NCBI GenBank assembly: GCA_049521795.1 | Contig: JBEKOM010000001.1 | Coordinates: 640,001-704,000, forward strand | Direction: 5' to 3' | Origin: Candidatus Bathyarchaeia archaeon | GTDB taxonomy: Archaea; Thermoproteota; Bathyarchaeia; Bathyarchaeales; Bathycorpusculaceae | Length of the DNA: 64,000 bases | In this document: positions 1 through 64,000 of the stretch, piece after piece | Layout: every line of letters starts with the position of its first letter | Numbering within the stretch: position 1 is the stretch's first letter | Position numbers and translations under genes: made by a program | The notes under the pieces: generated by a model | What the model was told of the DNA's origin: nothing | The model's database searches: none | The model's input: only the letters and a program-made list of their open reading frames with translations

Positions 1-54
1 TTTCCCCATTGGTTATTCAGGTCCGGGGAGTCATTAATCTTCATTGCGGGTTTT

Positions 55-756
55 TCAAAAGCCCAGAAACTTCTCAGTCTTGATCTGCTTCTCGGGAACG
101 TCAAGCTCCTTGAGTAACTTTTCCATAGCTTCGACCATCACTAGAGGTCCGCACGTGTAGAACGTCGTTTCCACGTAGTCTGGAATCTCCTTTCTTATCA
201 TGTCAGCGTCGATTCTTCCAGTGTAACCAGTCCATCTATCGTTTGCCTCGGCGATTACAAACGCGACTCTAAAGTTGCTGTTCAGTTTCTGCATGTCCTC
301 AAACTCGTCTCTGAACACAATATCTTCTTCTGCGCGGTTGCCGTACAGAAGCGCTATCTTTGTCCTTGACCTCGTGTCCAAACAATATTTGCATATGCTT
401 CGCAATGGGGTTATTCCAATCCCGCCTGAGAGAAGGCCGATTTTTTCAAATTGGCCTTCGAACGTGAAATCTCCGTAAGGACCATCTATAGACGCCCAGT
501 CACTAACTCTTAACGCGTTCAGCGCTCTGGAAAAGGGGTGATCCGTGAGTTTTTTCGTAAATTCTAAGACCTCTCGCTCGGTTGGGCTGCTTGAAATCGT
601 AAAATGCTTCTTCAGGAGTTCGTCTTGTTCGCTTTTGATCGTGATGAACATGAATTGTCCAGGTTTATATTGGAACGAGGCGGGCCTAGGAAACCTCACA
701 CTTTTCACGTTGTAGGTCCTCTGTATTATGTCCGTGACTTTTGTTTCGAATTTCAT
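55..756 (-). CDS. FAD/NAD(P)-binding oxidoreductase (ferredoxin-NADP reductase family)
   Basis: YKPGQF, HFTISSSP, DGPYG, SGGIGITP, YTCGP and C-terminal EKF motifs. Confidence 0.9.
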   Translation of the reverse strand: MKFETKVTDIIQRTYNVKSVRFPRPASFQYKPGQFMFITIKSEQDELLKKHFTISSSPTEREVLEFTKKLTDHPFSRALNALRVSDWASIDGPYGDFTFEGQFEKIGLLSGGIGITPLRSICKYCLDTRSRTKIALLYGNRAEEDIVFRDEFEDMQKLNSNFRVAFVIAEANDRWTGYTGRIDADMIRKEIPDYVETTFYTCGPLVMVEAMEKLLKELDVPEKQIKTEKFLGF

Positions 757-868
757 ATTGACCGTTTTGAAAAACGGTATTTTTCCAATTATAAAATTTT
801 CCTCTGTCTTTCAGCTAGGCCACACGTTATCCTAAATCGAAGTCAGTGTTGTCCGTCTTATCCAGTTG

Positions 869-1417
869 TCAGGGTATGTTAGGCATTTTCTTTGCTGAGC
901 GCTTCGTCCTGTAGGCTACGGCTGCGACTGTGGTGGCTAAGATGAACAGAGGGAGAATCAGAAATGGCGAGAATTCAGGAACCGCTTGCTGCACAACCAG
1001 TGTCCCATACAACGTCGTCGGATGAACGCTGCATCGATAGGTGAAGTTTCCGCTTGTGGTTGCGTTAAACCCGAAAACAGTTGTTGCTGTGAACGGAGTG
1101 GACGCGGGTTCGCTCCCTGTGTCAAGTGCGCTGTTGTTGTTGTAATCGACGAAGAATTGATGTAGCACACTATCGTAACTGATCAGAGTCAGGTTGAGGT
1201 AATCGTATTGGTTGATGGTTATTGTTGGTCCTGGGCTAGTTATGCTTGTATTCGAGAAGCCCCAGCCGTATGGATTATTATACCCGTAAGAGCTTGCTGA
1301 AGCGTAAAGCGTTTTGTTTACTGTAGTTGCCGCTCTCGCTTCTTGAATCCTGATCGAAGCCGTAGATATTCCGATGAGGAGCACGATGATCGTTGCGAGG
1401 ATTATTTTTCGAGGCAT
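869..1417 (-). CDS. Secreted cupredoxin-like protein with PEF-CTERM sorting signal
   Basis: Signal peptide; PGPTITI...H...GNFTYRCSVHP cupredoxin pattern; C-terminal VPEF + TM helix + basic tail (RTKRSAKK). Confidence 0.8.
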   Translation of the reverse strand: MPRKIILATIIVLLIGISTASIRIQEARAATTVNKTLYASASSYGYNNPYGWGFSNTSITSPGPTITINQYDYLNLTLISYDSVLHQFFVDYNNNSALDTGSEPASTPFTATTVFGFNATTSGNFTYRCSVHPTTLYGTLVVQQAVPEFSPFLILPLFILATTVAAVAYRTKRSAKKMPNIP

Positions 1418-1575
1418 ATGATCACACTACTTTGCTTTGCTGTTCTTTGAATATTAGAGTTTCGAAGATATAAAAGTGTGTGATTGTTGCGTTGCAGCTT
1501 GCTTTCAGGGCATGAGGATAGCCCGCGCTGATACTTGTGCTAGCAAGATTTAATTGCTCTTGCGGATGATCTGTT

Positions 1576-2001
1576 TTGAAGATTATGCACGTCGTCAAAG
1601 AGATGATGCGGGATGTCGTTAAGATAGGTTCGCAGCAAACGGTTCTAGAAGCTGCGAAGCTCATGAGAGACTGTGATCGGAGCAGCTTGGTCGTCATGGA
1701 GGGGAATATCGCCGTTGGTATTGTGACCGAGAAAGACTTTATTACGAGAGTCGCGGCGGAAAACCTGCCTTGCACTACTCTAGTTTCGCAGGTTATGTCC
1801 TCGCCTCTCAAAACGGTTGATGCTAGCACGCCTCTGAAGGAAGCTGCTCGAATCATGTGCGAATATAAGATAAGGCGGCTACCAGTCGTGGAGCGTGGAG
1901 CTTTGGCAGGAATCATAGTTGCATCAGATTTTCTGACCCAACTGTCTAAGAAAACCCTCACGGAGGAAATCTGGGGGGCGCTGACTAGCTCTACCCTCTA
2001 A
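1576..2001 (+). CDS. CBS domain pair protein
   Basis: GIVTEKD and IRRLPVV..GII motifs. Confidence 0.9.
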   Translation: MKIMHVVKEMMRDVVKIGSQQTVLEAAKLMRDCDRSSLVVMEGNIAVGIVTEKDFITRVAAENLPCTTLVSQVMSSPLKTVDASTPLKEAARIMCEYKIRRLPVVERGALAGIIVASDFLTQLSKKTLTEEIWGALTSSTL

Positions 2002-2314
2002 ATTCGATACTGGAACAGCCAACGAGGCCAGAGAACTGGCTCGGATTCCCATAAAACAGTCCGTTCGAGCACGCGCGCTGGGCGCACGACGACCACTTTG
2101 TCTGGCACATTTGCAGAACTGGCTGCTACCCAGTTTATCGATGCGCGCCAAGCGTCTATGAAACTCTTTTGAGTAAGTGCAAGCAGGCTGCCGTTGTTTG
2201 TCCAAACGGATGGGCATTCTGCGAAGTCTGCCTTGTGTCGAAAGTCATAAATAACGGTTGAAGACACAAAAAGAGTTTCTGCAAGGGCTCCAAAGGTTTG
2301 AGAGAGGAAAGAAG

Positions 2315-3556
2315 ATGTCCGTAAATTCTGGAGACATGTCATGGGTAACAATGGCTACGGGGCTCGTAATGTTGATGACGCCTGCCCTTGGGTTCTTCTA
2401 TGCAGGACTGGTTAGAAAGAAGAACATTGCCAACACAATAGTGCAATGTTTTGCAATTTTCGCCGTCGTGAGCTTGGTCTGGGCTCTTTGGGGCTACAGC
2501 CTTGCCTTCGGTGCATCTAATAACGGATACATAGGAAACCTGGACAAAGTGCTGTTGAACAACGTTGGCGTAACGACACCACTCGCCATCCAGCCAGGAA
2601 TCACAGAACTGCTCTACTTTGCTTTTGAACTGATGTTCGCAGCTATCACACCAGCCTTGATTGTGGGAGCATTCGCAGGAAGAATCAAGTTTCGTTCATT
2701 GCTCATCTTCATCGTACTCTGGTCAACCTTCATCTATTCTCCAATCGCGCATTGGGTCTGGAGTCCTAACGGCTGGTTGGGAATCAAAGGGTTAGGAGCT
2801 ATCGACTTTGCAGGCGGCACAGTCGTGCACGTATCGGCTGGACTGTCTGCTTTGGCCGCGGCGATCGTTGTAGGCCCGAGAATGAATCGTGAGAAAATAG
2901 AGCCAAAACCAAGCAACGTTCCATACGTTATTTTAGGAGCAGCATTGCTTTGGTTCGGATGGTTCGGTTTCAATGCAGGCAGTGCCCTGCAAGCAAATGC
3001 GATTGCGGCAAGCGCCTTTGTCGTGACCAGCTTGTCAGCGGCGGCCGCAACAGTCAGCTGGATGGTCATCGACACGTTGATGAAGGGTAAACCTTCTGCA
3101 ACTGGCATGGCAATCGGCGCGGTCGTTGGACTAGTTGCAATCACTCCAGCTTCGGGTTATGTCACTCCGACTGCAGCAATTATCATAGGTTTGATTGCAG
3201 GTGTTCTGTCCAATTTGGTTTCAACATGGCGAAGTCGCACACGTCTAGACGATACTTTGGACGTTTTTGCATGCCACGGAGTCGGTGGAATATGGGGCTC
3301 AATAGCCACAGGCTTGTTTGCAACAACCGCCGTGAACCCTGTAGCAACTGGTGGTGCGAACGGACTGTTTTATGGAAATCCAGGCCAGTTGCTCGTTCAA
3401 ACCGAGGCTGTGTTAGTAGTCATTGCCTTTGCCTTCATCGGGACATTTGTGCTCTTAAAAATCGTCAATCGCTTCTCCAAGCTGAGAGTGACACCGGAAG
3501 AGGAAGCCCAGGGACTTGACTTAAGCCAAAATGGGGAAGAAGCCTACTCCTCTTAG
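2315..3556 (+). CDS. amt: Ammonium transporter (Amt)
   Basis: DFAGGTVVH, LWFGWFGFNAGS, DDTLDVFACHG motifs; start moved to ATG 2315 after GAGG. Confidence 0.95.
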   Translation: MSVNSGDMSWVTMATGLVMLMTPALGFFYAGLVRKKNIANTIVQCFAIFAVVSLVWALWGYSLAFGASNNGYIGNLDKVLLNNVGVTTPLAIQPGITELLYFAFELMFAAITPALIVGAFAGRIKFRSLLIFIVLWSTFIYSPIAHWVWSPNGWLGIKGLGAIDFAGGTVVHVSAGLSALAAAIVVGPRMNREKIEPKPSNVPYVILGAALLWFGWFGFNAGSALQANAIAASAFVVTSLSAAAATVSWMVIDTLMKGKPSATGMAIGAVVGLVAITPASGYVTPTAAIIIGLIAGVLSNLVSTWRSRTRLDDTLDVFACHGVGGIWGSIATGLFATTAVNPVATGGANGLFYGNPGQLLVQTEAVLVVIAFAFIGTFVLLKIVNRFSKLRVTPEEEAQGLDLSQNGEEAYSS

Positions 3557-3722
3557 ATATAGCTTCAAAAGACACTTCCATGATTTATCAGAAGTCCTCA
3601 GAAGCGCGAGCACGGGCTGCTAGGCTCGCAAATCATCTCTTCAAGAATGTAGAATCCGCGCACTTGGCAGGATGTTCTGCGGGGGCGTTATTTTTATTAG
3701 CTTAAGAGAACACGCTATCGGT

Positions 3723-4115
3723 ATGAATCAGGGTTACGTTTTCCCATGCGTTGGGGAATCTCTTAAGAATTGTGTGAGAAGCAGACTGTTCACCTGTTCA
3801 GGCGAGGCTGCTCGCGAGATAGGACCAGGCTATCTGGTCTTCTTCTTTAATACCGGTTCAGACACGCTTGTGGGGCCATTCACGGCCTCAGGTTCATCTA
3901 AAACAGGACCAGAGCCTGGAGCGTGGACCCAAGCCATAGATCCGCACACTTTCTCTGGCAACTTCAAGGTTGAATGGGAAGAACTGCATGAGTTGAATCA
4001 TGCTCGAAGAAAGTTTCCTTTTTTGAAAGACCTCAACGCTTGTAAGCTCTCTCCGCTTCAAGTTGAAGATGTGATCAGTGCTTTGAAAAAGGCTCCGTTG
4101 TTTCATCAAACATAA
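3723..4115 (+). CDS. DCD (development and cell death)/EVE-like domain protein
   Basis: GYVFPC...CVRSRLF...IGPGYLVFFFN...LVGPFTA...EPGAW resembles the DCD consensus (GYIFMC..C..RQLFG..I.PG..LFL.N....L.G.F.A......P.AW). Confidence 0.6.
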   Translation: MNQGYVFPCVGESLKNCVRSRLFTCSGEAAREIGPGYLVFFFNTGSDTLVGPFTASGSSKTGPEPGAWTQAIDPHTFSGNFKVEWEELHELNHARRKFPFLKDLNACKLSPLQVEDVISALKKAPLFHQT

Positions 4116-4284
4116 AGTCTGCTCATAAGCATAAACAAGATTCAAAGTGAAGAGATCCTTGGGCACTGAACAAGGTGCGAGCTAGCAAGCTCACGCGCTC
4201 ACTCCGATCTTTCCGAGAATGCAGTTGCTTCAAACATTGCAGGCAGCTCGGTCTTTGTTGCCGGCTCTTCTTCCATACGCCTGT

Positions 4285-4351
4285 CTGCTTCTTCAAGAAA
4301 TGTTACCACACAACATTACCAAAACCGTTACTTCTGAACAGGGGGGGTCAA
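4285..4351 (-). repeat. Dispersed non-coding element, copy A (TTGAC7...GGTAA repeats...TCTTGAAGA)
   Basis: Reverse complement matches 44143-44222 at 57/67 positions by manual alignment, excluding one 13-bp indel. Confidence 0.85.
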
Positions 4352-4634
4352 ACGCGAAACACCACGCCTAGACAAACTCTCACAGTCTCACAGGAAAACA
4401 AGGCACAGCATAGGACTCGTGTGTTACTGTTTCCGTTCCTTTCTCTTCAGCATGCGTGCGCATAAACAAGCCACGATGCTTGTCAGAGAATTGGGAATTA
4501 AGAGCTGGTTAAACGCGCGCGCTCCGATGTCGATATTCGCATGGCCTGCAAAGCCTAGATACAATTCTTCATGTTCTAACAGGAGAAACGGTAAACCTTA
4601 AACGTGCGCGTTTTCGGTTTTGGGTGGGAAAACG

Positions 4635-4817
4635 TTGGAGCTAAAGAGGACTCCGAACTTTTCTGATGCAGCAGCAATCAGCATCGGAGCAATAATCGGC
4701 GAAGGAATCCTTGCCGTGCTGGGCGTTGCTCTGGGCTATGCAGGGACGGCTGCTGTGGTTCGATGGTTATTGCGGGGACGGTTGCGCTGTTCGGCGCGAA
4801 GTCTGTCAGAGTGCGCG
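4635..4817 (+). pseudogene. 5' fragment of APC-family amino acid permease (frameshifted, truncated)
   Basis: ELKRT..FSDAAAISIGAIIGEGI..GYAGTAAVV, then shifted frame MVIAGTVALF: typical APC TM1-TM2; ends after about 60 codons. Confidence 0.75.
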
Positions 4818-4885
4818 GGTTCAAAAAGTATTAAACTGAACTGGAGCCAATTATTCCTAAGGCAAATGACTAGAGGTTGGATTTC

Positions 4886-5731
4886 ATGGAGAATAAAGCG
4901 TTCATAAAGAAAATTCTGGTTCCCGTGGACAAATCTGATTCAAGCCTTATGAGCCAAGAGACAGCCGCGCTGATAGCGAAGAAAACACATGCGTCCGTCA
5001 CGGTTCTGCATGTTGTACCCCGCATGTCGTACGGTAAGCCAGAAACAGCCGCTCTGATTCTGAGCGGCTTAGACCAAGAGGGGCAGAAGATAGTCGGCGA
5101 GGCTAAGGGACTTTTCATGGAGGAAAAGGTGGAAGTGAAAGGGGAAGTTCTCCATGAAGAGGATGTTGCTGAGGCTATTCTTGAATTCTCAGCAGATGAT
5201 TTTGATCTAATCGTCATCGGGAATCGTGGGGAGAACGAGAAAGGTCTGCGCGCACTTGGAAGCGTAACGAAGAAAGTTATAATGCACACAAGTTGCCCAA
5301 CGATGATCGTCAAAAAGACTTCGACTCTGTCAAACATGCTCGTGTGTGTGGACGGTTCTGACCATGCAATGAAAGCCTTGAATTATATCTTAGGCCTGGC
5401 CGAAAAAACGGGTTCAAGAATCACGTTGTTGAATGTCCAAGAAACACGCCTGCATAAAGCCTCGCCTGACGCTGCAATGGACCTTGGCGGGCGGATTCTG
5501 ACAGAATCGTTAGACACGGTTGAGAAACGGAAACTTACGGCTGACAGAAGACTCGAGTATGGCGTTCCATCAGATGTGATAGTTGACGTGGCTGAAAAAG
5601 GAAATCATGACTTGATCGTCCTTGGGAGCAGAGGGTTGGGAACAGTCAAGAGGTTTTTGCTGGGAAGTGTAAGTGATGACGTCAGTTACAAAGCGAAGTG
5701 TTCGGTGTTGATAGTTCCAGCAAAACTGTGA
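4886..5731 (+). CDS. Tandem universal stress protein (UspA x2)
   Basis: Two ILVPVD/MLVCVDGS...DLIV.G.RG...GSV domains. Confidence 0.92.
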   Translation: MENKAFIKKILVPVDKSDSSLMSQETAALIAKKTHASVTVLHVVPRMSYGKPETAALILSGLDQEGQKIVGEAKGLFMEEKVEVKGEVLHEEDVAEAILEFSADDFDLIVIGNRGENEKGLRALGSVTKKVIMHTSCPTMIVKKTSTLSNMLVCVDGSDHAMKALNYILGLAEKTGSRITLLNVQETRLHKASPDAAMDLGGRILTESLDTVEKRKLTADRRLEYGVPSDVIVDVAEKGNHDLIVLGSRGLGTVKRFLLGSVSDDVSYKAKCSVLIVPAKL

Positions 5732-5875
5732 AAAACGCACACCCGAAGGAATTTCAAGGCTCGCGCTGCCATCTCACAAGTGTCAAGGTCTTCTGCGAAA
5801 AATGCTAAGAGACCAAAAACTTAGTAGCCTGCAAGGATGCTTATATGCGCTACATTAAGTGGAGGCTGAATCGTA

Positions 5876-6655
5876 GTGTCGTACGTTTTCAACATACCGT
5901 TTCGAGAGAACCTTAAGCTGAAGCACGTTATCGATGAAGTCAAGAAAGATGTGAAACTGCAGACTCTCTGGCGATGCTCAAACGTTATGGCTATCGACCG
6001 AATGGGCTTCACTGACCACGGTCCAACGCACGTTAAAATCGTGTCCAACTCAGCGTTGAAACTCTTGAGAATCCTAGTTAAGAATAAAGTCGTGCCCAGC
6101 ATTGTGAAGAACTACGGAATGAAAAACGAAGATGCAGAGATCGTTGTCGTTCTGGGTTCACTCTTTCATGACTTAGGCATGATTGTCGCGAGAGACAGAC
6201 ATGACTGGTTCGGAGCTCTGTTAGCCCTAGGCTTCCTTGAGAAGTACTTGGCACCGATCTACTCTGAGGAGGAACGTACGATAATCTGTTCAGAAGTGTT
6301 GCACGCTATAGTGTCTCACGAAGATCCGAACAAACCCTTGACTGTGGAAGCCGGCATAGTGCGAGTTGCAGACGCCTTAGACATGGAAGAGGGCAGAGCT
6401 AGAATTCCGTTTCAGGCTGGAAAAGTGGACATTCACTCGGTCTCTGCGCTGTCAATTGAGAAGGTGGACATTCAAGAGGGCGAAGAGAAACCGGTGGTCA
6501 TAAGAATAACGATGTCGAACTCCGCCGGTATCTTTCAAATAGATGAACTGCTTAAGCCGAGAATCGAAAACTCTGGGCTGCAGAGCTACATACACGTTGT
6601 AGCGGAGATAACCTGGGAAAAAGAGAGGAGAATAATAGAAAAATTCGAGATCTGA
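5876..6655 (+). CDS. HD-domain metal-dependent phosphohydrolase
   Basis: DHGPTH, FHDLG, SHE, VADALD motifs. Confidence 0.88.
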   Translation: MSYVFNIPFRENLKLKHVIDEVKKDVKLQTLWRCSNVMAIDRMGFTDHGPTHVKIVSNSALKLLRILVKNKVVPSIVKNYGMKNEDAEIVVVLGSLFHDLGMIVARDRHDWFGALLALGFLEKYLAPIYSEEERTIICSEVLHAIVSHEDPNKPLTVEAGIVRVADALDMEEGRARIPFQAGKVDIHSVSALSIEKVDIQEGEEKPVVIRITMSNSAGIFQIDELLKPRIENSGLQSYIHVVAEITWEKERRIIEKFEI

Positions 6656-6719
6656 CTGCTGCAAAGGTCTTGCAGACTGAATGATCTGTGCGATCTTATT
6701 ATGCGCGGTCTGAAGGGAT

Positions 6720-7277
6720 ATGATCTTGAGCAATGCGAACAAAGTCTTGAAGGAAATTGAAAGCATGAGCGAGAGGAAATTTCTACCCATCGTGGGACCC
6801 GACAAGGGTCGCGTACTAGTGAGAGTCATCCATGAAATAAAGCCCAAGCGAGTATTGGAGGTCGGAACACTAGTCGGCTACTCAGCAATCCTTATGGCAA
6901 AAGAGCTTGAAAGCGACGCGCATCTGATCACCATTGAAATTCACGCAGATGAGGCTGAGATGGCAAGGGAGAACATAAAGAAGGCAGAGGTGTCCCACAG
7001 CATAGATGTTCTCGTTGGCGACGCGGTCGAAGTTATACCGAAACTAGCTGGCAAGTTCGACATGGTCTTCATCGACGCAGAAAAGACAGAATACCTGCGC
7101 TATCTGCAACTTGTCCAGCGAAAACTCCATCGAGGAAGCGTCGTCGTAGCGGACAACGCAGGCATCTTTGCTGATCAAATGAAAGATTACCTGAATTATG
7201 TGAGGTCTTCAGGAAAGTACCGCAGCGAATACGTGCCTTTCGGTGAAGACGGGGTAGAAGTGAGTGTCAAACTGTAA
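6720..7277 (+). CDS. SAM-dependent O-methyltransferase (YrrM/CCoAOMT-like)
   Basis: VLEVGTLVGYS, FDMVFIDAEK, VVADN. Confidence 0.9.
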   Translation: MILSNANKVLKEIESMSERKFLPIVGPDKGRVLVRVIHEIKPKRVLEVGTLVGYSAILMAKELESDAHLITIEIHADEAEMARENIKKAEVSHSIDVLVGDAVEVIPKLAGKFDMVFIDAEKTEYLRYLQLVQRKLHRGSVVVADNAGIFADQMKDYLNYVRSSGKYRSEYVPFGEDGVEVSVKL

Positions 7278-7279
7278 CG

Positions 7280-7289
7280 AGCGCGCGCT
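7280..7289. repeat. Perfect palindrome AGCGCGCGCT (member of the iterated GC motif family)
   Basis: 2 nt after the stop of the O-methyltransferase; identical 10-mer at 63705-63714. Confidence 0.7.
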
Positions 7290-7435
7290 AGGTAAAACGC
7301 ATATGCAAAACGTATATACAAAACGTATAAGCTTTCACTTTCGTTTTTTTTGGCGAATTTAAGGATAAGCCAGCCGGCCTCAAGGTCTTTTCGTCGCTGG
7401 AGAATGAACTGCGCTGTGGATGGAGAGCGCAAGTT

Positions 7436-8209
7436 CTAGGAGATGTACGTGACTTTCTTGTCCTCTTCTTTTCGTGTTTCTTCGGCCTGAAGGACTCTTT
7501 TTTCTTCGATCTTCTGCAGTCGTGTGACCATCTTTTCGCCCTTCGCTATCTCTTCATCCAAGCCTGCGAGGTTAGCGTCAAAATCGAGCATCAACTGCAG
7601 TATTTCTAGCACGCTCTTGGCAGACCTCGGGTCGGGCAGGTATCCTCTGGTCTCACCTAGAAGGCATAGAGCGTCTATTCCCCTGAAATGAGAAAGTCCT
7701 AGAATCAGGCCTGCCGTGCCGACGATGGGGCTTCCAGTCGGACTCACTTCTGCTCCGGCCTTCAAGGCTTTGTTCAGGAGTTCTTGGTCCGTGGCTGCTG
7801 CGACGACTTTCGGCTTGTCCTTGGCCTCCATTCGGTATCCGCCGATCGTTATTATCAATTTCACTTCATGCTGTTTGGCGAAGTTCAGTATCCGGTCAGA
7901 AATCTCGTACTGCCCCTCAATCGTTTGCGCTTGACTGTCACCTGTGAACAGGATCAAGTCGTTCTTTCCGTTCTTGTTCTTCCAGAAGTGGAATGCTCCT
8001 CGCAGAAGCCTGACGTTTCCCTTCTTGCTGACGATCACGAAATATGGAAAGTGTGGGGAGTAGAGGTAAGCGAACTTTTCAGCCTTCAACTGCTTGACCA
8101 GGTGGCGTATGGCAATTTTCCCGACGAGTCCCAGGCCTGGGAGTCCTTCGATCAAAATCGGATTCTTCAACTCGGCTTTCGCGACTTCTTTAATGAACGT
8201 CTCTTTCAC
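7436..8209 (-). CDS. Proteasome assembly chaperone, PAC2 family
   Basis: LIEGLPGLGLVGK, CLLGETRGYLPDP, C-terminal YIS; follows nop10. Confidence 0.9.
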   Translation of the reverse strand: MKETFIKEVAKAELKNPILIEGLPGLGLVGKIAIRHLVKQLKAEKFAYLYSPHFPYFVIVSKKGNVRLLRGAFHFWKNKNGKNDLILFTGDSQAQTIEGQYEISDRILNFAKQHEVKLIITIGGYRMEAKDKPKVVAAATDQELLNKALKAGAEVSPTGSPIVGTAGLILGLSHFRGIDALCLLGETRGYLPDPRSAKSVLEILQLMLDFDANLAGLDEEIAKGEKMVTRLQKIEEKRVLQAEETRKEEDKKVTYIS

Positions 8210-8376
8210 CGTGTTGAACTCTCCTGTTTGAGGGCCATCCTGTACCTGAGATACTTGTCATCAGGCGAGAACTTTGGTGGGTGTGGCACGAGAACTTTTC
8301 CTCCGCAGTATGGGCACTTGTCATTCCTCAACGTGTAGCTTTGACAGTTCTCGCATTTTCGCAGAAGCCAGACCAT
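8206..8376 (-). CDS. nop10: H/ACA RNP protein Nop10 (56 aa, missing from the ORF track)
   Basis: Manual translation MVWLLRKCENCQSYTLRNDKCPYCGGKVLVPHPPKFSPDDKYLRYR; canonical position after aIF2alpha. Confidence 0.95.
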   Translation of the reverse strand: MVWLLRKCENCQSYTLRNDKCPYCGGKVLVPHPPKFSPDDKYLRYRMALKQESSTR

Positions 8377-9164
8377 CACTTGTCCCTTCTAAACGTGCCC
8401 TGACCTCCGGCTTTGGAGACGTTCGAGACAACATTCTCCGCAACTTTCTGCAAGACGTCTTCAGCATGCTTGTAATCTTCAGCCAACACCTCGATGCTGT
8501 ACTTCGGTGCAGCGGTGACGTAGAAGCGAAGCTTTGCGCTGCCAAGTTTCTCACCCTTCTTGGCGCTTGCGAAGGCTTCTTTAATTATTTTCACACCATT
8601 CGGCTTCACGCAGCGCAGCTCAACCGTGCCCTTGACTTTGACCATGGGAATGCGTATTCTTTCTTGGACGACTTCAATGATCACCTTGGCAACGTCTTCG
8701 GGCACGCCTACCTTTGTCAGGACATCTGGGCCCTCTTTCACCGCTCTTTCAAAGCCTTCGTACAACCCGTATTCGGCCTCCAAGGGTTTTCCTGCTTTTT
8801 CATAAATCTCCTCAAGCGGCATGCGAGTTTTCTCAGCGATGTCTCGAAGCAGGGCTTCTGCCTTTCTCTCTTTTTTCCAGAACATTATCTTCTCGATTCT
8901 TTCTCTTTTCGTTACTCGTCTCAATGACAAATCTATGTGTCCCTTTTCTGTGTCGACGCGCAAGACTTTCAACACGATCTTCTGGCCTTCACGGACGAAG
9001 TCGCGAATGTTTCGAATCCAAGAAGAAGATATTTCAGAAACGTGCAGCAACCCCTTCTTGCCATACTCATCCAGCTTTACGTAGGCACCGTAGTCAGTAA
9101 CAGTCTCCACCGTGCCCATGACTAGGTCACCGGGTTCAGGCCATTCCTGCTTATTAAGCGCCAT
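8376..9164 (-). CDS. eif2a: Translation initiation factor 2 alpha subunit (aIF2alpha)
   Basis: S1 domain YGAYVKLDEY..GLLHVSEISS, KGHIDLSLRRV. Confidence 0.95.
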   Translation of the reverse strand: MALNKQEWPEPGDLVMGTVETVTDYGAYVKLDEYGKKGLLHVSEISSSWIRNIRDFVREGQKIVLKVLRVDTEKGHIDLSLRRVTKRERIEKIMFWKKERKAEALLRDIAEKTRMPLEEIYEKAGKPLEAEYGLYEGFERAVKEGPDVLTKVGVPEDVAKVIIEVVQERIRIPMVKVKGTVELRCVKPNGVKIIKEAFASAKKGEKLGSAKLRFYVTAAPKYSIEVLAEDYKHAEDVLQKVAENVVSNVSKAGGQGTFRRDK

Positions 9165-9176
9165 TAGAACTCATCC

Positions 9177-9374
9177 CTATTCAAAAACCGCGATTATTTC
9201 ACCCTTGATCTTTGCCTTTCCACCAGAAGGCTCTGCAAGGATGATTCCACAGACGTTGCAGCTTACCTTGTTAACCGCGCTGCTGAACACCATCTGCTCA
9301 TTGCCACATTTCAAGCATTTGACTCGGATGAAACTGCTTCTCGGCCTCGGAATAAGTTTTTCCCACTCTGACAA
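9177..9374 (-). CDS. rps27e: 30S ribosomal protein S27e
   Basis: PRSSFIRVKCLKCGNEQ...CNVCG..LAEPSGGKA. Confidence 0.95.
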   Translation of the reverse strand: MSEWEKLIPRPRSSFIRVKCLKCGNEQMVFSSAVNKVSCNVCGIILAEPSGGKAKIKGEIIAVFE

Positions 9375-9389
9375 GATCTTCCCTCCTCA

Positions 9390-9668
9390 TCAAGCGATGA
9401 CCAATTTTCTTAACCGCATGCCATCCTTGTGTCTCATGAAGCCGCAAACCTTGCATTTCAACTTCAAAGTCTGCTTCTTCGTTGTCTTAGCAAACTCTCT
9501 TTGAAGCGGATACTTTTGTCCGCCGTACCCCCTCTTTTCTCGCAGTTCATGGCGACGTTCACCCTTCGCTAGGGGTCTGCGCTTGCCAGCCTTGTACAGA
9601 GTAACCGAGTGAGCCTGATGCTGCTTACACCTCGGACAGTATGTCCTTACTTCTTTTGGAACATTCAC
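9390..9668 (-). CDS. rpl44e: 50S ribosomal protein L44e
   Basis: YCPRC..H..H, GYGGQ, AKTTKK..LKLKCKVC. Confidence 0.95.
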   Translation of the reverse strand: MNVPKEVRTYCPRCKQHQAHSVTLYKAGKRRPLAKGERRHELREKRGYGGQKYPLQREFAKTTKKQTLKLKCKVCGFMRHKDGMRLRKLVIA

Positions 9669-9860
9669 TATGACACAACCGACTTTGCATAAGGAAGCCG
9701 TACATGTTCTTATACTTTTTCGCGATCAAGCGTGCGTTACATTTCATCTGAATGGTCAACGTAGCGCGCAAGACAAATACCACCAAACAAATATTTGCTG
9801 CCTTGCATATTTACCTCCTTGAAAAGAGCTAGTTAGAATGGGCACGGATAGAGGGTCAGA

Positions 9861-11012
9861 ATGACTGAGATCCCGCGGGCAAATCGGAGATACGTCAATA
9901 TCCTTATGAAATGCTTGCCTATTCTGGCGTTTGTCGTTCCACTCAGCATATTGTACTACTTGGATCCTGGCTCGTTCGATAGGACTTGGGAGGGTAGAAC
10001 ATACTATTTATTCTTCGTGTGGCTCATGATGCTGGAAACGATTCTGAACTGGGATAAGCTGCAGCCAAAGAGGTGGAGGTTGAGATCTGCGTGGACCATT
10101 TCCTTCATAATAGCGCTCTTTGTTCCAACAATCTACGTTATCGGATCCAACTATTACGGGTGGAATGTGACCTTTCTGAATTTCGCTGGAAGATACATAG
10201 GTGATCCTAGTATTTCGCAGTTCATGCCGCTTTCGTTTGAATACCTGGTTTTTACAGTGCTCTTTGTTGCGATTGCCTTTGCGGCATTCGGAGTTGCCAG
10301 CCTCAAAAACTACTCAATCACAGCCGTTTTTCTTGGATTAGTTGGGCTAGTCTACACCGTCAACAATTTGTATCCATATGGGCTTTTCACTCCTTTCCAA
10401 ATTCTTGTTCCAACGACAACGGTTCTTGCGGCTGGGATTCTAAGTATGGTCGGGTACACAACATCCATTGCTTACTCAACAAACTCAAGTCAAGGTTCGA
10501 TGCCAGTCTTGACAGCCACGTCTTCAAGTGGACAATCTGCGCAGTACGCTGTTGCTTGGGCATGCTCAGGTATCGATAGTCTTCTGATATATTCGGTCAC
10601 AATCCTTCTGTTCTTGAAGAGCAGTGCTGTTCCTTGGAAACAAAGGATAGTCTACTTCATTTTCGGGGCTGTCATCACGTACCTCATCAACGCGGCGCGG
10701 ATCGCAACCCTCTTCATGATCGGAGCAGGCGGCGGCAACATCGGTCCTTTTCATGATTATCTTGGTCCGCTCTATTCCATATCTTGGATAATCTCCTATC
10801 CTCTCATAATAATCGCGACTCGAGGTCTGTGGACCAGGATTGTGCCAGAAAGAGCTGGTCTGAATCAAGGTCCAGGGACCTCACAACCGAGGGCTATGGC
10901 AGGGTCTAAGGCTACGGTCGAATCTACCCTGTCTCCACGTTTTCAGCTAAGCCTTGCTTCCTTAAGATCTTGGTGTTCTCGACGGGCAGGGAAGCTACAT
11001 CCTCGGTCTTGA
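9861..11012 (+). CDS. Exosortase/archaeosortase family protein
   Basis: Multi-pass membrane protein with the triad VAWACSG (Cys), INAARI (Arg), FHD (His). Confidence 0.85.
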   Translation: MTEIPRANRRYVNILMKCLPILAFVVPLSILYYLDPGSFDRTWEGRTYYLFFVWLMMLETILNWDKLQPKRWRLRSAWTISFIIALFVPTIYVIGSNYYGWNVTFLNFAGRYIGDPSISQFMPLSFEYLVFTVLFVAIAFAAFGVASLKNYSITAVFLGLVGLVYTVNNLYPYGLFTPFQILVPTTTVLAAGILSMVGYTTSIAYSTNSSQGSMPVLTATSSSGQSAQYAVAWACSGIDSLLIYSVTILLFLKSSAVPWKQRIVYFIFGAVITYLINAARIATLFMIGAGGGNIGPFHDYLGPLYSISWIISYPLIIIATRGLWTRIVPERAGLNQGPGTSQPRAMAGSKATVESTLSPRFQLSLASLRSWCSRRAGKLHPRS

Positions 11013-11472
11013 AAGGACCATAAGTCTTCATATCAGCGCCGATTATTGCTGGAACATCCTTCAAGAAGCGAAGAATAGCCCTTCTATGCTCACCTTCGAT
11101 CTTGATTTTGGGAACGTGTCCCCTGACGATTTCTTTCGCAAAGCCTTGGAAGGCTTCTGCAAGAGGTGAGAGTCTCGAATAAGCCGTTTTCTCCTCAGGT
11201 GCCGTGAGGTCAGGAGGGATTTCTTCGCCTTTGGCCACTTTGCTTATTATTTTTCTGTATCGCGTTTGAATCAGTCCATGAACCATGCGTTTTGCGTTTC
11301 GCATCTCTTCCTCGAGCAGGTTTGTCTTTAACGTTCTCTTGTCTAACATTCGACTCTCTTCTCTGAGCCTTTTCATGTACTCAGCGGCTCTGGAGTAGAA
11401 CTCTGGGGGAAGCTTCTCCAACTCGATGTTCTCAAGCTCAAGCTTCCAGGTCTCGTACAGCTCGTTATACAT
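10924..11472 (-). CDS. DNA replication GINS subunit (Gins15/51 type)
   Basis: LEKLPPEFY...RYRKI A-domain and C-terminal LRFLKDVPAIIGADMKTYGPF B-domain; follows priS. Confidence 0.88.
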   Translation of the reverse strand: MYNELYETWKLELENIELEKLPPEFYSRAAEYMKRLREESRMLDKRTLKTNLLEEEMRNAKRMVHGLIQTRYRKIISKVAKGEEIPPDLTAPEEKTAYSRLSPLAEAFQGFAKEIVRGHVPKIKIEGEHRRAILRFLKDVPAIIGADMKTYGPFKTEDVASLPVENTKILRKQGLAENVETG

Positions 11473-12730
11473 CTTGTACTATTACCTCCGCTCTTTTCTT
11501 GCAAATCAGCAGTAGGGCAGCCGCGTTCGGTAACTCGACCCTTTCATTCCTGTAGGGGCCAAATTCTTCATCGCCTAATCGAAATTCGGGTGCCTTGGAA
11601 ACAAGAACGGTGGTGCAGCCTCCTCTAAAGGCTAGTGCGTTCTTGAAGGGGTCGAAATCGTCTAGGGCTGCGATGGGAAACTCAGTTTTCTTCAAGCCCG
11701 TTTTGCCGTGCAACGTTCCAGGCAGTCTGATCAGGCGGTGAATGTCCGTGGTGACAACCGTGTCCACCTTTGCGGATTGGGACTTTCTCGAGTATTCAGA
11801 AAGTTTTCTGTACGTCTGAGGGCCCACTCCTCTAGGCATTCCCAACGGTTTGGATTCGTTCAGGTTCTTCAAGATTGTATCCTTGTTCTTCATCATGGCC
11901 TCGGCTACGTTCTTCGTCAGCCCCATTTTCTCATAATCTTCCGTCTTAGCGTTGAGAACGATGTTGTTTATTCCTCGGGCAATTCGTCCACGCCAACCAA
12001 CATCTTTCAAAGCCAGAGTTCCAGGACTCTTGTCATCTAGTCCGTGCAAAGCAGCATCAAAGCCCAGGCCGCAAACATAATCAACAATTTCCTTGCGAGC
12101 AGTAGCGTCAAGACTCCCAACTGCTTCGCCTTCGACGTGAACGTGATACCCACGATGGCCTGAGAAGAACAGGTGCACCTCCTTTTCCGAAAAGCCAAAG
12201 TCTCTCATCAGAACATCCAAAAGCCTAGTCGTTTCCAGCTTTGAAGAGGCTAGGCACAACTCACACGGCCAAGTGGTGTTGTCAAACTTTTCTCCCCCGC
12301 AAGACGGACATTTTTCCGGCAGCTCCCCTCTTCCCTTAATCCCGCACTTGCCACAGGTCCACTCGTCATGAACCTTATCACACGACGTGGGGATGTGGTC
12401 AGCGTCAATGTCAAAAACAAGGTCAGCGCCGATCCATCCCTTCGCTGTCATTTCTGGGGCATCGGGCTGCTGGTAGTAGGCACCTGAGTAGTACACATCG
12501 GATGGCACTTCACCACTCAGGAAGTCTTTCAGTTCTTCGACAGCTGCAAAACTTTTGTGCCTAACCATGATCTTATTTCTAAGAAGAAAAACAGCAAACT
12601 CACGTTTCTCAAACGAATGAGGGATACTTATCTCATGAAAACAGTTGGAATAATAACTGAAAAACATCCTCTGTATGAGGTCACAAGTGTTTGCGTACAT
12701 TCCGCTCATTAAGGAAGTTACGGTGGGCAT
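11465..12730 (-). CDS. priS: DNA primase small (catalytic) subunit
   Basis: DLVFDID, FSGHRGYHV, DIHRLIRLPGTLHGKTG; true start probably slightly downstream of 12730. Confidence 0.95.
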   Translation of the reverse strand: MPTVTSLMSGMYANTCDLIQRMFFSYYSNCFHEISIPHSFEKREFAVFLLRNKIMVRHKSFAAVEELKDFLSGEVPSDVYYSGAYYQQPDAPEMTAKGWIGADLVFDIDADHIPTSCDKVHDEWTCGKCGIKGRGELPEKCPSCGGEKFDNTTWPCELCLASSKLETTRLLDVLMRDFGFSEKEVHLFFSGHRGYHVHVEGEAVGSLDATARKEIVDYVCGLGFDAALHGLDDKSPGTLALKDVGWRGRIARGINNIVLNAKTEDYEKMGLTKNVAEAMMKNKDTILKNLNESKPLGMPRGVGPQTYRKLSEYSRKSQSAKVDTVVTTDIHRLIRLPGTLHGKTGLKKTEFPIAALDDFDPFKNALAFRGGCTTVLVSKAPEFRLGDEEFGPYRNERVELPNAAALLLICKKRAEVIVQDV

Positions 12731-13012
12731 TTAAAACTCTTCTTCTGAGAAGATATTTTCGGGTACACATCGAATATAGTCAAGAAACGGACTTCACTGG
12801 CAAGATCCACGAAGAAAGTTCATTGCTGCCGCTTGATCAACAACACTGTGTTAAGTGTGTCGGATGGAATGTTTTCAAGTTGCACTTGGGCCTTAAGAGG
12901 ACGTTTGAGAAATAGGGAATAGATTTAAATGACTAAAGCAAGAAAAGGAAATGCGGCATAGTTTGGCGGAGTCGGAAACTAATCACTAGCCGTTCGAAAT
13001 GACGGGAGATCC

Positions 13013-14074
13013 ATGGTTGAAAGCTTGTTAAATGAGCCCACGTTTCAAGAGGCTGAGTGCAGAAATATGGATTTTCCAGAAGTCACGATAGTAGTACTAA
13101 ACTATAATGGGAAAAAGCACATTCACAGATGCTTGGACTCAATTTTCAAAATGAATTATCCCCAGTTCAAGGTAATCGTGATTGATAACGCCTCTAGCGA
13201 TGGCTCATTGGACTCTGTGAAAAAGCAGTATCCTCAAGTAAAGACGATAAAGTATGATAAGAATCACGGTTTCGCCAAGGCGTACAACATTGGCTTGCAG
13301 AAGATTGAAAACGATTTTATGGTCCTTATGAACAACGATGTTACTGTGGAGCCAGAATGGTTGAGCAGGCTGATGCCTTACATCGTTAACAACAGGGGGG
13401 TCTCAGCGGTCACGCCTAAAATGCTTTTTGTGCAGGATCGAGAGGAAATAAATGCTGCAGGAGGCAAATGCGACATTTACGGTTCCGGCTGGAACCGTGG
13501 AAACGGAGAGGCAGATAACGGTCAATACGAGAAGGTCGAGGAGGTTTTCTATGCCAATTGCGCCGCAATTGTTATTCGCAAGAGTGCATGGGAAGACGTC
13601 GGATCGTTCGATGAGGAGTATTTTCTTTACGGAGAGGACTTAGACTGGTGTTGGCGAGCGAGACTAAAAGGGTATAGAATATTCTATGTTCCAAGTTCCA
13701 GAATCTATCATGAATGGCATGCGTCAAATGGTGAGATGGTGCCGTTTATGGAGCGTTACTGGCTAACAACAATGCTCAAGAACTACGACTCGAAAACCCT
13801 TGCGAGGCTAGGTCCGAAATTACTAGTGTTGAAAGGCTTGGTAGGGGTATGGCTTCTTCTAAACGGTAGAGGCGTGCGTGAAAAACTTGCGGTGTTCGAT
13901 AGCTTCATATGGAACTTGAACATGTTCAAGAAAACGTGGAAAAAGAGGCTTTCAATACAGGCCTCAAGAAAGATTGATGATGGAGAAATTCAGAGACATA
14001 TGTACAAGGGTAGCCTCGAGCTCTCCCTCGGGCTCAAGACGATGAACCACCCGATAACAAAAGAGTGGGCTTGA
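13013..14074 (+). CDS. Glycosyltransferase family 2
   Basis: VVLNYNG, IDNASSDGS, LMNND, YGEDLDWCWR. Confidence 0.92.
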   Translation: MVESLLNEPTFQEAECRNMDFPEVTIVVLNYNGKKHIHRCLDSIFKMNYPQFKVIVIDNASSDGSLDSVKKQYPQVKTIKYDKNHGFAKAYNIGLQKIENDFMVLMNNDVTVEPEWLSRLMPYIVNNRGVSAVTPKMLFVQDREEINAAGGKCDIYGSGWNRGNGEADNGQYEKVEEVFYANCAAIVIRKSAWEDVGSFDEEYFLYGEDLDWCWRARLKGYRIFYVPSSRIYHEWHASNGEMVPFMERYWLTTMLKNYDSKTLARLGPKLLVLKGLVGVWLLLNGRGVREKLAVFDSFIWNLNMFKKTWKKRLSIQASRKIDDGEIQRHMYKGSLELSLGLKTMNHPITKEWA

Positions 14075-14097
14075 ACTAATACTGAATCAACCGAGCC

Positions 14098-15231
14098 TCA
14101 TTTCGAGCAGGCAATATCAATTGCTTGCTCAAACCTCTTAGCACTTTCTTTCCAAGTGAACCTTTGCGCCGCGATCCTTCCTCTACGTCCAATTCTTCTG
14201 CGCAGCTCAGCATCTTCAACTAGCGAACGCAGACGACGAAGGAACTCAGACGTGTTCTCGACAAGAAACCCAGTTTTCTCATTTAACACCACTTCTCGGT
14301 GGGCACCAATGTCATAAGCGATAACAGGCTTTCCGTTTGCCTGAGCAGCAACAACCGGCAAATCAAAACCTTCCCACTTTGAGCACGTGCAGTAGATATC
14401 GCACGCTGCAAAGCAGAGCTTCAGTGTCTCAAAAGATACATTCGACAATGTTTTCACATTCCCCATGGGACTCTGAATTCCTAAGCTATGAATTGGGCCT
14501 CTCCCAACCAGCAAGAGAACAACGCCAGGGTTTTTCTTCTGAACCACATCAAAAATCCTTGCGATCTCGGTCATTCCCTTGTAAGGAGTGGAAAACCGGC
14601 CAACAGACAAAATCAAAACCTTGTCGTCGATGTGGAGTTCTTCTCTGAACTTCGTAGCTTTTTCATGGTCATGGCAGACAAGATGCTCGATACCGTGGTA
14701 GTTTACGATCGTCCTTTTCTCTTGATACGAAGGGAGAGATTTTCTTGTATGGAAACTGTTGGACATCAAGCAGTCGCAGAAAAAGAAGGACAGATTCCAC
14801 AGGATGGTCTGCCTGAGGGATTCCGTTTTTCTTTCAAAAGAGTCTAGGATCTTCGGGGGTGGCACTCCGAAATAGTACATTATTACCTTTTTCTGTAGGC
14901 GTATCTTGGCTAAAGCGCCTACTATGTGCATGGGATCAACGGTTACGATTATGTCGAAGTCGTCCAAGATTTTGGCTAAAGGGGCGTACGAACGAAAATC
15001 TGTCAAGAAATGGTCGTTCCAGAATTCATTCGCGAAAGGCAAAGAGGCTACATTGTACGCTATTGTCTTGTAGCCGCGGTCTGAGTATTCGTTCTTGTTT
15101 GCGAGCACCGTAATATCATATCCCTGCCGCGAAAGCTCTTTAGATAGGAAATTGACTATTTCATCGACGCCGTACCCTATGAGCATGCTTTTTGCTACGA
15201 TGGCTATTTTCGGATGTCTCACAGTTTGCAC
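14098..15231 (-). CDS. Glycosyltransferase family 4
   Basis: SVGRF..YKG, SKWEGFDLPVVAAQANGKPVIA. Confidence 0.9.
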   Translation of the reverse strand: MQTVRHPKIAIVAKSMLIGYGVDEIVNFLSKELSRQGYDITVLANKNEYSDRGYKTIAYNVASLPFANEFWNDHFLTDFRSYAPLAKILDDFDIIVTVDPMHIVGALAKIRLQKKVIMYYFGVPPPKILDSFERKTESLRQTILWNLSFFFCDCLMSNSFHTRKSLPSYQEKRTIVNYHGIEHLVCHDHEKATKFREELHIDDKVLILSVGRFSTPYKGMTEIARIFDVVQKKNPGVVLLLVGRGPIHSLGIQSPMGNVKTLSNVSFETLKLCFAACDIYCTCSKWEGFDLPVVAAQANGKPVIAYDIGAHREVVLNEKTGFLVENTSEFLRRLRSLVEDAELRRRIGRRGRIAAQRFTWKESAKRFEQAIDIACSK

Positions 15232-15244
15232 CTTAGCTTTCTTC

Positions 15245-17242
15245 CTACGGGCTTTCCATGTATACTACAATGGATTTCAGGTACACGTCAGCTGACGTTG
15301 AAGGGTTCAACACGTAAAACATCACTTCGGTGGTCGAAGAAACGATGTTGACAGTGAGTGTGTAGTTCCCAAGCGTCGGTTCTGAGCCGTTGCCTCCGTA
15401 TAGATCTTGTGATTGCAGAATCGTGGCACCTTGAGTCAGTTCGATGGTGCACGCAGATTCTATGCTGGAGTTTGAAATGTTCATTTGATAGGTCACAACA
15501 TACGTACCTTTTGGGAAGACAGAGCTGAACATGATTCTATTGGTTACAATGGGCGTTTCGTAGCTCAGTCGCAAGAGGAAGGGTTGATACATCGCCAGTT
15601 GTCCATGATATCCATGCCTGTACACAAAGATGCCATCAACCGAGGCATAAAGACCATAGCTGCCCTCAAGTCTTTGCAAGTTTTCGAAGGCATACAAGAA
15701 TGTGACTCTAAGCGCGTCCGTGCGCACGTCAGGATTAAGATCCAGTATCACAAAGTCAGGTGTCAAGTTGAATAGTGATTGGACATATTCATCATAGTAT
15801 GACTTGTTGAAGGCAGAGAAGAGTGGGGGAATAACATAGGAATTCAAGCTCGCTGAAACATGGGGGAACAGATCGTACTGCGTGAGAATTGAAGCATTCG
15901 GAAAATCTCTCTGTATCTGCGTTATCAAGGCGTTTAGTCTTTGATCATGCGGACTAATTATTGCCTGCAGGTTCGAAGGCAAAGTTTGAAGAGTCATAAC
16001 AAGCGAAACAAGAACGCATGCTATAAACAGCCTTCGAGCGAGTTTGTTCGCCCTTGCCGCATCTACGTTGAGAATTCGCCGAATCCTGCTGAAGCCTTCT
16101 ATCGCTGCAAGGATGACAAAAGGGGTAACTACGGCGGAGTATTGGTAACCTGTTTGATAGTATGGAGGGTAATTTGACAAGAAAGCCAATAGAATCCAAA
16201 GTAGCACAGGTAACATTCTATTTATTTTGAAAACAGGGAGAAACGCAAACGGAGCAAGGATCATGACCAGATAGAAAAGCTTAGACTGGAGATCGTACTC
16301 GACAGCCTGCAGGATGTTTAAGTACCCCAGATGGATCCAAGACGTTGGATCTAAGGGATTAACACCTAGAATAGACCAGGAAGAACCCTGTCCAAACCCT
16401 TGAGGAGGAGAAGGATTGAAAAAACTGATGAATAGCTTTGCCAAAATGTACCAGCACACTGCAACAGCAATCGTTCCGAAAGCTACGAGTACCCTTTTTG
16501 AAGGGTAACTCTTGGACTTAAACGCACTGATTATCTCCTGTCTGGAAACCAGTAACTCTCCAAAAGCGAAGACTGCAAAAACAATCGGCATGAACTCTTT
16601 CGTGGACAAAGCCAGCAACATGAAAGCAAAATACGGTGTCCAACTGCTCTTTATGAAGAAGTATAGCGCAAATAACGTGAACGGGACAAAGAAGGCATCG
16701 GGATGAAAATCAAATATGTTCACCCCGTAAGTTAGAGGGTAAAGGAGATACAGAAGCGAAAAAAAATAGCCGTATTTTCGGTTTCCTAACACTCGTTGTG
16801 CAATCAAGAAAACCGGATAAGCGCCTACCCCGATAACTATCGACTGAATTACCAGCAAAGTCCCAGCGTTTTGGAAAAGCGCGTACAAAGGGACAACCAC
16901 GAAGAGTATTGGACTGAAATGCACTCCGAAAATTGAACCACTAGGATTCGCATAGAGTTCAGGAGTATAATAGAATAATCGCCCTCTCAGAGTGCTATAG
17001 CATGCCTGATCAAAAATGCCGAGATCCCACGCTGAAGTTTGAAATGAATAATGTTTGACCAAGGATGTAAAGCTCAACAGTATTACATACGTGAGAACCA
17101 TAGCGTGAAGCGGCCAGTGTTTGAACAAGAGTTGAGAACAAGCAGTTCTCAGCCTTTGCAGAGTTGTCTTCTTGTCCTCCATCTCAGTCACTTTGACGAG
17201 CAAGGAATGCGGCAATGGACGATCTCTTCGCCACACTGGCAC
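15245..17242 (-). CDS. DUF2079-family membrane protein (putative GT-C glycosyltransferase)
   Basis: AWDLGIFDQ, GVHFSPIL, FDFHP, LSTKE motifs; many TM helices. Confidence 0.8.
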   Translation of the reverse strand: MPVWRRDRPLPHSLLVKVTEMEDKKTTLQRLRTACSQLLFKHWPLHAMVLTYVILLSFTSLVKHYSFQTSAWDLGIFDQACYSTLRGRLFYYTPELYANPSGSIFGVHFSPILFVVVPLYALFQNAGTLLVIQSIVIGVGAYPVFLIAQRVLGNRKYGYFFSLLYLLYPLTYGVNIFDFHPDAFFVPFTLFALYFFIKSSWTPYFAFMLLALSTKEFMPIVFAVFAFGELLVSRQEIISAFKSKSYPSKRVLVAFGTIAVAVCWYILAKLFISFFNPSPPQGFGQGSSWSILGVNPLDPTSWIHLGYLNILQAVEYDLQSKLFYLVMILAPFAFLPVFKINRMLPVLLWILLAFLSNYPPYYQTGYQYSAVVTPFVILAAIEGFSRIRRILNVDAARANKLARRLFIACVLVSLVMTLQTLPSNLQAIISPHDQRLNALITQIQRDFPNASILTQYDLFPHVSASLNSYVIPPLFSAFNKSYYDEYVQSLFNLTPDFVILDLNPDVRTDALRVTFLYAFENLQRLEGSYGLYASVDGIFVYRHGYHGQLAMYQPFLLRLSYETPIVTNRIMFSSVFPKGTYVVTYQMNISNSSIESACTIELTQGATILQSQDLYGGNGSEPTLGNYTLTVNIVSSTTEVMFYVLNPSTSADVYLKSIVVYMESP

Positions 17243-17277
17243 AAGCTTTATGCAGAATGTTCGCGGTTGCCTAGCAC

Positions 17278-18021
17278 TTAGTATTTTCGGTCAAGATTGA
17301 AAATGTAAGTGAGGAAGTCTCTTATTTCGTTGATTGACAGTTTGGATTTGCCTTTTTTTCTGCTGATGAACGTTATAGGTACATCTTTGATTCTGTAATT
17401 TCTTACGTTGGCAAGTCTTATTGTTTCAATCTGTATTTCATAAGTCTGGCTGTGCAAGTCTTTTATTATTCCTCTAACCAGCCTGGTGGAGTAACAGCGC
17501 ATTCCGCTGGTGTAGTCTGATATCTTGGCGTCCACTCTTATTCTCGTAATGAGGTTTGCGACCTTGCTTATTAGCAAGCGCGCTATACTCCACTCTTGCG
17601 TACCGCCACCTTGACAGTACCTGCTTCCAACAACGAGGTCGCATCCTTCTTGCATAGGCGCCAACAGCTTGGGTATCTCTTGAGGGTTATGTGAGTAGTC
17701 AGCGTCCATCGTGACTATACAATTGGGAGGTTTCTTGACCGACAAGAAGATCCTAAACCCGTCAGTAATTGCAGTCCCAAGCCCTAGTTTCTTGCTCCTA
17801 ACGAGAAGCAAAATGTTGCTGTATTTCCTTTGGAGCTTTCTGATAAGGTCGGCTGTCCCGTCTGGACTCGAATCATCGATAACCAGTATTGAGACGTTCA
17901 GGCTTGAATTCTCCAGTTCAAGAATCAGCTTTTCAATGTTAGCCGCTTCACAATACGTCGGGAGTATAATCCCGATTTCAGAACTAACCTCGAGGTTTCC
18001 TTCTACGTGCGAAGACAGCAT
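17278..18021 (-). CDS. Polyprenol-phosphate glycosyltransferase (Dpm1-like GT2)
   Basis: PTYCEAANI, DDSSPDGT, MDADYSH, GSRY, DYTSG. Confidence 0.9.
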   Translation of the reverse strand: MLSSHVEGNLEVSSEIGIILPTYCEAANIEKLILELENSSLNVSILVIDDSSPDGTADLIRKLQRKYSNILLLVRSKKLGLGTAITDGFRIFLSVKKPPNCIVTMDADYSHNPQEIPKLLAPMQEGCDLVVGSRYCQGGGTQEWSIARLLISKVANLITRIRVDAKISDYTSGMRCYSTRLVRGIIKDLHSQTYEIQIETIRLANVRNYRIKDVPITFISRKKGKSKLSINEIRDFLTYIFNLDRKY

Positions 18022-18102
18022 TGGTGTCTATTCACCTTTCAAAGATAGCGTTCATTTATCGCACTGGATATATAAGGTATACTGCACTCAAGTCTGCTTC
18101 GA

Positions 18103-19110
18103 CTAGCTCTTTCCAGCGCTCTTAAGCCTGATGCGGTAGTAAGCTAACGGGTGGTGTACTCTTCTGCACACTTCGTCTGGGTCTGTGCATATGCCATGTG
18201 TTTGCAGAGTGTCACATCTCGGTGGGATGTACCGCGTTCTTGAGCCTGTTTCGCCGGCGATGTGTTCCACTTGGTAACGGGTCATTTTTTCGTTGAAGTC
18301 TGAAATGTTTTTGAAGAGGTCAATGACGTTTTCCGAGGGCATTCCGATGTTTATGAGGAACGAGGTCAAAGCGAACCTTCCTACGTGTGAGATGTGGCGT
18401 CCAGATGAGAAGGCCAAGTACAGCGCTGCTATGCATGGTGGGAATGCTGTTTGCACCATGACCTTCGGAAATTCTTCTACCTCGGCCTTGCCTATCTTCT
18501 CGGCTGTGAGCTTCACTATTCTTTCTGCCACGTTCAATATTTTCCTTGGAAAGTCAGGCAGTTCCTTAACTTCCAGCCTTTCTTCTATATGTCTGCGCGC
18601 TTCTTCGCTCAACAATCTCGAAGTCTCGTTTCTAGATAAGAAAACTGTTCCGCTAGACAAGACCCGGTTAACTAGCTTCCACTTCTTGTCGCGCAGATGA
18701 GTTGTGGTTCTCAGATAATCTTGAAACCTGACTGCGAATTCAAGCGGGGACACGTTTCGTTGATTGAGGGTCAGTTTCCATCCCAAGTCCGTTGCGGTTT
18801 CGAGAATCTGCTCTTTGTCTTCTTCTTTGAGGTCTTCGTAAATCCGCTTTGCTTCGGCGAGAGCGTACCTCTTCTTGATGAAGGAATTTCCAGTTGCAAC
18901 CGTCAGCATTATTGCGGCTGGAAAGGACAAAATTTCGATTTCTTCGTTGCGTGTCTTTCTGCCAACAAGCGTGTACAAAATGGCGTCTTCAACTCTCTCT
19001 TCCGCACGGTCGAGGACTCTTTCAAGTTCAGGGCTTGCAAGGTCCTCAATCTTCACGTTGAGTCTCTTAATGTATTCCGCGGTTTCCTTGAGAAAAGGAT
19101 ATTTTGCCAA
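18103..19110 (-). CDS. priL: DNA primase large subunit
   Basis: FPPCI, H.GRF.L, TRYQVEHIAG, PPRC...C...C Fe-S domain. Confidence 0.95.
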   Translation of the reverse strand: MAKYPFLKETAEYIKRLNVKIEDLASPELERVLDRAEERVEDAILYTLVGRKTRNEEIEILSFPAAIMLTVATGNSFIKKRYALAEAKRIYEDLKEEDKEQILETATDLGWKLTLNQRNVSPLEFAVRFQDYLRTTTHLRDKKWKLVNRVLSSGTVFLSRNETSRLLSEEARRHIEERLEVKELPDFPRKILNVAERIVKLTAEKIGKAEVEEFPKVMVQTAFPPCIAALYLAFSSGRHISHVGRFALTSFLINIGMPSENVIDLFKNISDFNEKMTRYQVEHIAGETGSRTRYIPPRCDTLQTHGICTDPDEVCRRVHHPLAYYRIRLKSAGKS

Positions 19111-19159
19111 GTCGCTTTTTGTGAATCTTCCCGTGGTTATCTGCTCTTCATTTTTCGTC

Positions 19160-19924
19160 TCATTCTGTTTCTATTCTCGGCGCAAGGAAGAACGTTAGCT
19201 TTCCTTCTTTTGCCTGCTGAAAATCCAGCCTTATGGGCATGTCCGAAGAGAATTCGAGCGTAGCTATGTCCGACGTTGCTGATGCAGCCTTTATTATCTC
19301 TGTCAGGTAACTAAGGCTGAAGGTTGCTTTCTGCGCTTCCTTGGCTTCTAGATCCAGCAGCATGTCACTTCCTTTTTGCAGGGTGATCGTCGCACCCATT
19401 AGGTCGCCCGAAGCGTTGAAAACCAGTTTTTCGGGGTCTGCTTCGATCTTAACATGGTCGCTTACGAGTTGAGCGTCCTCTATCGCCTGGCTCAAGCCTT
19501 CGGTCGTAGCCTTTGCTTTTACGTTGAAGGTGATCTTTGGCGTTGGCACCTCTTCCTCTGACGCTTCAAGCGTGGGCATCGTAAAGTTTCGCGTGTATTT
19601 TCCAGCCATTGCGACCTGCAGACGCCCCGTTTTTTCGTCCAGAGAAAGCTCCACTGTCTCGTCCTTGCCTGCTCTCTTGAGAAGTTTCAGCAGTTCCGTT
19701 ATGTTGATGCATATTTTTGCCGGCTCAGTGCACACGTATTCTTCGAAGACATTTTTAGGCCATTCGAAGTCGATCATTGCGACGCGTGATGGATCCATCG
19801 CTCTGAGCTTCAAGCCGTCCTGGTCAAGCTTGAACGTTGCTTCGTCCACGAGGATGGAAATAGACGTGATCATGTCCCTCAATAACTTGGCATCAGCCAC
19901 TTTGAGTTTGAACACGGAGATCAC
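19160..19924 (-). CDS. pcn: DNA polymerase sliding clamp PCNA
   Basis: LRAMDPSRVAMIDF, FFLAPRIE. Confidence 0.96.
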   Translation of the reverse strand: MISVFKLKVADAKLLRDMITSISILVDEATFKLDQDGLKLRAMDPSRVAMIDFEWPKNVFEEYVCTEPAKICINITELLKLLKRAGKDETVELSLDEKTGRLQVAMAGKYTRNFTMPTLEASEEEVPTPKITFNVKAKATTEGLSQAIEDAQLVSDHVKIEADPEKLVFNASGDLMGATITLQKGSDMLLDLEAKEAQKATFSLSYLTEIIKAASATSDIATLEFSSDMPIRLDFQQAKEGKLTFFLAPRIETE

Positions 19925-20110
19925 CTTTGTATCGGATATGCTCGGTGGCTAATAAAAGACTTTACACACTTAAGGCTGACGCTGAACCATGAAATCACGC
20001 TTTAGTCGCCTCATTATTGGACTCAGGTAGCTGTCAGCGATGTTATAGAGGATTTATCCGCAACCGTTAATTTCTTCATTACACCATTTTACATTTGGGA
20101 AAGGAGACCC

Positions 20111-22132
20111 TTGAAGAGAAGAGCTTCTGAAATCTCTGCGTCATTCTTGATGATCACGTCAATCTTGGTTCTTTTCGTTCATGCAGACGGATTGTATGGG
20201 GCCGGTGGTTTAAAGGCGGGACAGACTGATTATCAGACGAGCTTAGGGGTCGCCGATAACTTGACTCTCGCTCAGACGTTGCAATCGATCACCCAAAGAG
20301 TGGATTGGACGCAAGCGGTCTATGCTGGAATGGTTTTTAACAACAAGGCTAAGGCAGATTTGGAAGCTTTGATAGATGGCTACGCCTCCAGCGCAGACTG
20401 GCTAGATGTTTTGCAATGGTCGGCTATCAGCGAAAAGCTAGGAGTAGAGCGAGAGAGCGCCATCGAAGCGGCGTTGGACGGCTTGCCGATGGTCGGTCCC
20501 TTACCGTGGACAATCAATTACAGCGGGGTTGGTTATTTCTGCGTTGAACGAAAGTTCGCCTTGCTAGGTTATTCCTATGCGGAGAAGTACCGTTATCGGC
20601 TTGACAAGTGGAACATAACCAGCGCCTACGCCTTTTTCGAAAAAGCCGTCCAAGACGCGGGGCACCCAGTGTTATTCGTCGATTCCAATGGTGGTACGTG
20701 GACGATAAGCTACGGACCGCGTTACTACGATGAATCAGCTTCGACGCTTCAATGCTTCCTCATTTTCTACGAGATGGGGATAACAAGCGCCCTCGATGAC
20801 GCTCTGCAATGGTGGAACTGGATCAACAACAACCTTTGGTATCAGGGTACGCATTACAAATATGCTGTAAGTTGGCCTGACTATGAATGTGAAGCAGGCT
20901 TTTTCGCCAAGACAATTGCCAACTTGAAGTATTACGTCAGTGATCTGGGAAACTGGTCGCGAGTCCTGGCTGACGTGCAAAATCGATTCTTGACCGATGG
21001 ATGGAACAGTCCGCAATGGCTGGATGCAAGTGGAACTACGTATGTTGTCGTTCATGATTATCCAGACAACCCGGAAACGCGTTTGGTAAACACCATCGGC
21101 GCATGGACCAGTCTTCTTGGGTTATATGGAGCGCTGGACAGTTCGTCCGAAAACAGCATGCAAAACTTGCTGGAGGGACAAAGTGGACCGGACCCGGCTT
21201 GGAAACTCCTTATGAGTGCAACAGCCGATCTTTACGACAATATAACTGGAAAATTCAAGTGGGCAAGTGACGACCTTTTTGCATCTGACCAGGCCACAGC
21301 GTACGCTTTAACACTAATGTTTTTTATGGGCATTGTTCCCAAGACGGCAACGCTTGCGTTCCCATTAGAAGACTATACCATTGACGATTTATACGATATC
21401 GACCCTGAGTTGTTCAACATAAACCTGGAGAATGCGTCCATTCGTGTTTCAGTCGTGAATGGTGGGCAACTGGAATTCATCTACGGCACGTCTCCTGTTT
21501 TGTGCGATTTTCCCTCAAGCGGAGTCTACGAGCTGACTTTTTCAAACGACTGGAACAGCCTAGTGAACGTCTCAAAAATCGAGAATTTGCCAAACGAAAG
21601 AAGATTTCTTTTTGCTGCACCAGGTCTGGTGAACGTACAGGTAGCCAAAATCACCATTTATAGGCACATGGTTGGACAATGGTTGACTTTTCCCATAGAC
21701 GTAACAACAGTGGAAAATCAGGGTTCAGGCCCTGAGACCTTCAACGTTACGCTGTACGCAAACTCTACTGCCGTCGACGCACAGACAGTCACATTGGCAG
21801 GCGGAGGCTCGAAAACCGTGTTTCTTGTTTGGAACACATCTGGCTCCCCCATGGGAGGCTACAACATAAGTGCCTGCGCTTCGTCTGTACCAAACGAGAC
21901 GAAAACTGTCGACAGCTCCTTAAGTGGTGGCATGATCTACGTTAGCATGCCAGGGGACCTCAACGGTGACGGAGTGGTTAACATCTTGGATGCTATAATA
22001 CTTAGTAATGCCTTTCTCGCCACGCCTGGCAGTTTAAACTGGAATCCTAACGCAGACCTGAACGGAGACGACGTCGTCAACATACTCGACTGCATAATCT
22101 TCGCAGAGTATTTCATGACAGTGAGCCCTTAG
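20111..22132 (+). CDS. Secreted protein: uncharacterised N-terminal domain + CARDB/Ig-like + type I dockerin
   Basis: Signal peptide; VENQG..ETFNVTLYAN..WNT (CARDB); two GDLNGDG.VNILD Ca-binding repeats. Confidence 0.85.
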   Translation: MKRRASEISASFLMITSILVLFVHADGLYGAGGLKAGQTDYQTSLGVADNLTLAQTLQSITQRVDWTQAVYAGMVFNNKAKADLEALIDGYASSADWLDVLQWSAISEKLGVERESAIEAALDGLPMVGPLPWTINYSGVGYFCVERKFALLGYSYAEKYRYRLDKWNITSAYAFFEKAVQDAGHPVLFVDSNGGTWTISYGPRYYDESASTLQCFLIFYEMGITSALDDALQWWNWINNNLWYQGTHYKYAVSWPDYECEAGFFAKTIANLKYYVSDLGNWSRVLADVQNRFLTDGWNSPQWLDASGTTYVVVHDYPDNPETRLVNTIGAWTSLLGLYGALDSSSENSMQNLLEGQSGPDPAWKLLMSATADLYDNITGKFKWASDDLFASDQATAYALTLMFFMGIVPKTATLAFPLEDYTIDDLYDIDPELFNINLENASIRVSVVNGGQLEFIYGTSPVLCDFPSSGVYELTFSNDWNSLVNVSKIENLPNERRFLFAAPGLVNVQVAKITIYRHMVGQWLTFPIDVTTVENQGSGPETFNVTLYANSTAVDAQTVTLAGGGSKTVFLVWNTSGSPMGGYNISACASSVPNETKTVDSSLSGGMIYVSMPGDLNGDGVVNILDAIILSNAFLATPGSLNWNPNADLNGDDVVNILDCIIFAEYFMTVSP

Positions 22133-22170
22133 ATGCGCCTTAAGGGCCTTTTGCCAAAACCAGTTGATGT

Positions 22171-22524
22171 CTAGCTGTATTCTCTGAATGTGTAGTTGCA
22201 TTTTGTGCAGCGCAAGAATTGGGTTGAAGATTCGTCTGCGCCTCTTGTCTGAACTTGCCAGACGTATGCTAGGTTGTTTCCGCACTTGGGGCATTCGATC
22301 CTGACGGTTGGCAACGTTCTCAGTTTCTGTTCTTCTTTTCCTATTACTGCTACAAGCTGCTGTGGCCTGTGCTGGATCACCTTCGCAACTTTTGGTTCCA
22401 CTTTCTTGCTGGAAGCGTGTTTTCTATAGCCGCATTTGGGGCAAGTCAACGTTAGTGATCCTTCTTTTCCCGTCTTGGCTTTTCTCGGTGCGAGTCGGGA
22501 ACCGCATTTTGGACAAAATTCCAT
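22171..22524 (-). CDS. tfs: Transcription factor S (TFS)
   Basis: MEFCPKCG N-ribbon; QTRGADESSTQFLRCTKC with acidic DE dyad; start set at ATG 22524. Confidence 0.93.
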   Translation of the reverse strand: MEFCPKCGSRLAPRKAKTGKEGSLTLTCPKCGYRKHASSKKVEPKVAKVIQHRPQQLVAVIGKEEQKLRTLPTVRIECPKCGNNLAYVWQVQTRGADESSTQFLRCTKCNYTFREYS

Positions 22525-22604
22525 CGAATGTTCCACCGCTGTCCGTTTCATTAGCCTTAGCAGAGTCTCTTTTAAATCTTTTCTCGTTGGAATCAATACC
22601 AAGA

Positions 22605-23192
22605 CTATAGTCTGTTTATGCCAGAGGCGATGAGATGGGCCACCCGAAGGGCTTCTGGAACGCTGCTTCGAGTGGAGGTCAGCTGCACTATCTTCCTCGC
22701 ATCGTCTTCGAGAATTCCGCAGATTTCCACGAATGCCTTTTCGCCTTTTCTTCTAGTGCTCACTTCAAAAATCTCTCCTGCGTTCATAATGGCTTTCCAC
22801 CGTTTCTCGGGTGATCGCAGATTGTCCAACGCCTTGCGTATATCATCAAAGTCAGGTTTGTCCCTCGTAACGGCGATTACTGGAAGCTTTGTCTCAGCAT
22901 TGAGCTTCTTCATGTCAACCACGTTGAAACCTCCAAACGTTATTCCATCGAGCATTATGACTCTTAGCTGCTCGTGATGCGGAGAGTTGACTATCATCGT
23001 GGCTATCTTGTCTGTAGCGTCGAAGCCATCGACTTCGACTTTCGTGCTCAATACTCCGTCGAGCCAGTATCCTCCGCGAAAAACGACGCCGATGACGGGG
23101 GCGAGCCCTCGTGAGTGGGGAATGAAGACTCCGTCATCAACCCCTAGAACACGAATCTCCTGTTTGATTACACGGAATTTCTTCGGGGGCAA
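22605..23192 (-). CDS. DUF99 family (endonuclease V-like) protein
   Basis: VLGVDDG, DGFDATD, MLDGITFGGFNVVD, PEALRVAHLIA. Confidence 0.88.
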   Translation of the reverse strand: MPPKKFRVIKQEIRVLGVDDGVFIPHSRGLAPVIGVVFRGGYWLDGVLSTKVEVDGFDATDKIATMIVNSPHHEQLRVIMLDGITFGGFNVVDMKKLNAETKLPVIAVTRDKPDFDDIRKALDNLRSPEKRWKAIMNAGEIFEVSTRRKGEKAFVEICGILEDDARKIVQLTSTRSSVPEALRVAHLIASGINRL

Positions 23193-23355
23193 AACGATTC
23201 CTCAAGAGAAGCTCGTGGAAATATGAAAGAAGGAGGCGTTATAAGCTTAGTGAAGGATACTCCTGCCGGGAGGCTGAAACCTGACCAGACATTGTCCAGC
23301 CTATTGTTTTGCATGGACTCGCAGAAACCTTAACGAAGTCCTGATTGACCACGCG

Positions 23356-23676
23356 TTGGCGTCCCTTGGTGATTCATACGTGAATTTTGTTTACTCGCTT
23401 GCAATATCCAACAGAAAGGGCAGCCCCTTTGGCACAAAGGTGAAAGGAAGCGTTCTCGCCGAGGCTCTGAGGAAAGCTGGGCTTAGAGAGTGTTTGCCGT
23501 CAAGAATGTCAAGACACAGCTTGGCTGATGCAGCAGAAGCATTGATAGTTTATGCTTGGCTCAGCCGCTGGGTCAGCTTGGACGAAAGCGTGGCGATGAT
23601 TGGGAAGAAGGGGGATCCTATTGACGGCCTGGGCGAGCTGCTCGCAAAGATAAAAGGGAGAATCACTTTTCCTTGA
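23356..23676 (+). CDS. Archaeal ribonuclease III-like (mini-III) protein
   Basis: LASLGDSYVNF and LADAAEALI RNase III-like signatures; true start uncertain. Confidence 0.7.
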   Translation: MASLGDSYVNFVYSLAISNRKGSPFGTKVKGSVLAEALRKAGLRECLPSRMSRHSLADAAEALIVYAWLSRWVSLDESVAMIGKKGDPIDGLGELLAKIKGRITFP

Positions 23677-23947
23677 GACTCTTGGCAAGCTCTTTGCCGA
23701 ATTCTTTGTTTATGGTCCGCGTCTTTTCTATGGCGTTCCACAAGACCTGCTCAGGCTTCACTTTGCCCTTCGTGCGCACATAGATTACTGAGTTTGAAGC
23801 CAAAGGATGCGGAATGTCATAACCAGCCATGTCTACATTGTCCTCTTCCAAGAGCTCTTTTTGCAGCAGGTTGCAAAGCGTATGGCCGACGCCTTCCACT
23901 TCGATCTTTAGCTCGTTTGATGTCTTTTTGAGCACGTTAACTTTCAT
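23663..23947 (-). CDS. rpoL: RNA polymerase subunit L (Rpo11)
   Basis: GHTLCNLL, AGYDIPHPL; start at ATG 23947. Confidence 0.93.
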   Translation of the reverse strand: MKVNVLKKTSNELKIEVEGVGHTLCNLLQKELLEEDNVDMAGYDIPHPLASNSVIYVRTKGKVKPEQVLWNAIEKTRTINKEFGKELAKSLKEK

Positions 23948-24551
23948 TTTCCTCTTCACCCTTCCCGCGCTCGAGTAATCCTCTTCCATAGTCTGCCGCA
24001 GTCTTGCGTCTCTCAAGCCGCCCACACTTTGGGCAGTGCATGCCTTGTCTTCTCTGTTCGAGTAGCGTTCCACAGTTCGAGCAGAAAGCATAGATCACGC
24101 CCAAGTTTCTGTCCTTCGTCGACAGATGGTAGGTTCTGTTCTTTTCGCTGATCACCTTTGCCCTTACGATGTCCCCAGGCTTGCACACGTCAAACATCGA
24201 ATCGACGTACCTTATGTGAGCATCTGAGATGTGCAGTATGCCCATGAAACCGCTGGTAACTTCCTCGGCGCCTATTTCAAAAATGCGCATTCCTGCGGTT
24301 TCAGACTGTGCACTTGAAACTTGTCCCACAACTGTGCTTCCCGTGATGGGTACCTTTGCCCCGTGGGTCAATTGATGGACTGTGACGCGTTTGTGTGCCA
24401 GATCGATCAAGACGCGGCCGACGACCTTGGAATAGATCACTCCGTCTTTCACGAACGTTCCGGCATCTGGAGTGAACTCTTCGATCACGCCTAGGCGTTC
24501 GCCTGGCAAGGCCAGTTGACCAGTCTTAGGTTCGGTGGACTTTGTACTCAT
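23937..24551 (-). CDS. csl4: Exosome RNA-binding protein Csl4
   Basis: LPGERLGVIEEF, S1 domain, C-terminal CSNC..CPKC..ERRK zinc ribbon. Confidence 0.93.
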   Translation of the reverse strand: MSTKSTEPKTGQLALPGERLGVIEEFTPDAGTFVKDGVIYSKVVGRVLIDLAHKRVTVHQLTHGAKVPITGSTVVGQVSSAQSETAGMRIFEIGAEEVTSGFMGILHISDAHIRYVDSMFDVCKPGDIVRAKVISEKNRTYHLSTKDRNLGVIYAFCSNCGTLLEQRRQGMHCPKCGRLERRKTAADYGRGLLERGKGEEENES

Positions 24552-24668
24552 TGGAAATCCCCGTCATCGTTACGTTGGCTTGCCCGTCAGATGCTTGCGC
24601 ATTGCTGGGCGCGCCGTCAACTAAACAGTTATAACTGTTCTTTCTACGCTTATCAATAAACCTTTTGA

Positions 24669-25388
24669 TTAGCGCGCATCATGAGCAGGTTGCCTTCTGT
24701 GCACGACGTATAGGTCGACTAGAAACTCATGCTTCTTTTCTGTGTGGAAGCTGAACATGTGTGGGAGAGTCATTAACAGGGCATAAACAGCTTTTATTCT
24801 TCCTCCTCTTTCTTCGATGAACTTTTTCATGAAAGAAGACGGGGGAACCGCGACGGCGCCATCGCTGCTCTTCCTCAGTCTCTTGGCAAACGTCGAATCT
24901 CCGTGAGGCCTCTTGTGAAGCGAATAGGTAACTGTTCCCAATTCTAAGGCTTTGGCTAGAAACTTTCTGTCAGCGCCCCTTTTTTGAACTCCGAAGGGTG
25001 GGTTCTCTAGAACCGTGTCAAAACATCCACGAACTGAATCAACATCTGCAACAACCCACTGCGTCCTCTCTTTCACACCTGTTGCCACAGAGCTTTCAAA
25101 GGCCGTTTTCACTCCGGTTTTGTCCACGTCCACGCCCACAACCTCTTTCGCGCCCAATAGAGCAGCTCCTATTGCCAGCCTGCCCGTGCCGCAGCCTAGG
25201 TCTAAGACGGTTTTGTCAATGATATCTCCGTTTGAGTAGGCAGCAATGTGAAGCATCGTTGCCGCAGTGTCAGCTGAAATGGTGTACTGCTCAAGGTTAG
25301 GCGTGGGCGCAGGGTGAGGCTTGATTTTTGAGAGCATCATCTCTAATTCTAGTTTTCGAGCAAACCTCTTTTGCATAATTCTTCCCAT
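24669..25388 (-). CDS. METTL5-family RNA m6A methyltransferase
   Basis: LEQYT, DLGCGTG, NPPFG motifs; lies between dph2 and csl4. Confidence 0.9.
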   Translation of the reverse strand: MGRIMQKRFARKLELEMMLSKIKPHPAPTPNLEQYTISADTAATMLHIAAYSNGDIIDKTVLDLGCGTGRLAIGAALLGAKEVVGVDVDKTGVKTAFESSVATGVKERTQWVVADVDSVRGCFDTVLENPPFGVQKRGADRKFLAKALELGTVTYSLHKRPHGDSTFAKRLRKSSDGAVAVPPSSFMKKFIEERGGRIKAVYALLMTLPHMFSFHTEKKHEFLVDLYVVHRRQPAHDAR

Positions 25389-26350
25389 GACAGCTCACCA
25401 ATGGCGACTAGGGTTTCATTTCTGGTCAAGATTGGCTTTCGAAAATTGGCGGAGTCATCAAGAGAAATTCTTGGGCAGGCCGTGTTGACGAACGCGTCGA
25501 TCGTTGGAAATTCCATGAGTGCTTCAGGAGTGATCTCTCTAGCTGCTAGGAGATACGCCATCTTCCCATTTTCTTCAAGCTTCTTTTTGACATTCAATGC
25601 TTCTTCGAGTCTTTTCTGTCCAGGCTTTATCCCAAGCAGAACACCGAAGGTCTTCGCTTCCATCGCTTCTTCTATCCCGGCCCATCGCTGCTTGAAGATT
25701 TTCTCCGCTTCTTTATCCACAGAAAACGAAGTGCCATCAAAGGGGTCAGCAACGACTGTTGGCTTTGAGGTTGAAAGAGCCATACCCAAAGCGTGGAACC
25801 GCCCTCCGCCGACGAAGAGAAAAGCTTCAACATCCTTCGCAATAGAGATCGCGTTGCTGTAGTCGCACCCTATGACCTGGCCAGGATAGCTTAAGCGTGT
25901 GGTGTCTCCTATCATGACGGTTTTGCCTGCGCGGACGAGGGTTTCTCTGACTTCGTCGAGGGTTTGAACGTGTTGAACGGTTGTAGCCAGCCCTATCTTG
26001 TGCCATTTTTCCAGCAGAGGCAGGGCCTTTTCGACAGCTGAGTTCACGTTAATGGTCGCACGGGCTTCAACGTAGAGTGTTGGAACGCGTTCGTACGTAA
26101 CTCTCTTAGAGTGTCCATAATGGATTATCAAGTCTACGCCCAAGCTTTCGGCTTCAGCTATCGCCAAATCACACGCGCCATAGCACGGGTCTGCAGAGAC
26201 GATGGGTAGCACACCGAGTTTTTCTATGGTCTTAGCGATGTGTGGGGCTTCGGGCTTCAAGCCCTCTGGAAGCTGGATCAGGACCCGTTTTGCGCCAAGT
26301 TTAAGAATTTCCTGTTTGACCCTCTCTTCTTCTAGGTCAAAATGTCTCAT
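25349..26350 (-). CDS. dph2: Diphthamide biosynthesis enzyme Dph2
   Basis: QLPEGLK, CYGACD, QVIGC, TACPR. Confidence 0.94.
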   Translation of the reverse strand: MRHFDLEEERVKQEILKLGAKRVLIQLPEGLKPEAPHIAKTIEKLGVLPIVSADPCYGACDLAIAEAESLGVDLIIHYGHSKRVTYERVPTLYVEARATINVNSAVEKALPLLEKWHKIGLATTVQHVQTLDEVRETLVRAGKTVMIGDTTRLSYPGQVIGCDYSNAISIAKDVEAFLFVGGGRFHALGMALSTSKPTVVADPFDGTSFSVDKEAEKIFKQRWAGIEEAMEAKTFGVLLGIKPGQKRLEEALNVKKKLEENGKMAYLLAAREITPEALMEFPTIDAFVNTACPRISLDDSANFRKPILTRNETLVAIGELSWEELCKRGLLEN

Positions 26351-26395
26351 ATGGAGGCATCCTAAATCGTGGGGAGGAATGCGCCGAGGCTATTC

Positions 26396-28837
26396 CTACG
26401 GTGTCCATTCCCAAGGTTGAACTGGTTTTCGCCTTTCGTGCCCAAGGGCTTTTTCGCTGAGGTCAGCAAGTCGTTCTAGAATTATCTTTTGCTCTATGCT
26501 TGCGACAAGTTTCCTAGTGGCTACGACTGCATCGTTGTTTACTGAGATGCTGTCGATTCCGTTTCTCACGAGGAATTCTGCGAAGTCGGGCAGGTTTGAT
26601 GGGCCTTCCCCGCATATGGATACGGTGGCCCCGTTCTCATGGGCAACTCTGATTAGGTGCGCGATTATTCTTTCCACGGCTGGGTCTCTCTCGTCGAAGT
26701 ATCCCATCTGTCCCAAGCGTTCTGAGTCTCTGTCGATCATCAGTATGCCTTGGGTCATGTCGTTTGAGCCTATCGAGAACCCGTCGGCAAGTTTTGAGAA
26801 TTCATCAGCCATTATGGCGATTGATGGTGTTTCAGCCATGAACCAGACTTTGAAGTCTTTCGATCTTTCCAGACCTTCTTGTCGCATGATTTCAAGAACT
26901 GCCTTGGCTTCCCACAGAGTGCGCACGACTGGAAGCATGACCCACACGTTCTTCAATCCCCACTCTTTTCTGCATTTGATTATAGCCTGGCATTCGAGTC
27001 TGAACGCCTTTTCATACCATTGGCTTACGTAGCGGCTGCAGCCTCTCCAGCCCAGCATAGGATTTGCTTCAATGATCTCGTATTTCTCGCCGCCTTTCAG
27101 TTCTCTGTACTCGTTGGTCTTGAAGTCGCTGAAGCGTACCACCACTGGACGTGGCTGTATTGCCCTTGCGACTGCCGCTACCCCTTCTGCGAGTTTGTCG
27201 ACAAATTGTTGGCTTTTTCCAGTTTCCACAAATTGCATTGGGTGTTCTCCAATGTAGCTAGCAAGGATGAACTCTATGCGCATCAGTCCGATGCCCTCGA
27301 AGGGAAGGTCTTTGTACTCCTCAACTTTCTCCGGCACGCCCAAGTTCATGTAGATCTTGGTCGCCGTTGTTGGCACGGCTTGGAATGTGCCTGCGCCGAC
27401 AGCAGCTTGACCCGCAGCAGCGGTGCTCGCAGATGAAAGCTGTGCAGTTAATGTTTGAAGCGCCCCTTCGTAGACCACACCGCCTCTTGAGTCCACCGTG
27501 TACTCTTTTCCTGTGACCATTACCTGGGTGGCCTTCTCGGTTCCCACAACGCATGGGATGCCCAGCTCACGGCTCACTATAGCCGCGTGACAGGTTACTC
27601 CACCCTTGTCGGTGACTATCGCGCCTGCCAGTTTCATGAACGGCACATAGTCAGGGTTAGTCATGTCCGTGACGAGTATGTCGCCTTTCTTCATGACTTT
27701 GGCAGCTTCCTGCGGGTTCGCCACGATTTTGGCGATGCCTATGCCGTAGCCTCGTTTGCCAGCGGCGATTCCTTTGACAACGACCTTCAATTCCGGCTTC
27801 ACTTCTGCTGCCTCGCTTCTTGCTGGGGCCTCCGACAACTTCGCGCTCCAGACTGTTTCAGGCCTTGATTGAGTCATGAACACGTTTTCCGGAAACTCGA
27901 TGTCTCCATCTATGGCAAACTCGATGTCTTGCGGTTTCCCATAATGCTTCTCGATCCGTTTGGCCAATTCTGTAAGCTTGGCTATTTCCTGATCGTTAAT
28001 ACAGGGTAGCTGTTGTTTTTCCAAAGGCACCTCTTCATGTATCGTGTGCCCCGTCTTTAGATCCCTAACATACTGGACAGTTTTCTTGACTATCCGTCTC
28101 TCAATTATCTTCATCGACTCCTTGTCAACGACGAAGTCGTCCGGCGTAACGGACCCTGAAACAACTGCTTCGCCTAGACCGTAGTTGCCCTCGATAACTA
28201 TCTGACTTGTGTCGCCCGTTACAGGGTTCAGCGTGAAGATGACGCCTGCAGCCTCGGAATTCACCATCTTCTGTACTCCGACGCTTATGAAGACTTTCTC
28301 ATGCGCAAAACCTTTCTCGTTGCGGTAAAAGATTGCGCGTGGAGTAAACAGGCTGGACCAGCATTTCACAGTGTTTAAGAGAACGCTTTTAGCTCCCCTC
28401 GTGTTCAAAAACGTTTCTTGCTGTCCAGCGAAAGACGCGTCAGCCAAGTCTTCAGCTGTGGCGCTTGACCTGACGGCAACGAAGGGCTCTTTAACGTTGA
28501 TCTTCTTGCTCAGTTCTTCATAGGCAACTCTGATCGCGTTTTCAATCTCTTTAGGCATTGACGTTGCTTCGATTAGCTCACGGATTTTCTTTGAGGCCAA
28601 CTCGTATTGCCCAGGGTCGTTCACGTCGGTTACTGTTTCGTCTATGATCTCATAGATCTTTGCAGCAATCTTTGTTTCTTCAATGAATTTCTTGTAGGCG
28701 TAGGCCGTTATGGCGAATCCGGGTGGGACAGGCATGCCTGCGCTTATCATTTCGCCTAGGTTTGCGTTTTTTCCTCCCACGGACGGGATGTCTGTCTTTC
28801 TCAGGTTTTCAAACCATATCACTAAGTCTTTTCTCAT
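26396..28837 (-). CDS. ppsA: Phosphoenolpyruvate synthase
   Basis: VGGKNANLGE, RSSATAED, TCHAAIVSRE phospho-His, EANPMLGWRG; start at ATG 28837. Confidence 0.95.
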   Translation of the reverse strand: MRKDLVIWFENLRKTDIPSVGGKNANLGEMISAGMPVPPGFAITAYAYKKFIEETKIAAKIYEIIDETVTDVNDPGQYELASKKIRELIEATSMPKEIENAIRVAYEELSKKINVKEPFVAVRSSATAEDLADASFAGQQETFLNTRGAKSVLLNTVKCWSSLFTPRAIFYRNEKGFAHEKVFISVGVQKMVNSEAAGVIFTLNPVTGDTSQIVIEGNYGLGEAVVSGSVTPDDFVVDKESMKIIERRIVKKTVQYVRDLKTGHTIHEEVPLEKQQLPCINDQEIAKLTELAKRIEKHYGKPQDIEFAIDGDIEFPENVFMTQSRPETVWSAKLSEAPARSEAAEVKPELKVVVKGIAAGKRGYGIGIAKIVANPQEAAKVMKKGDILVTDMTNPDYVPFMKLAGAIVTDKGGVTCHAAIVSRELGIPCVVGTEKATQVMVTGKEYTVDSRGGVVYEGALQTLTAQLSSASTAAAGQAAVGAGTFQAVPTTATKIYMNLGVPEKVEEYKDLPFEGIGLMRIEFILASYIGEHPMQFVETGKSQQFVDKLAEGVAAVARAIQPRPVVVRFSDFKTNEYRELKGGEKYEIIEANPMLGWRGCSRYVSQWYEKAFRLECQAIIKCRKEWGLKNVWVMLPVVRTLWEAKAVLEIMRQEGLERSKDFKVWFMAETPSIAIMADEFSKLADGFSIGSNDMTQGILMIDRDSERLGQMGYFDERDPAVERIIAHLIRVAHENGATVSICGEGPSNLPDFAEFLVRNGIDSISVNNDAVVATRKLVASIEQKIILERLADLSEKALGHERRKPVQPWEWTP

Positions 28838-28838
28838 T

Positions 28839-29357
28839 TCAGTCAACTGTTTTCGCCTCTTCAGTTTCAAGTTTTTCAATCACGATTCGGCAGGGCATTG
28901 GAAGTTTTGCGCTTCCACGCTTTAGAGATTCTTTGGCGAGTTCAACAGCGTCCGCGTTCACGAAGACGCTGATGATCGTCTGGTTGGGTCTGACGCGTGC
29001 GGCTGTGCCTATTGGTTTTCCGAAAGACCTGCGCATACCATCTTGAAGACGGTCTGCGTGTGCGCCGAAAATCATCTTGTTCTCCCGAAGTATGGTGTGC
29101 GGGTAAGGATTAACCCGTAACATATAATTGTTAACCAGCTTCTCCATCAACAAACGGTTTGTTGCTATGCGAGCAGCTTCTAGAGCGTTGTGACGAATCT
29201 GGGCTGCTTGGAGGGATATGAGTTTTCCCTCGTATCCAAAGCTGGATTTTGTGTCGCCCATGGTGAACTTGGTTATTTTGGGCTGGGGAAAACCCTTTAT
29301 GAACTCTCTTCTCGTGTAAGCTTGTCCTTTAACTGGTCTGTAGTTCTTTGCTTTCAT
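28839..29357 (-). CDS. rpl10e: 50S ribosomal protein L16/L10e
   Basis: LEAARI, LRENKM..GAHADRLQDGMR.SFGKPIG. Confidence 0.95.
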   Translation of the reverse strand: MKAKNYRPVKGQAYTRREFIKGFPQPKITKFTMGDTKSSFGYEGKLISLQAAQIRHNALEAARIATNRLLMEKLVNNYMLRVNPYPHTILRENKMIFGAHADRLQDGMRRSFGKPIGTAARVRPNQTIISVFVNADAVELAKESLKRGSAKLPMPCRIVIEKLETEEAKTVD

Positions 29358-29529
29358 GGTGATTCCCTTTAGCTTACCTTAAGCCGCTATATTTAAACAT
29401 TTAACAGTCTATTCAGAACATTATTCTATAAATGATCAACGTGTTGTCTGGTTCACTGACGCAGATTTTGAGTCTACTTTGCCCCTGTAATCTGTTTCTC
29501 TTTCGCTCTAGAGCACGATGGTGCAAAAC

Positions 29530-30051
29530 TCACGGCAAGAGCCTTTTGTTCTTGAGCCATGTTTTGGCGAGTTCCTCATAGTCCGGAAAGACTTTCTTCA
29601 GAGTTGGAATATACATCTGCATTTCTTCCTCTCTCATGTACTGAAACTGGTATTCTCCCATGTACGGTGAGGGCTGGCCTTCTCTGGTTACGAATTCCAC
29701 GTGCATGAAAGGGTCTCCTCTCTTGATTGTTATGGGGTGACGGTCGTTGCTGAGGTTCACTAGTTCAAGGGCTAGTCTGCCGATGAATCCGCTGTGCACC
29801 TTCGCGGCGTTCAGGAAGGACAGGCCCATTCTACCATACTTACTCTTTGCAGTCAAATGAGCAACATAGTTTGGCGGGACGAAGATTATTTCGTGAGAGA
29901 TCAGGTTTTTGTGCTCCATATAGTGGAGGGTTGTTTCTTCCCTGACCGTTAGAATGTAACCGTCCCCGTCGAGTAGATTGTAATCGTAAGGGTAGACGAC
30001 TTTGTAACTGTCGATGAGTTCCTTCAACTTGTCTTTGCCCAAGACACACAT
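29530..30051 (-). CDS. dCTP deaminase/dUTPase family protein
   Basis: KSKYGRMG, VHSGFIG.L.LELVN, PYMGEYQFQ. Confidence 0.8.
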   Translation of the reverse strand: MCVLGKDKLKELIDSYKVVYPYDYNLLDGDGYILTVREETTLHYMEHKNLISHEIIFVPPNYVAHLTAKSKYGRMGLSFLNAAKVHSGFIGRLALELVNLSNDRHPITIKRGDPFMHVEFVTREGQPSPYMGEYQFQYMREEEMQMYIPTLKKVFPDYEELAKTWLKNKRLLP

Positions 30052-30141
30052 TTGCTGAGACCTCTGAGTGCTTTCCTAGCAATACTGAAGCTTGTTGTTA
30101 TATAGTTTTTTGATAGAACAGTAGAATGGGAAGAGTAACAT

Positions 30142-30741
30142 ATGAAGTGCCACTACTGTCGCGGAGATGCAGTGTTCAAGTGCGGCTTGTGCGGGAAGTT
30201 TCTCTGCGAAGAGCATGCGCAACTCAGACCCGTCTGTCCCGAATGCGTAAAGAAAACCAAACTCGAATACGCCATTGGCAGAGTAACTTCTGATGAAGAA
30301 GGGAAAGAGATCGGAGGGCTTGTTAGAGGTTTTTGGGGAGAAGAAGAGCAGCTGACCTTTGACCGGAAATTCAAGGTTACAGAACTGCCTGCGTACGTTG
30401 CGAGATTCAAAGACAGCATAGTTGGCTTCATCTCTGCCGCAGAGGTAGACGATGCCATCATTATCGTGGCGTTAGGGGTCTTGCCCGAGTTTCAAAGCGC
30501 AGGCGTTGGCAAAGGACTTGTTAAAAAGGTCGAAGACGATGCTATCCGAAGAAAAAAGAAAAGATTGCTTGTTTCAACTTCGAACGATGATTTACCTGCA
30601 TTGGCCTTCTACCAGTCTGTTGGCTTCCAGATCTACGAAGTGAAGCCTAACGTTATAGCTGAAAAACACGGAAAAATCCTTATGGGCATAGGAAACCTGC
30701 CGATAAGAGACGAGTTGAGGCTTCAGAAACGACTAGGATGA
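30142..30741 (+). CDS. GNAT acetyltransferase with N-terminal zinc finger
   Basis: CHYC..CGLC..LCEEH..CPEC; V.PEFQSAGVGK, ALAFYQSVGF. Confidence 0.85.
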   Translation: MKCHYCRGDAVFKCGLCGKFLCEEHAQLRPVCPECVKKTKLEYAIGRVTSDEEGKEIGGLVRGFWGEEEQLTFDRKFKVTELPAYVARFKDSIVGFISAAEVDDAIIIVALGVLPEFQSAGVGKGLVKKVEDDAIRRKKKRLLVSTSNDDLPALAFYQSVGFQIYEVKPNVIAEKHGKILMGIGNLPIRDELRLQKRLG

Positions 30742-31251
30742 TCAGTTTTCCTGAGAGAAAGTCTCAACCAGGGTTTTCGTGATCTTCTTAGCAACGGCGT
30801 CAACTTCTGGCGAAAGCCCCTCTCCGAAATCGGTGTTTTCAGGTTCTATGAGTAGTAGCGCGATCGTCGCTTTGGTTGTCTTGGAAAGGTACTCGCAGAA
30901 TACGCGTAGCGGAAGCATATGGGTTGAGAACGCAGGCGTGGCCATCAGGTTTTCGGGTTCACGAAGCTCAGAGTCGCCGGGTTTTAATCCTAGAACTGCT
31001 GCGTCTATGAGGAGAATGTGTGTCGGGTTGAAGTCGATTATTTGCTCGATGTAGCTTTCCGGAACCGTTTCGCATTCGACTAGAAAGACTCTTTTTGAGA
31101 CTCTTCCCTTTAGGTTCTGGACGATTTTGACCCCGACGAAGTCGTCTCCGCGTATTGGATTTCCGATTCCTGCTAGAACAAGCCTTTCAGCTCTTCCTAA
31201 CCACTTGCTCAACTCTTCTCGGACATTGTGTTTCCCAGTTTTGTTTGGCAT
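30742..31251 (-). CDS. Hydrogenase maturation protease (HycI-like)
   Basis: GIGNPIRGDD, ETVPE, IDAA, STH.LPL. Confidence 0.92.
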   Translation of the reverse strand: MPNKTGKHNVREELSKWLGRAERLVLAGIGNPIRGDDFVGVKIVQNLKGRVSKRVFLVECETVPESYIEQIIDFNPTHILLIDAAVLGLKPGDSELREPENLMATPAFSTHMLPLRVFCEYLSKTTKATIALLLIEPENTDFGEGLSPEVDAVAKKITKTLVETFSQEN

Positions 31252-31297
31252 TAGAAATCGCCGCGGAACTAGAAAATGAAGGAATGAGAAAAGGGGT

Positions 31298-32752
31298 TTA
31301 CCTTTTCACGATTTTGATTAGTTTCTTCTCGTGGTCGTAGATCTGAACCGTCAGCGGCATCTGTCCAACTGCGAAGTGTGTTGCGCATCCGAAGCAGGGG
31401 TCGTAGGCTCTGAAAGCCATTTCTACCATGTTTAGTAGGCCTTGGTTCACTTCGCCACCGTGAATCAGGCCTTTGGCTGCGTCACGGATCGACATGCAGA
31501 TTGCTGGATAATTGTTGGTCGTGGCAACGATCAAGTTGACGTCCTTGACCAATGCATCCTTATCCAACACGTAGTGGTGGTAGAGCGTACCTCTTGCTGC
31601 TTCGACGACGCCTACGCCCTCACTGGGTTCACCTGGTTTGGCGCGTATGTCCGTTCCCGTAATCTCTGGGTCTTTCACCAGCTCTAAAGCTCGTTCAGTC
31701 GCGTAAAGCAACTCAATCAGCCGTGCCCAGTGAAAAGCCAGGGTGCCGTGCACGGGCTTGCCGCCCAGCGTCTTGTACATTTCGTCGTGCTCGGCTTGAG
31801 CCAGCGGTGTGGCCATGCCGCTCGAAGCGTTCAGTCTTGCAAGCGGGCCAACTCGGTAAACTCCGCTGTCAGGTCCGTAAACTAGACCCTTCCATCCCAC
31901 CTTCTTCAAGTATGGAAACTTCGCGTAAGTCCACTCTTCCACGTGTTCGGCGACGTGAGTAAGATAGTCTTTAGGTTCAAACTTGAGAAATTCTTTCCCA
32001 TCGGGATCGACTACCCTGATTTTTCCATCGTAGAAGTTCACTTTGTTGTTCTCGTCCACCAAGCCCATGTAGTATGTCTTCATAGTGTAGGCGTCGCTTT
32101 TGATCATGTCAACATATTTGCTGTTGCCCAGGACGATGTCGTGGAATATCTTAAGCGTCAGTTTCGCGAATTCCAGCGATGACGCGGCCATCTTTTCGAT
32201 TTCCTGCCTGTTCTCTTCGGTGAGGGCCTTGGAGATTCCGCCGGGCAGTCCGCACACGGGATGCGTCGCTTTTCCTCCGAGAATCTCTGTTATCTTTTGA
32301 CCGTAGGCTCTGTGTTTGATGACTTCTTTGGCCACGTCCATGCCTGCTTTTTCAATGACGCCAAGGATGTTTCTTTTCTCAGGCGGAGCGTCGGGGCCTA
32401 CTATGAAGTCTGGGCCACCTAGGTAGTAGAAGTGGAGTGTATGGTCATAGATGATGTATCCAGCGTACATGAGTTCCCTGAGCTTCTTGGCTGTGGACGG
32501 CGGTTCAACGTTGAAAGCAGCGTCCAAGGCTTTAACTGACGCGAAGTGATGCGCGACGGGGCAGACTCCGCAGATTCTGGTGGTCAAAATCGGCATGAGT
32601 TCAGCTCTTCTTCCGATGCAGAACTTCTCGAAACCTCTCAGTTCGGGAATTTTCAGGTAAGCGTTTTCCACTTCTCCTGTATCGTTGAGAAATATCGAAA
32701 CGTTTCCGTGGCCCTCGAGTCTCGTGATAGGGTCTATGACTATTTCCTTCAT
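31298..32752 (-). CDS. mvhA: F420-non-reducing [NiFe] hydrogenase large subunit (group 3c)
   Basis: TRLEGH, RICGVC L1, RAYDPCFGCATH L2 plus cleavable tail. Confidence 0.93.
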   Translation of the reverse strand: MKEIVIDPITRLEGHGNVSIFLNDTGEVENAYLKIPELRGFEKFCIGRRAELMPILTTRICGVCPVAHHFASVKALDAAFNVEPPSTAKKLRELMYAGYIIYDHTLHFYYLGGPDFIVGPDAPPEKRNILGVIEKAGMDVAKEVIKHRAYGQKITEILGGKATHPVCGLPGGISKALTEENRQEIEKMAASSLEFAKLTLKIFHDIVLGNSKYVDMIKSDAYTMKTYYMGLVDENNKVNFYDGKIRVVDPDGKEFLKFEPKDYLTHVAEHVEEWTYAKFPYLKKVGWKGLVYGPDSGVYRVGPLARLNASSGMATPLAQAEHDEMYKTLGGKPVHGTLAFHWARLIELLYATERALELVKDPEITGTDIRAKPGEPSEGVGVVEAARGTLYHHYVLDKDALVKDVNLIVATTNNYPAICMSIRDAAKGLIHGGEVNQGLLNMVEMAFRAYDPCFGCATHFAVGQMPLTVQIYDHEKKLIKIVKR

Positions 32753-33735
32753 TTTTTCATCACTTTCCTTCTGAGAATCGATGATGGTAACGAGTACATG
32801 TAGAAAGTTCCCACAGGGTCTTTAACCTGGCTCATAAGCTTCTCAACTTCCTCTTCCGTGGCGTAGTGTTCCTGTTCGCCTTCCAGACCCATTATGGAGG
32901 CCAGTGCACCTAGCATGGCTGATCCCTGCTCTGGCGCGTTGGGACACGGTCCGCCGCATCCTGTGCACGGCATGTCAACCGTCAGACATTGTGCTCCGCA
33001 TCCGCTGCGGGTCGCTGGGCCCATGCATATGATCCCTTGCTCAAGCAAGCATCGTTCGGGCTCTGGAGCTTTTTCATGGACTCGGTATATCTTGGATATC
33101 TTCTTGTTTTCTTTCTTTCGCGGACACTCGTCGCACACAGACTTTAGAGGGGCAAGCACGGAGCCTTTTGGCGGTAACTCATTTTTGGCTATGGCTTCCA
33201 CAGCGTTTACTATGAGTTTGACTGGAGGCGGGCATCCGGGCAAGTAATAGTCGACGTCTACGGTTTGATCCAGAGTTTTGACTGTGTCATAAAATTCTGG
33301 AAGCTTCAGCACGCCTTCTTTCACTTCGGACTTTGTTTTGGGGACTGCTCCTTTGGGGTTTGAGATCGATTTGCTTTCTAGATACACTTTGCTGAAAATC
33401 TCTTTTCGATCGTGAAGGTTGGCAAGGCCAGGCACGCATCCTTCTTGGGCGCATGAGCCGAAGGCCACGAGCGTCTTGGATTTTTGTCTCAGGAGCTTCG
33501 CCATGTGTTCTTGTTCTGCGCTCCTCACTGAACCGTTGAAGAAGCAGACGTCGATGTACTTGTCAGGCATGGCTTCGACATCTTTGTATTTGATGTCCAT
33601 AGCTACTGGCCAGAAGACTATGTCTGCAATGTTCACTACGTCCAGAATCTTCTCGTTCATGTCCAAGACTGCGATTTCGCATCCGCCGCAGCTCGCAGCC
33701 CAGTAGAGACCTATTTTCAGTTTTTCTTTAGGCAT
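32749..33735 (-). CDS. mvhG: [NiFe] hydrogenase small subunit
   Basis: SCGGC, GSCA, PGCPP, CDEC, CMGPAT, PCTGC. Confidence 0.92.
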   Translation of the reverse strand: MPKEKLKIGLYWAASCGGCEIAVLDMNEKILDVVNIADIVFWPVAMDIKYKDVEAMPDKYIDVCFFNGSVRSAEQEHMAKLLRQKSKTLVAFGSCAQEGCVPGLANLHDRKEIFSKVYLESKSISNPKGAVPKTKSEVKEGVLKLPEFYDTVKTLDQTVDVDYYLPGCPPPVKLIVNAVEAIAKNELPPKGSVLAPLKSVCDECPRKKENKKISKIYRVHEKAPEPERCLLEQGIICMGPATRSGCGAQCLTVDMPCTGCGGPCPNAPEQGSAMLGALASIMGLEGEQEHYATEEEVEKLMSQVKDPVGTFYMYSLPSSILRRKVMKK

Positions 33736-34624
33736 ATGCTTTTACCTCACAGACTTTTCCTAATATTTTTGAGCAGTCAACTCGAAGCTCGTTAAATCCG
33801 AGTTCCTCAGGTGGCAATCCCATCGCTAAACCGAGCAACTGTGGATAGTGCAGCACAGGGATGCCGTAGACCTCGTTAAACATTTTCTCGATGCGAAGCT
33901 CGTTTGTGTCGTACATTATGTGGCAGAACGGGCAGATTGTTATCAGGGCTTGAGCTTCAACCTTCTTGATGTGATTGAGTTTGTCTCTGGCAAGTTGCAA
34001 CGCTATCTTGTCGTTGACGCCCACGCTTGGGGCGCCGCAGCATTCAGTTTCGTCCAAATAGTCTAGGCACGTCGCGCCTGTTGCTTCAATAAGGGTTTTG
34101 AGGGTCTGCGGGTCCTCAGGGTCATCGAAACCGATGTACTCCTTGGGTCTCAAGATGTGGCAACCGTTGTGTTCGGCAACTTTGATCATCGTGAGCGGTT
34201 TAGCAACGGCCTTTTTTATTTTGTCCAAGCCGACATCTTCGGTCAGCACCTGCATTATGTGCTTCGCGTTTGCGGTTCCCTTAAACTCCAATCCAGCTTC
34301 TTTCAGGTGCTTGTTGATCTCTTCGCGGAGAGCCTTGTCTTCCTTCAGCATCTTGCTGACTTTCTTTAGCGTTCCTGCGCAGCCAGGGCACAGGGCTATT
34401 ATGTTCAGACCTTTCTGCTCGGCCATGGCTAGGTTTCTTGCTGCCAGTACGAGCATCGTCTCGTGGCTTACAGGGTCTAGCGGTAAGCCGCAACAGTTGA
34501 ACTCGGGCATTTCAACAATCTCTACCCCTAGTTTTTGAAGGACTTTGCGAGCTGAGATTTCGTAAGCTGAAACACGGTATGGAATTGCGCACCCGAGAAA
34601 CATGAGGTATTTGAGCTCGGCCAT
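33728..34624 (-). CDS. hdrB: Heterodisulfide reductase subunit B
   Basis: Two CCG domains: FLGC..NCCG..CPGC / GCH..ECCG..CPFC. Confidence 0.93.
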   Translation of the reverse strand: MAELKYLMFLGCAIPYRVSAYEISARKVLQKLGVEIVEMPEFNCCGLPLDPVSHETMLVLAARNLAMAEQKGLNIIALCPGCAGTLKKVSKMLKEDKALREEINKHLKEAGLEFKGTANAKHIMQVLTEDVGLDKIKKAVAKPLTMIKVAEHNGCHILRPKEYIGFDDPEDPQTLKTLIEATGATCLDYLDETECCGAPSVGVNDKIALQLARDKLNHIKKVEAQALITICPFCHIMYDTNELRIEKMFNEVYGIPVLHYPQLLGLAMGLPPEELGFNELRVDCSKILGKVCEVKAYA

Positions 34625-34625
34625 T

Positions 34626-35156
34626 CTAGTCACTTTTCTTCTCAACGCATTTCATGAGGTTCACGTCGTGGAGCGTTTTGCGTATGCTCTCGGGGTTGCC
34701 TTTCGGCAGTGGAGGCAGTCCCAGTGTTTGTCGCTTCTTCAGTCTCAGTTCTGGAATCCTATAAGCGTAGCCTGATTCAAGTATGCTTGCGGCTTCTTCT
34801 TTGAACACTTGTGGCATGATGCCTTGTTCAGCCGCTATGTTTCTTAGCACGCGTATGACGCTCGCGACTTCAACGTCCTGTGGGCATCTGTCTGTGCACG
34901 TGAAGCATGCGGCGCACAGCCATATCGTATCGCTCTTCAGGACTCGGTCTTTGAGTCCTAGGTGTGCCATTCGGATGATCTGTCTTGGACGGTAAGTTTC
35001 GCTGAACCTTGCAACTGGGCAGTCTGACGTGCATGTTCCACACTGGTAGCAGCGCATCAGTTTTTCCCCGCCGGGCATCTTTGCAATTTCATACTTGAAT
35101 TTGGGGTCAATTTCGGAGGCTTGAATTGGTTTCTGCTTGTTTTCTTGTTCCGTCAT
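34626..35156 (-). CDS. hdrC: Heterodisulfide reductase subunit C
   Basis: CYQCGTCTSDCP and WLCAACFTCTDRCP. Confidence 0.93.
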   Translation of the reverse strand: MTEQENKQKPIQASEIDPKFKYEIAKMPGGEKLMRCYQCGTCTSDCPVARFSETYRPRQIIRMAHLGLKDRVLKSDTIWLCAACFTCTDRCPQDVEVASVIRVLRNIAAEQGIMPQVFKEEAASILESGYAYRIPELRLKKRQTLGLPPLPKGNPESIRKTLHDVNLMKCVEKKSD

Positions 35157-35593
35157 CTCGCTTCAGTCTCCGTGTTTTTCACGCGGTTCGGCCCGATCTT
35201 CTTCAGGTTTGCCACCATGTCGCGTACGACCGTGGCAAACTTGTCTCCTTCACTCGCTGAGATCCATTCGAGCCTCACGCGTTCCGGCTCGATTCCGAGT
35301 TCTTTCAAAGTGGTCTTTAGCAGAGTTATTCTTCTCAAAGCCTTGAAGTTTCCACTTATGTAGTGGCAGTCGGACGGTAGGTGGCAGCCGGCGACGAGCA
35401 CTCCGTCTGCGCCATCCTTGAAGGCTTCAAAAATGAAAGTTGGGTCGATTCTGCCGCTGCACATGACGCGTATGATCCTGATGTTTGTTGGATACTGAAT
35501 TCTGCTTACTCCTGCAAGATCCGCGCCTGCATAACTGCACCAGTTGCACAGGAACCCGATTATCTTCGGTTCAAACCCATCGTTGTCGCTCAT
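35153..35593 (-). CDS. mvhD: Hydrogenase/Hdr [2Fe-2S] linker subunit
   Basis: CNWCSYAGAD, MCSGR, GCHLPSDCHY, WISASEG; ATG 35593 overlaps the hdrA stop. Confidence 0.93.
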   Translation of the reverse strand: MSDNDGFEPKIIGFLCNWCSYAGADLAGVSRIQYPTNIRIIRVMCSGRIDPTFIFEAFKDGADGVLVAGCHLPSDCHYISGNFKALRRITLLKTTLKELGIEPERVRLEWISASEGDKFATVVRDMVANLKKIGPNRVKNTETEAR

Positions 35594-38500
35594 CGGCACA
35601 CCTCCACCAGGGCAGCTTTGACCTGGGCAAGTATCTCTTCCGTAGTGAAGTGCCCTAATAAAATTGCTTTGGTCGGGCATGCTGTTCCGCATGCGCCACA
35701 GCCCTTGCACATGGCTTCGATCACATGCGCGACGGGTTTTCCATTCTTGTCCTTGATCTCAACGGCGCCGTATGGGCATAGGTTTTCACAAACTTTGCAT
35801 CCGCTGCACAGGTCTTCGTTGACCTTTGCGATGATTCCTTCTGTCTCAAGCGTTTTCTTGGACAGTATGGTCGTTGCCCTTGCAGCGGCCGCGCATGCTT
35901 GGGCAATGCTTTCGTCAATGTACTTCGGTGAGTGGGCCATTCCGCAGAGGAAGACGCCTTCTGTGGCAAAGTCAACAGGTCTGAGTTTCATGTGGGCTTC
36001 CAAGAAGAACCCGTCCTTTGTGAGAGGTACTTTCAGCATTTCGGCTACGTGCTTATTGTCAATGTTTGGGATAGTCGCTGCGCTCAAGACCACCATGTCA
36101 GGTTCGACTGTCACTTCTTCTCTGAGCACAGGCTCCCAGAAGGTCACCTTGAGCTTGCCGTTCTCATTTATCACTCTTGGTTTCCGTTCGTCTTCATAAT
36201 TGACGAACAAGACGCCTTTCGTTGAGGCTTCACGATAGTAGTCTTCCTTGAACCCGTACGCGCGGACGTCTTTGTACAGGACTAGGACCTCTGTGTCAGG
36301 ACATGCTTCCTTGATTTTCAAGGCGTTCTTTATTGCCTGCCCGCAGCATATTCTTGCGCAGTTTGGTCGTTCCTTGGTTCTGGCTCCGACACATTGAATC
36401 ATGACAACGTTATTGGCCTTGAATGTGCCGTCTGCCAGCCTTTCCTCCAGCTCATGTTGTGTAAGGATTCTCGGGTCTTGACCGTAAAGGTACTCTGTTG
36501 GCAGGTACTCGGTTGCACCTGTGGCTATTATAACGATGCCAACGTCGACTTCTTTCTCTTTGCCTTTGTGCGGCTTGATTTTTGCCTTATAGTTGCCAAC
36601 GAATCCTGTGATGTCAGTTACTTCTGCGTCGGCGTAAACGTGTATCTTCTCGTTCTGTCTTACCGCTTTGACCAAGCTGTTCAGCTTTTCATTCGGCTTT
36701 TCATCCGGTTCAAGCAGGTAGTGAATTGTACGTAGATGTCCACCTAACTCTTTTTCCCGTTCAACAAGATGAACATCGAAGCCTTGGTTGGCGAGTTCAG
36801 AGGCCGCAGTCATGCCTGCAACTCCACCGCCTATTACCAGGCCGACTTGTGTAACGTTTATCTGCGGCTTCTCCAGCGGCTTCAGAAGGGCTGCCTTCGC
36901 AACTATCGACCGGACCAAATCCTTGGCTTTTTGAGTTGCCTTCTCGGGCTCGTGCATGTGCACCCAGCTGCACTGGTCCCGAATGTTGGTCATCTCGAAG
37001 AGGTATGGGTTCAGCCCGGCCTCTTGGACTGTTTCTTTGAACAGGGGTTCGTGCGTGCGTGGAGTACACGAGGCGACGACAACTCGGTTTAGCTTGTGCT
37101 CCTGAATTTTCTCCCTCATCAGCTTCTGCGTATCTTGGGAGCAAGTGTAGACGTTTGCTTCTGCGTAAACCACGTTGGGCAAGGTCTTGGCATAGTCCAC
37201 GACTCTGGGGACGTTCACGACGCCGCCGATGTTTATGCCGCAGTGGCAAATGAAAACTCCTATCCGTGGTTGTTCTTTGCTCACGTCTCTTTCAGGCGGA
37301 TATTCTTTTGCAGTTATCAACTTTCCTCTTTCGGTTGCGATTATGCCCATGGCCTTTGATGCTGCACCGCTTGATTGGGCAACGCTTTCAGGGATGTCCT
37401 TCGGCGCTGAAAAGGCTCCGCAGACAAACACGCCTGGCCTCGACGTTTCCATAGGCTCGAAGGTCGTTGTCTCGCAGAAGCCGTACTTGTTAAGCTTTAT
37501 TCCCAGGATTTCAGCGAGTTTTTGAGCACTCTTAGGAGGCCGCATTCCAACTGAAAGGACAACCATGTCAAACTCTTCTCTCTTGGGGTCCTCGTTCTCA
37601 ACGTAGTGCAGAACCAGGTTTCCAGTCAACGGGTCCTCTGAGATGCTTGCCACCCTTGACCTGACAAAGTTTACGCCCCATTCCCCTTGGGCTCGGTTGT
37701 AGTAAGCGTCAAACTCCTTTCCGTAGCAACGCATGTCCATGTAGAAGATTGTACAATCCAGCGGGAAGGCGCTGTGCTCTTTGGCGATGACGGCTTCTTT
37801 GATGCCGTACATGCAGCATGCAGCAGAACAGTAGTTGTTTCCAAGCTGAGCGTCACGAGAGCCAACACACTGCACAAAAGCAATCTTTCGGGGTATCATC
37901 CCATCGAGTGGGCGCACGATTTTTCCGCCGAACGGGCCGGAAGCGCTCAGGATGCGCTCAAATTCTATGCTCGAAACAACGTTCAAGAAACGGCCGTAAC
38001 CATACTCTTTTTTCAGTCGGGGGTCAAATTCTTCAAACCCAGGCGCCAGTATTATGGATCCAACGTTAATTTTGAGAGTTTCAGGCTTCTGGTCAAAGTC
38101 CACGGCCTTAGCAGGACACACTCTTTCGCAGAGACGACATTTGATGCAGTGATCTTGGTCGATGCAGTATTTCAGCGGCACTGCTTGGGGAAAAGGAACG
38201 TAAATGGCTTTTCTTATGCCCATGTCAACGTCAAACTCATTCGGCACCTCAGTTGGGCAGTTCTGTGCACAAACGCCGCAGCCCGTGCACTTTTCAACGT
38301 TCACAAATTGCGGATGCTTCAGTATTGTGATTTCGAAATTCCCAGCTTTACCCTTGACCTCTTGCAATTCAGAATAAGTCAAGAGTTGAATGTTCGGATG
38401 TCTGCCTGCGGTAACGAGTTTCGGCGCCAGAATGCACATGGAACAATCGTTAGTTGGAAACGTTTTGTCCAGCTGCGCCATCGTTCCGCCGATGCTTGTT

Positions 38501-38610
38501 GACTCGTCAAGAAGGTAGACCTTAAAACCAGAATCCGCCAGATCCAAGGATGCTTGAATACCGGCGACTCCGCCGCCGACGACTAGAACGGCGCCGACTT
38601 TCCCGTTCAT
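35590..38610 (-). CDS. hdrA: Large (1006 aa) heterodisulfide reductase subunit A with two FAD modules
   Basis: GGGVAG twice, LDKTFPTNDCSMC, CVGSR..YCS..CC, GVFICHCG, ferredoxin motifs. Confidence 0.92.
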   Translation of the reverse strand: MNGKVGAVLVVGGGVAGIQASLDLADSGFKVYLLDESTSIGGTMAQLDKTFPTNDCSMCILAPKLVTAGRHPNIQLLTYSELQEVKGKAGNFEITILKHPQFVNVEKCTGCGVCAQNCPTEVPNEFDVDMGIRKAIYVPFPQAVPLKYCIDQDHCIKCRLCERVCPAKAVDFDQKPETLKINVGSIILAPGFEEFDPRLKKEYGYGRFLNVVSSIEFERILSASGPFGGKIVRPLDGMIPRKIAFVQCVGSRDAQLGNNYCSAACCMYGIKEAVIAKEHSAFPLDCTIFYMDMRCYGKEFDAYYNRAQGEWGVNFVRSRVASISEDPLTGNLVLHYVENEDPKREEFDMVVLSVGMRPPKSAQKLAEILGIKLNKYGFCETTTFEPMETSRPGVFVCGAFSAPKDIPESVAQSSGAASKAMGIIATERGKLITAKEYPPERDVSKEQPRIGVFICHCGINIGGVVNVPRVVDYAKTLPNVVYAEANVYTCSQDTQKLMREKIQEHKLNRVVVASCTPRTHEPLFKETVQEAGLNPYLFEMTNIRDQCSWVHMHEPEKATQKAKDLVRSIVAKAALLKPLEKPQINVTQVGLVIGGGVAGMTAASELANQGFDVHLVEREKELGGHLRTIHYLLEPDEKPNEKLNSLVKAVRQNEKIHVYADAEVTDITGFVGNYKAKIKPHKGKEKEVDVGIVIIATGATEYLPTEYLYGQDPRILTQHELEERLADGTFKANNVVMIQCVGARTKERPNCARICCGQAIKNALKIKEACPDTEVLVLYKDVRAYGFKEDYYREASTKGVLFVNYEDERKPRVINENGKLKVTFWEPVLREEVTVEPDMVVLSAATIPNIDNKHVAEMLKVPLTKDGFFLEAHMKLRPVDFATEGVFLCGMAHSPKYIDESIAQACAAAARATTILSKKTLETEGIIAKVNEDLCSGCKVCENLCPYGAVEIKDKNGKPVAHVIEAMCKGCGACGTACPTKAILLGHFTTEEILAQVKAALVEVCR

Positions 38611-38819
38611 TATTTTTCATCCTTGAATGGATTCAAAAGCTTTCCATATGTAAACCCCCTTATTAATTTGATGTCATTTCTCACGTGAAATCTACATTGT
38701 TCTAACAGCTTCCGGCACGGTCAAAAACATGCGTGTAACATCTCTTTTCTTGATTCATATGGACGTTTAAGTCCAAAGCTATACTCTTATTAGCATGCGG
38801 TCCAAAGTAGAACGTAACG

Positions 38820-39320
38820 GTGATTTCATTGAGTCACTTGGACTCCAACTTCATGCATGAAGTTGCCAACACGCCTAGGGGACGAGGGGTCCTTGCGTGT
38901 ATACAGTGCGGAAGATGTACAAGCAGTTGTCCAGTTTCCAAGGTTGTACCAGAACATAACCCTCGGAAGCTGATGGAAATGATCATACTGGGCCTGCGTT
39001 CTGACGTGCTCGACGGACAATTGCCATGGTACTGTCTATCATGTTTCACCTGCCTTGACAGGTGTCCACAAGGCGGAGACGTGGGAGAGGCAATGTTTGC
39101 AATAAGAAACTTGACTGCAAAACAGGGAAACATTCCTGAGGGCATACTTGTCCAAGCTCAAAGTCTTTATGACAATGGACGCGTCGTGACTGCAGGCAGG
39201 ATGGCCGTGATCCAAAGGGAGAAGTATGGGCTGTGCAAAGAACCGGCGGTTGATGTTAAAGCCGTGCAGAAGATTCTCAAAAAGACCCATTTCGACAAGC
39301 TGCTGAAGAAGGGTTCGTGA
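38820..39320 (+). CDS. hdrC: Heterodisulfide reductase subunit C (second copy)
   Basis: CIQCGRCTSSCP, WYCLSCFTCLDRCP. Confidence 0.9.
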   Translation: MISLSHLDSNFMHEVANTPRGRGVLACIQCGRCTSSCPVSKVVPEHNPRKLMEMIILGLRSDVLDGQLPWYCLSCFTCLDRCPQGGDVGEAMFAIRNLTAKQGNIPEGILVQAQSLYDNGRVVTAGRMAVIQREKYGLCKEPAVDVKAVQKILKKTHFDKLLKKGS

Positions 39321-40201
39321 TACCTGTGAAATATGCCTTCTTCTTGGGCTGTCTGATACCTGCTAGGCAACCGCACTACGAGAATTCAGTGCGAAAGATT
39401 CTTCCTCAACTCGGCGTGGAGCTTGTCGACATGGATGGCGCAAACTGCTGTGCTCCGTTCAGCATTCAATCTTTGGACTACACTAGTTGGCTTGCGTTGG
39501 CCGCCAGAAACCTCTGCATAGCTGAGCAGATGGGACTTAACATCATGACTCTGTGCAACGACTGCTACGAATCTCTTCTGGCGGTGAACACGCTTTTGAA
39601 AGAGAACAAGGAGCTGCGAAACAGCGTAAACAAGATCCTTTCTGATGTGGGAATGGAGTTCAAAGGAAAGACAGATGTCAAGATCTTCAGTGACGTCTTG
39701 TACGAAGACGTGGGATTAGAAAAGGTGAAGGACGCGGTCAAGAAACCATTCGAAGGACTTCGAGTGGCAGTGCAGCCAGGATGCCACCTGACGAAGCCCA
39801 AACGGATACATTTTGAACAGCAGATAGGTCAACTGGCCTTGGAAAAGCTCGTGGAGGCGACAGGTGCAATATCTGTCCCGTACGAGAGAAAAGAGGCTTG
39901 TTGCGGCGGCCCACTTCGAGGCATCAACGATGAAGTTGCGTTGCAGGTAGCGAAGCAAAAACTGGATTGTATGAGGGCTGCGGGGGTTGATTGCATAACA
40001 ACTGTGTGTCCATTCTGCTATCTGGAACTCGACATGGGGCAGATCGAGATTAAAAGGCACCTAAACGAAGACTACAACTTCCCAGTGCTGCATTTTGCCG
40101 AGTTACTCAGGATAGCGATGGGCATCAAACTGGAAGATTGGGAAGTAAAAGCCCACAGGATTCCGATCACGAAAATATTGGATATGGCGGAGGCGAAATG
40201 A
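39317..40201 (+). CDS. hdrB: Heterodisulfide reductase subunit B (second copy)
   Basis: FLGC..NCC..CNDC / GCH..ACCGG..CPFC. Confidence 0.9.
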   Translation: MIPVKYAFFLGCLIPARQPHYENSVRKILPQLGVELVDMDGANCCAPFSIQSLDYTSWLALAARNLCIAEQMGLNIMTLCNDCYESLLAVNTLLKENKELRNSVNKILSDVGMEFKGKTDVKIFSDVLYEDVGLEKVKDAVKKPFEGLRVAVQPGCHLTKPKRIHFEQQIGQLALEKLVEATGAISVPYERKEACCGGPLRGINDEVALQVAKQKLDCMRAAGVDCITTVCPFCYLELDMGQIEIKRHLNEDYNFPVLHFAELLRIAMGIKLEDWEVKAHRIPITKILDMAEAK

Positions 40202-40202
40202 T

Positions 40203-41507
40203 ATGCCGAAAGCAGTCATGGTAGTAGGCGGCGGCATAGCAGGCATACAAGCTTCTCTAGACTTGGCGAACAGGGGACTAAAAGTATACTTGGTTGAGAA
40301 GAGGCCAAGCATAGGCGGAAGGATGGCGCAGTTAGATAAGACTTTCCCGACGATGGACTGTTCAATGTGCATTCTAGCGCCGAAGATGATAGAGTGCTCT
40401 CACCACCCGAACGTTCAACTCTTGACTTATTCGGAAGTGAAGGCTGTAAAAGGCTCGGCTGGCAACTTTAAGGTGACAGTTCTCAAGAAGCCGAGATATG
40501 TTGACGAGAAAAAGTGCAGCGGATGCCTGATCTGCGCGCAGAACTGCCCTACTGAAGCACTTAACGAGTTTGATGAGTACATAGGAGTGAGAAAGGCTAT
40601 CTACATGCCCTTCATGCAGGCAGTTCCAAGGGTCGCAGTCATAGACAAGGAAAGCTGTGTTGAGTGCGGACTTTGCGACAAGGTCTGCCCAAACAAGGCC
40701 GTGAACAGGGCTCAACAACCAGAAGAGATTGAACTTGACGTTGGAGCGATAGTCCTTGCAACAGGCTTCGACGTGTTCAACCCCTCAGTGATAACGCAAT
40801 ATGGATACAAGCGCTTCAAGAACGTCGTTACGGCCATGGAACTTGAACGCCTTCTGTGCGCATCAGGTCCAACTGGCGGACGTCTGATGAGACCGTCAGA
40901 CGGCAAGATACCTGGAAGCATAGCTTTCATTCAGTGCGTGGGTTCCCGTGACAGAAGACCCTGGATCGGCCACTCCTACTGTTCAAGCATCTGCTGCAAG
41001 TACGCGGTCAAGGACGCGGTGCTCATAAAAGAGCATGAACCGAGTTCTCTCGTCACGATTTTCTACATAGACATGCGGGCGTTCGGCAAAGGATTCCAAG
41101 AGTTCGTGAACAGGGCAAAGTCCGAGTTTGGAGTAGAATTCATTCGAAGCAATCCTGGAGAGATCTCAGAGGACCCGAAGACGGGCAACCTGATCGTTTG
41201 CTTTGAGGACCCGATAACCCGGACTGTTCAGAGTATCCCCTTTGACCTCGTGGTGTTGAGTCCAGCATTGGTCCCGAGCGAAGGAGTTGTCGAGCTGTCG
41301 AAGACGGTGGGAGTGGAGCTGGACAATTATGGATTCTTCAAGCTGGAAGATTCGGTGAGAAGACCGTTAGATACGACTGTGCCAGGCATTTTTGCCTGCG
41401 GCTACTGCGTCGGTCCCAAGACGGGAGATATTCCGGACTCGATAACTCAGGGAAGTGCCACGGCCGGTCGAGTGGCTGAGCTCTTGAAGGTCAAGGAGGC
41501 GGCATAG
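40203..41507 (+). CDS. hdrA: HdrA-like protein matching the N-terminal half of the large HdrA
   Basis: GGGIAG, LDKTFPTMDCSMC, CVGSR..YCSSICC; colinear with about residues 1-430 of 35590-38610. Confidence 0.88.
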   Translation: MPKAVMVVGGGIAGIQASLDLANRGLKVYLVEKRPSIGGRMAQLDKTFPTMDCSMCILAPKMIECSHHPNVQLLTYSEVKAVKGSAGNFKVTVLKKPRYVDEKKCSGCLICAQNCPTEALNEFDEYIGVRKAIYMPFMQAVPRVAVIDKESCVECGLCDKVCPNKAVNRAQQPEEIELDVGAIVLATGFDVFNPSVITQYGYKRFKNVVTAMELERLLCASGPTGGRLMRPSDGKIPGSIAFIQCVGSRDRRPWIGHSYCSSICCKYAVKDAVLIKEHEPSSLVTIFYIDMRAFGKGFQEFVNRAKSEFGVEFIRSNPGEISEDPKTGNLIVCFEDPITRTVQSIPFDLVVLSPALVPSEGVVELSKTVGVELDNYGFFKLEDSVRRPLDTTVPGIFACGYCVGPKTGDIPDSITQGSATAGRVAELLKVKEAA

Positions 41508-43295
41508 ATGAAGGAAGAACCACGTGTTGGCGTCTTCATTTGCAGCTGCGGAGTTAACATCGGCGGCGTGGTCAACGTTCCGGAAGTCACTGAGTACGCC
41601 AAGAAACTTCGGAATGTAGCTCACGCCGAGTACAACCTCTACACGTGCTCAGAAGCCGGGTTAGACGCCATAAAAGACGCAATCAAGGAGCACGGTCTGA
41701 ACCGTGTTGTAGTCGCATCCTGCACGCCGAGAACGCACGAGCCGCTTTTCCGCGCTTGCTGCAAGGAAGCAGGCTTGAACCCATACCTGTTCGAAATGGC
41801 CAACCTCCGCGAGCACGTCAGCTGGGTACACGGGCATGAGCATCTGAAAGCGACAGAAAAGGCCAAGGACATCGTCAGGATGGCTGTGGCAAAAGCTGCT
41901 CTGCTTGAGCCTGAGACTGAACCGGAGGTTGAGGTCAAGGATGTTTCGCTCGTGATCGGAGCGGGAGTGGCTGGATTGTCAGCAGCCATCACCATGGCGA
42001 ACCAAGGTTTTAAAGTGTACTTGGTCGAGAAGGAGAAGGAACCAGGCGGAATTACTCATTGGCTCTACAAACTCTACCCAACACTGGCAGATTCCTCCGA
42101 AGTTGTCGGACCCATGGTGAAAGCCGCGAAGTCCCATGAGAACATTAGACTTATGACATCAACAACCCTCAAGGACGTCAGCGGCTACGTTGGCAACTTC
42201 AACGCTGTCCTGACAGGCCCGAAGGGTGATGAGGAAGTCAAGGTTGGCACGATAATAGTGGCCTCCGGCTCTTCTAACTACACGCCTCCAAACGGTTTTT
42301 ACCAATACGGCGTGAGCGACCGCGTGATAACGCAGAAAGAATTCGACGGGATGCTTAGAAAAGACGAACTTGGAACGCCGGAAAGAGTCGTGATGATACA
42401 GTGCGTCGGAGCAAGGAAAGGTGAAATCCAACCGTCGGAGCTTGAGGCCTTTCCAAAATCAGATACAGCCGAGCTTCTCAGAAAGATCCTCAAGGCACGA
42501 AAGGACGAAGGATGGCCCTACTGTTCAAGAATCTGCTGCATGAACGCCATAAAGAACGCCATACTTGTGAAAGAAAGGTCGCCCAAGACAGACGTAGTCG
42601 TACTCTTTGGGGACCTGAGAGTTTACAAGGAATACGAAGACTTCTATCGGAAGGCAAGAGATCTTGAAGTGAGGTTTGTGAGGCACATTGAGGTGAAGCC
42701 CGAAGTTGTACAGGAGCAGGGCGGCAAGCTCGCAGTGATAGCCTATGACGCGCTATCGGGCCTTGAGGTCAGATTTCCATCAGACTGGGTTGTTCTTTCA
42801 ACCCCGCTCATTCCCAACAAGGATGAGATTACGCTTGGAAGAATGCTGAAGGTCCCGATAGGAACCGACGGTTTCATGATGGAAGCCCACTTGAAGCTCA
42901 GACCGGTGGACACGAACGTGGACGGCGTTTTCGTCGCGGGCACCGTTTCTGGCCCGAAGGACGTTTCAGAGAGCATAATCGGCGGCGAAGCAGCAGCGGC
43001 AAGAGCGTCAATCCTGATGGGTAACAGAAAGGTCAGAACAGAAGCCATAACAGCCGTCGTAGACGAGGATCAATGCATCGGCTGCGGCCTGTGCGAGGAG
43101 ATCTGTCCCTACGGGGCGCCGAAGGTTCAGGATGGTAAGTCAAAAATCCTAGAGGTGCTCTGCAGAGGGTGCGGTTCATGCGCAGCAGAGTGTCCGAAAA
43201 GAGCGATAGCGATGCGTCATTTCGGCGAAGATCAGATACTTGCTCAAGTGAAGGCGCTTCTGATGCCTGAGGCTCTGAAGGAGGTAGCATCCTAA
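41508..43295 (+). CDS. hdrA: HdrA-like protein matching the C-terminal half of the large HdrA
   Basis: PRVGVFICSCG, ASCTPRTHE, GAGVAG, YCSRICC, EAHLKLRP, 2x[4Fe-4S]. Confidence 0.88.
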   Translation: MKEEPRVGVFICSCGVNIGGVVNVPEVTEYAKKLRNVAHAEYNLYTCSEAGLDAIKDAIKEHGLNRVVVASCTPRTHEPLFRACCKEAGLNPYLFEMANLREHVSWVHGHEHLKATEKAKDIVRMAVAKAALLEPETEPEVEVKDVSLVIGAGVAGLSAAITMANQGFKVYLVEKEKEPGGITHWLYKLYPTLADSSEVVGPMVKAAKSHENIRLMTSTTLKDVSGYVGNFNAVLTGPKGDEEVKVGTIIVASGSSNYTPPNGFYQYGVSDRVITQKEFDGMLRKDELGTPERVVMIQCVGARKGEIQPSELEAFPKSDTAELLRKILKARKDEGWPYCSRICCMNAIKNAILVKERSPKTDVVVLFGDLRVYKEYEDFYRKARDLEVRFVRHIEVKPEVVQEQGGKLAVIAYDALSGLEVRFPSDWVVLSTPLIPNKDEITLGRMLKVPIGTDGFMMEAHLKLRPVDTNVDGVFVAGTVSGPKDVSESIIGGEAAAARASILMGNRKVRTEAITAVVDEDQCIGCGLCEEICPYGAPKVQDGKSKILEVLCRGCGSCAAECPKRAIAMRHFGEDQILAQVKALLMPEALKEVAS

Positions 43296-43754
43296 ATGGC
43301 GAAACAAGACGTTGTTGGAGAGAAGACTAAGGAGGAGTTTGAGCCGGTAATCGTCGCGTACTGCTGCAACTGGTGCTCCTATGCAGGCGCAGACTTGGCC
43401 GGGACGAGTCGGTTCGAGTATCCGACAAACATCAGAATCGTCCGAATAATGTGCACGGGCAGAATGGACCCGACGCTGGTGCTGGAAGCACTGAGCATGG
43501 GAGCCGACGGCGTCATAATCGCCGGTTGCCACCCGGGTGACTGCCACTATCAAAAGGGCAACTACATGATGGAAAAGAGGTTTGAGTACATCAAGAAAGC
43601 CGTTCAGAGCATAGGCCTTGAGCCGGAACGCGTGAGGCTCGAATGGGTCTCAGCGAGTGAGGGAGGAAAATGGGCAGCTCTGATAAGAGAGATGACGGAG
43701 CAGGTGAAAGCCTTGGGGCCCAGTCCTTTCCGAGCAGCCGGGAACTCGAAATAG
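43296..43754 (+). CDS. mvhD: MvhD [2Fe-2S] subunit (second copy)
   Basis: CNWCSYAGAD, MCTGR, GCHPGDCHY. Confidence 0.92.
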   Translation: MAKQDVVGEKTKEEFEPVIVAYCCNWCSYAGADLAGTSRFEYPTNIRIVRIMCTGRMDPTLVLEALSMGADGVIIAGCHPGDCHYQKGNYMMEKRFEYIKKAVQSIGLEPERVRLEWVSASEGGKWAALIREMTEQVKALGPSPFRAAGNSK

Positions 43755-43763
43755 GTGAAAACG

Positions 43764-44108
43764 ATGAGCGAAAAGAAGGAGAAGATGAAGAGAAGGACTG
43801 ACGCCACCATAGATGCTTTCAAGTCTCAGAGGTTGCGGTGGGTCATGGGAAGGTCGCAGATTAAAGTGGAAGTTGAGGAAGACAAGTACAAGAAAGCGGT
43901 GGATTCGATTATGCACGATGAGGTTGAGAGAAGCCTGATCAAATGTGCCCTCAAGGAGAAAGGCCCGCTTACGGTGGAGGAGATTTCGCAGTTAACCGGG
44001 CTTCAGCCCAGTGTGATAGTTCAGCACATCATAGCTCTCAGAAAGAACGGCGTTATCGCGGAAGCTGGAGAAAAGAACAGGCAATATCTCTACACGTGCA
44101 TAGCTTAG
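43764..44108 (+). CDS. Winged-helix protein downstream of mvhD
   Basis: GPLTVEEISQLTGL..SVIVQHIIAL HTH; AGGTGA SD before ATG 43764. Confidence 0.75.
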   Translation: MSEKKEKMKRRTDATIDAFKSQRLRWVMGRSQIKVEVEEDKYKKAVDSIMHDEVERSLIKCALKEKGPLTVEEISQLTGLQPSVIVQHIIALRKNGVIAEAGEKNRQYLYTCIA

Positions 44109-44142
44109 CGTGCAAGCGCGTGTGGCAGGTCGAGTGTTCAAG

Positions 44143-44222
44143 TTGACCCCCCCGATTTTGTGGTAACGTTTTTGGTAATGTTGCTTGGTAATGCTGTGTG
44201 GTAACAAGTCTTGAAGAGGCAG
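44143..44222 (+). repeat. Dispersed non-coding element, copy B, with four TGGTAA direct repeats
   Basis: TGGTAA at 44161, 44173, 44186, 44199; homologous to the reverse complement of 4285-4351. Confidence 0.85.
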
Positions 44223-44422
44223 GCATGGCATTTTCCAATAGTCGATGGTCACTCGTTACGGTTCGGGCTTGGTGCTGCATTCTCTCTCGCTCTCAGGCCC
44301 TCCCCCCGGGTATCCTATATGAGCCAAATATGGTTGAAGACCAAGTGAGCAGCACAAACTACTTGCCAAAAGACTTCAGAAACACGCTGGCGCGCGGAGC
44401 AAACGGCAACGCGTTCTCTTGA

Positions 44423-44707
44423 CTACAGTTTTTCTATGCACTCTGGGTGTATGTCTCCGGGAAAGTCGTGGTCGTAAAAGTAGATCGTGCCTTTTTCCAC
44501 GTCGATTTCAGCGCGGTCGTGAACGGTCGCTCGATTCAAAAGATCCTGATAGTCCTCGCTGCTCGAGATCTGAACCTTTCTTAGAGATTTCTCTTTGGTG
44601 CTTAACGGTTTCTGGCACACTTCGCAGAGCATTTCAACTACGCGGATCAACTCGAAGCATTTGCCTCTCAGTTCCTCAAACTTGACTTCTCTCAGATCTT
44701 TTCTCAC
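44423..44707 (-). CDS. Small hypothetical protein, putative Zn-binding (CxxC...HxxC)
   Basis: LCEVCQKPL ... IHPECIEKL; protein-like composition. Confidence 0.6.
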   Translation of the reverse strand: MRKDLREVKFEELRGKCFELIRVVEMLCEVCQKPLSTKEKSLRKVQISSSEDYQDLLNRATVHDRAEIDVEKGTIYFYDHDFPGDIHPECIEKL

Positions 44708-44851
44708 AAGAGTCTCCGTTCTTCATTGTTTGCAAACCTGAGATATAATTGTATGCGCATCCCGCACTCCTGAAAGGGACATCTGATTTTGATTCGTATC
44801 GGAATCATTTTTATATACAGCCTGCCGACTTGAGGTAGTCTTCTCAGGGAA

Positions 44852-45109
44852 GTGGCACGCTTGTCTGAAAAGCTGAAGATAAGCCCGGAAAAAGCGAAAG
44901 AGATGCAGGAGCGCAATAAGGAGAGAAACCTGATTGTTCAGGCGATGAAGAGTCACGGCTCATCGACAGTTGAGGAGATTTCAAAGGTCACAGGCATTGA
45001 AAAGTCGAGGGTTTTGAGACACCTGATTGCGATGACAGCATTTGGAAAAGTGCAGATTGAAGGGGACCGAGACAACCAGATCGTCTATTGTCTACCGAAA
45101 GAAGACTAG
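44852..45109 (+). CDS. Small winged-helix protein
   Basis: GSSTVEEISKVTGIEKSRVLRHLIAM; similar to 43764-44108. Confidence 0.75.
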   Translation: MARLSEKLKISPEKAKEMQERNKERNLIVQAMKSHGSSTVEEISKVTGIEKSRVLRHLIAMTAFGKVQIEGDRDNQIVYCLPKED

Positions 45110-45121
45110 TTCTGGGGAGAA

Positions 45122-47944
45122 CTAGGTTTCCACGTTTTCCAAGATGTCGTTTTGTGACATATCAGTTCTCTCTGCTTGTTCCTGTCTTAATGGTTCCTGA
45201 GATTCTTGCTGTGCCTTCTCAGCGGTTTGACCCTCTGAGCATGGAATTTGCTCTTCCTCTCTCAAGTTGAGTGTTGCCTTAACCGTGCCATCACCTGCGT
45301 ACTCAGTCGTGAAGCCCATCTTCTTCATGAGGCTGATGGCTCTGTAGTTGTCTGGAAGTATTATGGCGTAGACGGTTTCAATCTTCATGTCTTTGCAGAT
45401 TTCAAGGGCGTAATCAACCATTTTTGTGCCCAAGCCGAGACCTTGCCATGGATCAGCAACGATGAAGGCTATTTCGCCTTTTTTCCCGTCTGGTTCAATA
45501 CTGACCCTTGTGACTCCGAGGATTTTTCTGCGACCGTCTTCGGTCAGTTCTGGCACTATGGCGATTTCTCTGTCGTAGTCAATGTTGCAGTAGCGGACTC
45601 TGGTCTCGTGCGGCGTGTCTTTCAATATTTGGAAGAAGCGGTAGCGTATCGATTCTTCTGAAAAGTTCTGGAACATTTCCAGCCACAGGGGTTCGTCCTC
45701 GGGCTTTATTGGTCTCAGAATGACTGTTCGGCCGTCTCGAAGTTTCCACAGTGTTTCGTATTTTTTCGGGTAAGGAGTTATCACAAGGTGCTCGTGAGGC
45801 TCAAGCTTCTTGAAGACGCGGTCCCTGTCGATCACGATGCGCGCATCAAGCGCAATTGCTTCTTTCTCGTCGATGAACAGTGGGTTGATGTCAACTTCCC
45901 TGAGCTGTGGAAAGTCCACGAGCATCTGGCTGAATCGCACGAGTATCTCTTCGAGGAGTTTGATGTTGGCTGGGGGCACGTTTCTGTAACCTTTTAGAAG
46001 CTGGTAGACCTTTGTCTCTTCCATCATTCTTCGAACCAAGGTTTGGTTAAGCGGGGGGATTCCGAGGGCGAAATCTTTGAACAGTTCGACGCCGACGCCT
46101 CCCATTCCGAAAAGTATCACGGGACCGAACAGCGGGTCGGCTTTTGCGCCGATTATGACTTCATAACCCTGCTTCTTCACCATGGGCTGCACGGTGACTC
46201 CCAGAACCTCGGCGCTTGGGTCGTGCTCTCTGCCCGCTTTCAAAATACGGTTGAAAGCGTTTCGAACTTCGGTTTCGTTGCTGATGTCGAGTATGACGCC
46301 GCCTGCGTCTGTTTTGTGCACTATCTTAGGCGAGAGGATTTTGAGCACGACGGGGTAGCCTATTTGCTGGGCTAAGAGGGCTGCTTCGTCTTCGGTTCGG
46401 GCAACTCTTGTCTTGACGACGGGTAGATTGTAGTATTCCAAGAACGTCTTGGCTTCAGCTTCGTTCATTGTTTCGCGATTCTCGTTTGCAACGTTTCTCA
46501 TTATGACCATCAGCGGCCGCTTCGGGGGGACAACGTCAACTGGAAGTTCTTCAGGTGTCTCGTACTGTAGCTCTAGGTTGCGTTTGTATTGGTACATGTA
46601 GTGATAAGTTTTGATTGCTTGTTCAGGTGTGGAGTATGTGGGGATGCTGTTTTCGTGAAATATTCGGTTTGCCTCTTCCACGGCTCCGTATCCCATGAAA
46701 GAAGTCAGGACCGTCTTGTTTAGAGAACCTCTGCTCTTGCACAGTTCCACGATGCTCTTGGCAACTTCAACAGGTTCAGCAACTGCTTGAGCAGTGTATA
46801 TTATGGCTATGCCGTCGACGTTTTCATCGTCCAAGCAAGCTTCGACCACTGCTCTGAACCTGTCAGCCTTGGCGTCTCCCAGAATGTCGATTGGATTTCC
46901 TCTGCTCCAGTAGTGCGGTAAGATGTGGTTGAGTTTCTCCATTGTCTTTTCACTGAGTTTCGCTAGCTTTCCTCCGCGAGCTATGAGAGCGTCGGTCGCC
47001 ATCACTCCTGGACCGCCTGCGTTTGTGATTATGGCAAGGTTTGGACCTTGTGGTATAGGCTGCATGCCCAAGACTTCAGCGCAGTTGAAAAGGTCAGCGA
47101 TGTCATCTACGCGGACCATTCCGGCACGCTTGAACGCCTTGTCGTATATCAAGTCCTCACCCGTCAGTGAGCCTGTGTGAGACGCAGCGGCTTTGGCGCT
47201 TTCGCTGAACTTTCCAGCCTTAACCACGATTATCGGTTTGGTTCTTGCGAAGTGTCTGCCTGCGCTCATGAATCCTCGAGCGTCAGTTATTCCTTCTATG
47301 TACATGAGGATGCTTCTTGTCTTGGGGTCGGTGCCGAAATAGTCTATTAGGTCGCCGAAATCGACGTCAATCATTGAACCCAAGGAGACGAAGTTGCTGA
47401 AGCCAATGTTTTCATGCGTCGCCCAGTCGAGAATAGCGGACCCTAACGCGCCGCTCTGTGATATGAAGGCTATTTTGCCGGGTTTCGGCATCTTGCTTAT
47501 GAAAGTGGCGTTGAGACTGATGCTTGGACGAATTACGCCTAGGCAGTTTGGCCCCACGATCCGCATGCCATATTTCTTCTTGATCTCGGTGATCCTGTCT
47601 TCCAGTGCCCTGCCTTCGGGCCCGATCTCTTTGAAGCCCGCTGAAATTATGATTACGCCGTTTATTCCGGCTTTTCCACACTGCTCAAGCACGTCTGGGA
47701 CCGTTCTGCTAGGAGTGGCGATTACGGCAAGGTCAACTGCTTCAGGAATCTGCTCCACACTTTCGTAGGCCTTGAGGCCTAGAATCTCGGTCTTATGAAG
47801 GTTGACTGGGAAAACCTTTCCCTCAAACTTCAAATCTATGAAATTCTTGATGATTGCATACCCAACAGAGCCCACTTCGTCGCTTGCTCCGACAACCGCG
47901 ATGCTCTTTGGACTAAAAATCTTGTCCAGGTTCAACGTAACCAA
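45122..47944 (-). CDS. ADP-forming acetate-CoA ligase (alpha+beta) fused to C-terminal GNAT (Pat-like)
   Basis: GPNCLG, SQSG, SHTG, TNAGG, NPIDILGDA, HKTDAGGV ATP-grasp, LRPIKPED..QGLGLG GNAT. Confidence 0.92.
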   Translation of the reverse strand: MVTLNLDKIFSPKSIAVVGASDEVGSVGYAIIKNFIDLKFEGKVFPVNLHKTEILGLKAYESVEQIPEAVDLAVIATPSRTVPDVLEQCGKAGINGVIIISAGFKEIGPEGRALEDRITEIKKKYGMRIVGPNCLGVIRPSISLNATFISKMPKPGKIAFISQSGALGSAILDWATHENIGFSNFVSLGSMIDVDFGDLIDYFGTDPKTRSILMYIEGITDARGFMSAGRHFARTKPIIVVKAGKFSESAKAAASHTGSLTGEDLIYDKAFKRAGMVRVDDIADLFNCAEVLGMQPIPQGPNLAIITNAGGPGVMATDALIARGGKLAKLSEKTMEKLNHILPHYWSRGNPIDILGDAKADRFRAVVEACLDDENVDGIAIIYTAQAVAEPVEVAKSIVELCKSRGSLNKTVLTSFMGYGAVEEANRIFHENSIPTYSTPEQAIKTYHYMYQYKRNLELQYETPEELPVDVVPPKRPLMVIMRNVANENRETMNEAEAKTFLEYYNLPVVKTRVARTEDEAALLAQQIGYPVVLKILSPKIVHKTDAGGVILDISNETEVRNAFNRILKAGREHDPSAEVLGVTVQPMVKKQGYEVIIGAKADPLFGPVILFGMGGVGVELFKDFALGIPPLNQTLVRRMMEETKVYQLLKGYRNVPPANIKLLEEILVRFSQMLVDFPQLREVDINPLFIDEKEAIALDARIVIDRDRVFKKLEPHEHLVITPYPKKYETLWKLRDGRTVILRPIKPEDEPLWLEMFQNFSEESIRYRFFQILKDTPHETRVRYCNIDYDREIAIVPELTEDGRRKILGVTRVSIEPDGKKGEIAFIVADPWQGLGLGTKMVDYALEICKDMKIETVYAIILPDNYRAISLMKKMGFTTEYAGDGTVKATLNLREEEQIPCSEGQTAEKAQQESQEPLRQEQAERTDMSQNDILENVET

Positions 47945-48110
47945 CGGTACAACCTTCTGAGTCTAGGTCTTGATGTTTTAGGGAAAATTAAACTTTATGT
48001 CTCAACAATACAGCTACGGCTTGGAAAACTCTCCTCTCAGCCCTCTCTGGCGAAGCAAAGTCTCCATTTAGAAACGCTTAATTCACCGTTTTCTCTACGG
48101 GAAATAATCA

Positions 48111-48989
48111 TTGGAAGCGACAACACCGATGCGTGCACATAGCAAGCTGGTCTCAGGCAGCGAGCGTGAAACCGGGGGCAAAGAAGAACCGTTAGCGTTG
48201 ATCTTCATATACGGTGGAGAGTTTGCGGAGCGAGTGATTAGGAATTTGATAAACGATCCCAGCTTCTGCAAGTCCTGCGACCTGTCCTGTGATTCTTGCA
48301 AGTACGGTGTGTACAGTTATGTTCGCAATGTTCGAGCAGCCGTTGAACTGCCGAGCCCTTCTGATCTTCCAGCTTTCATAGACTTTCCGGAAAAACATAT
48401 GCCGAAGAACATTCCTCGAGCTGATTTATGCGTTGCCTCAGGTTTGCATAAAGACCTACTGCTTGAACTGCCAAATCACTTGAAAAAAGCCGGAGTGAAA
48501 GGCTTGATCGTGCCAATAGAAGACTTCGTCGATGTTCCCTCGGGCTTGGTAAAGCAGATGGAGGAGAAGTGTCGAGAACTAGGCTTGGAAAGTGCGTTTC
48601 CAAAACCCTTCTGCTCACTGAAAGCATCAGCAAGTATGCCGACAATATCGAGGTTCGTGACTGAGCTCAACGTTGGTAGACCCTTTGTGGAAATCTCGAC
48701 GACGAAAAAAGGCGGTCACGAAATGATAGATTATACCATTGTGAGACGAAGCGCTCCATGCGGCTCCACATGGTACGTAGCAAAAAAACTGATAGGAACC
48801 GAAACGAAAAAGGACACACTCTATGACGTTGTCGCAAAGGCCCATCACAGCTACCCATGCACCGCGACGATGGGAGTGGACCCAGAAACGAAGGAGCCGA
48901 TACTTCACATGGGAGGCTACATAATACGAGAAGAAGTGGAGAAAGCGTTGAAGACAGCTAAAGTGAGACTTAAGGAAAAACGCAAATAG
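48111..48989 (+). CDS. DUF166-family protein
   Basis: PAFIDFPE, PKPFCSL, RSAPCGST, YPCTA; true start likely near 48198. Confidence 0.7.
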   Translation: MEATTPMRAHSKLVSGSERETGGKEEPLALIFIYGGEFAERVIRNLINDPSFCKSCDLSCDSCKYGVYSYVRNVRAAVELPSPSDLPAFIDFPEKHMPKNIPRADLCVASGLHKDLLLELPNHLKKAGVKGLIVPIEDFVDVPSGLVKQMEEKCRELGLESAFPKPFCSLKASASMPTISRFVTELNVGRPFVEISTTKKGGHEMIDYTIVRRSAPCGSTWYVAKKLIGTETKKDTLYDVVAKAHHSYPCTATMGVDPETKEPILHMGGYIIREEVEKALKTAKVRLKEKRK

Positions 48990-49234
48990 GTCAGTTAATG
49001 GCTTTACTGTCTAAGAAAGCTCTGGAGAGCGAGACGCGCGCCAAATAATTAGAGAACTCTCAAACGGCGAAGTTATCGTCAAGCGCGTCCGGTGACCTAC
49101 CCCCCTCTAGTATTTTTCCGAGCTTCTAAGAGTCTCCCTGCAGAAGCTTAAACGTCTGCGGAGAGAGCGTGCTAGAAGCGAGGCTGGAAGTGGGCCCTGA
49201 CTTGTTTTGCGCTTGAAGTCTGGGGTGAGGCAGA

Positions 49235-49411
49235 GCGAAGAAACGAGTAGAATGTAAACTCGAAGAGGAGCTGGTTGATCGCATCGACAGGGTAGCTGAG
49301 CTTCTCAAGACGAACAGGAGAGACATCATCAGAAGCGCATGCATCGCTTATTTGAAGAACTTAGATATAGGCTCTAGGAAGAGCACCAAGGGTAGAATAT
49401 GTGGTTTATGA
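49235..49411 (+). pseudogene. Ribbon-helix-helix (CopG-like) ORF lacking an evident start codon
   Basis: AKKRVECKLEEELVDRIDRVAELLKTNRRDIIRSACIAYL; in-frame TGA two codons upstream, within a GGTGA SD-like site. Confidence 0.55.
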
Positions 49412-49477
49412 GCGCTCGCCCCGCTATTGCGCAAGCCTTAAATTCTTTTTCAGATGTCGTTCATGATGGTGAATAAA

Positions 49478-49894
49478 ATGCCCAAATACAAAACTACAGC
49501 CAAATGGATTGAGAATGTTCGTTCGGTGGTTGACAATTCAAGAACGCATAGCGTTGTCTGCGACCTTTCCATCCCCGCGGGTGGAGACGACAAAGGTCCG
49601 ACTGCTATTGAACTGGCCATGATGGCCCTAGCAGACTGCGCCGTAACGATATTCGCGGATGTCTGCAAGCAGAGCAAAATTGAAATCACCAAAGTCGAGG
49701 CCGTAGCGGAAGCAGAAAAATCTCCCGACTCTCCCATATTGAGTGGAGTAACCGTGAAGACCAAAGTATGTGCAGTTGCGAGGAAAGAACTGCTGGAGGC
49801 CGCGTGGCGGAGAACTGAGGCAAACTGTCCAGTGCTATCCATATTCAAAGAATCAATTCCCTTGAAAGTGGAATTCGAAGTAGTGCCCAAATAG
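49478..49894 (+). CDS. OsmC family protein
   Basis: GGDDKGPTAIEL..ALADC ... NCPV. Confidence 0.88.
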   Translation: MPKYKTTAKWIENVRSVVDNSRTHSVVCDLSIPAGGDDKGPTAIELAMMALADCAVTIFADVCKQSKIEITKVEAVAEAEKSPDSPILSGVTVKTKVCAVARKELLEAAWRRTEANCPVLSIFKESIPLKVEFEVVPK

Positions 49895-49940
49895 CCAGAA
49901 CAGCCTACTTTAGGCTGAAATGCAGAAAGGAGGTGAATCT

Positions 49941-50225
49941 TTGCTGTTTGTCGCTACCCATACCCATCAAGCCGCAAAATGTCCGTTACTAACGCCTGAA
50001 GGAAAAACAATGATCAAAATGCTCTTTTCAGATGAGAACGTTAGGAAGTCGGGTCTCAAAATAGTCGGAGCCTATATGAGTTGTCCAAAAGACAAGAGTA
50101 CTGATCATAAGGGTTTCTTCATTATAGACGCCGACAGTGCCTTAACGGTTTCAAAGTTCTTCGGTCAAATGGCTGTTGACGTAAGACCAGTCGTACCCTT
50201 CAGCGAAGTCGCGAAAACCATGTAG
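49941..50225 (+). CDS. Small hypothetical protein (DUF3303/GYD-like)
   Basis: FVATHTH...CP, HKGFFIIDAD; GGAGGTGA SD before TTG 49941. Confidence 0.6.
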   Translation: MLFVATHTHQAAKCPLLTPEGKTMIKMLFSDENVRKSGLKIVGAYMSCPKDKSTDHKGFFIIDADSALTVSKFFGQMAVDVRPVVPFSEVAKTM

Positions 50226-50329
50226 CGCCGTCCGAAGAAGCCTATTGACATATCCCTTTTTTATCAAGAAAAGGTGTCTATTTTTGAATTACCCAATTTG
50301 AGAGTGAATGTCCGACAGAAGGTTCAGCA

Positions 50330-52762
50330 TTGAACGAGAAGACCCAAGAGTTCAGTCAGATGACGATAGAGAATACAGTCAAGTCTCTGCAGTCAAATCT
50401 GAACCGTGGGCTCTCGCCGGATGAAGTTGCGACCAAGGTAGGCCAGTATGGATACAATGAAATCCCTGAGAAAAAAACTAACCCGCTGAAGATGTTTGCA
50501 AGTAAGTTCTGGGGTCTCACTGCATGGATGCTTGAAATCATAATTGTGCTTTCATGGTTCCTCCACAATTACCCAGACCTGTACATTGTGAGTGGGCTTC
50601 TTGTCTTCAATTCGATACTGGGTTTTGAGGAAGAACAGAGAGCATCAGGCGCTATGGAATCACTGAAACAGAAGCTGCAAGTCAATGCAAGAGTTCTCAG
50701 AGACGGCTCTTGGAGAAACTTGTCGGCTAGAGAATTGGTTCCAGGTGACATAATTAGGACGCGATCCGGTGACTTTGTGCCTGCCGACGTGAAAATAATA
50801 GATGGCGAGCTAGGAGTCGACCAATCAGCCTTGACGGGAGAGTCAATGACAATAGACAAAAAATCAAGCGACGTTCTCTATTCGGGCACCATTGTCAAGA
50901 GAGGCGAATCCAACGGCATCGTCATCTCAACAGGGCTGAAAACGTATTTTGGAAGAACTGCCCAGTTAGTCCAGCTTGCAAGGCCAAAACTGCACATGGA
51001 AGAAGTCATTTCAAACGTCGTCAAGTGGCTTCTGGTTATAGTTGTGTCGCTGATCATCATTGCTGTAGCTGTTTCAGCGTTCGAGGGTATCAGTCTTTTG
51101 GATGTGCTGCCAATAGTCTTGGTTCTATTTTTGTCTGCGATACCTGTTGCTTTGCCGGCAATGTTCACTGTCAGTATGGCGTTGGGCTCTATGGAGTTGG
51201 CCAAAAAAGGCGTGCTTGTGACTAGGCTGAGCGCGTCTGAGGATGCGGCAACGATGAGTGTGCTCTGCGCTGACAAAACGGGCACAATAACCATGAATAA
51301 GCTTTCAGTTGCAAACGTAATCCCTCTGAATGGGTTTACTGAGAAAGATGTAATACTGTACGGTGCCTTGGCTTCTCAAGAGGCTAACCAAGATCCTATT
51401 GATAACGCCTTTATTGTCAAGGCTAAATTGGAGAATTTGCCCGTTTCTTCGTTTGTACAGAGGAATTTTGTTCCTTTTGACGCGAAAACACGGAGAACTG
51501 AAGCCTTGGTGCAAAAGGACAACAGTGAATTCAAGGTCTTGAAGGGAGCTGTCAGTATCATAGCCAAAGAATGTGGGCTTCAAGACGACTTCGCAAGAGA
51601 CTTGGAATCCCGGATGAGCAAGTTGGCCGAAAAAGGTTACAGAACCCTAGCAGTCGCACGAGCACATGATCACGAGTCTCCTGATATTGTCGGTTTAGTG
51701 GCGCTTTACGACATGCCTAGGACTGATTCAAAACAGCTGATACAAGAGCTCAAGCACCTAGGGATATCAGTGAAAATGTTGACAGGAGACGCTCTTGCAA
51801 TAGCGAAGGAAGTTGCAGCTGAAGTAGGGCTCGGCGAACGGGTGATTAAAGCTTCGGACCTGAAAGAATTCGTAAAAGAGAACGCAATAGAAGCGGCACA
51901 GGCAGCCGAGAAAAGCGATGGGTTCGCAGAGATATATCCTGAGGACAAATACGCGATCGTCAAAAGCCTACAAGCCGCAGGACAGGTTGTGGGCATGACA
52001 GGCGACGGCGTGAATGATGCACCAGCCTTGAGACAAGCGGAAGTGGGCATAGCCGTGAGCAGTGCAACGGACGTTGCGAAGGGTGCAGCCAGCGTCGTCC
52101 TAACGAATGAGGGTTTGACCAGCATTGTCGATTTGGTCAGAAATGGGAGGGTAATCTTCGAAAGAATATCTGCATGGGTGCTGAGCAAGATAGTGAGAAC
52201 TTTACAGACTGCCATTTTCGTGGTCCTGTCCTTTATCTTAACGGGTAATTACGTCGTGTCAGCGTTCGCAATAGTTCTCCTCTTTTTCATGACCGACTTC
52301 GTCAAGATAGCACTGTCCACGGACGATTTGAAATGGTCACAGGAACCTAATACTTGGAACATAACTGGGATAGTGAAAGTGTCGCTGCTGCTTAGCACGC
52401 TGATTGTCATCGAGTCGTTTGGGCTCTTATATGTGGGACTCAACGTGTTCCATTTGAATGTCGCCGACGAAACCTTGTACACGTTCAGTTTTGAAATACT
52501 ATTCTATTTTGCCATGTTCCTAATATTCAACGTTAGAGAAAGAGAACATTTTTGGGAGTCGAGACCAAGCAAGACCCTGCTCACAGCAATGATACTGAGT
52601 ATGATTGCTGCAACAATAGTGACGACAACTGGAATTCCAGGCCTCAAACCTATACCATTGAATGAAACTCTATTTGTGGCGTTCTGCACTGCTACACTCT
52701 CGCTAACACTCAATGATCTGGCCAAGTTTCTCTTTGTTAAGAAAACAGAAAATAGATGGTGA
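50330..52762 (+). CDS. P-type H+-ATPase (type IIIA)
   Basis: DQSALTGES, IPVALP, CADKTGT, KGA, MTGDGVNDAPAL, TM6 Asp (MTDF). Confidence 0.92.
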   Translation: MNEKTQEFSQMTIENTVKSLQSNLNRGLSPDEVATKVGQYGYNEIPEKKTNPLKMFASKFWGLTAWMLEIIIVLSWFLHNYPDLYIVSGLLVFNSILGFEEEQRASGAMESLKQKLQVNARVLRDGSWRNLSARELVPGDIIRTRSGDFVPADVKIIDGELGVDQSALTGESMTIDKKSSDVLYSGTIVKRGESNGIVISTGLKTYFGRTAQLVQLARPKLHMEEVISNVVKWLLVIVVSLIIIAVAVSAFEGISLLDVLPIVLVLFLSAIPVALPAMFTVSMALGSMELAKKGVLVTRLSASEDAATMSVLCADKTGTITMNKLSVANVIPLNGFTEKDVILYGALASQEANQDPIDNAFIVKAKLENLPVSSFVQRNFVPFDAKTRRTEALVQKDNSEFKVLKGAVSIIAKECGLQDDFARDLESRMSKLAEKGYRTLAVARAHDHESPDIVGLVALYDMPRTDSKQLIQELKHLGISVKMLTGDALAIAKEVAAEVGLGERVIKASDLKEFVKENAIEAAQAAEKSDGFAEIYPEDKYAIVKSLQAAGQVVGMTGDGVNDAPALRQAEVGIAVSSATDVAKGAASVVLTNEGLTSIVDLVRNGRVIFERISAWVLSKIVRTLQTAIFVVLSFILTGNYVVSAFAIVLLFFMTDFVKIALSTDDLKWSQEPNTWNITGIVKVSLLLSTLIVIESFGLLYVGLNVFHLNVADETLYTFSFEILFYFAMFLIFNVREREHFWESRPSKTLLTAMILSMIAATIVTTTGIPGLKPIPLNETLFVAFCTATLSLTLNDLAKFLFVKKTENRW

Positions 52763-52780
52763 GATGCCCGAAGTCGAAAA

Positions 52781-53023
52781 ATGTCGCATATAAGAAGTGG
52801 CTGCGTCGTCTGTGGGGAGGAACTTGTTTATGGACAGAGTGAGAAACTAGAGTGCTTCTGCTGTCACAAAATTCTTGATTCAAACGCAAAGTGCGGAAAG
52901 GGGCACTACGTCTGCGACAAGTGCTATAGTATGCCTGGAAACGATCTGATAGAGAATTTCTGCAATACCAGCAAAATAGCAGATCCTTTGGAATTTGCGC
53001 GCGCGAGCTTTGCTTTTTTTTGA
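52781..53023 (+). pseudogene. Truncated Cys-rich protein (N-terminus of a DUF5714-like protein)
   Basis: SGCVVCGEELVY..C.CC....C.KGHYVCDKC; reading runs into GCGCGCGCG and a T-run, then stops. Confidence 0.6.
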
Positions 53024-53031
53024 ATTGAGCA

Positions 53032-55437
53032 TCATTGTGGACCGCTTTTGAATTTGCGTATCAGATATACCTTGACGGGGTCATTGATCAGAAACGTCAC
53101 TATTAATGTATAGCCCAAGATTGTAAGTACGGGTATGTAGCCGAGTGGAGCAAGTTCTAGGAAGCCTAAGAGCGAAATCGCAATCACAAACAGGATTTCC
53201 ACCGTGATTGTGATGTTTAGAAAATTGCTGGGTCGTGACTTCCAGAAATGATTCCGTTCACGTACGATCATGAGAGTGAATACTCCTGCAAGATTCAAAT
53301 AGGCAAACCCGAATGTGTAGATCTTGTCCACGTTCCCGGTCAGCCCGAAATATGATAAACTAGCCACGGTGAGAACTACACTTTCGATTATCATCAGTAT
53401 CCCTAATGATCCGCTGACTCCAAACAGCCGCGAAACTTTGAACGAATCAGGCTTCGAAGAAGACTGCACGTTATCCGTCGATATAGACATCGAGACGAAG
53501 TCGCCTAAGAAAAGCAGGAGCACTGTGCCAGTAATTGACAGCATGAAGGAGTGAGTGAGAAACAGCATGACAACAATGTACCCGACGATATGCAGTTTCC
53601 GAGCGACCATCATCAACGCCCAGCTATAGATCCGCTGGTAAATCGTCCTCGACGTCTTGATCATAGCTATTATGCCTCCAAGACCCTCACCAGTGAGCAC
53701 GGCGCTTGCCGAATCTTTAGCAATATCCATTGCATTCTTGACTGCTATTCCCACTTCTGCCTGACTCAAAGCGGGAGCGTCATTCACACCATCGCCAGTC
53801 ATTCCAACCACGTGCCCGCGGTCCTGAAGAGCCTTCACTATCGTGAACTTGTCTTCAGGGTAAATCTCAGCAATGCCATCACTATCTTCAACCGTGGAGT
53901 CCAGAATCTCCCTTTGATCTTCCAACTTCTCGATCTTTGCCATCTTGGTTATCTTGTCGCCTAAACCTATCTGCTGAGCGATGTTCCTTGCAATCGGGAG
54001 CGCGTCGCCTGTAAGCATCTTCAAAGACACGCCCAAATCGCGGATTCGATCTAATGCGCCACGCGAATCTTCCCGTACCCTGTCGGCCACCCCTGCGAGA
54101 CCGACGAACGCAAGTCGACTCTTGTGATTCCCTCTGGCAACAGCGATCACTCTGAGCCCCTTGGCCGAGAGTGCCTCGGCATGCCTGAACAGGTCTTTTG
54201 ATTCTTTATCTGGTAAATTGCAGGAGGAGCAAATGGTGTTAATTGAGCCTTTTCCCACGTAGAATGTTTCACCCGATTTCTGAATCGTAGCTTCTGTCAT
54301 TCTAGTTTTGGGATCGAATGGCACGAACTCCATTTGCGAGTAACCGTCTAATGAGATATGTTCCTCAGCTGCGGCCGTCAAAAATGCTATATCTATAGGG
54401 TCTTGATTGGCTTCTTTCGATGCGAGCGCCCCGTAGAGCAAAACATCGTTTTTGCTGAGCCCATTAGTCGGAATTTCTTCTTCGATGAAGAGTTTATTCA
54501 TGGTGATTGTGCCTGTCTTGTCCGCACATAATACGTCCATAGTGGCTGCATCCTCGCTTGCGCTGAGCCTTGTAACAAGGACTCCTTGCTTTGCAAGCGC
54601 TGAAGAACCTAGCGCCATATTCACGGTGAACATGGTCGGCATCGCAACTGGCACGGAAGCCACAAGAAGTACTCCTGCAAGCGGCAGCAACACGTCAAAC
54701 GGGAACCCTGTGAGAAGAGCGTACACGAAGACTATTAGAAGAGATCCGAGAACTATCGTAAGAAGTCGGTTTGCAACTTTTACTGTTACCTCCTCCATGT
54801 GCAGCTTAGGTTTTGCAAGCTCGAGCAACGAAACGGTTTTTCCAAAGTAAGTCTTTGTTCCCGTGGCATCGACCGTGCCTGTAGCTTCCCCACGTTTGAC
54901 CGCTGATCCGGAATATGCTTTTTCTCCAAGAGATTTTTCCACGATTATAGATTCGCCTGTGAGGGCTGACTGGTCAACGCCGAAAGAACCGTCGATGATT
55001 TTCACGTCTGCAGGCAAGAGGTCGCCTGCTCTGACTCTTACGAGGTCACCAGGGACAAGTTCCCTAGCTGGAATGATTGACCATTTTCCATCCCTTTTGA
55101 CTCTGCTCTGGATCCGCAGCTTCTGCTTCAACGCAGCCATTGCTGTTCTGGCTCTTTTTTCTCGCCACAGTGCCATTGCAGCATTGAAGAGAAGGAGGAA
55201 CACGATGACGAGAGTTTGTGGATACTTGCCGAGCAGAAACGTGATTACTGCCGTGGCTTCAAGCATCCAAGGGACGATGCCCCAGAACCGTTTTCCAAGC
55301 CTTATGACAAAACTTACTTTCTTCTCAGGGATCTCATTATATCCATACCTTTCAAGCCTTCTCTGGGCTTCAATAGTCTCCAGTCCATTTTCAAAGTTAG
55401 TTTCTGACAATTTCTGTTCTTTATCTGGACCGACCAA
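53032..55437 (-). CDS. P-type H+-ATPase (type IIIA), second copy
   Basis: DQSALTGES, VPVAMP, CADKTGT, MTGDGVNDAPAL, TM6 Asp (LGDF); TTG 55437 after AGGTGA. Confidence 0.9.
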   Translation of the reverse strand: MVGPDKEQKLSETNFENGLETIEAQRRLERYGYNEIPEKKVSFVIRLGKRFWGIVPWMLEATAVITFLLGKYPQTLVIVFLLLFNAAMALWREKRARTAMAALKQKLRIQSRVKRDGKWSIIPARELVPGDLVRVRAGDLLPADVKIIDGSFGVDQSALTGESIIVEKSLGEKAYSGSAVKRGEATGTVDATGTKTYFGKTVSLLELAKPKLHMEEVTVKVANRLLTIVLGSLLIVFVYALLTGFPFDVLLPLAGVLLVASVPVAMPTMFTVNMALGSSALAKQGVLVTRLSASEDAATMDVLCADKTGTITMNKLFIEEEIPTNGLSKNDVLLYGALASKEANQDPIDIAFLTAAAEEHISLDGYSQMEFVPFDPKTRMTEATIQKSGETFYVGKGSINTICSSCNLPDKESKDLFRHAEALSAKGLRVIAVARGNHKSRLAFVGLAGVADRVREDSRGALDRIRDLGVSLKMLTGDALPIARNIAQQIGLGDKITKMAKIEKLEDQREILDSTVEDSDGIAEIYPEDKFTIVKALQDRGHVVGMTGDGVNDAPALSQAEVGIAVKNAMDIAKDSASAVLTGEGLGGIIAMIKTSRTIYQRIYSWALMMVARKLHIVGYIVVMLFLTHSFMLSITGTVLLLFLGDFVSMSISTDNVQSSSKPDSFKVSRLFGVSGSLGILMIIESVVLTVASLSYFGLTGNVDKIYTFGFAYLNLAGVFTLMIVRERNHFWKSRPSNFLNITITVEILFVIAISLLGFLELAPLGYIPVLTILGYTLIVTFLINDPVKVYLIRKFKSGPQ

Positions 55438-55450
55438 ACGCTCACCTAAG

Positions 55451-55777
55451 CTAATAAACCAATTGTTCAACAATACGTTTTGAAATATCGTCCATCAGTT
55501 CGAGGGTCGCCGCATCAATTATCTCAAATATTCTGCGATCTGTAATTGAATAGAGTCTTCTGTTGCCGTCTTTTCTGTCCCTCACTAGACCACAGTCTTT
55601 GAGAATTTTCAAATGGCGGGATACAACGGGCTGGATTAGTCCAACATGCGGGATTATTTCACACACACATTTCTCGTTGGTGCGTAGGAATTCAAGGATT
55701 TCAAGTCTCGTCGGGTCCGATAGGGCGTTAAAAATCTTTGCCTTGAACTTGACGAGTTTCTCTGCTTTGGAATGCAT
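55451..55777 (-). CDS. arsR: ArsR/SmtB family metalloregulator
   Basis: FNALSDPTRLEIL, EKCVCEI (alpha3 Cys site), VSRHLKILK. Confidence 0.9.
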   Translation of the reverse strand: MHSKAEKLVKFKAKIFNALSDPTRLEILEFLRTNEKCVCEIIPHVGLIQPVVSRHLKILKDCGLVRDRKDGNRRLYSITDRRIFEIIDAATLELMDDISKRIVEQLVY

Positions 55778-55797
55778 ACTTAGGATAATAACAATAA

Positions 55798-55813
55798 CAA
55801 TATTTAAATATTG
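55798..55813. promoter_or_regulatory. Perfect 16-bp palindrome CAATATTTAAATATTG: candidate ArsR operator / bidirectional TATA
   Basis: Lies in the 102-bp divergent gap between arsR and the DGC operon. Confidence 0.6.
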
Positions 55814-55879
55814 CTATAGACTCTTCCGTATTGGTATGCTAGAAAAGTCAAACGAGACATACGAGAAGAGGAATAGTTC

Positions 55880-56248
55880 GTGGAAAAAAGAAAAGTGAGC
55901 TTCATATTCTGTGTCTGCACGGGCAAGTGCTCTGGGTTCAAGGATTTGGATATGTGGGATTTCATAAACGTCATAAGAGCCGAGTATCCAGTTGAATACG
56001 CATTCATTCATCCCATGCTTTGTGATGAAGATGGGGAACGTTTCTTTGCAGACTTTCTCCGAAAAGACAGACTCTATGTCATAGGAGGATGTGCCCCAGT
56101 GATGCAGAAAAAATTGTTTCGAGACGCCTTTGCAAAGGCAGGGCTTGACATAAACAAAGACTTGGTTTCTCTTGACGTCAGGAATATGACGACCGAAAAG
56201 GCATTAGAAACTGTGAAGAAAGCCTTGGAGACCGCGGGTCAAGCATGA
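55880..56248 (+). CDS. Stand-alone HdrA N-terminal-like Fe-S domain protein
   Basis: FIFCVC...HPMLC...VIGGCAP..QKKLFRDAF..AGL...DVR parallels HdrA GVFICHC...YTC...VVASCTP.THEPLF..AGL...NIR. Confidence 0.6.
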   Translation: MEKRKVSFIFCVCTGKCSGFKDLDMWDFINVIRAEYPVEYAFIHPMLCDEDGERFFADFLRKDRLYVIGGCAPVMQKKLFRDAFAKAGLDINKDLVSLDVRNMTTEKALETVKKALETAGQA

Positions 56249-56535
56249 CAGAAGAAACATACATGGGTGTTCCACGAAGCAGAATCCCTTGGTGTCCAAA
56301 GATAGATACATTGAAATGTAACCAGTGCGAGGGCGACCCGCAATGCCTCAGATTTTGCCCCCATGGAGTGTTCGAATACAACAAGGAAAAGAAGGAATTC
56401 ATCGTCAAAAACCCAAATAACTGCGTCGTGTTCTGCAGGGCGTGTTCCAAAGTTTGTGCTGAGGACGCTCTGAGTTTTCCAGAGAAGAAGGAAATTCTGA
56501 AGCTGATAAAGAATGTCAGAGAAGAAAAAAAGTAA
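56245..56535 (+). CDS. 2x[4Fe-4S] ferredoxin family protein
   Basis: CNQC....CLRFCP and CVVFCRACSKVC. Confidence 0.88.
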   Translation: MTEETYMGVPRSRIPWCPKIDTLKCNQCEGDPQCLRFCPHGVFEYNKEKKEFIVKNPNNCVVFCRACSKVCAEDALSFPEKKEILKLIKNVREEKK

Positions 56536-56917
56536 GTACATAATCATCCCGTGTAGCGGGATCGGAAAGGCACTGGGAACGATAACGCGTAGAGCCACAT
56601 GCATCGTAACTGAAGAACTGTTGCCGAATGATACTGATTCTATTTGTCTTCCTTTGCTCACAATCGAAGATGAGGAGACTGTGCGGAAGATAAGAGAGAA
56701 CCCTTGCATAACCCTAGATGGCTGCGTTGCTCAATGTGCCAAAAAAAATGTTGAACACCATTACGGAGAACTCAAAGGAAGCATCAGGATCCTGGACGTG
56801 ATCAAGGAGAATCCCAAGCTTAAGCCTGGAACCGTGCTGGACATCGGACCTGACGGTGAGAAACTGGCAAGAAAAACAGCCGAAAAAACCGTCAAAATCA
56901 TAGGGGATAAAAGTTGA
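56513..56917 (+). CDS. DGC-domain (putative zinc-binding) protein 1
   Basis: PCSG...ICL...LDGCVAQCA. Confidence 0.85.
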   Translation: MSEKKKSKYIIIPCSGIGKALGTITRRATCIVTEELLPNDTDSICLPLLTIEDEETVRKIRENPCITLDGCVAQCAKKNVEHHYGELKGSIRILDVIKENPKLKPGTVLDIGPDGEKLARKTAEKTVKIIGDKS

Positions 56918-57318
56918 TCAAACGCAAAATAGGCCTGATCTCCTGCAGCGGAGAAGGGCTTCCTGAAGGAATGATATCCCGCGTAGCAACTCGAAGAATA
57001 CTAGAAGAACGCGACGATGTCGTAACAATCTGCCTTCCTCTCTTTCTCGCAGGAGGACAAGAAGAGAGAGACTTCGCCAAGGACAATCCTTGCATAACCG
57101 TTGACGGCTGCGACAAGATGTGTGCGGCCAAAGGCGTCCAAATGTACGGCAAAGTGCATCCCAAATCGTCAATAGTCATATCAGACATTGCAGAAAAACA
57201 TAAACATCTTAAACCCAAATCAAAAAGCAGAATAGAACCTCAAGACGAGAAGCTTGTTAGAGAAACCATGAAACGCATTACTGAGGAGATAGACAGAGCA
57301 GAGGAGGAAGAAGAGTAG
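56914..57318 (+). CDS. DGC-domain protein 2
   Basis: SCSG...ICL...VDGCDKMCA. Confidence 0.85.
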   Translation: MIKRKIGLISCSGEGLPEGMISRVATRRILEERDDVVTICLPLFLAGGQEERDFAKDNPCITVDGCDKMCAAKGVQMYGKVHPKSSIVISDIAEKHKHLKPKSKSRIEPQDEKLVRETMKRITEEIDRAEEEEE

Positions 57319-57319
57319 C

Positions 57320-57739
57320 ATGCCAATAGAAAAGAAAGTTGCCGTTGCTGTTTGCACGGGCATGGACCGACCGCTTGCAACAGTGTCCCGATACGCAGGA
57401 TACCATGTTCTAGAAAAACTGAGGACAGACAAGACTGTCTTACTTTGCACTCCAGCCCTAATAGGTGGCGTTCAAGAGGACGTGACCTTTGCCAAAGAGA
57501 ACCCAGTTTTGGTTATCGATGGCTGTGGAGAAAAGTGCTGTGAAAAGATAGTCAACGAGGCGAAAGGGAAAATCAAAGCCGTCATAAACGTTGAAGACGT
57601 TCTTAAGGAGCATGAAGACCTGCAGCCGGAGTCTAGAGCTAAGCTTGGGCCGAAAGGCATGAAACTTGCCGAGATAGTGGGTGAGATGGCCGCGAAGAAG
57701 GTTGACGAGATACTCGCAGAGGTGAACAAGAGTGAGTGA
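57320..57739 (+). CDS. DGC-domain protein 3
   Basis: VCTG...LCT...IDGCGEKCC. Confidence 0.85.
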   Translation: MPIEKKVAVAVCTGMDRPLATVSRYAGYHVLEKLRTDKTVLLCTPALIGGVQEDVTFAKENPVLVIDGCGEKCCEKIVNEAKGKIKAVINVEDVLKEHEDLQPESRAKLGPKGMKLAEIVGEMAAKKVDEILAEVNKSE

Positions 57740-58127
57740 CAAGAAAGTCGCCATAGTTGCTTGCTCTGGCATGGGAAAAGCCCTTGGAACAGTGGCTCGA
57801 CAGGTCGCTTACAAGGTTGTGGACGAACTGAGACCTGACAAGACAGCCCTAATCTGCATTCCATCTTTGACCGCAGGGGTCGGAGAGTACAAGAGCCTGC
57901 TGCAAAAGTATCCTTCTATCATACTCGATGGTTGTGTGGAAAGGTGTGCCACCAAGATCATTTCCAAGAACCGAGGCATTATGAGAGCCAAAGTGTTTAT
58001 GCCCCAAATGGTTGCGAAGTATGGCTTGAAGCCAAAGTCGCGAACTGACCTTGGTGAAGAAGGCGAGAAGCTAGTTTCTAAGATAGCTGAGGAAGTAGCG
58101 GCGCTGGTTGACCAACTATCAAGGTGA
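57732..58127 (+). CDS. DGC-domain protein 4
   Basis: ACSG...ICI...LDGCVERCA. Confidence 0.85.
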   Translation: MSDKKVAIVACSGMGKALGTVARQVAYKVVDELRPDKTALICIPSLTAGVGEYKSLLQKYPSIILDGCVERCATKIISKNRGIMRAKVFMPQMVAKYGLKPKSRTDLGEEGEKLVSKIAEEVAALVDQLSR

Positions 58128-58606
58128 AACACATGGAACATCTACAACTGAAAGTTGACAAATATACGTTCACTGTTCCCAAAGGTCTCTTCTATAATGA
58201 GAATGATTTCTGGGCCAGAATTGACGGCAAGATAGCCACGGTTGGAATAACGTCCTACCTGCAAAATCATTTGAGTGACATAATCTTCGTTTCCCTTCCA
58301 CAAGTTGGCACGAAGATTGAACAGTTCGGTGAAGCCGGATCTTTTGAATCAGTTAAGGCTGCTCTCGACGTCATATCACCCGTTTCAGGTTCAGTGGTGG
58401 AAGTCAATAATGAATTGGTAATTTCACCTGATCTAGCTAACTCCGATCCATACGGCAAAGGCTGGTTTCTGAAAATCGAGCTGTCAGACTTTGAATCAGA
58501 CAAAGAGAACCTCGCAGACGCTGAAGGATATTTTGAGGTAATGAAGAAAAAAGTCGAGAAAGAACATGAACAACTGAAGGGTACGCACGCTGCAAACAAG
58601 ACGTAG
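58124..58606 (+). CDS. gcvH: Glycine cleavage H-like lipoyl carrier protein
   Basis: ATVGIT, ESVKA lipoyl-Lys, SPVSG.VVEVN, NSDPYGKGW. Confidence 0.9.
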   Translation: MKHMEHLQLKVDKYTFTVPKGLFYNENDFWARIDGKIATVGITSYLQNHLSDIIFVSLPQVGTKIEQFGEAGSFESVKAALDVISPVSGSVVEVNNELVISPDLANSDPYGKGWFLKIELSDFESDKENLADAEGYFEVMKKKVEKEHEQLKGTHAANKT

Positions 58607-58624
58607 AGAGGAGATCAAGCCATC

Positions 58625-58855
58625 ATGGATGCAAGCTATGAGGAAATAAGCAGAAAGTACCGGTTACTCAAAACTGAACAGGCGAGTATCGACCTATTCT
58701 CTCTGCAAAGGGAAATTCAGGACTACATAAAGAATCGCCAGGGCGCAAAACGAAAAGCTGGTGATATGGTGGAGGAAGCACAGGACATGTTAATGGATGT
58801 TACGCAGATGATTGAAGAGGGTCACTGTAACCCTCTTAGAAATAAGAAACTGTAG
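58625..58855 (+). CDS. Small helical hypothetical protein
   Basis: GGAGA SD; operon position; C-terminal GHCNP. Confidence 0.6.
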   Translation: MDASYEEISRKYRLLKTEQASIDLFSLQREIQDYIKNRQGAKRKAGDMVEEAQDMLMDVTQMIEEGHCNPLRNKKL

Positions 58856-58977
58856 TCATTTCTTCTGTCTGGGTTGGAACTATGAAGAGAATTGTGCTTA
58901 TAGCGCTAAGAACGCAGGCAAACACGGGGGACTGAAGCGCTCGTCAGATGCGGGGGAAAGCGAAGAGGTGCTTGTAA

Positions 58978-59472
58978 ATGGACAGGATGAAGGTTCTTTT
59001 CCTGTGTGAACACAATTCAGCTAGATCGCAGATGGCTGAAGGTTTGCTAAGACATCTGTACGGTGAAAAATATGAAGTCTTCAGCGCGGGCGCAAATCCG
59101 ACGCAAGTCAATCCTTTTGCCATCAAGATTATGGCTGAGATAGGAATAGATATTTCCAAGCAGACTTCCAAGAGCATTGAAGAGTTCCGAAACAAGGAAA
59201 TCGACTTGGTTGTCTCAGTGTGCAGAAGCAGCGCCAAGCTAATGTGTTCACTGTGTTCTTCACCAATAGTCATGGGTAGACCAGAGATAATCAACACGAC
59301 AATACCCGGAGCAAAACACTATCTCCACCATGGATTCAACGATCCTTCTGAAGTAATCGGGAGTGACGAGGAAAAGACCATGGCCTTTCGACGCACTAGA
59401 GACGACATCAAACAGTGGATAATTGATAATTTTGCCGATCCAAAGACAATAAGCTCGGACAACGATGCATAG
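58978..59472 (+). CDS. arsC: Arsenate reductase, LMW-PTPase (thioredoxin-coupled) type
   Basis: FLCEHNSARSQMAE, VC......C resolving Cys, DP..FRRTRD. Confidence 0.88.
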   Translation: MDRMKVLFLCEHNSARSQMAEGLLRHLYGEKYEVFSAGANPTQVNPFAIKIMAEIGIDISKQTSKSIEEFRNKEIDLVVSVCRSSAKLMCSLCSSPIVMGRPEIINTTIPGAKHYLHHGFNDPSEVIGSDEEKTMAFRRTRDDIKQWIIDNFADPKTISSDNDA

Positions 59473-59512
59473 GCGCGCGGAATTCTGCGTGCACGCTCAT
59501 GCGCGCGCTTGC
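59473..59512. repeat. Cluster of GC palindromes (GCGCGC, GCGTGCACGC, GCGCGCGC)
   Basis: Starts immediately after the arsC stop, between convergent genes. Confidence 0.7.
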
Positions 59513-59597
59513 GTTCTAATTGCATTGATAACCCGATCACCTCTTGATGCAGAGAAAAATCTACCTGTTATGCCAGGAGCAGTAAAGCTATTTATCA

Positions 59598-60017
59598 TCA
59601 GTCACTGTGATCCTTTTTTGGAGTGACTCTGTTTTTTATTCTGTGTGCGGGGATTTTGTTGTAGGTTGCTGAACATTTCTTTTTGGAGCATTGCCTAGTG
59701 GCAGCCCATTTCAGGATCGGGATCACCGCTTCTCTTAGCCCTTTTCCATCTTTTGTCAATGAGTATTGGACGCGAGGCGGGATTTCGGCAAATGATTCTC
59801 TTTTAATTAGCTCTTCCTCTTGAAGCTGTTTTAGCGTGTCTGCAAGTGTCTTGGGGCTTATGCCGTGTAGTTCTTCCATGAGTTTGTTGAATCTGAGGCT
59901 ACCGTAATTCCCAATTGCGTTTATGATAAGAAGTGCCCATTTCTTGCTTATTACGTCTATGATTCCTTCAAGCGGACAAAAGCAAACTACGTCATTCCTG
60001 TTCTGCGTACCTGTCAC
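59598..60017 (-). CDS. HxlR family winged-helix regulator
   Basis: CP....DVISKKW, GISPKTL...LK.L, PPRVQYSLT. Confidence 0.92.
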   Translation of the reverse strand: MTGTQNRNDVVCFCPLEGIIDVISKKWALLIINAIGNYGSLRFNKLMEELHGISPKTLADTLKQLQEEELIKRESFAEIPPRVQYSLTKDGKGLREAVIPILKWAATRQCSKKKCSATYNKIPAHRIKNRVTPKKDHSD

Positions 60018-60104
60018 TTTCCTTTTGGATAGGAACTATTTCACTATAAACTTGATAGCATAAATACTTTACTTGTAATAGTATCAGAATAGAGGTGATA
60101 ATAA

Positions 60105-60305
60105 ATGGACCAAGAGTGCGGGTGTGGGATGCATCATCATAGACATGAAGACCATTGTGGGTGCGGCATGCATGGAGATGGACACGGGTACAGAAGACGA
60201 TTCTTCACAAAGACCGAAAAAGTTGAGAAGCTGAAGAGCTACGCGGAAGAACTCAAGAATGAACTGAAAGCTGTCGAAGAGAAAATCAAGGAGATGCAGA
60301 GTTAA
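60105..60305 (+). CDS. Small His/Cys-rich coiled-coil protein (DUF5320-like)
   Basis: CGCGMH twice, RRFFTK.EK.E.L..Y...L..EL; GAGGTGA SD. Confidence 0.75.
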   Translation: MDQECGCGMHHHRHEDHCGCGMHGDGHGYRRRFFTKTEKVEKLKSYAEELKNELKAVEEKIKEMQS

Positions 60306-60338
60306 ATATCCATACAACCAATCGGTGTGAGAAGGAAT

Positions 60339-61034
60339 ATGTCGAAACAAAACAATCTCCATGTTTATTCTGCTGGTGCAGTAGCACCCCCAATCAAGAA
60401 ATGCGCAGAAGAGTTCAAAGCAAGATTCGGAACAGAATTCGAGTTTACTGTCGGAAAGGCTGAAAACCTCATAGAAGAAATCGGAGAAACCAAAGAAGGC
60501 GACTTGTTAACTTGCGGTTCAGAGTACATACTTGACCATGCACAGTTGAAGGGATTAATTCTTAAAGAAACAAGAAGAAGCCTTGGTTCAAGAACCTCTG
60601 CTATTCTTGTGCAGACTGGAAATCCGAAAAAAATAAAGTCAATGTCCGATTTGGCGAAAGAAGGAATGCATCTTGGTGTTTCTGTAAGTGGCTGTTTGAC
60701 TGGGGTCTGGGATGATTTAGCAACTAAAGCGGGATTTGCCGAGCAAATCAGAAAGAACACCATTGCTTATGCCGATGGATGTGGGGAATTGATGTCTTTT
60801 GTCAACAAGAAGAAAGTGGATGCAGTTCTGGGATGGGATGCCTTCAAGAACTTGAACATGCAAACTATGGATAAAATAGACTTGCCGAAAGACCTTCAAG
60901 TGCACAGAAGTACAGCTATAGGGGTCATTTCTTTCTCCAAGAACAGAGACCTTGCGAAGAAATTCATCGACTTCCTTGTGTCCGTCAGCGGTAAGAAGAT
61001 TTATGAAGAATACGGCTGGCATCATTTAAGCTAG
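60339..61034 (+). CDS. ModA-like oxyanion-binding protein without signal peptide
   Basis: LHVYSAGA, ILVQTGNPKKIKSMSDLAKEG, LAKKFIDFL..GKKIYEEYG. Confidence 0.8.
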   Translation: MSKQNNLHVYSAGAVAPPIKKCAEEFKARFGTEFEFTVGKAENLIEEIGETKEGDLLTCGSEYILDHAQLKGLILKETRRSLGSRTSAILVQTGNPKKIKSMSDLAKEGMHLGVSVSGCLTGVWDDLATKAGFAEQIRKNTIAYADGCGELMSFVNKKKVDAVLGWDAFKNLNMQTMDKIDLPKDLQVHRSTAIGVISFSKNRDLAKKFIDFLVSVSGKKIYEEYGWHHLS

Positions 61035-61121
61035 CTGGGATAGAACTATCCTCCATAATTTTTAAGTCTGTTAGAGCATGTATGTAGGTTGAAGAGAAAT
61101 CGGAACTTGAAGTTCAGCTTT

Positions 61122-61133
61122 AGCGCGCGCGCT
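61122..61133. repeat. Perfect palindrome AGCGCGCGCGCT
   Basis: Intergenic; member of the iterated GC motif family. Confidence 0.7.
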
Positions 61134-61385
61134 GAAGGAGAATTTCAGCTTCAAGATGAAAATCAACCGAACCATAACGTGCGAATTCAGAGATCTAAAC
61201 AAGGAGTGCTTGAAGAAAAAATGTCCATTTTACCTAGAAAATTGAGGGAAATTCTCTTCGCGTGCGCTCCATTTTTTTCTGTTTGATGTGTGCTCTGGTA
61301 GTTCTTATACTGAGTGTCAGCAACCTGACGTGCAGACTGGATGGTATTCAGCTTGAGCAAGACCAAGCATAGAATGTTGGTATCC

Positions 61386-61937
61386 ATGGGGAAAAATGTT
61401 GAAGCTCTTGCCGGAGAAGCGATAAGCGAGAAGGTCATGGAAGGCAGCGAAGAAATAACCGAGAAAACTGACAAGATCAGGACAGCTGAATGGGTCAGAG
61501 GCGTGATGGAAAGACTGGACGCCTTGGTCAGCGAAGAAACGAGGATTCAGATCATGGAGAACTGTGGCCGCGACTGTGCTGATGTAAACAAGAGGGTCAT
61601 CGACAGGGCCAAATTGAACCGCAAGAAGTTCAAGAGCGCAGACGAGTTTCTTGAGGCAGAACAGAAAAAGCCTATGACTGGAACAAGACTCGTTAGAGAA
61701 AGCAACGTGCTCTACCAGTTCTACACGCCGAAGGCGTTCACTAGGCCGAAGAGGTGCTATTGCGGTTTGCTGAGAGGACTTCCTGACAGGACAACCGTAT
61801 CGAAAACGTACTGCCACTGCTCGAAAGGGTTTGTTAAGAAATTCTGGGAAAGTGTTCTTGAGAGACCTGTGAAGGTTGAACTCATCCAATCAGCTGTCTC
61901 GGGCGCAAATGAATGCAAGTTTGCCATTCATCTCTGA
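61386..61937 (+). CDS. DUF6144-like Cys-containing protein
   Basis: CGRDC, CYC, TYCHCSKG..W...L.RPVKVEL.QS...G..EC.F. Confidence 0.7.
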   Translation: MGKNVEALAGEAISEKVMEGSEEITEKTDKIRTAEWVRGVMERLDALVSEETRIQIMENCGRDCADVNKRVIDRAKLNRKKFKSADEFLEAEQKKPMTGTRLVRESNVLYQFYTPKAFTRPKRCYCGLLRGLPDRTTVSKTYCHCSKGFVKKFWESVLERPVKVELIQSAVSGANECKFAIHL

Positions 61938-62021
61938 CGGTGAGGAGAGGCAAAGGGTAAAAAATCTCTTGCGTGGCGCTCTAAAGAGACAGAAACAGGA
62001 TGGTAATACTATGCTGCAAAT

Positions 62022-62690
62022 CTAGGTTGTTTTGATTCCGGTGCGTGCGCTGTGCGTGTCGTAGAGTTTGTGTTTGTAGTATCCCTTTGCAGTGTATAAT
62101 GCTCCAACGGGATTGTGGCATAAGACCCTGTCCTTAGCAACCAAGACTGTTACGGGTGCTTTGGAATACTTGATGAAGGTTGAGTCATGTCCCACACAGA
62201 GTCCTACAATTATGTTCAATTCCGTTTTCGCCTTGTTCATGATTAGAGCTTGTGCTACTGGGTTGCAAATAGGCTCGAAGGCACCGGGATGCACTTTCTC
62301 ACTGTCTTTCAGTCCCAACTCTTCCTTTGGAACACCACCAGTCTTACAGAATACAAAAGTCACCTGAAAGCCGTTGGACTCTAAAATATCTGTCAATATT
62401 TTTCCCTCCTCGGCCAACCCTGCACAGCAGGCAACACCCAGCTTGTCGAAATTCATCGTTCTGGCAAATTCCATCGTGTCCTCGACTCTGGTCCACTTCA
62501 TATAACCCTCTGACTCCACCAGAGCAGAAGCATGAGCTAATTTCGCTACGCCAGGTTTTTCATATTCTTCCCTAGCTTTCTTTAAAACATCTTTCTCAAC
62601 GTTCATCGGACAAAAATCCAGCTTGGAAGTAACTCGAGCTCGTTGAGGATGTTCGCACACGAAAACGGTACATTTGCTACATTTAACCAC
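62022..62690 (-). CDS. DUF1847 family metal-binding protein
   Basis: TRVED.MEFA, GVACCAGL, FCK.GG, CNPVAQA, GLCVGHD, KDRVLCHNP. Confidence 0.85.
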   Translation of the reverse strand: MVKCSKCTVFVCEHPQRARVTSKLDFCPMNVEKDVLKKAREEYEKPGVAKLAHASALVESEGYMKWTRVEDTMEFARTMNFDKLGVACCAGLAEEGKILTDILESNGFQVTFVFCKTGGVPKEELGLKDSEKVHPGAFEPICNPVAQALIMNKAKTELNIIVGLCVGHDSTFIKYSKAPVTVLVAKDRVLCHNPVGALYTAKGYYKHKLYDTHSARTGIKTT

Positions 62691-62850
62691 GATCTTTCCC
62701 CGCGAATAGGATAACGTTGTTTCTGCAGAACTTATGTCTTACCCGTCGCGTCACATTGTGAATTCCCATTTGCACCCTGCGCGGGCGCTGACCATTTATC
62801 TTAAATATGCAGCGGCTAAACACGAATCGATATGGTGCAAGGCGATAGTA

Positions 62851-63705
62851 ATGGACGTCAAGATTACCAACATCTACAATAATGAGGCTTTGCCCGGGAA
62901 AGGCCTCAAAAGTGGGCACGGAGAATGCTTTCATATCGCAATGGGCGACAAACAGATTCTTCTTGATACTGGATGGAAAGGCGGAAAACTCCTGCATAAT
63001 ATGAAGAGACTGGGAATAGATGCTGATTATATCGATAAGTTGGTGCTTTCGCATGGTCACAGGGATCACACGGGCGGGTTGAAATCGTTTCTTGGGGTGA
63101 GACCAGTCCAGAAACCAGTGCAGATCTTTGCGCATCCAAGTGCTATGGAGCCCAAGTCAGCGAAGATATTCTTGTTTCACATCTCGATGGGATTGCCAAA
63201 GCTTAGTAGGGAACTGACCAAAAAAGCGGAATTTCATTTGACTAAAGATTCAGTTGAAGTGCTTCCGAACCTCGTTACGACGGGAGAGATTCCGATTGCG
63301 GAACGACTGGAGAAGCCGGGGATAGTGACGGGTGCGTTTCATAAGGTTAATGGACGGCGGGAGTGGGATCCTGTCATTGACGATTTGTCGCTGATTCTTG
63401 AAGCAAAAGATGGATTAGTGTTGGTGACTGGTTGCTGTCATGCGGGATTGTTGAATACGTGTGCACGTGCCACACGACTCTTCAATGGGAGAATCATTGC
63501 CATACTCGGGGGCACTCACATGGTGGAATACTCGCAAGAGGATGTTGACCACGTAGGAGAGGTTCTGGAAAAGGTGTATGGAACTCCGGAACTGTACTTG
63601 AATCATTGCACCGGAAAAGACGCCATTGGACGACTGAGAGGCAAATTTGGATCAGAAGTAGTACACGATTGCCACGTGGGCACAGAAGTAGTTTTCAAAA
63701 TCTAA
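62851..63705 (+). CDS. MBL-fold metallo-hydrolase (7,8-dihydropterin-6-yl-methyl-RFA-P synthase-like family)
   Basis: LSHGHRDHTGG, GCCHAG, GGTH, HCTG; start at ATG 62851. Confidence 0.88.
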   Translation: MDVKITNIYNNEALPGKGLKSGHGECFHIAMGDKQILLDTGWKGGKLLHNMKRLGIDADYIDKLVLSHGHRDHTGGLKSFLGVRPVQKPVQIFAHPSAMEPKSAKIFLFHISMGLPKLSRELTKKAEFHLTKDSVEVLPNLVTTGEIPIAERLEKPGIVTGAFHKVNGRREWDPVIDDLSLILEAKDGLVLVTGCCHAGLLNTCARATRLFNGRIIAILGGTHMVEYSQEDVDHVGEVLEKVYGTPELYLNHCTGKDAIGRLRGKFGSEVVHDCHVGTEVVFKI

Positions 63706-63714
63706 GCGCGCGCT
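63705..63714. repeat. Perfect palindrome AGCGCGCGCT
   Basis: Overlaps the MBL stop codon, between convergent genes. Confidence 0.7.
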
Positions 63715-63726
63715 AAATTCCGAAAA

Positions 63727-64000
63727 TCATATTGTAAATTCCCATCTGCACCACGAGTCTGAAGGGTGCTTGTCTGGTGGACAGAACAAACAGCCTACTT
63801 CTACTTTTGGATTCAGAGTCTTCGCGAAATTCTTCAAATATCCAAACCGTACTCTCTTGCAGGGAAATTCGCATAAACCTTTGCCCAGGCGAGCCTCCTG
63901 AGTCCTACACCTATCGATGCCAAGGGTAACCCGCTTGTTTCCAATTTTGATGGTCTTGAAGGGTTGATCCAGTGCCCAACTGGATTTGCGCAAAAGACCA
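63727..64000 (-). CDS. DUF6125-like protein, 3' part (start lies outside the window)
   Basis: CRTQEAR..KGL.EFPCK, FAK.LNP...V.C.FCPPD.HP...WC.WEF. Confidence 0.7.
   Translation of the reverse strand, partial: GLLRKSSWALDQPFKTIKIGNKRVTLGIDRCRTQEARLGKGLCEFPCKRVRFGYLKNFAKTLNPKVEVGCLFCPPDKHPSDSWCRWEFTI

Follow-up and report, generated by a model that had tools for sequence, protein, structure and literature searches.

Gene content of the locus

The window, by which we mean the whole 64,000-nt stretch that was analysed, comes from a Bathyarchaeia MAG with a genome of 2.44 Mb. On its reverse strand, the gene for an ArsR/SmtB repressor (55451..55777; PF01022, E 8e-19; NF033788, 97 bits, cut-off 55) is followed by the gene for an 813-aa Type IIIA (proton-pump family) P-type ATPase (53032..55473; TIGR01647, 699.6 bits, cut-off 615.5). 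As listed, the first 23 nt of the ATPase gene overlap arsR. The forward strand carries a divergent series of genes that begins with a 122-aa protein resembling the N-terminal domain of HdrA (55880..56248) and a 96-aa 2x[4Fe-4S] ferredoxin (56245..56535; PF12838 and PF12837). These are followed by DGC1, a DGC-domain protein with four cysteines (56513..56917; PF08859, E 1.4e-15), DGC2 (56914..57318; E 1.1e-16), DGC3 (57320..57739; E 2.1e-14), DGC4 (57732..58127; E 1.3e-15) and a GcvH-like lipoyl carrier (58124..58606; PF01597, E 1.5e-35). Further downstream on the same strand are a 76-aa ORF without a Pfam or NCBIfam match (58625..58855) and a gene for an LMW-PTP-type arsenate reductase-like protein (58978..59472; PF01451, E 1.3e-16; TIGR02691, 108.5 bits, under the cut-off of 174.3). 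The ORF list and the Pfam and NCBIfam profiles placed these ORFs at the coordinates and in the families that an earlier note on this DNA had given, including four DGC proteins that all match PF08859.

The seven genes from hdrA-N-like to gcvH had been described as joined by overlaps or 1-nt spacing, and this was borne out when all six junctions were read. The overlap is 4 nt between hdrA-N-like and fdx, 23 nt between fdx and dgc1, 4 nt between dgc1 and dgc2, 8 nt between dgc3 and dgc4, and 4 nt between dgc4 and gcvH, while dgc2 and dgc3 are separated by a 1-nt spacer. The gaps are 18 nt from gcvH to the 76-aa ORF and 122 nt from this ORF to arsC.

A divergent promoter with a probable palindromic TATA element

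The ArsR protein has C-V-C at residues 37-39, in the alpha-3 position, as expected from the metalloid site claimed for it. Of the 62 distinct ArsR proteins linked to cassettes, 60 have a CxC motif, mostly 16 residues ahead of the S-x-H-L of the recognition helix. The spacer between arsR and the hdrA-N-like gene contains the perfect 16-bp palindrome that had been reported between the divergent units, CAATATTTAAATATTG (55798..55813), which encloses a TATA-like core, TTTAAATA. Allowing up to two mismatches, the palindrome was matched in 0 of 100 shuffles of the window, and no second copy was found in the 2.44-Mb genome. It is kept in the arsR/hdrA-N spacers of relatives despite diverging flanks, with symmetric variants in loci L005 and L051. 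Judged from the sequence, the palindrome is likely to be both the shared TATA box and the ArsR operator of the two divergent promoters.

The divergence of arsR from the cassette was confirmed, but arsR is not a lone gene, as the P-type ATPase gene lies downstream on the same strand. An ATPase is also found downstream of arsR in L001, L003, L004, L028, L030 and L036, and Acr3 in L002, L005, L009, L032, L047, L048, L051 and L053. The proton-pump-type P-ATPase of the window occupies the slot held by Acr3 in relatives, and genome-wide searches for Acr3 and ArsB (TIGR00832 and PF02040) gave zero matches.

The cassette is conserved among arsenic genes

The gene neighbourhoods showed that the cassette is a real, conserved unit across genomes and metagenomes, and that it is tied to arsenic genes by context. 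It occurs in a long form, with HdrA-N-like protein, ferredoxin, DGCs and GcvH, and in a short form with the order GcvH-DGC1-DGC2-OsmC-like. We compared 20 tandem-DGC regions from 19 Bathyarchaeia genomes, and in 17 of them GcvH adjoins the DGC genes. When metagenomes were queried with DGC2 alone, 590 relatives were found, and GcvH was present in 60 of the best 80 loci, which were analysed further; the linkage to DGC recurs with overlapping stop and start codons in both datasets. Thirty-three of these best 80 loci of 590 are at least 6 kb long, and GcvH was present in 30/33, Acr3, ArsM or ArsC in 25/33, and ArsR or one of these three in 32/33, although the counted loci are not independent, as many are close kin and the best 80 were picked by similarity to the DGC2 of the window.

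All long-form loci of at least 6 kb encode ArsR (27/27) and most encode Acr3, ArsM or ArsC (22/27), with none of the three found within ~6 kb in the other 5 of 27. In L011, also a long form, the last part of gcvH is overlapped by arsM. Homologues of the 76-aa ORF follow GcvH in 11/31 long-form loci. The short form is embedded in bona fide ars operons with ArsR, Acr3, ArsM and ArsC. In L015 the order is ArsR, Acr3, GcvH, DGC, DGC, OsmC-like, LMW-PTP and ArsM, where Acr3 scored 417 bits (TIGR00832, cut-off 283) and ArsM 361 bits (NF008823, cut-off 263). The earlier note knew of no described system with this composition, and a literature search likewise found no published description of the cassette. 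What this analysis adds is the four-DGC archaeal form and a proton-pump-type P-ATPase in the Acr3 slot.

Five contigs from one peat metatranscriptome, 95-99% alike, lie on dgc1 to gcvH, and three of them bridge gene junctions. Because DNA can occur in an RNA library, they are weak evidence of possible expression.

A specific coupling of the cassette to ArsC had been proposed, but it found no support in that form. ArsC was present in only 10 of the 27 long-form loci in which ArsR was constant, it is set apart by the 122-nt gap in the window, and it has been displaced by inserted genes in two close relatives. From its gene neighbourhoods, ArsC is a variable neighbour outside the cassette core. 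The matches to PF00085, PF01571 and PF02347 in the genome all lie outside C1:640001-704000, so that the window contains no thioredoxin or GcvP/T, and no Acr3/ArsB, as claimed. The argument from a missing thioredoxin was thus correct within the window but failed genome-wide, where four PF00085 matches and TrxR-like genes were found.

The GcvH-like protein could also be an ordinary glycine-cleavage H protein that lies, with unrelated small redox genes, beside arsR and arsC by chance. It scored above both NCBIfam GcvH cut-offs (127 against 115.85 bits for TIGR00527, and 135.4 against 117 bits), and the genome encodes GcvT and GcvP. However, the genome encodes another H protein (C1:470035-470445), with which it shares 40% identity, and it lies apart from this other GcvH and from GcvT and GcvP, which are encoded at distant loci. 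Together with the recurrent GcvH-DGC linkage, this disfavours normal glycine cleavage and makes a chance arrangement hardly credible.

The Fe-S proteins and the DGC proteins

The protein encoded at 55880-56248 gave only a weak HdrA match in NCBIfam (positions 6-95, E 9e-4). Its AF2 model had a pLDDT of 88.8, and the best six matches in the Foldseek PDB search were all HdrA chains (E 3.6e-5 to 1.2e-3). The profile of the family aligns to the first 90 residues of HdrA and brings the CxC, C and C positions into register, in support of the "HdrA minidomain" that had been proposed. All 27 sequences compared keep C11, C13, C17, C48 and C71. The protein is a probable [4Fe-4S] carrier. The ferredoxin translation has eight Cys in two 4-Cys cluster motifs.

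The cassette might handle sulfane sulfur or thioarsenic in the manner of sHdr-LbpA, by processing persulfides or thioarsenates. Such compounds occur widely in sulfidic sediments and in peat, and the DGC domain is described by Pfam as distantly DsrE-like. Within 5 kb of the cassette in L008 are a YeeE/TsuA-like transporter (341 bits, under the cut-off of 400) and three ORFs of 103-115 aa that were taken as DsrE/F/H-like from their first residues only. In the accessible parts of the sources, sHdr systems require LbpA and come with DsrE/TusA transferases (PMC6067878, PMC11094781), their repressors are ArsR-type, and ArsR-type repressors can sense sulfane sulfur (PMC12423496). In contrast, Pfam and NCBIfam named no HdrB/HdrC (CCG) protein or flavin-bearing HdrA at the ten-gene locus of the window, it is Acr3, ArsM and ArsC that recur as neighbours instead of sulfur-oxidation genes, and only L008 and L003 showed neighbours for sulfur transport. 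We consider a sulfur pathway improbable.

In the DGC domain, every sequence has C14, C71 and C75, and at least 90% of sequences also have C45. The AF2 model of DGC1 (pLDDT 92.8) is flavodoxin-like, which is a generic type of fold, and a profile comparison between the DGC and HdrA-N-like families was not significant. In the tree, DGC1 (support 100/97) and DGC2 (100/99) form separate clades, with the DGC2 clade common to short-form cassettes. The DGC3 clade (5 rows, 100/100) is restricted to the four-DGC form, and DGC4 clusters with the third DGC of three-DGC cassettes. The fixed order and separate clades of the paralogues fit a hetero-oligomer. A separate DGC clade adjoins P-type ATPases in L026 and L027, and DGC is fused to Thioredoxin_3 in P0010 and P0078. 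A PF08859 gene has also been placed within a bacterial ars operon, in Pseudodesulfovibrio mercurii ND132, and the accessible part of that preprint assumes that the four Cys bind Zn (10.1101/2022.10.17.512643). Instead of carrying electrons, these cysteines could be ligands of Zn or of As(III) itself.

The dihydrolipoyl arm and the DGC Cys clusters might together bind arsenite for capture and hand-over, without redox turnover. Arsenite would then be buffered from essential lipoyl enzymes or handed on to ArsM or an exporter, much as ArsD supplies ArsA, and the role of the Fe-S proteins would be limited to keeping the thiols reduced. As(III) is bound tightly by vicinal dithiols, dihydrolipoamide among them. 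The four conserved Cys per DGC domain, the presumed hetero-oligomer, the DGC clade beside P-type ATPases and the direct adjacency of Acr3 to the cassette in many short-form loci all agree with capture.

The lipoyl arm and its proposed reduction

The lipoyl-lysine K78 and E75 were invariant in 43/43 cassette GcvH sequences, and the GcvH-like protein of the window has zero cysteines. Lipoic acid is the classic target of arsenite. The in-line flavoproteins of L061, L083, L089, L101 and L107 (5/5 tested) passed the equivalog cut-off for dihydrolipoyl dehydrogenase (474-506 against 408.8 bits), and no protein in the genome of the window scored above 408.8 bits, the best reaching 328.7 bits. In the majority of long forms, the Fe-S pair occurs without a dihydrolipoyl dehydrogenase. 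Both are present in L089, so the two inputs are not strictly alternative. The dehydrogenase in five relatives and the Fe-S pair in most long forms point to a lipoyl arm that would cycle between redox states. The five in-line dehydrogenases, and an OsmC-like thiol enzyme in 20/22 short-form loci of at least 6 kb, argue for disulfide turnover over static binding, and we regard arsenite capture without turnover as unlikely.

An OsmC-like gene follows DGC2 in 42 of the best 80 of 590 metagenome loci, and a general lipoyl-dependent defence against peroxide and thiol stress, in which the H protein serves an OsmC/Ohr-type peroxidase, would sit in arsenic islands only since arsenite causes thiol and oxidative stress. 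The accessible part of PMC5384416 names lipoyl groups as the biological reductants of Ohr/OsmC disulfides, and these proteins as lipoyl-dependent peroxidases, and a GcvH-like protein beside OsmC in Hyphomicrobium was proposed as electron donor in the accessible part of 10.64898/2026.10.01.755906. However, tblastn found no OsmC-like gene in the window or the genome, and only 2/27 long-form loci of at least 6 kb contain one. Peroxide defence also leaves unexplained the DGC proteins, the constant ArsR(CxC), and the neighbouring arsenic-specific transporter and methylase. This role is very unlikely.

A model for the cassette

The explanation that we favour, with a probability of about 0.5, is that the cassette is an arsenic-regulon dithiol system fed by ferredoxin and that the window holds the long four-DGC form of a conserved ars accessory cassette. 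A CxC-type ArsR on the palindrome with the shared TATA element would repress two divergent units, namely arsR with the P-type ATPase (Acr3 in relatives) and the seven translationally coupled genes hdrA-N-like, fdx, dgc1-4 and gcvH-like. Electrons would pass from reduced ferredoxin through the HdrA-N-like [4Fe-4S] protein to the four-Cys DGC proteins, which are probably hetero-oligomeric, and would reduce the lipoyl disulfide of a dedicated H protein. The dihydrolipoyl arm would act as a dithiol that re-reduces disulfide-cycling enzymes (Trx-type ArsC, ArsM and the OsmC-like protein of the short form), and it may also ferry As(III) towards export. The reduction of Ohr/OsmC disulfides by lipoyl groups (PMC5384416) is a precedent for such a role. 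The in-line dihydrolipoyl dehydrogenase of some short-form relatives could be the NADH-linked counterpart of the Fe-S input. The thioredoxins and TrxR-like genes of the genome count against this model, since with them ArsC and ArsM need no new reductant. So do the 5 of 27 long-form loci with no Acr3, ArsM or ArsC nearby, the lack of Acr3 and ArsB in the genome of the window, the generic fold of DGC and its profile comparison with the HdrA-N-like family, the other ligands that the DGC cysteines could have, and the capacity of ArsR-type repressors to sense sulfane sulfur. On this model, anaerobes would have made lipoic acid a tool of their response to arsenic.

Comparison with known systems

In ferredoxin:thioredoxin reductase, a one-electron donor, ferredoxin, reduces a protein disulfide via an Fe-S centre beside cysteines, and the analogy with the proposed logic of the cassette is one of chemistry only, not of sequence or fold. 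Lpd-DlaT-AhpD-AhpC of M. tuberculosis is a thiol relay built on a lipoyl protein. Lpd/lipoyl protein/Ohr-OsmC relays, among them that of Trichomonas vaginalis (L protein-H protein-OsmC), resemble the proposed working of the cassette in that an H-type lipoyl carrier serves as dithiol donor outside glycine cleavage (PMC5384416, 10.64898/2026.10.01.755906). Most short-form loci have the OsmC-like protein, and five have Lpd. The known relays differ in having no DGC proteins, Fe-S input or arsenic context, and the window form has the HdrA-N-like protein and ferredoxin in place of OsmC and Lpd.

As far as the accessible sources describe it, sHdr-LbpA sulfur oxidation has in common with the cassette a lipoate-binding protein of its own, Fe-S chemistry related to Hdr, an ArsR-type repressor and small Cys proteins of the DsrE type. 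In the window, however, only the N-terminal domain of HdrA is found, as a free 122-aa protein, HdrB/HdrC are not among the genes named at the locus, and the neighbours are arsenic genes. The ArsR5-ArsP-ArsE(PF13192) operon of ND132 also has a DGC protein in an ArsR-headed arsenic operon beside a Thioredoxin_3 protein, but it has a single DGC gene, whose function is called unknown, and no GcvH or Fe-S partner is named in the accessible part of the preprint (10.1101/2022.10.17.512643).

Compared with ars operons (arsR, acr3/arsB, thioredoxin-coupled LMW-PTP arsC and arsM), the seven genes of the window are without described ars function, and a proton-pump-family P-type ATPase takes the slot of Acr3 in a genome without Acr3 or ArsB. 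The likeness lies in the CxC ArsR, the divergent promoter, the palindrome and the nearby LMW-PTP ArsC-like gene, and in the relatives that hold Acr3 and ArsM in one operon with the cassette.

Layout of the arsR-linked locus

The genome that holds the window, called G000 here, is a Bathyarchaeia metagenome-assembled genome of 2.44 Mb with a completeness of 98.75%, and its closest public relatives carry the titles Candidatus Bathyarchaeota/Bathyarchaeia. All ORFs named in the earlier note were present at the coordinates listed there. Seven genes at 55880-58606 on the forward strand are joined by overlaps of 4, 23, 4, 8 and 4 nt and a single 1-nt spacer. This cassette encodes a 122-aa protein with only a weak HdrA match (Pfam, NCBIfam), a dicluster ferredoxin with eight cysteines and two cluster motifs (Pfam/NCBIfam), four DGC-domain proteins (PF08859, E 1e-14 to 1e-16) and an H protein (GcvH; PF01597, E 1.5e-35). 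A 76-aa orphan ORF begins 18 nt past gcvH, and 122 nt past this ORF lies the gene for an LMW-PTP ArsC-like protein that scored below the NCBIfam equivalog cut-off. The divergent gene at 55451-55777 on the reverse strand encodes an ArsR/SmtB repressor (Pfam and NCBIfam). It opens a separate unit of two genes, the second of which lies behind it on this strand and encodes a P-type ATPase of 813 aa.

The gap between the two units was said to hold a 16-bp palindrome, and at 55798-55813 it was indeed perfect. It occurred only once in the whole G000 genome, even when two mismatches were allowed, and it was matched in 0 of 100 shuffles, so a chance origin is not expected. The palindrome was retained in the arsR/hdrA-N spacers of close relatives and the bases around it had diverged; at L005 and L051, two of the fetched genome or metagenome loci around DGC genes (L numbers throughout), symmetric variants preserved the dyad. 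A TTTAAATA element stands at the centre of the palindrome, 28 bp away from the start of arsR. The palindrome is a putative TATA box for both divergent promoters and at the same time a putative ArsR operator, through which the cassette would be induced.

Downstream, at 59598-61034, the window encodes an HxlR/MarR-type regulator, a 66-aa His/Cys-rich protein and a weak ModA-like binding protein. These genes recurred beside the cassette in L002, L006, L012 and L031 and look like a second metal-related unit.

Conservation of the cassette in two forms

PF08859 was present in 37 of 151 sampled Bathyarchaeia genomes. Regions with tandem DGC hits were fetched, single hits being left out, which gave 20 regions from 19 genomes, and a GcvH gene adjoined the DGC genes in 17 of these 20. 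A metagenome scan was run with an alignment of DGC2-type proteins alone as the query, and the best 80 of 590 relatives were kept. GcvH was found in 60 of these 80 loci, with GC contents from 0.42 to 0.69. The loci counted here and below include many close kin of the window and are not independent samples. Among the 33 kept loci of at least 6 kb, 30 had GcvH, 25 had Acr3, ArsM or ArsC, and 32 had ArsR or one of these three. The gene-neighbourhood search proposed in the earlier note thus found the gene set conserved together. No match was obtained in plasmids (tblastn with DGC2).

The cassettes took two forms. The long form (31 of 107 loci) comprises ArsR, the HdrA-N-like protein, ferredoxin, DGC1, DGC2, in some loci DGC3, then DGC4 and GcvH, and the short form (53 of 107) comprises GcvH, DGC1 and DGC2, usually with an OsmC-like protein. 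A maximum-likelihood tree separated the DGC proteins into clades with support of 100/97 (DGC1), 100/99 (DGC2) and 100/100 (DGC3), and shows the short-form pair to be orthologues of the long-form DGC1 and DGC2. Since the clades are separate and this orthology spans both forms, the paralogues are old and their order is fixed, as would be expected of the parts of a putative hetero-oligomer.

Several features accompany particular cassettes or clades. In the three-DGC long forms L009, L044, L047, L048, L051 and L053, the spacer between arsR and the HdrA-N-like gene holds a small Cys-rich ORF of about 60 aa with a CxC followed by two CxxC, which is missing from the 102-bp spacer of the window, and one or two TTTAAATAT-type elements are also present in these spacers. 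The stretch downstream of the three-DGC cassette in L008 (L008:320-3690) encodes a membrane protein resembling CcdA, a thioredoxin-like protein of 89 aa and a YeeE/TsuA-like transporter whose 341 bits fall short of the cut-off (400). It also holds three small ORFs of 103-115 aa, which were taken for DsrE/F/H-like from their first residues only. CcdA and the small thioredoxin-like protein recurred in L044, L047, L048, L051 and L053. Members of a separate DGC clade (support 99/98) lie beside P-type ATPase genes that share the family of the window ATPase (L026:5951-7394 and L027:2381-5888); a member at L018:5968-6824 is divergent from an HdrA-N-like protein and two ferredoxins, and ArsR was found near the genes of this clade in L018 and L027.

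The H protein and its probable electron input

The window H protein has the GCV_H fold with the lipoyl-lysine (TIGR00527, 127 bits against a cut-off of 115.85), and this residue, K78, was invariant in 43 of 43 cassette GcvH sequences, which would be lipoylated at this position. LplA-type ligases are encoded in G000 at C3:138231 and C9:60137. The window protein contains no cysteine, and therefore its only possible thiols are those of a lipoyl arm. An ordinary H protein in a cluster formed by chance would share the fold and the lysine. Taking linkage as a proxy for function, no connection to glycine cleavage was seen: GcvT is at C1:61641 (contig C1 of G000) and GcvP on contig C2, and the cassette GcvH is coupled to DGC genes. 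G000 also has a second GcvH at C1:470035, 40% identical to the cassette copy. With the recurrence of GcvH beside tandem DGC genes, a chance cluster is most improbable. A 448-aa flavoprotein beside the second GcvH was considered as a dihydrolipoyl dehydrogenase (Lpd) and rejected as CoA-disulfide-reductase/NADH-oxidase-like (376.5 bits against a cut-off of 578.8).

A flavoprotein gene was in line with the cassette in five relatives, the short-form loci L061, L083, L101 and L107 plus L089, and five of five passed the Lpd equivalog cut-off (474-506 bits against 408.8). A sixth, in L062, is truncated and lies outside the five scored. Pairing of an Lpd with an H protein is meaningful only when the lipoyl arm alternates between its disulfide and dithiol states, and it therefore argues for such cycling. 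No protein of G000 exceeded the Lpd cut-off (best 328.7 bits), and the standard long-form loci, without Lpd, always carried the HdrA-N-like protein and the ferredoxin. On these grounds we read this Fe-S pair as the probable ferredoxin-linked counterpart of Lpd. Both Lpd and the Fe-S pair were present in L089, so the two inputs are not strictly exclusive.

We thus favour, with a probability of about 50%, an ArsR-controlled dithiol system in which electrons would pass from the ferredoxin to the cluster of the HdrA-N-like protein, then to the DGC proteins and finally to the lipoyl-H protein. The reduced lipoyl arm would serve disulfide-cycling enzymes of the arsenic response and may perhaps carry As(III). 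A non-redox As(III) chaperone or sink, close to the second option of the earlier note, would draw on the same lipoyl thiols and the same arsenic context; the in-line Lpd genes point to redox cycling, and we hold this explanation to be unlikely. A general lipoyl-dependent peroxide defence would suit the OsmC-like genes, which were found in 20 of 22 short-form loci of at least 6 kb (the L015 copy matched PF02566 with E 5e-10). No OsmC-like gene was detected in G000 by tblastn, and the cassettes lie among arsenic genes, making such a defence highly unlikely.

The HdrA-N-like and DGC proteins

The proposed dithiol system would have an iron-sulfur entry point, and the earlier note had seen an HdrA minidomain in the 122-aa protein, an assignment that was backed by structure and profile comparisons. 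The predicted model (pLDDT 88.8) gave HdrA chains as its six best Foldseek matches in the PDB (7bkd_A, 7bkb_A, 8rvu_A, 5odh_A, 5odc_A and 5odi_A), with E values of 3.6e-5 to 1.2e-3 and TM-scores on the query of 0.59-0.69, MvhD being lower in the list. When a profile of 27 homologues was compared with three HdrA sequences, the alignment covered HdrA residues 1-90 (E 0.003-0.04) and matched the CxC, C and C positions; C11, C13, C17, C48 and C71 were invariant in these 27 sequences. The modelled fold and the cysteines support a putative [4Fe-4S] site. The FAD-binding thioredoxin-reductase-like core and the inserted ferredoxin domains are absent from this 122-aa protein, which covers only model positions 6-95 of 771. 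VIA-align wide returned generic folds only, with Z under 8. An HdrA-type fold beside a lipoyl carrier would also suit sulfane-sulfur or thioarsenic handling on the sHdr-LbpA model. However, sHdr-LbpA has HdrB/HdrC-type subunits with the CCG domain, and none was found among the ten genes of the window locus (Pfam, NCBIfam), so that this alternative is distinctly improbable.

The DGC proteins would form the middle of the proposed dithiol system. All four window copies scored well above the Pfam gathering cut-off (53.9-61.2 bits against 27), with the conserved cysteines and the D-G-C motif; C14, G70, C71 and C75 were invariant, with C45 and D69 in at least 90% of the sequences. DGC is a small family: its cluster representatives at E <= 0.001 number 1,139 among 1.84 billion. 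DGC1 was predicted to fold as a flavodoxin-like sandwich (pLDDT 92.8) with the conserved cysteines after strands 1, 2 and 3. A sequence search of the PDB with DGC1 gave chance-level matches only, Foldseek gave no match at E <= 0.001 and the ESM Atlas no usable match. In VIA-align wide the uncharacterised protein 3pu6_A came first (Z 8.8), ahead of generic Rossmann/flavodoxin-like folds; no DsrE, ArsD or MvhD entry was prominent in that search, which excludes nothing. As far as the model goes, no solved structure explains the predicted DGC1 fold. An hhalign comparison of the DGC family with the HdrA-N-like family gave a probability of 0.8%, so that shared topology and cysteine placement are the only basis for regarding DGC as a diverged HdrA-N/MvhD-type Fe-S domain. 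A complex prediction of DGC1, DGC2 and GcvH scored 0.00 against a mark of 0.32 and, run without controls, weighs neither way on binding.

DGC domains were fused to Thioredoxin_3 domains in two cluster representatives, P0010 and P0078. In the parts available to us, a preprint on the ND132 ars operon assigns the Thioredoxin_3 family to ArsE and records a PF08859 gene of unknown function in the same operon (10.1101/2022.10.17.512643). Many DGC2-type proteins (P0007, P0009 and P0078) have about 240-325 aa and an extra conserved middle domain that begins with C-x-C-G and has no Pfam match; in P0078 the Thioredoxin_3 domain comes after it. The 'putative zinc-binding proteins' of PMC12704099 were considered as DGC relatives and rejected as unrelated small CxxC proteins.

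The arsenic context

The short-form locus L015 has the order ArsR, Acr3, GcvH, DGC, DGC, OsmC-like, LMW-PTP and ArsM, with Acr3 (TIGR00832, 417 bits) and ArsM (NF008823, 361 bits) above their cut-offs of 283 and 263. Similar orders recurred in L016, L043, L058, L069, L072, L076, L102 and others, and Acr3 was present in 17 of 22 short-form loci of at least 6 kb. All 27 long-form loci of at least 6 kb had ArsR; 11 had Acr3, 10 an ArsC-like protein and 4 ArsM, at least one of these three being present in 22. In L011 the gcvH stop codon is overlapped by arsM. A CxC motif was found in 60 of 62 distinct cassette-linked ArsR proteins. In most cases it precedes the recognition-helix S-x-H-L by 16 residues, the position of the As(III) site in R773-type ArsR. 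The window ArsR has C37-V-C39 16 residues before S-R-H-L, and thus the cysteine pair of helix alpha-3. CVC is also found in Cd/Pb sensors, and the motif alone is not arsenic-specific.

The earlier note had the relay reduce ArsC, arguing that ArsC lacked its usual reductant. That argument is limited to the window, because G000 has four thioredoxin-family matches, and its TrxR-like genes fell only slightly short of the cut-off (335.9 bits). The window protein itself, a candidate arsenate reductase, has the LMW-PTP fold with the CX5R loop and later cysteines (TIGR02691, 108.5 bits against 174.3). ArsC is a variable neighbour of the cassette. Of five close genome relatives covering the region, three had an ArsC-like gene after the cassette. 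The orthologue of the window ArsC is displaced by about 1.4 kb in L001 and L004, with two inserted genes between, and L003 and L005 had no ArsC-like gene within the fetched stretch.

Elsewhere in G000, at C5:14465-15671 (L109:4465-5671), ArsM is preceded by a 98-aa AhpD-like protein of the CMD family (PF02627, E 2.7e-7), and NCBIfam includes models for ArsM-AhpD domain fusions. By annotation this is another probable link between arsenic methylation and a thiol-disulfide protein.

No match to Acr3 or ArsB was found in the window or in the 98.75% complete G000 (TIGR00832, PF02040, tblastn). The ATPase encoded at 53032-55473 on the reverse strand is of type IIIA, the proton-pump family, with 699.6 bits on TIGR01647 (cut-off 615.5). 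The same ArsR and palindrome are followed by Acr3 in L002, L005, L009, L032, L047, L048, L051 and L053, and by a type IIIA P-type ATPase in the window, L001, L003, L004, L028, L030 and L036. A further ATPase gene at 50330-52762 on the forward strand is convergent with the first, and a third paralogue at C3:122851-125213 (contig C3), split by a frameshift near residue 141, adjoins a second ArsR/ArsC pair.

Between the convergent ATPase genes, at 52781-53023 on the forward strand, lies an 80-aa Cys-rich ORF. It matches the N-terminal portion of MbdU, a family of metal-binding selenoproteins, with E 1.4e-11 and a score far short of the cut-off. A homologue lies near the L005 cassette, and full-length DUF5714 proteins lie near the cassettes in L021 and L107.

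Possible expression, significance and comparison with known systems

Five contigs of one peat metatranscriptome run (X24), 95-99% alike, lay on dgc1 and dgc3 and across the junctions dgc2/dgc3, dgc4/gcvH and gcvH/small ORF. We take them as a weak sign of cassette expression, as DNA carry-over is possible. The same run had no contigs on arsR, hdrA-N, fdx or arsC, and contigs cannot show absence. The RNA and DNA runs consisted of contigs throughout, which carry no information on transcript ends, strand or expression level, and runs X17-X23, with small shares, were left out.

A broader and doubtful proposal is that anaerobic archaea have a ferredoxin-driven lipoyl-protein reductase, composed of the HdrA-N-like [4Fe-4S] protein, ferredoxin and a DGC hetero-oligomer, as a new kind of disulfide reductase. 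It would keep a dedicated H protein in the dithiol state, with lipoyl as thiol currency and As(III) carrier in arsenic detoxification; in lineages without Acr3/ArsB, this one among them, export would fall to the proton-pump-family P-type ATPase under ArsR control, which would act directly or by energising it. Arsenite toxicity has classically been attributed to binding to the dihydrolipoyl groups of 2-oxoacid dehydrogenases, and a lipoyl carrier with its own reducing module inside arsenic regulons would, if true, reverse this picture. Strict anaerobes are, to our knowledge, without glutathione, and such a carrier would also provide a source of thiols that their ars toolkit has been missing. 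The cassette would be the first functional context for the DGC domain (PF08859) and for a free-standing HdrA N-terminal domain. Peat and sediments, in which Bathyarchaeia abound, are places of arsenic mobilisation, and the system may therefore bear on arsenic speciation there.

Among described systems, ars operons, lipoyl-dependent Ohr/OsmC and AhpD relays, and sHdr-LbpA come closest. A lipoyl/OsmC relay has reportedly been described in Trichomonas by Nyvltova and colleagues in 2016. Lipoyl-dependent Ohr/OsmC and AhpD relays are treated in the available parts of PMC5384416 and the preprint 10.64898/2026.10.01.755906. The main text of openly accessible full-text literature yielded no description of GcvH, DGC or OsmC within ars operons, the sole mention being the PF08859 gene in the available parts of the ND132 preprint. 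None of the systems listed above unites arsenic genes with a lipoyl carrier, DGC proteins and an HdrA N-domain that stands free. To this comparison the window contributes the four-DGC Bathyarchaeial form, the evidence for the HdrA-N fold, a conserved and genome-unique putative operator, Lpd and the Fe-S pair as apparent alternative inputs, and a proton-pump-type P-type ATPase in the position of Acr3.
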